IMG/VR virus record: IMGVR_UViG_3300025851_000205
Span: 1 to 25,809 of that record
Length of the DNA stretch: 25,809 nucleotides
Strand: one strand, 5' to 3'
Source of the DNA: a virus
Taxonomy: Duplodnaviria; Caudoviricetes
Shown: positions 1 through 25,809 of the stretch, piece after piece
How the letters are laid out: each line of letters starts with the position of its first letter
Numbering within the stretch: position 1 is the stretch's first letter
Position numbers and translations under genes: made by a program
The notes under the pieces: generated by a model
Databases searched by the model: none
Seen by the model: the letters and a program-made list of their open reading frames with translations, nothing else
What the model was told of the DNA's origin: nothing

Positions 1-1272
1 TTAACTTTTAGTGCTGGCTGCTTGGGACATATATGGGTCAGATTGACCTAGCTTTTTAGCAATCTCAGCCCTATGATCAGGTCTTTCTTCCTCGATCCAA
101 CTACCATAAATTTTACGAATCATCCCCCAATCGGTATGACCCATTTGCTTAGCTAACCATATTGGTTCAGCTCCAGCCATTAACATTTGACTAGCAAAAG
201 TATGTCTTAATTGATAAGCCGGTCGATGTGTTAATTTTGCTTTCCGTAACCATTCAGCCCACTGATGATTCATAGTTGTTAATTCAGGTCGCTTGTAAGG
301 CTTATTGTCACGACTTAAAAATATCCTTCTTCTCATTACTTGTTTTGTTCTTTTATGCTTGAGATGTACTGTCTCGTTAACCGCTGGTAACATGTAGGAG
401 TATTCTCGTTGCCTTTTTAATGCCTCGAAAGCTAATGGCATTAATTCAATTTTACGGATGCCTGCAGAAGTTTTAGGTGGTTTAAGTAGGCCCTTGCGAT
501 TAATATTGTATCGGACGTGCAAAGTAGCTTTTTCTAGATCAAGATCTTCCCAAGCGAGTGCTTTCATTTCACCAGGTCTTAAACCCGACCATGCCAAAAA
601 CTCGACCATATCTTTACTTTGCCTTAAATGAACAACAGATAATAACCGCGACAATTCTTCTTGAGTAAATGGGTCAACCTGATCTTCTTCTGTAGGATCT
701 CTTTCTTGTTTAATTCTTCTAACTTTTAGGAAAGGATTAAAATCAATTCGGCCTTCTTTAACCGCTTCATCAAGCACTAGCCTAAGTGTCAGTAGATATT
801 CGCGTACTGTTGATAGTTTTAATGTCGTTAAAGCCCGTTTACGTAATAACTCGATTTCTACGTGGGTAATTTTTTTCACGTCAAAACTAAGTAAACCATG
901 CTTCTTAACCCAGCGTTTAGATGTACCGATTTTTGATAAACTAGAAAATGACAGCTCATCCTCTCTGAGTATCTCGTATATTTCAAAATAATCTGAGAGG
1001 GTAGTGCGTTCGGTGGCGTGATTATTGTCAGTTGGAAAATGTTTTCGCCAAAAGAAGTTAGGATCTACATCGAATAAGTTTGAAGCAATATCTAGGTTAA
1101 TTGCTGATAGGCGATTTATTGCCAGTGCTATATTGTTTTCGGTGACTGTTAATCCTGTTGATTTTTTCGTATAGCGAACATTGCCAGGCAACTTGAAGTG
1201 AACTCTTAGCTTGCCGCCATGAATATTCACTCCAGTTGCTTGTTTTAATTTATCTTCAGTTTTTTTATCCAT
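1..1272 (-). CDS. int: Prophage tyrosine integrase (arm-binding type)
   Basis: Catalytic set R (GLRPGE), K (PPKT), YQLRH, QMGH, Y (IYGSW). The probable start is ATG at 1272 (MDKK), 1 nt after the xis stop. It sits at the prophage end. Confidence 0.95.
   Translation of the reverse strand: MDKKTEDKLKQATGVNIHGGKLRVHFKLPGNVRYTKKSTGLTVTENNIALAINRLSAINLDIASNLFDVDPNFFWRKHFPTDNNHATERTTLSDYFEIYEILREDELSFSSLSKIGTSKRWVKKHGLLSFDVKKITHVEIELLRKRALTTLKLSTVREYLLTLRLVLDEAVKEGRIDFNPFLKVRRIKQERDPTEEDQVDPFTQEELSRLLSVVHLRQSKDMVEFLAWSGLRPGEMKALAWEDLDLEKATLHVRYNINRKGLLKPPKTSAGIRKIELMPLAFEALKRQREYSYMLPAVNETVHLKHKRTKQVMRRRIFLSRDNKPYKRPELTTMNHQWAEWLRKAKLTHRPAYQLRHTFASQMLMAGAEPIWLAKQMGHTDWGMIRKIYGSWIEEERPDHRAEIAKKLGQSDPYMSQAASTKS
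23..40. promoter_or_regulatory. Putative integrase arm-type binding sites (att core probably just left of window)
   Basis: TGGGACA (23-29) and TGGGTCA (34-40) form a direct repeat with 11-bp period at the int 3' end. Confidence 0.4.
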
Positions 1273-1273
1273 G

Positions 1274-1582
1274 TCATAAGTGACTTCGTAAAGCTGCAAT
1301 ATTGACCATTATAGTCCCTCTTTCGTCCTTCTGTCTCCAAACTTCATCTTCAGGATACTTGTGGGCTCTAATTCGTTGTCGTAATGCAGGCTGTGTTAAT
1401 CCTACACGTTTTGCTGCTAAAGATAGTACAACCCACCCCTCATCACCATTGTTTGAGCGGAGTTCAATTACTGTATTCTCTAGCTCTACAACTCGTACAT
1501 TTAATTTTTCTACTAATTCAAGGGCTTCTTTACCACAAACAAGTAACTGCGAAACCTGATCTATTTGAAGTGCTGCATTCAT
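1274..1582 (-). CDS. Excisionase-like protein (N-terminal coiled coil, C-terminal winged HTH)
   Basis: Immediately upstream of int. WVVLSLAAKRVGLTQPALRQRI is HTH-like and is followed by a WRQ..G.I.VN wing typical of phage Xis proteins. Confidence 0.65.
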   Translation of the reverse strand: MNAALQIDQVSQLLVCGKEALELVEKLNVRVVELENTVIELRSNNGDEGWVVLSLAAKRVGLTQPALRQRIRAHKYPEDEVWRQKDERGTIMVNIAALRSHL

Positions 1583-1586
1583 TGCC

Positions 1587-1766
1587 TTACTTCCTCATAC
1601 TGTTAATTTTGTTAGTTAACTTGTTTGCGCATGATGTACATATATCATCCGCACAAACATGGCCATTTGACGTTGTATTTGTTTCAGCTTCAAAAATATC
1701 GAAGTTAAATCTTCTGCCACGTTTAACTTCTTTTTTGCATAGTTCACATGTGAATTTGAATTTCAT
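1587..1766 (-). CDS. 59-aa Cys-rich (CxxC...CxxC) putative Zn-binding protein, missing from ORF track
   Basis: MKFKFTCELCKKEV...VCADDICTSCANKLTNKINSMRK*. ATG overlaps the upstream stop (TAATG) and the ORF fills the operon gap. Confidence 0.75.
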   Translation of the reverse strand: MKFKFTCELCKKEVKRGRRFNFDIFEAETNTTSNGHVCADDICTSCANKLTNKINSMRK

Positions 1767-2233
1767 TATGCCGCCAACTTATCTTGTAACTGAAGCCAAT
1801 CTACAGATCTAAATCCCGACCTAAGATGTTCATAGCAGTCATCCACTAATTGTTGATGGTTTTCCAATGGAATACATCGACTTCGACCTTCTTCAAAACC
1901 TTCAGGGACACCCTTTGACAACCAAAATGTTCGAGCTGATAAGAAAGCCTCTTTTGATTGTGGTGTATTTATGAAAAATGTATGTTTTTTGTGAGCCCAA
2001 GTTACATATTTGTCTTCAATAAGGGAGCGAATGCGCTTATATGCTTGTTGCTTGCCTAACATGTCAGTTATCAATCCTCGTTCACATGTGTGAATACCTG
2101 AAGCGTTAAGGAACCATGATTCATCAACTACGCCATACCTCCCACCGACATAATTATGCAAAACACCTTTACATAGTGTTTTTAATTGATAAGTCCAGAT
2201 CGCTTGAATTAGTGCTTCTTCATTGATTTTCAT
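1766..2233 (-). CDS. Phage hypothetical protein
   Basis: 155-aa ORF, TAATG-coupled at both ends. Confidence 0.8.
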   Translation of the reverse strand: MKINEEALIQAIWTYQLKTLCKGVLHNYVGGRYGVVDESWFLNASGIHTCERGLITDMLGKQQAYKRIRSLIEDKYVTWAHKKHTFFINTPQSKEAFLSARTFWLSKGVPEGFEEGRSRCIPLENHQQLVDDCYEHLRSGFRSVDWLQLQDKLAA

Positions 2234-3264
2234 TACGCAGCTTCCTGAAATATTGGTTTAACAGTTAGGTATGATTGAGTTCGGTAGTACTTAACTTCCG
2301 ACTCTGTGTATTTACCGGCATCAATAGTGTCAGAGGTATAGCCACTGCCATTAGATCCATAATAAAGGCCATCCTTTATCACATGGTAAAGTGGTTCATC
2401 ACCGAATAATTGAGCTTTAACTGCTTTGGCTTTATCGAAGTCCATGCACTTTACAGCTCGGCTCATTGTTTTTTCTAGTTCGCGTCTGCGTATATATGTA
2501 TTTTGTTTAACTCGTAAATTATCAGGTTTTTTTACATAAATTGAGCTGTTCGAAATACATGAATAATCATATTTTCCTGTAATTACATTCCAGTTCATAT
2601 TTAAGTCGTAATAGGCAACACCTTTAATAAACCGACCACGATAATCTAATGCGTAAACAGGCATACCATGCTCAATAGTTACTCCATCTGCTGATTTATG
2701 GTACGAGTCAGTGATTCTTGCATGACCAAGCTCTGCTACATAATGACCGCTTGATTTAATTCTCTTTTGCACCAGGTCAAATGCTAATTTGCGTTTGCGC
2801 GGAAACTCCATAGAATTTTTACCAATAAGAACATCATAATGTTTGGTTAGGTGCTTAAGTATTTGCATTCGAACTAGGTGTGTTCTTATGCGTAACAAAT
2901 AGGGCATCTTGCTTTCTTTATTAAAAATATACCGGCCACCATTTGAATTGTCAGCCTTATGATCAATAACATCTTCCCAAAATGAAAAAGTAAGGCACCT
3001 ACCTGAAATATAAGATTCAAACTCAAGACCTGAATGTTCACCTTTTCTAAATCGCTCGGTCCATTTTTTGTTGAATGTTTTACCATAACTTGAGCAAGTG
3101 TCGATTTCTCCATAGGGAGTTCTAATAGCCCAGCCAAATCTTCTAAGCTTTGCACAAACACTTAATGTTACTTTCTTGAGAAAAACTTCATCACATTTAT
3201 CTAACCAGATACTTAGTTCACCATCACTGATGTTGACAGTGAATTGTGGGTTTGATTTGTTCAT
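2233..3264 (-). CDS. Phage hypothetical protein (basic; C-terminal YYG..G.GYT...AGKY motif)
   Basis: 343-aa ORF with TAATG coupling and GGGAGAG RBS. Confidence 0.85.
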   Translation of the reverse strand: MNKSNPQFTVNISDGELSIWLDKCDEVFLKKVTLSVCAKLRRFGWAIRTPYGEIDTCSSYGKTFNKKWTERFRKGEHSGLEFESYISGRCLTFSFWEDVIDHKADNSNGGRYIFNKESKMPYLLRIRTHLVRMQILKHLTKHYDVLIGKNSMEFPRKRKLAFDLVQKRIKSSGHYVAELGHARITDSYHKSADGVTIEHGMPVYALDYRGRFIKGVAYYDLNMNWNVITGKYDYSCISNSSIYVKKPDNLRVKQNTYIRRRELEKTMSRAVKCMDFDKAKAVKAQLFGDEPLYHVIKDGLYYGSNGSGYTSDTIDAGKYTESEVKYYRTQSYLTVKPIFQEAA

Positions 3265-3857
3265 TACGCAGCTCTCCCTAATACAATTTTTCTATCTAGA
3301 TCAGCACGAACAAAATCAACGTACTCAGTAATATTAAAATGACGGGGTGAAAATTCCACGAAACAACTTGAAAAATTAACGCCTGACTTTTGCGTTTTAC
3401 CATCGATATCAAGGAATGGATAACGACCATCAGGAACAAACACTCGAGCCGCTTTGTTGTTTATCAAATCCCGCCACCATCCGGTAGTACGCTCCCAAGG
3501 CAATAGCATGACGATAGTTGCGCCTAATTTACTGTAACGGTAACACTCTTCAATAAATTCAAACTTGTTATCGAATGGAGGGTTACACCACATTGCACTT
3601 TGCTTGAATGGATGACGAACTGTTTCAATATTGGCAATGTTCTTTTCAATCTGAGAAAGACGAAGCCTCCAATCTACATTAAACGCATTCTCTTCAGGAC
3701 TGATAAAATTTGCACATTTAGCTGTTTCTTTTTCTGCGCAAACATCAAGAAGAAACGCATGGCCGGTTAATCTAGCTGCATGATTATTACATCGCCACGT
3801 TGTACCCCAACGATTCTTTTCGTTAGCTTTTGAGGTGCTTTTTACTAAGATAGCCAT
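3264..3857 (-). CDS. dam: Phage DNA N6-adenine methyltransferase (phage Dam family)
   Basis: W.T.W...LDVCA...AKC..F motif, catalytic WCNPPF, VMLLP..T.WW. Start re-assigned to ATG 3857. Confidence 0.85.
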   Translation of the reverse strand: MAILVKSTSKANEKNRWGTTWRCNNHAARLTGHAFLLDVCAEKETAKCANFISPEENAFNVDWRLRLSQIEKNIANIETVRHPFKQSAMWCNPPFDNKFEFIEECYRYSKLGATIVMLLPWERTTGWWRDLINNKAARVFVPDGRYPFLDIDGKTQKSGVNFSSCFVEFSPRHFNITEYVDFVRADLDRKIVLGRAA

Positions 3858-3858
3858 A

Positions 3859-4704
3859 CTAACCACCCATCGCTTGTAAATCGTCAACCTGAATAGTCCA
3901 ACCTTTGCTTTTAAATTTTCGAAGCATCATAGCTGCATGGTCCTTAGTCGATGTCTTAGGACGCACAGGGGCTTTACCTAGTACAATTTCACCATCTTCA
4001 TCAAGAGTCATTAAACAACCGCGACCATCATCATTTAGATATAAGAAACTAATCTCTTTACCGGTCATGCCGCGAGAAGGGATTTGCATAACTTTAGGAA
4101 ATAACCACAAGTGATCCCCGTTTTCGTTATATGCTTCAGTCATATCTATTTCGCGCAAACGGTAAGTGATTTCTTTTACTTCATCTTCAGCTTTAGTGAT
4201 TGCATGACGATATTTTTTTACTTCGATTTTATGCTGTGTTTCAGCTGCTACATATTTTGCAGCACGTTCTTGGTAGCCTTTATTTTTATCACGAATTTTC
4301 TTAGGCGAGCCGAGTTGTTTATAAGAAGCAATAGTCAAAAGTGCGTCATTAAGTTTTGTACTCATTTGCGCTTTTTCACGATTCGCCTGTTCAAGCATCT
4401 GAATTTGCTGTGCAGCGTTATCCGTAACTTTTTGAGCTTGCTTGTTGAAATCCTTTTCTTTATCTTCAAAGGCTCGGATAGCACTTGTTAAGTTATCAAC
4501 ATCAGCAAGGGCAATATCTAAACGCTTGCTCATATTAGACAATTGCATTTTAAGGAAGGTGTTTTCTTGCTCAGAGGTTTTGAGTTCTTCAAGTATATCG
4601 TTATGCTCGTCAGCGTCAGCATTGTAAGCTTCGAATAATTGAGTGATTGCTAAACCAAGAGGTAAAACGTTGTTTTCTGCTTGTTCTGTTTGTTGTGCTT
4701 GCAT
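3859..4704 (-). CDS. Long coiled-coil phage protein of unknown function
   Basis: 281 aa, heptad-rich (E/K/Q/A/L) over ~190 aa with a globular C-terminus. The RBS lies inside a hairpin. Confidence 0.8.
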   Translation of the reverse strand: MQAQQTEQAENNVLPLGLAITQLFEAYNADADEHNDILEELKTSEQENTFLKMQLSNMSKRLDIALADVDNLTSAIRAFEDKEKDFNKQAQKVTDNAAQQIQMLEQANREKAQMSTKLNDALLTIASYKQLGSPKKIRDKNKGYQERAAKYVAAETQHKIEVKKYRHAITKAEDEVKEITYRLREIDMTEAYNENGDHLWLFPKVMQIPSRGMTGKEISFLYLNDDGRGCLMTLDEDGEIVLGKAPVRPKTSTKDHAAMMLRKFKSKGWTIQVDDLQAMGG

Positions 4705-4729
4705 AATTACTCCACCAAGAATTATTATG
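4702..4729 (-). promoter_or_regulatory. RNA hairpin sequestering RBS and AUG of the 3859-4704 gene
   Basis: Minus strand CATAAT-AA-TTCTTGGTGGAG-TA-ATTATG. The GGAG SD and the ATG are inside the structure. Confidence 0.6.
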
Positions 4730-4762
4730 TGAATTTATGGCGCCATAAAGACGCCTACTTAT

Positions 4763-5914
4763 TTACGCTGCTTTTAAAACTTGTCTTGAACCATTGTGAC
4801 CAGGTTCCGAAATAACATCGTTAGCCTCGAGCTGTTCAACTAGCCTAGCTGCTCGGTTGTAGCCAATACGAAACTTACGTTGGATGCTTGATATTGATAC
4901 CCTGCGACTTTCAAGGATAAATGCTTCAGCTTCGTCGTATAGAGAGTCCTGCTCGTCATCTTCAGCTATTTCCTTGAGCTTTATCACTTCGTGACTACCT
5001 TCTAAGTAATCAGTGGCTTTTACGTTAAATTCGCTGAGTAAATCGTAAATAAACCTATTCAATTCACCAGACATGAGCGCAAAGTCTGCATCAAGTTTCG
5101 CTATAACATCATCACTATCAATATCATCGTTTTGCTCATGAATAACATCGAAGAACTTAAGGCGTTTAATAGATAAATCATCGTTAAGAATGAAGGACAT
5201 TGATTCATCCCATTCAAGCGCAACTTTTACAACGTACTTATCAGCATCTAAATGCTTTTTGATTTCTTCACTTGCTAGGTCTTGGTTTTTAGCACGAATA
5301 ATTGCACCATCATCACCAAGTGCATGAAGTTCAGCTTCCATTCCTAACGTGAATTTATCGCCAATACTCTTATCACTTAACCACTCTGTCATGAGTTCGT
5401 CAGGGGCTTTTTCAGGCGAAACACTTGTTACTGGTAATGTGCCAATGACTTTACGAAGTAGGGCGAGTAAATCTTCTGCTTTACCGCGGCTACTTGAATT
5501 AACAACAATGATGTTTTGTTCGGGGCATATATAAGCATGAGTATCAACAACGCGAGAGAATGCGCGGGGTAACAGCTCAAAAACAATATCTTCTTTAAAT
5601 TGTTCTCGTTCTTTTTTAGTTGCACTGCGACCCTGTTCAACTTCAAGCAATTCAACTTTAGCTTCAATCATATCTTTGATAACCGGAGCAGGAATTATTT
5701 TCTCTTCCTTTCTAGCACATATAAGCATGCTGCCATTTGATTCATGAACAGTTGAATGGCCATGCTTACCTAGTGCATTAACCCAACCAAAATGGGATTG
5801 TTCAGTTGAGCCACAAGGTGTAAATAAATGTTCAGATAGGTGCTGCTCAAGTTGCTCTACTGTTAAAGTAAATTGACGAGTAAAAGCGAAAAAATAGATA
5901 TTGTTAAACCACAT
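4763..5914 (-). CDS. rdgC: RdgC recombination-associated protein fused to a C-terminal FtsK gamma (winged-helix) domain
   Basis: RdgC signature MWFNN...F.PC...E.S..GW...LLPRAF...ADFALM. The last ~60 aa (4766-4948) DSLYDEA..F....[26 protein letters not shown]...IS...NG.RQVL match FtsK-gamma. Confidence 0.93.
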
Positions 5915-5936
5915 AGTTATTACCTTTTATTATAAA

Positions 5937-6332
5937 TTAAGCTGCCTCTGCAGCTTGTTGGTGCTCTTCATGAAGAGGTATCCATTTCATTAATGGCTTA
6001 CCCGTTGCTTTACTGATCACTGCATAAGCTTCAGCATTTAGTTTTGGGACTTTTTTCATAATTGAGATATCACAAAAATTAGACTTGTCATCTCTCATCA
6101 TTTCGAAAGCTTCTATGGCAATTTTTGGGGTACTAAATTCATGTGTACAACGCATTGGCTTCATATCAGAAAATGTTTCATCAATGTATTTATCAACCAG
6201 CGCTTGCTTTTCAGTTTGCGAAGCTTTATTCATTTTAACGAGCTCTTGGCTGATATCGCTTTTGTCATTCATCATTAGCTTATCCACCGTTTTTTTTGCT
6301 GCTTGTCGGCTTTTTCCGAAAATACTAAACAT
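5937..6332 (-). CDS. Phage hypothetical protein
   Basis: 131 aa with a strong GGGAGGT RBS. Confidence 0.8.
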   Translation of the reverse strand: MFSIFGKSRQAAKKTVDKLMMNDKSDISQELVKMNKASQTEKQALVDKYIDETFSDMKPMRCTHEFSTPKIAIEAFEMMRDDKSNFCDISIMKKVPKLNAEAYAVISKATGKPLMKWIPLHEEHQQAAEAA

Positions 6333-6353
6333 GATTATTACCTCCCGTTAGGG

Positions 6354-6398
6354 GCGGCAACTGCTGGAGAGAATCACAGCTGCCGCATTTGGTGGAAC
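6354..6398 (-). promoter_or_regulatory. Intergenic RNA element: single-stranded UCCACCAA followed by a 10-bp hairpin with a CUCUCC loop
   Basis: Minus strand GTTCCACCAAAT GCGGCAGCTG TGATTCTCTCCAG CAGTTGCCGC. Confidence 0.5.
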
Positions 6399-6428
6399 TG
6401 GTTGAATGACAAGTCACTATAAATTTCA

Positions 6429-6680
6429 TTAGAGAGCTCCTTGCATGGCGTTTTCAGCAGGTACTATTGCGTATAAATCTTGAAGCAACGCCTTTAGTTT
6501 TAAATTAGCGTCATGCTGTTCCAAATCGATAGCTCGATTGATGTGATGACCAATGCAGATAACGCAGAAAAAGTTTAATTGGAATGAGCTTCCTATATTC
6601 ATACCAGCGCGGTTACCTGCTGATATAGCCATAGAAATGGTGTCCAATACCTTATTAACGTTTGCAGTATTTGTATGCAT
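6429..6680 (-). CDS. Small phage protein (antisense-regulated candidate)
   Basis: 83 aa with GGAGAG RBS. The N-terminus MHTNTANVN encodes an opposite-strand promoter-like sequence. Confidence 0.75.
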   Translation of the reverse strand: MHTNTANVNKVLDTISMAISAGNRAGMNIGSSFQLNFFCVICIGHHINRAIDLEQHDANLKLKALLQDLYAIVPAENAMQGAL

Positions 6681-6689
6681 AATGTACTC

Positions 6690-6766
6690 TCCGTTTGTCA
6701 GCCCGATAACGTTTGTTATCGGTGGTTAATGGCCGCTACTCCACCAAGAACTGCGGCCGTTTTCTT
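6690..6766 (+). ncRNA. Putative Sar/OOP-like small antisense RNA (two hairpins, ends in terminator)
   Basis: + strand promoter candidates TTAACG-17-CATAAT (6655-6683) or TTGCAG-17-TACTCT (6662-6690). Hairpin CCGATAAC/GTTATCGG, then GGCCGC..GCGGCC followed by GTTTTCTT. Confidence 0.45.
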
Positions 6767-7076
6767 AATGGCTAATAGAATCAGCCATCTTTTGAATTTT
6801 CTCTTCTGCTATACCTCTAACAAGTAACCTCAGCTCACTCATTGCGAATAAATCACCTGTGATTAGCTTGTAAAGAATAGGGATAATCAACTCGTTTTGA
6901 CTTACTGAAATCAATATATCGTCAAGTTCAATTTCACCAAAAGTGCTATCACCTAATCCGTTAATGATTAATTCATTAATTGCACGTTCATTAATTAATT
7001 CAATCGTGTTTATTTTGTTATCTGCGTAAGCGTTGATTGAAACTTGTTCTGTAACAAAATAATTCATGATAATCAT
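6765..7076 (-). CDS. First gene of leftward early operon, acidic hypothetical protein
   Basis: 103-aa ORF directly downstream of the PL-like promoter. Confidence 0.75.
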   Translation of the reverse strand: MIIMNYFVTEQVSINAYADNKINTIELINERAINELIINGLGDSTFGEIELDDILISVSQNELIIPILYKLITGDLFAMSELRLLVRGIAEEKIQKMADSISH

Positions 7077-7144
7077 CCCTTTATAGTTAATAAACTGTTA
7101 ATGTTTATGCTTGTTTTATGTGTTTTTTTGTTCTTATGGGATTT

Positions 7145-7173
7145 AATATAGATTAACTGACTCACATATGCAA
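7145..7173 (-). promoter_or_regulatory. PL-like sigma70 promoter
   Basis: Minus strand TTGCAT (7173-7168), 17-nt spacer, TATATT (7150-7145). It is overlapped by an operator-like site. Confidence 0.6.
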
Positions 7174-7196
7174 CAATTAAATGAATCACATGTGAT
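7160..7196. promoter_or_regulatory. OL-like operators
   Basis: ACTCACATATG (7160-7170) and palindrome ATCACATGTGAT (7185-7196) share the TCAYATRTGA core with the site between repressor and cro. Confidence 0.6.
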
Positions 7197-7331
7197 CTAT
7201 TTTAGCTTAACTAGATCTTTGATGGACTAGAGTGAGGATATTTTGTAATATGTGATTTAGTTATATTTATTTTATTAACACTCAATTAGCTAATTGAACT
7301 TAATAACCCAATAATTAGATAAGGAATAAAA

Positions 7332-7586
7332 ATGCAAGTACAAAGTTCTGAAGTCGGTACAAAACCGACAACGACTAACATTGCTCGACCGGTTAGTGAG
7401 AGCGCAACAGAAAATGAAGAAGTATCTACTGAACAAGTAGTTACAAGCAACACTGACAATGTTACATTATCAGCAGAAGCAATTGCTTTGTCTGAACAAT
7501 CCGCGGCGGATGATAATGGTGGTGATGGTAATGGTGAGCTACCTGAACGACCACCTAAGAAACCACCAGAAACGGAAACACCGTAA
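7332..7586 (+). CDS. 84-aa acidic, disordered peptide with FlgM-like D.V.LS.EA..L motif and Gly/Pro-rich tail
   Basis: AAGGAA RBS. T/S/E-rich N-terminus, DNVTLSAEAIALS (7455-7493), C-terminal GGDGNGELPERPPKKPPETETP. No Sec signal. Confidence 0.75.
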   Translation: MQVQSSEVGTKPTTTNIARPVSESATENEEVSTEQVVTSNTDNVTLSAEAIALSEQSAADDNGGDGNGELPERPPKKPPETETP

Positions 7587-7608
7587 AATTTAATCATGGA
7601 CAGGTAAA

Positions 7609-8187
7609 ATGGAATTTAGCTTAGTAAGTTTATTTGGTTATACAATGGATAACTGGTTTATTTGTTTTGGTATCTTAGGCGTGGCATTAAGCGCCCATAT
7701 CAAAAGAGATAGGATGATTATTTTTGCTGTTACCTTATGTTCAATAATGGGTCATTTCATCAGTCCTTATTTTTATGGTATGGGTGATGCTTGGAAATAT
7801 TGGGGGTTATTTGGCTCATCAATTGGCTTCATAAAATTAGCATGTATTATTTTTCTAATTAAAATGAACCCTTTATATCGTACAAAACTCGCTGAGTGGC
7901 TAGGTTTTATTTATATCTTTCAGGTGGGATTTCACGGCTTAAATCATCTTGATTATGCCGTTCTTAGGACCGATTACTTGACAGTCCCGTTATTCTCTAT
8001 TGAGTTGTTCGGGGAATCTATCAAATACAATGCTTATAAAGTGGTAGTTCAATCTTTAAATGGTATGGCATTGCTTTCAATATATGGAAATTGGTTTTTA
8101 AAACTATTAAATCACGGAGAAAATAATGGAGATTGTCAGTCTAATTCTGATAGTAGTTCTTTTTACGCTCGGACTCGCAGCATATAA
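7609..8187 (+). CDS. Polytopic (~5 TM) inner-membrane protein of unknown function
   Basis: About five hydrophobic segments, with polar residues (Q,H,N,H,D) in the fourth. CAGGT RBS. Confidence 0.8.
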   Translation: MEFSLVSLFGYTMDNWFICFGILGVALSAHIKRDRMIIFAVTLCSIMGHFISPYFYGMGDAWKYWGLFGSSIGFIKLACIIFLIKMNPLYRTKLAEWLGFIYIFQVGFHGLNHLDYAVLRTDYLTVPLFSIELFGESIKYNAYKVVVQSLNGMALLSIYGNWFLKLLNHGENNGDCQSNSDSSSFYARTRSI

Positions 8188-8407
8188 GATTGTTGTAGTA
8201 TCACCAAGGCAAAAACAAGAAAAATTAACAGAAAAGTTACATTGCTGGGTGAAAAGTTTTGATAAATTAGATTCATTGCAAGATAGAGAGAAACGCGCCC
8301 TCTGCTTACATGAATTATTAGTTGAACGTCGAGTTTTACTTAAAGAGTTAAACGAAGATGTTGATTTGAAAGCCCTGATGCATGAGTTAAATTGTATTGA
8401 GGTGTAA
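8126..8407 (+). CDS. Single-pass membrane-anchored small protein
   Basis: N-terminal TM (IVSLILIVVLFTLGLAAY), charged helical C-terminus, GGAGA RBS. Overlaps the upstream gene by 62 nt. Confidence 0.7.
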   Translation: MEIVSLILIVVLFTLGLAAYKIVVVSPRQKQEKLTEKLHCWVKSFDKLDSLQDREKRALCLHELLVERRVLLKELNEDVDLKALMHELNCIEV

Positions 8408-8414
8408 TTTAATT

Positions 8415-8439
8415 GTTGCGATATCGACAATATCGCAAC
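8415..8439. terminator. Hairpin between convergent genes (possible bidirectional terminator)
   Basis: GTTGCGATAT-CGACA-ATATCGCAAC perfect 10-bp stem with AT-rich flanks. Confidence 0.6.
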
Positions 8440-8447
8440 GTTAATTT

Positions 8448-8945
8448 TTAATTGTCTTTCTTTCTTCTAGCTATAGTTCTATAACCACTCACTGACATCT
8501 TTATAAACTGCCCTACATCAAAACTACCCGAGTTATCAGCTAGTACAGTGTATGCATCTTGTGCACAGTCAATTAAGATAGAATGATCAATATCATAATA
8601 TTTTGCTATCGCGTTTCCGTCGGTATCGAACCCCTGAGCGCTATATAAATAAAAATAATCCTCTGAAGCTAGATGTAAACCAGAGGCGATCTTTATTAAT
8701 GTACTTCCTGAACTGTCGGATGCTGCAGTCATAACCCGCTGTATTTGAGCTTTGCTTAACGACAAATCTTTTTCGGACACAAGAAGACTTAAAGCTTGTG
8801 CATTTTTTATGTTATGCACATCCATAAGCTGTTCTACATTCATCTGTAAAATCAATTTTGGGATGTCATCAACTAGATCAGCTGGCATTTTACTAGCAAC
8901 TTTTCTAGGTAGTGTCGAAAAAAGTGTATCGATCCAATTTTTCAT
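8448..8945 (-). CDS. CI-position XRE/Cro-C1 HTH repressor lacking S24 peptidase domain
   Basis: HTH-like segment LQMNVEQLM...AQALS...LSKAQIQRV......S.STLIKIASGL. Divergent from a cro-like gene with a palindrome between them. Confidence 0.7.
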   Translation of the reverse strand: MKNWIDTLFSTLPRKVASKMPADLVDDIPKLILQMNVEQLMDVHNIKNAQALSLLVSEKDLSLSKAQIQRVMTAASDSSGSTLIKIASGLHLASEDYFYLYSAQGFDTDGNAIAKYYDIDHSILIDCAQDAYTVLADNSGSFDVGQFIKMSVSGYRTIARRKKDN

Positions 8946-8972
8946 TCTTGCTTATGCGCTCTATTTACGTTA

Positions 8973-8996
8973 AATTGACTCATATGTGAGTTAATT
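8973..8996. promoter_or_regulatory. OR-like operator
   Basis: Near-palindrome AATTGACTCATATGTGAGTTAATT in the repressor/cro intergenic gap. Confidence 0.7.
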
Positions 8997-9018
8997 GAAC
9001 AAATTATTAACTAGTTAA

Positions 9019-9258
9019 ATGGTAGCAGATATGAAACAAAAGTCACGCATTAAAGCTCTAGCTGATTCAGAGATGATTAATCTTCAAGAACGATTGCGGG
9101 ATCTTCCTTATGGGGGGTTAGCAAAGTTAAGCCAGTTGACCGGAATTGGTAAGGCCTCACTTTCACGATTCAGAAATGGAAAGGTTATAGGTTCGGATAA
9201 ATTCAAAGTGATTGAAGTTGCTATGAGAGATGAATCTATGAGGGATAAAGCTGCTTAA
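9019..9258 (+). CDS. Cro-like HTH protein (start may be 9031)
   Basis: GGLAKLSQLTGIGKASLSRFRNG HTH, divergent from the repressor. Confidence 0.8.
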   Translation: MVADMKQKSRIKALADSEMINLQERLRDLPYGGLAKLSQLTGIGKASLSRFRNGKVIGSDKFKVIEVAMRDESMRDKAA

Positions 9259-9290
9259 TCAACCGAAAATAACAATAAATGAGGACCTGT

Positions 9291-9797
9291 ATGAACTTAT
9301 CTTTAAATGAAATTGAAGTAATGAACGAACTTCAAAGAGAATACCCGAAACAATCCAGCATAAAGAAACTGATGGTAGTAACTAAGCGTGACCGAAGTGT
9401 GATTAAAAACGCTTTGGTAGGGCTTAAAACGTTAAACCTTGCCTCTACAACTGATAAGGGCGAAGTATATCTATTGAAAGCCGGCAAAGAACATTTAGGT
9501 TTAAATTCCACAGGGAATTCTCTGGCAAAAATATCCGTTTCCACAAAAACGAGTTCATTAACGCTTGCGTCTTCTTCACCAGGTAAAGAAATTCAAAACA
9601 AGTCTGATTCAATCGAACAAGCTTTTATTGATTTAGAAAATAAACTTAATCAAAAGCCTGTTTCCATTGAAGATCTAGGCCTTAAACTGAACGTTCTAAA
9701 GCGTTTGTCTGTCGTGTTGGCTGATGATATCGGTGAAGTATTAACGTCGATTTCTAGCGATTTATCAAGCATGAACACGCAAGTTGAGGTCGCATGA
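9291..9797 (+). CDS. Winged-helix DNA-binding protein in cII position
   Basis: LSLNEIEVMNEL...SIKKL...KRDRSVIKNALVGL...G.VYL...G is MarR-like wHTH. GAGGA RBS precedes ATG 9291. Confidence 0.65.
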   Translation: MNLSLNEIEVMNELQREYPKQSSIKKLMVVTKRDRSVIKNALVGLKTLNLASTTDKGEVYLLKAGKEHLGLNSTGNSLAKISVSTKTSSLTLASSSPGKEIQNKSDSIEQAFIDLENKLNQKPVSIEDLGLKLNVLKRLSVVLADDIGEVLTSISSDLSSMNTQVEVA

Positions 9798-9880
9798 AGG
9801 TATCTATCTTAGCAAGTGCAATAAGACCCGCTTTATCAGGACCATTTTTTGAAAAGAAAGTTGAAATAGAAGAAGAGTAA
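9794..9880 (+). CDS. 28-aa mini-ORF MKVSILASAIRPALSGPFFEKKVEIEEE
   Basis: ATGA overlap with the upstream stop and a GAGGT RBS. Not in ORF track. Confidence 0.5.
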   Translation: MKVSILASAIRPALSGPFFEKKVEIEEE

Positions 9881-9912
9881 AGGTGTCTGGTGTTTTACCA
9901 CCAGACGAGCAT

Positions 9913-9964
9913 AAAAAAACCGCTTCAATCCGACCAAAGATTTGAAAAGCGGTTAATTCACAAC
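9913..9964 (-). ncRNA. OOP-like small RNA
   Basis: Minus-strand promoter TTGATT (9999-9994), 17 nt, CATACT (9976-9971) is encoded in the O N-terminus, as for lambda pO. Terminator AACCGCTT..AAGCGGTT with U7. Confidence 0.55.
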
Positions 9965-9973
9965 GAGGTCAGT

Positions 9974-10897
9974 ATGACAAACAATGCAGAAATAATCAAC
10001 TTCCCAAAAAGGGAACAAGTAGAGTCTAATCATGGGCGTGAATACGTGAAAGCAGATATTGATAATGGCTACTATCGTGTTGCCAATGAAATAGGTGTTG
10101 CGCTTTGTAAAACTCATTTAAATGATAGTGAAGGGCGATTTGTTCACACTGTTATGCTTAAAACGTTTGGCTGGAATAAAATGCTTGATTGGATTTGTTA
10201 CGAGCAAATCTCAGAGCTTACAGAAATTAGTGTCGATAACATAAGTAAAATAAAGAAACGTTTAGTACAGCGAAACATTGTAATTACTCAAGGTAAGAAA
10301 ATAGGTATAAATCCTATTGTCTCAGAATGGCAACTTAAGTCTATTCAGACCCAAAACAAATCTAAAAAAATAAGTCTATCTAGACCCTTGAATAAGTCTA
10401 TCCAGACCCTTGCACCTATCCAAACACACATAAATTCTAGTCTATCTGAACCCATACAAAAGAAAGACACTATTACAAAAGACACTATTACAACAGACAT
10501 CAACGAAAAACCTTCTTCTTCACGAATTAAAAAACCTGAACAGTTCAAAAAATTCTTTAAGCAATATCCATCTCATCGAAAGGGCGGTACCGACTCTCAA
10601 GCATGGAAAGTATGGAAGTCTGAGAATATTGATGAGTCAGAAGGTCAGAAGGTACTCGATTGGCTTACTGTTGCTGCACAGAATGATTCTGACTGGCAGA
10701 CAGAAGCGCGAGGACAGTTTGTTTTAGGGATCACAAAATTTATACGTGATAAAAAATGGTTAACACCTATCCCTCAAGCTAAAAGTCAATCAAACGGAAA
10801 AAACCAACCGAGTGTGAACGAACACAATTCTCAAGTTATGGATGAATGGCTTGCAAGCAAGCAGAAGCCAGCGGAGGTGATTCATCATGAAAAATAA
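9974..10897 (+). CDS. Lambda O-like replication initiator
   Basis: MTNNAEIINF...KADIDNGYYRVANE...KTFGWNK..DWI...Q motif, KDTITK motif and internal iterons. GAGGT RBS precedes ATG 9974. Confidence 0.9.
   Translation: MTNNAEIINFPKREQVESNHGREYVKADIDNGYYRVANEIGVALCKTHLNDSEGRFVHTVMLKTFGWNKMLDWICYEQISELTEISVDNISKIKKRLVQRNIVITQGKKIGINPIVSEWQLKSIQTQNKSKKISLSRPLNKSIQTLAPIQTHINSSLSEPIQKKDTITKDTITTDINEKPSSSRIKKPEQFKKFFKQYPSHRKGGTDSQAWKVWKSENIDESEGQKVLDWLTVAAQNDSDWQTEARGQFVLGITKFIRDKKWLTPIPQAKSQSNGKNQPSVNEHNSQVMDEWLASKQKPAEVIHHEK
10336..10453 (+). repeat. Replication origin iterons within O
   Basis: TAAGTCTATYYAGACCC at 10336, 10371 and 10393, degenerate copies at 10411 and 10437. Followed by an A-rich 15-bp tandem (AAAGACACTATTACA x2). 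Confidence 0.8.
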
Positions 10898-11546
10898 CGA
10901 TATGGAATTGTTTATTGAGTTACTTACTGGCGCTTTAGAGGTTTATGGTCAACGCACTAGCAAACTGGTTGTTAACGTTTGGTGGAATGCATTAGAAAAA
11001 TATGAATTCAGTGTGGTTAGCAAAGCATTTAGTGATCACATTGTTGATCCTGATGTAGGTCAGTTCCCACCTAAACCTGCAAATATTATTAGAAACATCG
11101 ATGGTAGTCGTGAAACTCGCGCAATGCTTGCGTGGGCTAAGGTCCATAAAGCCATTGGTTCAGTTGGTGGCGGGGCAACAGTTTGCTTCGACGATAGATA
11201 CATTCACGCAACCATTGCTGATATGGGGGGATGGTCAAAGCTTTGTTTAGTGGATGAAGCTGAATCACCTTTCAAAGCACGTGAATTTGAAAAACGTTAC
11301 AACAGCCATGCAAAACATGGTGTAAAGGAATTCCCTCGCAAGCTTATTGGTAATTACGAAGCCAATAATTTAGCTCAAGGTTTTATGCATTTTATCAGTG
11401 CTCCGGTCACCATTGGTAATATTGAAGATTGCCGAAATGTTTATAGGCTTGGTTCAGATAACTCAAGTTTGATTAACAAGGAGCCCTTGGCGGTGTTGCA
11501 TCATGCCTCAAAATCCATTCAACTCGAATCAAAGGAAGCATCTTAA
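10887..11546 (+). CDS. P-position replication protein (DUF6475-like; putative helicase loader/inhibitor)
   Basis: WW..L......V..A...H..DPD.GQFPPKPA and V.FDD..IHA.I..MGGW motifs, directly after O. Confidence 0.75.
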   Translation: MKNNDMELFIELLTGALEVYGQRTSKLVVNVWWNALEKYEFSVVSKAFSDHIVDPDVGQFPPKPANIIRNIDGSRETRAMLAWAKVHKAIGSVGGGATVCFDDRYIHATIADMGGWSKLCLVDEAESPFKAREFEKRYNSHAKHGVKEFPRKLIGNYEANNLAQGFMHFISAPVTIGNIEDCRNVYRLGSDNSSLINKEPLAVLHHASKSIQLESKEAS

Positions 11547-11761
11547 TGTTTTATGAAACGTCATTCTTATTATTGGCCATTTTAATTACTTCTGTAGTTA
11601 CTCGTCATTCTACTGTTCAAGAGTACAAGCAAAGTATGTTTGCTATGAATAGTTATACGGACAGAGCATTAAAGCGAAAAATTCTTGTAGCGAAATTATT
11701 AATAATTTTTTTGTCTTTTATGGTGCTTGTTCTCTGGTCAAAACTACCTGTGATTAATTAG
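11546..11761 (+). CDS. Small 2-TM membrane protein
   Basis: 71 aa with two hydrophobic segments, TAATG-coupled. Confidence 0.6.
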   Translation: MFYETSFLLLAILITSVVTRHSTVQEYKQSMFAMNSYTDRALKRKILVAKLLIIFLSFMVLVLWSKLPVIN

Positions 11762-11810
11762 AAGCAGAGCAAGTTATCGATTAGTTTTATGTTAGATAGA
11801 GGAATGTTAA

Positions 11811-13031
11811 TTGTTATTAGTTCACGCAAAAATTACTGATACTTCAATAGCTGCACATGTACCGTTAGCGGTGGATCGGTTGCGAGACAATTTGAACCCG
11901 TTAATTCAATTCAGGTTCAGCAGTAATAGAGCAAAAGGCTCTTGGTTTATATACCACAAGAGCTGGAAAAAAGTCGGTGAATGGCCACAAAGCAAAACCC
12001 GAGATGTAAGGAATGGTTTTGGCGCTTTATTAGCAAAATTACAGGACAAGCAAGAAGCAAAAGTTACTAAAGACTGCTTTGTTTTCGTGAGCGATTTACT
12101 TACCTGGTATAACGAACGTATGGAAGGAAATGCGAATTTAAGCACTCAACGAAAAAAAGATATTAAAAGTTCTGTTAAGTGCCATTTGCAATTTAGGCTA
12201 GGTAACGTAGAAATTGCAGATATCGATAAAAATTTAATTGATAAGCGCTTTATGTGGCCATTGCAAAAAGTATTAGCAAAAAGCTCAGTGGTTAAAAAGT
12301 TTCATATGCTTAAAGCCGCTTTTACGGATGCTTATGACTTAGATTTATTGCCAATTCATCCTATGGCCACAATGAAAGTTTCAGACTTTGGTGATTTTTC
12401 GGAAGATCCTAAAGAGTCTCTTTTAAAGCCTCGAATGGTCCCCGCTTTACTTGATGAGATGCAAGAGCAGAAAGTTTACATACGGGTTATTTGCATGCTT
12501 ATGCTGAGTTTAGGTACACGAATTGGAGAAACCATTTTAGCGAAGTGGCGTCACTTTAATTTGTCGTTTGATCCTGCTTGGGATATCCCCAGAAAAGATA
12601 CTAAAACAAAACAAGAAATCACCATTCATTTACCACCTGAAGTAGTTTCGTTATTAGTTGAATGGAAAGCTTATCAACGAAAGTGTAAATACCAAGGCGT
12701 ATATTTATTCCCTCATTTAAGTGATAGCAAACTTAGTATTCCATACGAAACGGTTAGGCGTGAAATTCATTTATTTAGTGTCGGTGAATGGCATTCTCAT
12801 GATTTACGAAAGTGTGCTCGTATATGTTGGGAGGAGCAAGGTGTTGATGGATTAGTTGCTGAACGAATGCTAAATCATGAGCTTGGCAAAACAACTCGAG
12901 CATATACAGGTAAGGCTTACGATTTAAGATTAAAGGCTTTAGTAGGTCATTGTGACTGGTTAGTGAAGCAAAAAGAAAACTGTTTTTTACTTGGTCTAGA
13001 CGTGGTTCAGCCCAAGCAGTGCGAACAGTAA
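11811..13031 (+). CDS. Second tyrosine recombinase (nin-region integrase-like)
   Basis: Full catalytic set R (GTRIGE), K (DTKT), HDLRK, LNH, Y (RAY). N-terminal arm-like and SAM-like regions. TTG start after AGAGGA. Confidence 0.9.
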   Translation: MLLVHAKITDTSIAAHVPLAVDRLRDNLNPLIQFRFSSNRAKGSWFIYHKSWKKVGEWPQSKTRDVRNGFGALLAKLQDKQEAKVTKDCFVFVSDLLTWYNERMEGNANLSTQRKKDIKSSVKCHLQFRLGNVEIADIDKNLIDKRFMWPLQKVLAKSSVVKKFHMLKAAFTDAYDLDLLPIHPMATMKVSDFGDFSEDPKESLLKPRMVPALLDEMQEQKVYIRVICMLMLSLGTRIGETILAKWRHFNLSFDPAWDIPRKDTKTKQEITIHLPPEVVSLLVEWKAYQRKCKYQGVYLFPHLSDSKLSIPYETVRREIHLFSVGEWHSHDLRKCARICWEEQGVDGLVAERMLNHELGKTTRAYTGKAYDLRLKALVGHCDWLVKQKENCFLLGLDVVQPKQCEQ

Positions 13032-13113
13032 GAAAGTATGTGTATCAAGGTTTCGTCTGGGTGTTTAGTGGTATCACTAACTGGAATATTTTAATAGGTA
13101 TTTATAGGGCTAT

Positions 13114-13356
13114 ATGACTGGATTTATTAATACTTCTAAGTTTGCTCCCAAGTCACCTGAAGACGAAAAAAAGCAAAACTGGCACCGACTGGATTGTTTA
13201 ACCAAACATAAGTTAGCGACTGAACAAGATAGTAAAAAATTGAAAGAGTGGTTTGAACAACAAGACTCAGAATGGCGAGAGCTACGTCAAAAACTTTTTA
13301 ATAAACGATTAGTTAATATAAGTAACAGGGGAAAGTATGATTATTTGCGATATTGA
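13114..13356 (+). CDS. Phage hypothetical protein
   Basis: 80-aa ORF overlapping the next gene. Confidence 0.65.
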   Translation: MTGFINTSKFAPKSPEDEKKQNWHRLDCLTKHKLATEQDSKKLKEWFEQQDSEWRELRQKLFNKRLVNISNRGKYDYLRY

Positions 13357-13828
13357 TGGGTGCATTTTTGACAATATACATCGGGCTCACCTAATACCAG
13401 AAAACAGAGGTCACACACCTAGCTGGTCTGTTTTTAATAAAGCATGCGGTGGTGATCGTCCAGTATTGCCAATAATCAATCTTGTTAAGTATCAGGCTAA
13501 AATGGCTGCTCATGATCTTCACCGAAAAATAACCTTCGTTACTTCACGAGCTGAAGACTCAAGAAGAGAAACAGCTCTGCAGTTAGCAGCGTATTTTATT
13601 GCTTACGATTGCACTTTGATTATGCGGAAAATGAATGATCACCGCTCAACTGTTGATTATAAGCGTGAAAAATTCAATGAATTAAGCGGACAGATAACTG
13701 AAGGGTCACTAATTATAGATGATCACCCTGGTATTATAAAAATGGTAGGAATTAATTTCCCTCAAGCTCAGCGTTTATTAGTGCAGAGTTTTGATTGTAC
13801 TGTTCTTGGGCGTGAGGTTGCAGCTTAA
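13337..13828 (+). CDS. HAD-superfamily phosphatase (T4 PseT 3'-phosphatase-like)
   Basis: Motif I IICDIDG, motif II FVTSR, motif III K (YKRE), motif IV IIDDH. Confidence 0.85.
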   Translation: MIICDIDGCIFDNIHRAHLIPENRGHTPSWSVFNKACGGDRPVLPIINLVKYQAKMAAHDLHRKITFVTSRAEDSRRETALQLAAYFIAYDCTLIMRKMNDHRSTVDYKREKFNELSGQITEGSLIIDDHPGIIKMVGINFPQAQRLLVQSFDCTVLGREVAA

Positions 13829-14064
13829 TGGTACGAGGTGGTCAATTAATTAAACTCGCCAGAGAAGCAAGGGGGATGACTCAACAGGATGTAGCTGAAG
13901 CTCTTAGTCCTGACGGATGTGCGAGAACGGTAAGCCGGTGGGAAACATTCAAAAGTGAACCCCGTTTTTGCGATGTACTAAATGTAATTGAAACTATTTG
14001 CAAAATGTCTATTTCAGAGGTTGAGGAACTGCTTTATGAGAACAATAAAAGATGTGCGCTTTGA
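13828..14064 (+). CDS. XRE-family HTH regulator
   Basis: IKLAREARGMTQQDVAEAL...RTVSRWE...EP. Confidence 0.9.
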   Translation: MVRGGQLIKLAREARGMTQQDVAEALSPDGCARTVSRWETFKSEPRFCDVLNVIETICKMSISEVEELLYENNKRCAL

Positions 14065-14380
14065 GCTCAAGCAATGGGGCAACTTTTGGTGTAGACAAGA
14101 GGTTGGTCAAGGATACGCCAGCAAATCGAATGTAGATCAATTAAGAGAAACTTTAGAAACAGGCTGTTCTATACAGGGAACAGGTCACCTGGTGAATGGT
14201 TCAGATAGTATATTTGTACCTGAACATATAGCGACAACCGATAAGTTACTAGAGTTACTTCCTCAAAAATGCAAAATAGCCGTTAGGCAGCGTTATATCA
14301 ATAAGGGAAAGATCATTTATTTTACTAACAAAAAAGATTTCTTATTTTGGGTGGGGAAAGCAGAGCGAGAATTGATGTAG
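14036..14380 (+). CDS. Q-like late antiterminator
   Basis: R.EL..WG.W...GY pattern and LP......V..RY. Last early gene before the late promoter/terminator. Start ATG 14036 after GAGGA. Confidence 0.6.
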   Translation: MRTIKDVRFELKQWGNFWCRQEVGQGYASKSNVDQLRETLETGCSIQGTGHLVNGSDSIFVPEHIATTDKLLELLPQKCKIAVRQRYINKGKIIYFTNKKDFLFWVGKAERELM

Positions 14381-14436
14381 TTTTATTTAACTATGTTGTG
14401 ATATTTGTTAAGTTAAAGAAAAAAAAGGATTTTAAA

Positions 14437-15519
14437 ATGAATAATAACAAAATAACTCTGATTTGCTTGTCTTTGTTTATATTACTGGTTGGGTGTTTTA
14501 ATAACGAAAACTCAAAACCTATCTTTTCTAATAATGAAGAATTGGTTTTATATTTCCATCAACATGGCGGTTATGAATATATTTCCGATGAAGATAAGGC
14601 TGTCTACAGTAAGCTTGATTTTGATAAAGAATGGAGTGTATCCGACAAATTAATTTCAGGTCCAACTTCAAAGTATTTTAAGTTAGAAAAACATCTATAT
14701 AGCTTAAGAGTATTTAAAGCCAAATCTTCCACATCTGAAGAAATCGTAATAGAAACATTTTTTCCAAAAAGTTTAACTTTGTTTTATGGCCTGAAGTTTA
14801 ACAACAAAGATGATGTTGAAAAATTGGATAATTTACTCAGTTACTATAATTCAGCAGACTTTAACAATAATGACCTTGAGTTCAAATCTTCAGAAAAATC
14901 TTACCGAATCAATGAAACGGGGATTTACCTCGATTTAAATGCTCATAAAAAGCGGCAGCAAAACCGAAGAAAAATATCAAAGTTAGTAAAAACAATAAAC
15001 GAAGAACTTGAAATTCCTGATAGCTTTTTTTTAGCGGGTCAAAAGAGTTCCCAGAATGAGTTTGATACTTTCCTATCACAGGTTGTTGGCGTAGAAGAAA
15101 AGTTAGAAAGACTTAGAACTATAAAAGAAAAAATTCAAAGATTGGATCCTGATTACTTTACGGTTCTTATTGATAACGATATAAAAGCATTTTCAAAAGC
15201 ACTAATTGTTAATAAAACCTTTATAGATTTAAAGCAAAATCTAGAGTTTAGTGATATTGAAATAGCTAAATCAACAAGAGGGAAAATGTCTGTGTTTGGT
15301 GGCTTTACTTACAAAGGAAAGAGTAAAATCAATGCGGCATATTGTTTAGTTAAATTCTTAAATGAAAGTGGTGAAATTATAGGTCAGCAAGAGATGAGCT
15401 TAGCCTCAAATCTTTTTGAGGGAATGAGGGGGAGTGTTGGCTTTTCTATAGAAGATAGTTATGTAGCTTCATTGGCTAAATCAGTCATATTGGAACCATC
15501 AAGAGTGCTTGTGTTTTAA
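14437..15519 (+). CDS. Lipoprotein moron with possible C-terminal FxLYD-like domain
   Basis: Signal II MNNNKITLICLSLFILLVG-C. Very AT-rich. C-terminal V.G.F...G......V.FLNESGEIIG pattern. Confidence 0.75.
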   Translation: MNNNKITLICLSLFILLVGCFNNENSKPIFSNNEELVLYFHQHGGYEYISDEDKAVYSKLDFDKEWSVSDKLISGPTSKYFKLEKHLYSLRVFKAKSSTSEEIVIETFFPKSLTLFYGLKFNNKDDVEKLDNLLSYYNSADFNNNDLEFKSSEKSYRINETGIYLDLNAHKKRQQNRRKISKLVKTINEELEIPDSFFLAGQKSSQNEFDTFLSQVVGVEEKLERLRTIKEKIQRLDPDYFTVLIDNDIKAFSKALIVNKTFIDLKQNLEFSDIEIAKSTRGKMSVFGGFTYKGKSKINAAYCLVKFLNESGEIIGQQEMSLASNLFEGMRGSVGFSIEDSYVASLAKSVILEPSRVLVF

Positions 15520-15550
15520 TATATTTTCACCACTAGACATAATTGTCCTT

Positions 15551-15587
15551 TTTATACCCCTAAAAAAGGGTATTATTTTGCTATTGT
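15551..15587 (+). promoter_or_regulatory. PR'-like late promoter with putative qut
   Basis: TTTATA-17-TATTTT. Inverted repeat ATACCC/GGGTAT across the spacer. A second -10-like TATTGT at 15582-15587 is in the pause-element position. Confidence 0.45.
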
Positions 15588-15593
15588 TGTTAG

Positions 15594-15621
15594 AACCTCG
15601 CCACTTAAGCGGGGTTTTTTT
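15594..15621 (+). terminator. tR'-like intrinsic terminator
   Basis: AACCTCGC-CACTTAA-GCGGGGTT plus T-run immediately before the lysis genes. Confidence 0.8.
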
Positions 15622-15638
15622 ATGCCTGAGATAAAGTC

Positions 15639-16067
15639 ATGCCAGCTTACGGAAATACATCTGATGAACGTTTAAGTACTTGCCATCGAGATCTGCAGTT
15701 AATATTTCGTACAGTTATTGAAACTTACGACAATTCCATATTCTGCGGACACCGTAAAGAAAAAGCACAAAACCAAGCATTTGACGATGGGCTATCTCAA
15801 GTTAGATTCCCTAACTCTCGTCACAATGTATTACCGTCAATGGCAGTTGACGCAGGCCCTTACTTTGTAGATTTAAGAAATACTGACTGGGATGATCACA
15901 AGGCATTTGCTTTGTTTGCCGGTTACGTAAAACGAGTTGCAGAAGAATTGCTTAAAAAGAAACTGATAACCCATCGTTTACGGTGGGGTGGTGACTGGGA
16001 TGGTGATGGCAGAACTGCAGATGAGCGCTTTATTGATTTACCACACTATGAGTTGATCCCAGTATGA
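15639..16067 (+). CDS. Endolysin, M15 family L-Ala-D-Glu peptidase
   Basis: G.R....Q, S.H......AVD, RWGGDW, D.PH.EL Zn-peptidase motifs. Confidence 0.92.
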   Translation: MPAYGNTSDERLSTCHRDLQLIFRTVIETYDNSIFCGHRKEKAQNQAFDDGLSQVRFPNSRHNVLPSMAVDAGPYFVDLRNTDWDDHKAFALFAGYVKRVAEELLKKKLITHRLRWGGDWDGDGRTADERFIDLPHYELIPV

Positions 16068-16468
16068 ATATTGTGACTAGTTTTTTTTCTTCTTTAGTAT
16101 CTCCAATCGCCAAAGTATTCACCAAGCGTGAAGAGCGAAAAACGGTAAAGACTCAAGTTGAAGGTAAAATTGCTTTAGCTAAAACAAATAATGAAAAAGA
16201 AATAACGCTTACAGATCAAGAATGGGAAGCCATCTCAGTAAGTAAGCAAGATACTACTTGGAAAGATGAGTATGTCACTGTTATTGGTACAAGCCCTTAC
16301 GTTTTAATAATTTTAGGGGCGGTACTTGCTGCTTTTGGTAAACCTGAATTACTAGCCGGTGCAACTTCAGCTATCAGTGAACTGAATGAAATTGGTGTAG
16401 ATGTTGGGCATATTACTGAGGTTGTTGTATACGCAGCTCTTGGATTGAAGTTATGGAGAAGTAAATAG
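16064..16468 (+). CDS. Holin-like membrane protein (3TM/GTA-holin-like)
   Basis: WE......TWKDEY motif followed by TM segments and a basic C-terminus, next to the endolysin. Confidence 0.65.
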   Translation: MNIVTSFFSSLVSPIAKVFTKREERKTVKTQVEGKIALAKTNNEKEITLTDQEWEAISVSKQDTTWKDEYVTVIGTSPYVLIILGAVLAAFGKPELLAGATSAISELNEIGVDVGHITEVVVYAALGLKLWRSK

Positions 16469-16794
16469 TGAGTTCAAATGAACAATACATTCCACACAAA
16501 TTAAGCCAGTTTGAAAAAGCAACCACGGGCATTGTGGCAACCTTAATGACCTCCCTACTTATTTGGGTTGGTGTTAGCGTTAACGAGCAAAAAATTCAAC
16601 AAACGGCAACTCAAGAAAGACTGATCGCTTTATCAGTTATCGTTATAAAAGTTCAAAAAGGCATTGAGGATGCGGTCCCAGCTAGAAATGCATTGATCAC
16701 TGCAAATGCATTATTGAATCAGCGAGTTGGCTCTTTAGAAAAAGAAGTTAGCACAATGAAAATTGATATTAACACCCTTGAAAGTGGGCATTAG
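16468..16794 (+). CDS. TM + coiled-coil lysis-region protein
   Basis: One TM (GIVATLMTSLLIWVGV) then heptads. TAGTG coupling. Confidence 0.65.
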   Translation: MSSNEQYIPHKLSQFEKATTGIVATLMTSLLIWVGVSVNEQKIQQTATQERLIALSVIVIKVQKGIEDAVPARNALITANALLNQRVGSLEKEVSTMKIDINTLESGH

Positions 16795-16844
16795 TTGGCC
16801 TTACCAATCGAAGTAACAAGGAATTGTTTTCAGGAGTGTGCCGA

Positions 16845-17117
16845 ATGGAACATTTTAGGTTTGGCGAATGGTCATTTGAAATAAAGCAGATTAAAGCAAG
16901 GAAAGTTAGCAAGTTTGGTGAAAACTTCACGGCCGTTGTTGATATTAATATTGCTGATGGTTTACCTCACCTTGAAGCGTGGTTGAATATCGATGGTAAT
17001 GTCAAACATTCAGACTATAAATCAATAAGTAAACTATTGGTCCACTTAGGTTTTTCTAAGTTTTCCTTTCGTCGTGCTAAAGACAGTGAATTTAAAGTTA
17101 AAGTGAAAAACCTATGA
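16845..17117 (+). CDS. Hypothetical protein
   Basis: AGGAG RBS before ATG 16845. ATGA coupling to the next gene. Confidence 0.7.
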   Translation: MEHFRFGEWSFEIKQIKARKVSKFGENFTAVVDINIADGLPHLEAWLNIDGNVKHSDYKSISKLLVHLGFSKFSFRRAKDSEFKVKVKNL

Positions 17118-17437
17118 ATGATTTAATAGTTAAACGCATTGGCCCCAATAGATGGGAATTAGCTGAATCTTGGCAAACGCCTAGTGTATTCGTCCCTAAA
17201 GGTTTTGTAACAGATGGCGCGAGTGTTCCTCGCTTGTTTTGGTGGTTTGCTAGCCCATCAGGTGATTTATTTGAAGCTTCCGTTGTTCATGATTACTTAT
17301 ATAAAAATGCGTTAAAGACAAAAGCTATAGCAGATAAGAAGTTTTTTGAAACAGCTATGCGTTATAAAACTAATAAACTTAGAGCTCATGTTGCTTACTT
17401 TTTCGTGCGAATGTTTGGCAAAGGCAGTTATAAATAA
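17114..17437 (+). CDS. DUF1353 family phage protein
   Basis: VPKGFVTDGASVPR...A...HDYLY......AD..F motif. Confidence 0.88.
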   Translation: MNDLIVKRIGPNRWELAESWQTPSVFVPKGFVTDGASVPRLFWWFASPSGDLFEASVVHDYLYKNALKTKAIADKKFFETAMRYKTNKLRAHVAYFFVRMFGKGSYK

Positions 17438-17442
17438 TAATT

Positions 17443-17763
17443 ATGACTATTACAACAAACAGCAGGGCAATAATAATACTTAGAATGCCAAAACCGAACA
17501 AGCCGCTTGCTTATGTTGAAGCGATACTACCTGCAGAACAATATATAGGTAAAAACGTCAACAAAAGTAATGGCTCTTATGCTGCAATATACGTTCCTGA
17601 CTTACCTCTAACTTTAGAGGATGAATTACTTAATCGCACTAAGAAATTAAAGGTTCCGGCTTTAGACGACCCAATGTATTTGGCCTTAGTTAGCACTGAT
17701 GAATTTATCGGAAATATTACGGTAAATACTACAACGCTATTAACTTATGTTGGCTTAGTCTAA
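17443..17763 (+). CDS. Hypothetical protein (possible fibre-associated)
   Basis: 106 aa, TAATG-coupled to the fibre-like gene. Confidence 0.65.
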   Translation: MTITTNSRAIIILRMPKPNKPLAYVEAILPAEQYIGKNVNKSNGSYAAIYVPDLPLTLEDELLNRTKKLKVPALDDPMYLALVSTDEFIGNITVNTTTLLTYVGLV

Positions 17764-19232
17764 TGAGTGTGTATAAAGCGGGGTTAGGTTGGGCAGGGGC
17801 CGAAGATTACGCGACCCCTGCATTATGTGTTACTGACCGAGCAGGGGTAGACACAGACGATATTATTATATTATGCAGAGGTTACTTAGGTCGTAACAAT
17901 GTTATTACTGGCTTTCACCCGTTTAATATCCTTATATACTCAGAAGGGGTTTTGTATGATGGGAGTAACAGTGATGATTTAGCGTATTTTTCGGGCGTAC
18001 TGGTAGACACAGCATCACCATTGACCCTACGGAACTTCTCAAGTAATAATGATGGTAATGGGTATGACACTCCCCTTACTTTAGGTCTGAATGCGCTCAA
18101 TGCAACAATAGAAGATTTTCACACGATACGTACCAAGCTTATTGCACATTACCCTACAGCCCGCATTGACTCTAACTCTTTAACTAATACTGTTCGAAGA
18201 GGTATTGTTGACGCGAATAATATGGGGACAGGCTTAGACCACAAATACGATGATAAGTGTAATTTATCAGCTATCACAGAATTAAACTCTCTTAACAAAG
18301 GTATCACTGGCTCAAGTAAAGCGAGTTGTAGTGACTCGTTATCTGTAAATAACACAGGCGACGATTTTGCGGCTTTTTCGTCTATAACAAACTGTGCATC
18401 AGAAGATTTAACGGGTAATATTACAGGCTACAGTCTGGGCGATATGGTTAACCCTGCTAACAAGAATTATCAAGTAAAAGCAATTAGTTCGGCACATGCG
18501 TTGAAAATAGGCGCATTTTTTGAAGCCTCAGCTGTGGCGCCAATTAACTTATCAAGAACAATCGTTCAACAATTTAACAAAGGCATAAACGGCCAATTAA
18601 ACCAAGTTCATAACCTTGCCGTGAGTGCAGCCAGACAATTCAATAAGGCGCTGACAGGTAATATCCAACAGACTCATGATTTATTGTTATCATCGGCTCA
18701 ACAAGTACATAAATCTAATGTAGGCGAGGTATCTCAAATACACTTACTTGGCTTAGCTATAGCACAGCAAGTAAACAAAGCGACCAGACCAAGCATTGGC
18801 ACAGTACATCAACTGGATGTGGTTGCAGCTAAGCAAATAAATAAAGCGACTAAGTCATCTATTGGCAAAGTACATCAGTTAGGTGTTGTTACAGCTCAGC
18901 AGTTCAATAAAGCGCTAAAGTTAACTGTTGGCCAAGTGCATGGTTTGTTGTCAACGATAACAGAGCAAAAGCACAAAGCGGTATTGCTTGAGGTCCTGCA
19001 AGGGCTAAAGCTTGAAATCGCGATAGCAAAGCAGAAAAATGAAAGTGTTAATAATTTTGTCATTCAAGTTCATGAATTAGATGCATCGATAGCTGAGCAA
19101 TTTAACCAGGCAATACCAGGTTATCTAGTCAGTAGCTTAATCGAAGACATTGACCCTCAAAAATCAGTTTTAATCAGTGTTACGCCAGAAAGTATCTTGG
19201 TAAGTAATACACCTTCATCAGCATTACATTAG
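17763..19232 (+). CDS. Putative virion fibre/appendage protein with 22-aa repeats
   Basis: N/D/S/T/G-rich beta-type N-terminal region and nine C-terminal 22-aa repeats. Confidence 0.65.
   Translation: MSVYKAGLGWAGAEDYATPALCVTDRAGVDTDDIIILCRGYLGRNNVITGFHPFNILIYSEGVLYDGSNSDDLAYFSGVLVDTASPLTLRNFSSNNDGNGYDTPLTLGLNALNATIEDFHTIRTKLIAHYPTARIDSNSLTNTVRRGIVDANNMGTGLDHKYDDKCNLSAITELNSLNKGITGSSKASCSDSLSVNNTGDDFAAFSSITNCASEDLTGNITGYSLGDMVNPANKNYQVKAISSAHALKIGAFFEASAVAPINLSRTIVQQFNKGINGQLNQVHNLAVSAARQFNKALTGNIQQTHDLLLSSAQQVHKSNVGEVSQIHLLGLAIAQQVNKATRPSIGTVHQLDVVAAKQINKATKSSIGKVHQLGVVTAQQFNKALKLTVGQVHGLLSTITEQKHKAVLLEVLQGLKLEIAIAKQKNESVNNFVIQVHELDASIAEQFNQAIPGYLVSSLIEDIDPQKSVLISVTPESILVSNTPSSALH
18540..19133 (+). 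repeat. Nine degenerate 66-bp/22-aa repeats (VHxLxxxxAxQxNKAxxxxxxQ)
   Basis: VHNLAVSAARQFNKALTGNIQQ, THDLLLSSAQQVHKSNVGEVSQ, VHQLDVVAAKQINKATKSSIGK and six further copies. Confidence 0.85.
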
Positions 19233-19240
19233 GAATTATT

Positions 19241-19645
19241 ATGGGCGTTTTATATTCGCATCCGGACGTTTTAGATAAAGGTCCAGCAGAACTTTTAAAA
19301 GTAAATCAAGTTGCAGTACTTAAAGCTTATGCAGTAGCAGACGCACATGGAGTGGCACTGGCTACTCCAAACACTGTACTGACTGAAGTGATCACAGGTG
19401 GTGATATGTCATTATCTAATCATGATGCACATGATCGTAAGTGGCAATGTAATGGCAAGGCCGGAGTTGCGGCTCTTATCGCGACATTAGACACCGATGA
19501 TTTGCATATTGCTTATATCGATACAACGACATCAAGAGTGTTGTTTGTCACTGATGAAATCACTGATCAAGTAATTACTTTAGGTAATCCAGTGGATGTA
19601 CCTGCAGGTGAATATCGTAGCTTACAGCCAACAGCGGTAGCGTGA
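19241..19645 (+). CDS. Conserved small phage structural protein
   Basis: H.DVLD.G...D.HIA..D....VL.VTDE.TDQ.IT.GN.V pattern of small virion proteins usually next to fibre genes. AGGA RBS. Confidence 0.6.
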   Translation: MGVLYSHPDVLDKGPAELLKVNQVAVLKAYAVADAHGVALATPNTVLTEVITGGDMSLSNHDAHDRKWQCNGKAGVAALIATLDTDDLHIAYIDTTTSRVLFVTDEITDQVITLGNPVDVPAGEYRSLQPTAVA

Positions 19646-19995
19646 TGAGTGCTAATGAAATTTATTTTAAGGGCCATGATAATGTAATCAATCTGCAGTA
19701 TATCTATGATGGCTTAGCTTATGAGTTTCTAGATCAAGGCGCGATAGATTTACATATCATCCTGAAAAGCAAAACATCCGATACCACGTACACCAAGACC
19801 AAGCTGTTAAACGCTGGTGTTGTAGTCTTCGACAACAATGGAAACATCACCTTAGCCCTAGGTAAAGAAGGTGATGTTCCTGAAGGTGCTTATGAAGTAA
19901 CTGGCATAGTAAAAGGCGTTAATGAGGCATCTAAAGTGATTATAGATAAGAGTATTAGAAAGTCTCAGCTAAAGATAAAAGCAATTGAAGTCTAG
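19645..19995 (+). CDS. Beta-rich hypothetical structural protein
   Basis: Coupled ORF. G.I.L.L.....P.G.Y pattern reminiscent of Ig/BppU-like folds. Confidence 0.55.
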   Translation: MSANEIYFKGHDNVINLQYIYDGLAYEFLDQGAIDLHIILKSKTSDTTYTKTKLLNAGVVVFDNNGNITLALGKEGDVPEGAYEVTGIVKGVNEASKVIIDKSIRKSQLKIKAIEV

Positions 19996-20630
19996 TGTCC
20001 TCATTCACGCTAAACATCAACACCACTGATGTCATAAGGCAAGTTGATAAAACCTTAAAGAACTATGATCGTATCGTAACTCGAGCGGTATCGATGGGCA
20101 TCAATAGAACTATCAGGCATGTACAGACTAAAGTGGTGAGAGCCATAGCGGACGAAACTGGTTATAAGCAAAAGCTTGTAAGAGATAGTTTGTGGTTAAT
20201 GCCCTCAAATGTGAACACGTTAACCGCTCATATAGAAGCCAGGCGTCGAGGCGAGGCTATCAACCTGATAGAGTTTGTACGTAAGAACAGACAGACCCCC
20301 GCATTCTTTAGGCGTAGATATAAGAGCAACAGTAAGCGCAGAGGCTACAGTCGCGGTCAGTTCAAGTATCGAGGCGTTGAAGCTAACGCATGGAATGAGA
20401 CTAAGACATACCGAGGCACCTTTGTTGGCCGTGATAAGAAGGGCAACCTGAAGGTATTCAAGCGAACAGGTAATAGCAAAAGCAAAGTCACGTTAGTATC
20501 AGCACCATCAATACCATCAACCTTTGTTCAGTCTCAGACCATGAGATACCTAGAGCGCGTAGCTAAGGGCAGGTTTGGTATAGAGTTTGAGCGAGCAGCA
20601 GCACATCTAATTAGAACAGCAAGAAAATAA
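19995..20630 (+). CDS. Lambda gpZ-like minor tail/tail-completion protein
   Basis: RA...INRT...V.T...R.I....G.K..LVR and F...G...VFKR.G.......P motifs. Highly basic. Confidence 0.75.
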   Translation: MSSFTLNINTTDVIRQVDKTLKNYDRIVTRAVSMGINRTIRHVQTKVVRAIADETGYKQKLVRDSLWLMPSNVNTLTAHIEARRRGEAINLIEFVRKNRQTPAFFRRRYKSNSKRRGYSRGQFKYRGVEANAWNETKTYRGTFVGRDKKGNLKVFKRTGNSKSKVTLVSAPSIPSTFVQSQTMRYLERVAKGRFGIEFERAAAHLIRTARK

Positions 20631-20676
20631 TATTTTCAAAACTAAATATGTAATCGAGCTACAGCCCAGATTTCTT

Positions 20677-20775
20677 GGGTCCCTTTGGGGTCTTTTTCCT
20701 CCATAAGGGGGCGCAGCGGCTCGACGCTTCAGAATTTACGACATTTTTTTTCATTTGGGGTTTCCGCTTCCGGTT
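20677..20775 (+). other. cos-like packaging site
   Basis: GGGTCCC (cosQ-like, 20677) lies ~31 nt before GGGGCGCAGCGGCTCG (cosN-like; lambda GGGCGGCGACCTCG). TTCCG repeats follow, directly upstream of terS. Confidence 0.6.
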
Positions 20776-20802
20776 ACCTTTTTTCAGATTGGATTTTTGT
20801 TT

Positions 20803-21312
20803 ATGGCAACACAACGAGAAGTTGCGGAACACTTGTTTCTAGACATCTCCGGAAGACAAGTGCGCAATTGGCATAAGCAACCAGGCTTTCCAGTTCCAAC
20901 CGGAAGTGGGGGGTATGATCTAGAAGTAGTGCGGAAATGGTACATCAGCTTTTTAAAGTCTAAGCATTTATCTAAAGGGGATTTACGACCTGAAGAAAAG
21001 CTTTCTGAGATGGACAGGGTAAAACTGCAGCTGGGTGAAGAAAATGTTCGTGCCAAAAAAATTAAAAATGATTATCAAGAAGGTTTAACCATTCCTGTCG
21101 AAAGTGCTCGTTTCTTATTAGCCGGTGTTATGTCCCGAGTTAATGCAAATTTCAAATCGCTTACGCCAATTATAAAACGTAACAATCCTGATATTAGTTA
21201 TCGAGTGATTGAAAATATTGATGCAGAAGTAATCAAAGTACAAAACGAGACATCAAAAATTGGTGACAAACTGGATGAAATAATTGATGAGCTTGTCACT
21301 ACACCAGATTAA
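20803..21312 (+). CDS. terS: Terminase small subunit (Nu1-like)
   Basis: N-terminal wHTH MATQREVAEHL..S.RQVRNW...G.P......YDL..V..W followed by a coiled coil. Confidence 0.88.
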   Translation: MATQREVAEHLFLDISGRQVRNWHKQPGFPVPTGSGGYDLEVVRKWYISFLKSKHLSKGDLRPEEKLSEMDRVKLQLGEENVRAKKIKNDYQEGLTIPVESARFLLAGVMSRVNANFKSLTPIIKRNNPDISYRVIENIDAEVIKVQNETSKIGDKLDEIIDELVTTPD

Positions 21313-23251
21313 AACGATAAAGAAAGCATTTAAAAGTGCATTGAATATCTTGTTCAGGCCTGAGCCAATGACGGCTGTTGAACATGCAGATAAAAACTTT
21401 TATATGTCGCCTGAGTCTTCTTATATTGAAGGTGATTGGACAACAGTGGGTTACCAAGTAGCGATTTTAAATGCTATTGGTAATGACGAAGTACAAGAAG
21501 TTGACTTCCCAAAAGCGGCTCGGACAGGTTGGACAAAATTACTTTGTGCAGCGATTAATTATTTTGTTGATCATAAGCAACGAAATATTGGTGTTTGGCA
21601 ACCTAACGACACCATGCGAGATAGATTTTCGAAACAGCATGTCGACACTATGATTCGAGATGTTAAACCGTTAAGAAAATTATTTCCTTGGTGGGGTAAA
21701 AAGCATAAGCACAACACCAAAGCAAACAAGAGTTTTTTAAACTTTTGTCAATTACATATATTAGGTGCCGAATCCCCTAACAACTTTCGTGAGTTGTCGC
21801 TTGATGTCGCAATGACAGATGAAAGCGGTTCGTACAAAATGGACGTTGGTGATGAAGGCGATGCACTTGGTCTTATTGAGAAACGTTTAGAAGGGTCTGC
21901 CTTCAGTAAATTCGTGAACGGTTCTTCTCCAACGATTAAAGGCAAGTGCTTAATAACCAAACGCGCTGAACATTGCGAGCAACATTTTTATCGCTACATA
22001 CCATGTCCTCGATGTGGAGACTTTCAAATATTAGAGTTTGGTGGCAAAAGTTCTAAGCATGGGCTCAAGTGGGATAAAACTTTAACAGGAGCCGCTAGAA
22101 ATAAATCAGCTCACTATGTCTGTAAGCATTGCGATGACAAGTTTCAATATGTTGAGTATTTAGAAGCTGACAAATTGGGTTATTACCAAAGCCCTCAAGG
22201 GTTACTAACTTTTGATGGCATAGAATATTTTGACGCTGTGACAAGAGAGCTCGTTCAGACACCTGAAACCATTGCTTTTATGGGGATATGGACTGCGTAT
22301 TCACATTTTGCGCCTTGGTGGAAAATTGTTAGAGATTGGTACCAGGACAAAGGAACAGCTGCAGGCTTAAAAAAATTCACAAATACTACTCTTGGCCAAG
22401 CATGGGAAGAAGAAACAGGCGAAAAAACTACCGCTGAAAGCCTAATGCTTCGTCGAGAAATGTATAAAGCGCAGGTACCTAAAAATGCTTATTACTTAAC
22501 CTGCGGTCTTGATATGCAAGATACGTGGGTGCCTGGCGTTGTTTACGGTTGGGGCATCGATGGCGAACGATTTAAAATTGATAAGTTTGAAGTCAGGGGT
22601 AACCCGAAAGACCCAAGCTTCTGGGATGAGCTATTTATTGCATGCAACCGTGAATACACTCACGAAAGTGGTGCGAAGTTAAAAATATCACGTTTCAATT
22701 TTGATACTGGTGGTCACTTTACTGATCTTGTACATGCGTTCTCGAGAAGATTTGGCATTACAAAAATGCTGCCATGTAAAGGTGCAAGCACATACGGCAA
22801 ACCTATCGCCACAATGCCAAAAAAACCAGACCATTCACGTAAAACATACTTGGTTACGGTTGGGACAGATACGGCTAAAGAAAGTATTTTTACCAGTTTA
22901 AAAATACATCCTGATGCTTCAGGTGACGCGATAGCAGGTTGTTTTCATTTACCGCTCAACGATCAGATATGTAATCAGGAAATGCTCAATGAGCTTTGCT
23001 CTGAAAGTAAACGTACTGAATATGTAAAAGGAAAGCGTGTTTATCGTTGGTTGCCCTTGTATGACGGGATCAGAAATGAAGAGCTCGATTGTAGTGTTTA
23101 TGCCGAGTCTGCATTTTACTGCAGTCTTCAATATTTTGGTTTGAATATGCAGCAGCTCGCAGCGTCTTTCAAAAATATCGAATCACCAACAAAAACAGTG
23201 AAAAGAAAGAAAAAAAGTAAACGAGGTACCGTTACCGGAGGAATTAATTAG
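21287..23251 (+). CDS. terL: Terminase large subunit (lambda gpA family)
   Basis: Walker A KAARTGWTK, Walker B ..TDE, CP.C Zn motif, F.NT.LG..W, G.D.Q, DTGG, RNE.LDC.VYA. Confidence 0.96.
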   Translation: MSLSLHQIKTIKKAFKSALNILFRPEPMTAVEHADKNFYMSPESSYIEGDWTTVGYQVAILNAIGNDEVQEVDFPKAARTGWTKLLCAAINYFVDHKQRNIGVWQPNDTMRDRFSKQHVDTMIRDVKPLRKLFPWWGKKHKHNTKANKSFLNFCQLHILGAESPNNFRELSLDVAMTDESGSYKMDVGDEGDALGLIEKRLEGSAFSKFVNGSSPTIKGKCLITKRAEHCEQHFYRYIPCPRCGDFQILEFGGKSSKHGLKWDKTLTGAARNKSAHYVCKHCDDKFQYVEYLEADKLGYYQSPQGLLTFDGIEYFDAVTRELVQTPETIAFMGIWTAYSHFAPWWKIVRDWYQDKGTAAGLKKFTNTTLGQAWEEETGEKTTAESLMLRREMYKAQVPKNAYYLTCGLDMQDTWVPGVVYGWGIDGERFKIDKFEVRGNPKDPSFWDELFIACNREYTHESGAKLKISRFNFDTGGHFTDLVHAFSRRFGITKMLPCKGASTYGKPIATMPKKPDHSRKTYLVTVGTDTAKESIFTSLKIHPDASGDAIAGCFHLPLNDQICNQEMLNELCSESKRTEYVKGKRVYRWLPLYDGIRNEELDCSVYAESAFYCSLQYFGLNMQQLAASFKNIESPTKTVKRKKKSKRGTVTGGIN

Positions 23252-23478
23252 TGGCAACTCACAGTGAATATGTAGCAGATCTTGCAGATGTACGTCTAGC
23301 ACAAAAGAAAATGGTTAACGGTGAACGTGTCGGTGAAGTGACTTACCAGGGGCGAAAAGTAACTTTTGTAGACGTTAGTCTTCCTCAACTTGCTGAAGAA
23401 GAAAAACGTTTGAGTATTTTAGTAGCAAGACCGACTCGTAAGCGTTATTCAATGATATCTACAGGTAAGGGCTTTTAA
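23251..23478 (+). CDS. gpW-like head-tail joining protein
   Basis: 75 aa between terL and portal with a G..V..V.Y.GR.V.F motif. Confidence 0.85.
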   Translation: MATHSEYVADLADVRLAQKKMVNGERVGEVTYQGRKVTFVDVSLPQLAEEEKRLSILVARPTRKRYSMISTGKGF

Positions 23479-24974
23479 TGAAAGGGCAACTTAGAAAACC
23501 TAGGATAAAAGTTCATGCGGGTTTATCACATGCTAAATTCTTAAATTCCTATGAAGGTGCTAGTCGTAGTTACCGAATGGGTCAAAAGGGCATGTCAAAT
23601 GGCGGCCCTAACCAAGACATAAAACAGTCACTAGGCACATTACGAAAACGTTCACGTCATGCTATCCAAAACCATCCTTTAGCCGTTAGCGCGATTGAAA
23701 ACTATACCAGTCAACTCATCGGTAATGGTATTACGGCTAAATGGCCAGATAAAGATGTTCAATCCTTATGGGATAAATGGATAAAAGAATGTGATGCTGA
23801 TGGTATTGATAATTTCTACGGCTTACAAGTTTTAGCTGCCCGCAGTCAATTTGAATCGGGTGAAGTGCTCGTTCGTCGAAGAGCTCGTTTACCGCAAGAT
23901 GGTTTAGCGGTCCCTCTACAAATTCAGTTATTAGAAAGCGACCATCTTGACGAAAACCACAACGACCAATTTGGTAGAAACAACATTACCATGGGGATCG
24001 AATTTAACGGTATAGGGCAACGTAGCCATTACCATTTATGGCGAAACCATCCTTCAGAAAGTGGCACGTTAACGGGTAATGTTAGAACTCGAGTTCCGGC
24101 TAATGATGTTATTCATTTGTTTCGTCGTTTGCGCCCTGGTCAACAACGTGGGGTCCCAGAATTAACAGCAGTACTTGCTCGTCTTTATGACATAGATGAA
24201 ATGCAAGACAGCACATTAATGAAGCAAAAGTCAGCGGCATTATTTGGTTGGATTGTTACTAAGAAATCTCCTGAAATACAAGTTGGCCAAGAGGGTAATG
24301 ATGTAAGTACGTTGCTCGGAGAAGATAATGGCGAAGAAACCGAGGAAGGAACACCTATTACAGAAATCCGCTCTGGCGGTATTCATTACATGGAAGAAGA
24401 TGAAGCTGTTACGTTTTCGTCTCCAGATGGCATAGGTCAAAATTACATTCCATGGCTTAAATCTGAACTACGAACTATCGCAAAAGGATTACCTGGTTGT
24501 ACTTACGAACAACTAACAGGTGATTTAGAGGGCGTTAATTATTCAAGTATTCGAGCTGGTTTAGTTGAAATTCGTCGTCGTGTTGAGCAGCTGCAATACA
24601 TGATGATGATTCACCGTTTTTGCCACCCCGTTGCACAATGGTTTTTAGATCATGCGGTCATTGGCGGCAAGGTTTCAATACCTAACTATTGGGCCAATCG
24701 TGATGAGCATTTACCTAAATGGTTTACCCCTAAATGGGATTGGGTTGACCCACTTAAAGACGTGATGGCTGACTTAATAGAAGTTCGTGCCGGTTACGCA
24801 ACTAGATCTGACAAAGTTGCTGAACGTAATGGCGATATTGATAAGAACGATGCTCAGCTATTGATAGAGCAAGCCAGTGAATTAGTACTTGATTCAAACC
24901 CATCAAAAACAACGAAAGCAGGGCAGCTACAGGTAGCTGAACTTGCACAAACCTTAATTACACAAGACGAGTAA
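23478..24974 (+). CDS. Portal protein, lambda family
   Basis: YEGA, LR.RSR, IGNG, RPGQ.RGVP, YEQLTGD...VNYSSIRAG, WVDPLKD. Confidence 0.96.
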   Translation: MKGQLRKPRIKVHAGLSHAKFLNSYEGASRSYRMGQKGMSNGGPNQDIKQSLGTLRKRSRHAIQNHPLAVSAIENYTSQLIGNGITAKWPDKDVQSLWDKWIKECDADGIDNFYGLQVLAARSQFESGEVLVRRRARLPQDGLAVPLQIQLLESDHLDENHNDQFGRNNITMGIEFNGIGQRSHYHLWRNHPSESGTLTGNVRTRVPANDVIHLFRRLRPGQQRGVPELTAVLARLYDIDEMQDSTLMKQKSAALFGWIVTKKSPEIQVGQEGNDVSTLLGEDNGEETEEGTPITEIRSGGIHYMEEDEAVTFSSPDGIGQNYIPWLKSELRTIAKGLPGCTYEQLTGDLEGVNYSSIRAGLVEIRRRVEQLQYMMMIHRFCHPVAQWFLDHAVIGGKVSIPNYWANRDEHLPKWFTPKWDWVDPLKDVMADLIEVRAGYATRSDKVAERNGDIDKNDAQLLIEQASELVLDSNPSKTTKAGQLQVAELAQTLITQDE

Positions 24975-24984
24975 CGGAGCAACC

Positions 24985-25809
24985 ATGCCTAGAGTAAATA
25001 TATTTAACCAACAAAAGCCTGAAAATGCGAAAGCTCCATTTCAAGTTATGAATCTTGGTGAAGAAAACAAAGCAGCCCGAATAAACATATATGACATTAT
25101 TGGTGAAACGTATTGGGAATATGGGATCACAGGAAAAGATTTCGTCAACCAATTATCGACAGTTGGTGAGGTTAGAGATCTTCATGTTCATCTAAGTTCT
25201 GATGGCGGAAATGTTAAAGATGGGACATTAATTTATAATGCAATAAAGGGTCATAAAGGTCATGTAACCACAATTATTGAAGGGTACGTTGCAAGTATGG
25301 CCTCTGGAATTGCTATGGCCGGTGATACTGTTAAAGCATACCGTAACACTTTGATTATGGTCCATAAGCCAGAAAGTGGAAAACAAGGTAATGCAACTGA
25401 CTTTAGAAAGGAGGCAGATATTCTCGACAAGGTGGAAATATTATTGTCGCAAGCATATGTTAATAAATCAGAGAAAGTCAAAGATACCATTGCTAACATG
25501 ATGGAGGAAGTAACTTTTCTTACTGCTGAAGAGGCCTTGGATATGGGGCTGGTTGATGAAATTATTGATGGTGAAGATTCAATTATCACCAATTGTTTAC
25601 CTAAGGAACAACTAGCCTCTTATGGTGTAGTGCCTGAGTCTATTTTGAATCTATTCAATGTTGATAAACAAGAGCCAGAACAAGAGCCAGAACCTGAGCC
25701 AGAACCTGAGCCAGAACCTGAGCCAGAACCTGAGCCAGAACCTGAGCCAGAACCTGAGCCTGAGCCAGAACCAGAACCTGAGCCAGAACCAGATGCCACC
25801 GAAGTAGAG
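24985..25809 (+). CDS. ClpP-type (S14/S49) head maturation protease, truncated by window end
   Basis: My translation: IYDIIG..W..G...S.GG.V..G..IYN...GYVASMAS.I.MAGD...IMVHKP...FLTAEEA..MGLVD. GGAG RBS. Open to the window end and missing from the ORF track. Confidence 0.92.
   Translation, partial: MPRVNIFNQQKPENAKAPFQVMNLGEENKAARINIYDIIGETYWEYGITGKDFVNQLSTVGEVRDLHVHLSSDGGNVKDGTLIYNAIKGHKGHVTTIIEGYVASMASGIAMAGDTVKAYRNTLIMVHKPESGKQGNATDFRKEADILDKVEILLSQAYVNKSEKVKDTIANMMEEVTFLTAEEALDMGLVDEIIDGEDSIITNCLPKEQLASYGVVPESILNLFNVDKQEPEQEPEPEPEPEPEPEPEPEPEPEPEPEPEPEPEPEPEPDATEVE
25669..25791 (+). repeat. Tandem repeat encoding QEPEQ(EP)18 linker
   Basis: 12-bp unit GAGCCAGAACCT repeated with a few synonymous variants. 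Confidence 0.95.

Follow-up and report, generated by a model that had tools for sequence, protein, structure and literature searches.

In the arbitrium system (AimP-AimR-AimX) of Bacillus phages, a pro-peptide is encoded beside its cognate receptor, peptide and receptor types are matched, and the genes lie next to the lysis/lysogeny switch. Phage peptide communication is established for Bacillus-type hosts. In phage lambda, the rexAB genes lie between the left operator and the repressor gene, include membrane proteins, and are read in the same direction as cI. Accounts of arbitrium are given in PMC12768286 and PMC10075063. We found no equivalent phage peptide communication described for Proteobacteria in the part of the literature at hand, and no description of the cassette family reported here in a search that covered listings and the starts of abstracts.

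The cassette lies in a 25,809-nt stretch of DNA (the window, by which we mean this whole stretch), a virus record with a lambdoid layout based on Pfam and PHROG annotation of its ORFs: an integrase and left-arm genes on the minus strand are followed by the cassette, a 165-aa repressor-like gene on the minus strand, a Cro-like gene, O-like replication genes, and lysis and head genes. The nearest homologues of the predicted receptor (~50% identity, E 3e-45) are found in two genomes from the family of a Glaciecola MAG, from which we infer that the host is a marine gammaproteobacterium. Elsewhere in the window, we noted a second tyrosine integrase at 11811-13031, within the replication/late region and possibly an inserted element (the other integrase is at 1-1299); an RdgC fused to a C-terminal FtsK-gamma domain at 4763-5914, of which the related locus L132 has a relative of the same length; a 390-aa low-GC (~30%) ORF at 14347-15519, ahead of the endolysin gene, which has no Pfam or PHROG match and resembles moron cargo; and, at 19995-20630, a tail-completion (gpZ-like) gene with several unknown genes ahead of the terminase genes, unlike the lambda order.

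The first-pass annotation described three co-oriented genes that converge on the repressor and share a hairpin with it, and this arrangement is indeed found. Gene 1 (7332-7586), identified by its ORF and by linkage across the family, encodes an 84-aa precursor peptide with a FlgM-like leader and a Gly/Pro core; gene 2 (7609-8187) encodes a 192-aa five-helix inner-membrane protein that is the predicted receptor, based on an AlphaFold2 model and conserved residues; and gene 3 (8126-8407) encodes a 93-aa single-pass protein with a predicted cytoplasmic helical domain, the predicted transducer. All three are on the plus strand, and face the repressor-like gene at 8448-8945 on the minus strand. The terminator-like hairpin at 8414-8440, in the gap between gene 3 and the repressor gene, is a candidate bidirectional terminator, and a similar hairpin is present in locus L003; an Rfam search of 6600-9400 gave no match. 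The start of gene 3 overlaps the final 62 nt of gene 2, and an overlap of 62-65 nt is also found in the close relatives L003 and L004.

Analysis of related loci confirmed that these three genes are a real, conserved and widespread cassette family. Direct homologue searches were nearly empty, with 1 protein for the peptide and 5-7 proteins for the receptor, and a search with a narrow alignment (A2) recovered 7 proteins among 1.84 billion representatives. Similarly, tblastn against the GenBank phage collection gave no match for four receptors or the repressor, and a core DNA pattern yielded no new cassette among 120 loci in viral contigs, where a helicase-like family swamped the matches. Two metagenome loci keep the gene order, with peptides of 77 aa (L003) and 27 aa (L004). 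An unrelated flanking gene used as a marker led to three more phages with the same layout, in which the peptide has 77 aa and a FlgM-like motif (L131), 15 aa (L132), or three tandem cores (L135); no cassette was found beside the marker at L133 and L136 (L134 was left out of this check). The sequences of these three phages are barely or not alignable with the window cassette, and the A2 profile is not significant against the single sequences of L131 and L132 and gives E 0.005 for L135; we consider their receptors homologous because of a joint receptor profile and shared W/Y/N columns. Searched against 301 genomes of one family, this joint profile gave 79 matches in 46 of them; in the order, 34 of 401 genomes had a match. 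Wide flanks were taken for 60 regions with the stronger matches, and about 12 of the weakest were omitted. PHROGs family phrog_31674, of unknown function, is matched by 55 of 76 receptor sequences (best E 4e-15), and gene 2 of the window, which has no direct match, is linked to it through the family profile. Nothing consistent was found for the receptor family in NCBIfam and Pfam.

If the peptide and receptor act together, a Gly/Pro peptide gene should accompany homologues of gene 2, as had been proposed. An upstream motif ORF that ends between -150 and +45 nt from the gene start accompanies 59 of the 75 receptor genes and 1 of the 363 control genes (other genes of the same loci), as determined with a regular expression that was tuned post hoc and applied identically to the controls. 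Two contig ends and the second members of tandem pairs are among the misses, and for at least three misses (L184, L195 and L217) peptides were recognized on re-inspection. Receptor genes without an adjacent peptide gene are second tandem members in L200, L202 and L226, plus L223 and L250. Tandem receptor genes after a single peptide gene occur in L200, L202, L226 and L235, and one genome (G152) has 9 receptor matches. Six loci in small flhA-negative genomes (L241, L244, L246, L248, L249 and L257) have two or three tandem cassettes with slightly different cores and one HTH-like gene, an organization that suggests multi-channel sensing.

The conserved part of the precursor across the family is a core of the form G-x-G-x-G…P, with a variable leader ahead of it. 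In gene 1, this corresponds to the Gly/Pro tail that had been noted before, GGDGNGELPERPPKKPP, at residues 63-79, which is followed by five more residues; residues 63-75 (7518-7556, plus strand) form the conserved core of G[DN]GNGE..P type and are the predicted mature signal. Cores are often tandemly repeated, up to 13 times. The idea that peptide tails co-vary with receptors held up: G[DN]GNGE is found in 5 of 5 peptides of the window receptor clade versus 0 of 73 outside it, and core similarity is correlated with receptor similarity after dereplication (Mantel rho 0.23 with 43 pairs and 0.25 with 33 pairs, with 0 of 1000 permutations as high), although such co-variation can arise from simple co-inheritance alone. 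The L004 peptide, in which the core is kept and the FlgM-like part is absent, is a more telling case than the co-variation. A co-fold of receptor residues 1-170 with peptide residues 53-84 scored 0.09 (mark 0.32), a value that counts neither for nor against an interaction. A lasso-peptide core was considered and set aside, since no lasso enzymes were found nearby.

Ahead of the core, gene 1 carries the FlgM-like motif DNVTLSAEAIALS (residues 42-54; 7455-7493, plus strand), which is predicted to be part of a flagellar export leader, and a Sec-type leader is absent from the window peptide, both as reported earlier. Peptides fused to FlgM are known to be carried through the flagellar system to the outside (PMC3372961). 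We classified the leaders of 78 peptide-receptor pairs with our own regular expression and a hydropathy rule, not SignalP, and obtained 24 that are FlgM-like only, 26 that are Sec-type only, 1 that is both and 27 that are neither, of which 3 look double-glycine-like. In the single precursor with both, the FlgM-like match falls inside the signal peptide. FlgM-like and Sec leaders are thus nearly exclusive (Fisher p 7e-5, on rows that are not independent), and the FlgM-like motif is present in 24 of the 31 long precursors that lack a Sec leader, compared with 2% of shuffles. No recognisable export leader is found in 18 of the 78 precursors, among them those of the close relative L004 (27 aa) and of L132 (15 aa); the leaderless forms of 15-27 aa are those of L004, L132, L236, L237 and L240.

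The resemblance to FlgM holds against real host FlgM sequences. A profile built from the 24 leaders alone, searched against 1451 ORFs from which known cassette peptides had been removed and to which FlgM loci had been added on purpose, placed host FlgM at ranks 4, 5, 9 and 13, and retrieved missed cassette peptides at ranks 1, 2, 3, 6 and 8. The FlgM scores are low (4.5-12 bits); of the 7 FlgM matches, 4 rank among the first 13 and the other 3 are not among the 22 listed. These leaders also co-occur with flhA, which is present in 45 of 59 cassette-bearing genomes: FlgM-like leaders are found in 18 of 45 flhA-positive versus 0 of 14 flhA-negative genomes, counts that come from few independent lineages (13 of the 14 flhA-negative genomes are one receptor clade) and from genomes whose completeness is not reported. 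Along the receptor tree (FastTree), 13 changes of leader class are counted, where the minimum is 3, with 7 near-matches relabelled by eye. Thus, the likeness to FlgM that had been pointed out is real, but the FlgM-like leader is not the defining part of the precursor; it is one of several interchangeable leaders, with L004 and L132 leaderless and 26 of 78 precursors Sec-type. For this reason, the suggested reporting of flagellar state as such is unlikely, and the flagellum is more likely just the export route of the window phage. What argues most strongly for a core destined to leave the cytoplasm is that varied export-type leaders occupy the same position before a core of one kind.

Two further features of the precursors were noted. 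At L195:5889-6590, a tandem of three paralogous precursor genes, each with a FlgM-like leader, is followed downstream by one receptor gene. The Sec-type precursors of L188, L190, L193, L199, L205, L211, L216, L219, L220, L225, L226 and L235 have a Cys-x4-6-Cys motif just ahead of the core, possibly a disulfide-bonded carrier.

The product of gene 2 had been described as a protein of about five transmembrane helices, and an AlphaFold2 model based on 76 sequences (pLDDT 87, pTM 0.80; an earlier fold with 5 sequences was poor, at pLDDT 49) agrees, with helices at 5-27, 32-57, 61-86, 93-119 and 142-172 and a beta-hairpin at 127-141 in loop 4. Since loops 1 and 3 are basic, an N-out/C-in topology is predicted. 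Three columns are highly conserved, W65 (91%), Y143 (99%) and N151 (93%), and these residues, together with a Q/Y-x-D-R segment at the end of helix 4, are at or near the predicted periplasmic face in the model. Polar residues within the helices, another feature recorded earlier, are N151, H109 and H113. The model contains no kinase and no other cytoplasmic enzyme domain, and the signal must therefore pass to a partner. Fold searches gave generic helical bundles with Foldseek (best E 0.12), a designed helical binder as the best VIA-align match (Z 10.0, rmsd 3.5, 131 aligned), and unnamed clusters only in the ESM Atlas, where an automatic 'MreD' label is unsupported by Pfam. An AgrB-like maturase role was rejected, because its Cys/His residues are invariant in close relatives but not conserved family-wide. 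Gene 3, as anticipated, encodes a single-pass protein, with one helix, a basic segment after it and a predicted cytoplasmic helical domain; it lies downstream of the receptor gene in most loci, usually overlapping it, and is missing in several (L188, L193, L219, L220 and L226).

The 165-aa repressor-like HTH protein (8448-8945, minus strand), in which no S24 autocleavage domain was detected, has weak Pfam support (BetR E 0.005; its L004 relative, HTH_3 E 0.002) and is encoded divergently to the Cro-like HTH gene (9019-9258, plus strand; HTH_26 E 0.008), which is conserved in L003 and L004. The palindrome TCAYATRTGA is matched 10 times in the window, where 3.8 matches are expected. Three of these operator-like sites are found to the left of the cassette, at 7162-7171 (1 mismatch), 7186-7195 (perfect) and 7246-7255 (1 mismatch), and one lies between the repressor and Cro-like genes, at 8980-8989. 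A candidate leftward early promoter (TTGCAT-17-TATATT; 7145-7173, minus strand) has an operator between its hexamers, in a block conserved in the window, L003 and L004. A candidate cassette promoter (TGGACT-17-TAATAT; 7223-7251, plus strand) has the third operator-like site over its -10 box; its spacing and TGGA/TAnnAT pattern are the same in L003 and L004, and it is not obvious in L168. Both promoters were chosen by eye, the leftward one being absent from the list of a consensus promoter scan that was itself at chance level (10 versus 11.9). The third site has 2 mismatches in L003 and L004, where the L004 version resembles the operator variant of L004 itself, and is weak in L168. These sequence features suggest that the repressor controls the cassette. 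Inspection by eye of the sequence ahead of gene 1 revealed no sigma-28 promoter in the window, L003, L131 or L135. A search for RNA runs that contain the region listed none.

A further perfect copy of this palindrome at 1744-1753, in a gap between genes that lies upstream of those for the excisionase-like protein and the integrase, suggests repressor control of excision. In related loci, we also noted a BRCT-like 236-aa gene (by eye) on the opposite strand directly after cro (L004:3989-4699) and an extra HTH-like gene that separates the peptide gene from the left promoter region (L132:4559-4825).

Our best explanation of the cassette, for and against which we judge the probabilities evenly balanced, is that an exported peptide is sensed by the five-helix receptor, with the single-pass partner relaying the signal to the adjacent repressor, so that lysis versus lysogeny is set by the density of like-infected cells. 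Release of the repressor from the operator over the cassette promoter, upon infection or induction, would allow the cassette to be transcribed. In the window phage, the precursor would exit via the host flagellar type III apparatus by means of a leader that mimics FlgM, and in relatives by Sec-type or double-glycine-like leaders, and it would be trimmed to the Gly/Pro core. The core may then reach the periplasmic face of the cognate receptor, the predicted site of W65, the end of helix 4 and Y143. The receptor and the gene 3 protein would act jointly, with the cytoplasmic domain of the latter holding or freeing the peptidase-less repressor. If the analogy with arbitrium holds, lysogeny would become more likely as the peptide accumulates. 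The cassette encodes no protease for processing, and no route across the outer membrane for a signal from outside was found.

To examine the context of the cassette, we scanned 93 of 122 nearest-neighbour ORFs, leaving out short ones and those scanned previously. A short HTH repressor faces the cassette as its convergent neighbour in 22 of 66 loci, across unrelated receptor clades (17 by Pfam at E up to 1e-3 and 5 by a weak match or similarity to the window repressor), and all 20 of the convergent neighbours listed have 137-216 aa. No S24/LexA-type peptidase was detected in the scanned convergent neighbours; a non-SOS input is plausible because these repressors are short and lack an S24 peptidase match. 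The repressor C-terminal domains fall into several groups that are mutually unrelated, and we therefore see no shared docking domain. At least 15 of the 66 loci lie amid housekeeping genes, with nearest neighbours that include no regulator, and some are in conserved synteny, such as the order ACP phosphodiesterase-cassette-MGMT-like gene in L175, L176 and L191. The repressor is thus not an obligatory part of the cassette, and these regulator-less loci are the main result against a strict lysis/lysogeny role.

These loci, with the unrelated repressor C-terminal domains, also speak for a different output, in which the signalling is real but acts on host physiology or superinfection exclusion, and the cassette rides in a variable slot beside the repressor, the slot that holds the exclusion genes rexAB in lambda. 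We regard this alternative as unlikely, given that a convergent, peptidase-less short repressor recurs in a third of the loci and across unrelated receptor clades, and that an operator-like site lies over the candidate cassette promoter in three phages. Whatever the output, and thus under either of these two explanations, an exported peptide signal with a membrane receptor is probable.

The signalling reading can be set against an antidote/membrane-toxin system, an alternative raised in the first-pass annotation, in which the exported peptide shuts the complex of the five-helix and gene 3 proteins from the periplasm, and loss of the peptide, through a block of export or a breach of the envelope by another phage, would open the complex and abort the infection. 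Two linked membrane proteins in a rexAB-like slot and the polar residues within the helices (N151, H109 and H113) fit such a system, and cognate pairing and copies retained by hosts would suit defence as well. The multiplication of cores to as many as 13 copies and the cell-exit leaders, however, are more in keeping with a diffusible signal than with a stoichiometric antidote; some receptor genes have no adjacent peptide gene (the second tandem members and L223 and L250 above), and a cassette that is repressed in the lysogen could not protect it. We consider this alternative rather improbable. Least probable, and in our view very unlikely, is that the peptide is intracellular or released by lysis, with a FlgM-like leader that binds a flagellar chaperone or sigma factor and has no role in export: the leaderless forms of 15-27 aa and the position of the motif ~40 residues from the N terminus agree with this, but in other precursors a Sec-type signal peptide takes the place of the FlgM-like leader, the sigma-28-binding domain PF04316 is absent from the scanned peptides, and the conserved receptor residues are predicted to be periplasmic.

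The family supplies named parts and a predicted mature peptide for each receptor clade, and suggests how prophages with repressors that lack an SOS-cleavable domain get switched. In the precursors, phages provide naturally occurring candidates for cargo of the flagellar export system that is not itself flagellar, and the natural leader-swap series (FlgM-like, Sec-type and double-glycine-like) can define the flagellar export signal. We raise tentatively, as possible but somewhat doubtful, the stronger proposal that this is a kinase-free prophage peptide communication system in Gram-negatives that is unrelated to arbitrium, combining FlgM mimicry, a five-helix receptor with a single-pass transducer and a repressor that does not cleave itself, of which hosts kept copies, possibly to listen in.

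Compared with FlgM, the low-complexity N-terminal half of the peptide likewise ends in a D-x-V-x-[IL]-[ST]-x-x-A helix motif, a likeness with low profile scores, but the Gly/Pro core takes the place of the C-terminal anti-sigma domain PF04316, for which there is no Pfam match up to E 10 in the window, L003 and L131 peptides. The Agr and Com systems (AgrBDCA, ComCDE and double-glycine pheromones) resemble the cassette in the proposed exported peptide and multi-pass membrane sensor, in type-specific pairs, and in the double-glycine-like leaders of 3 relatives; in contrast to them, the cassette has no histidine kinase, response regulator, AgrB or C39 transporter, and no histidine kinase, response regulator or dedicated maturase/exporter was found in the window or among the 93 scanned nearest neighbours. 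Like rexAB, the cassette sits between the left operator region and the repressor and includes membrane proteins, but it converges on the repressor from its own candidate promoter and includes a peptide precursor, and no RexA/RexB homology was found by Pfam, PHROG or NCBIfam match. The likeness to arbitrium lies in a pro-peptide gene that adjoins the gene of its putative receptor, in pairs that appear matched in type from adjacency and co-variation. The differences are that the predicted receptor is a five-helix membrane protein, whereas that of arbitrium is an intracellular RRNPP/TPR protein (no cassette gene has a TPR/RRNPP Pfam match); that there is a single-pass partner and a Gram-negative host; and that the leader is FlgM-like, Sec-type or double-glycine-like, the Sec-type being absent in the window and present in 26-27 of 78 relatives. 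Sharing no component with Rex or Agr, and built around a receptor other than the one that defines arbitrium, the cassette would, by analogy, still work like arbitrium.
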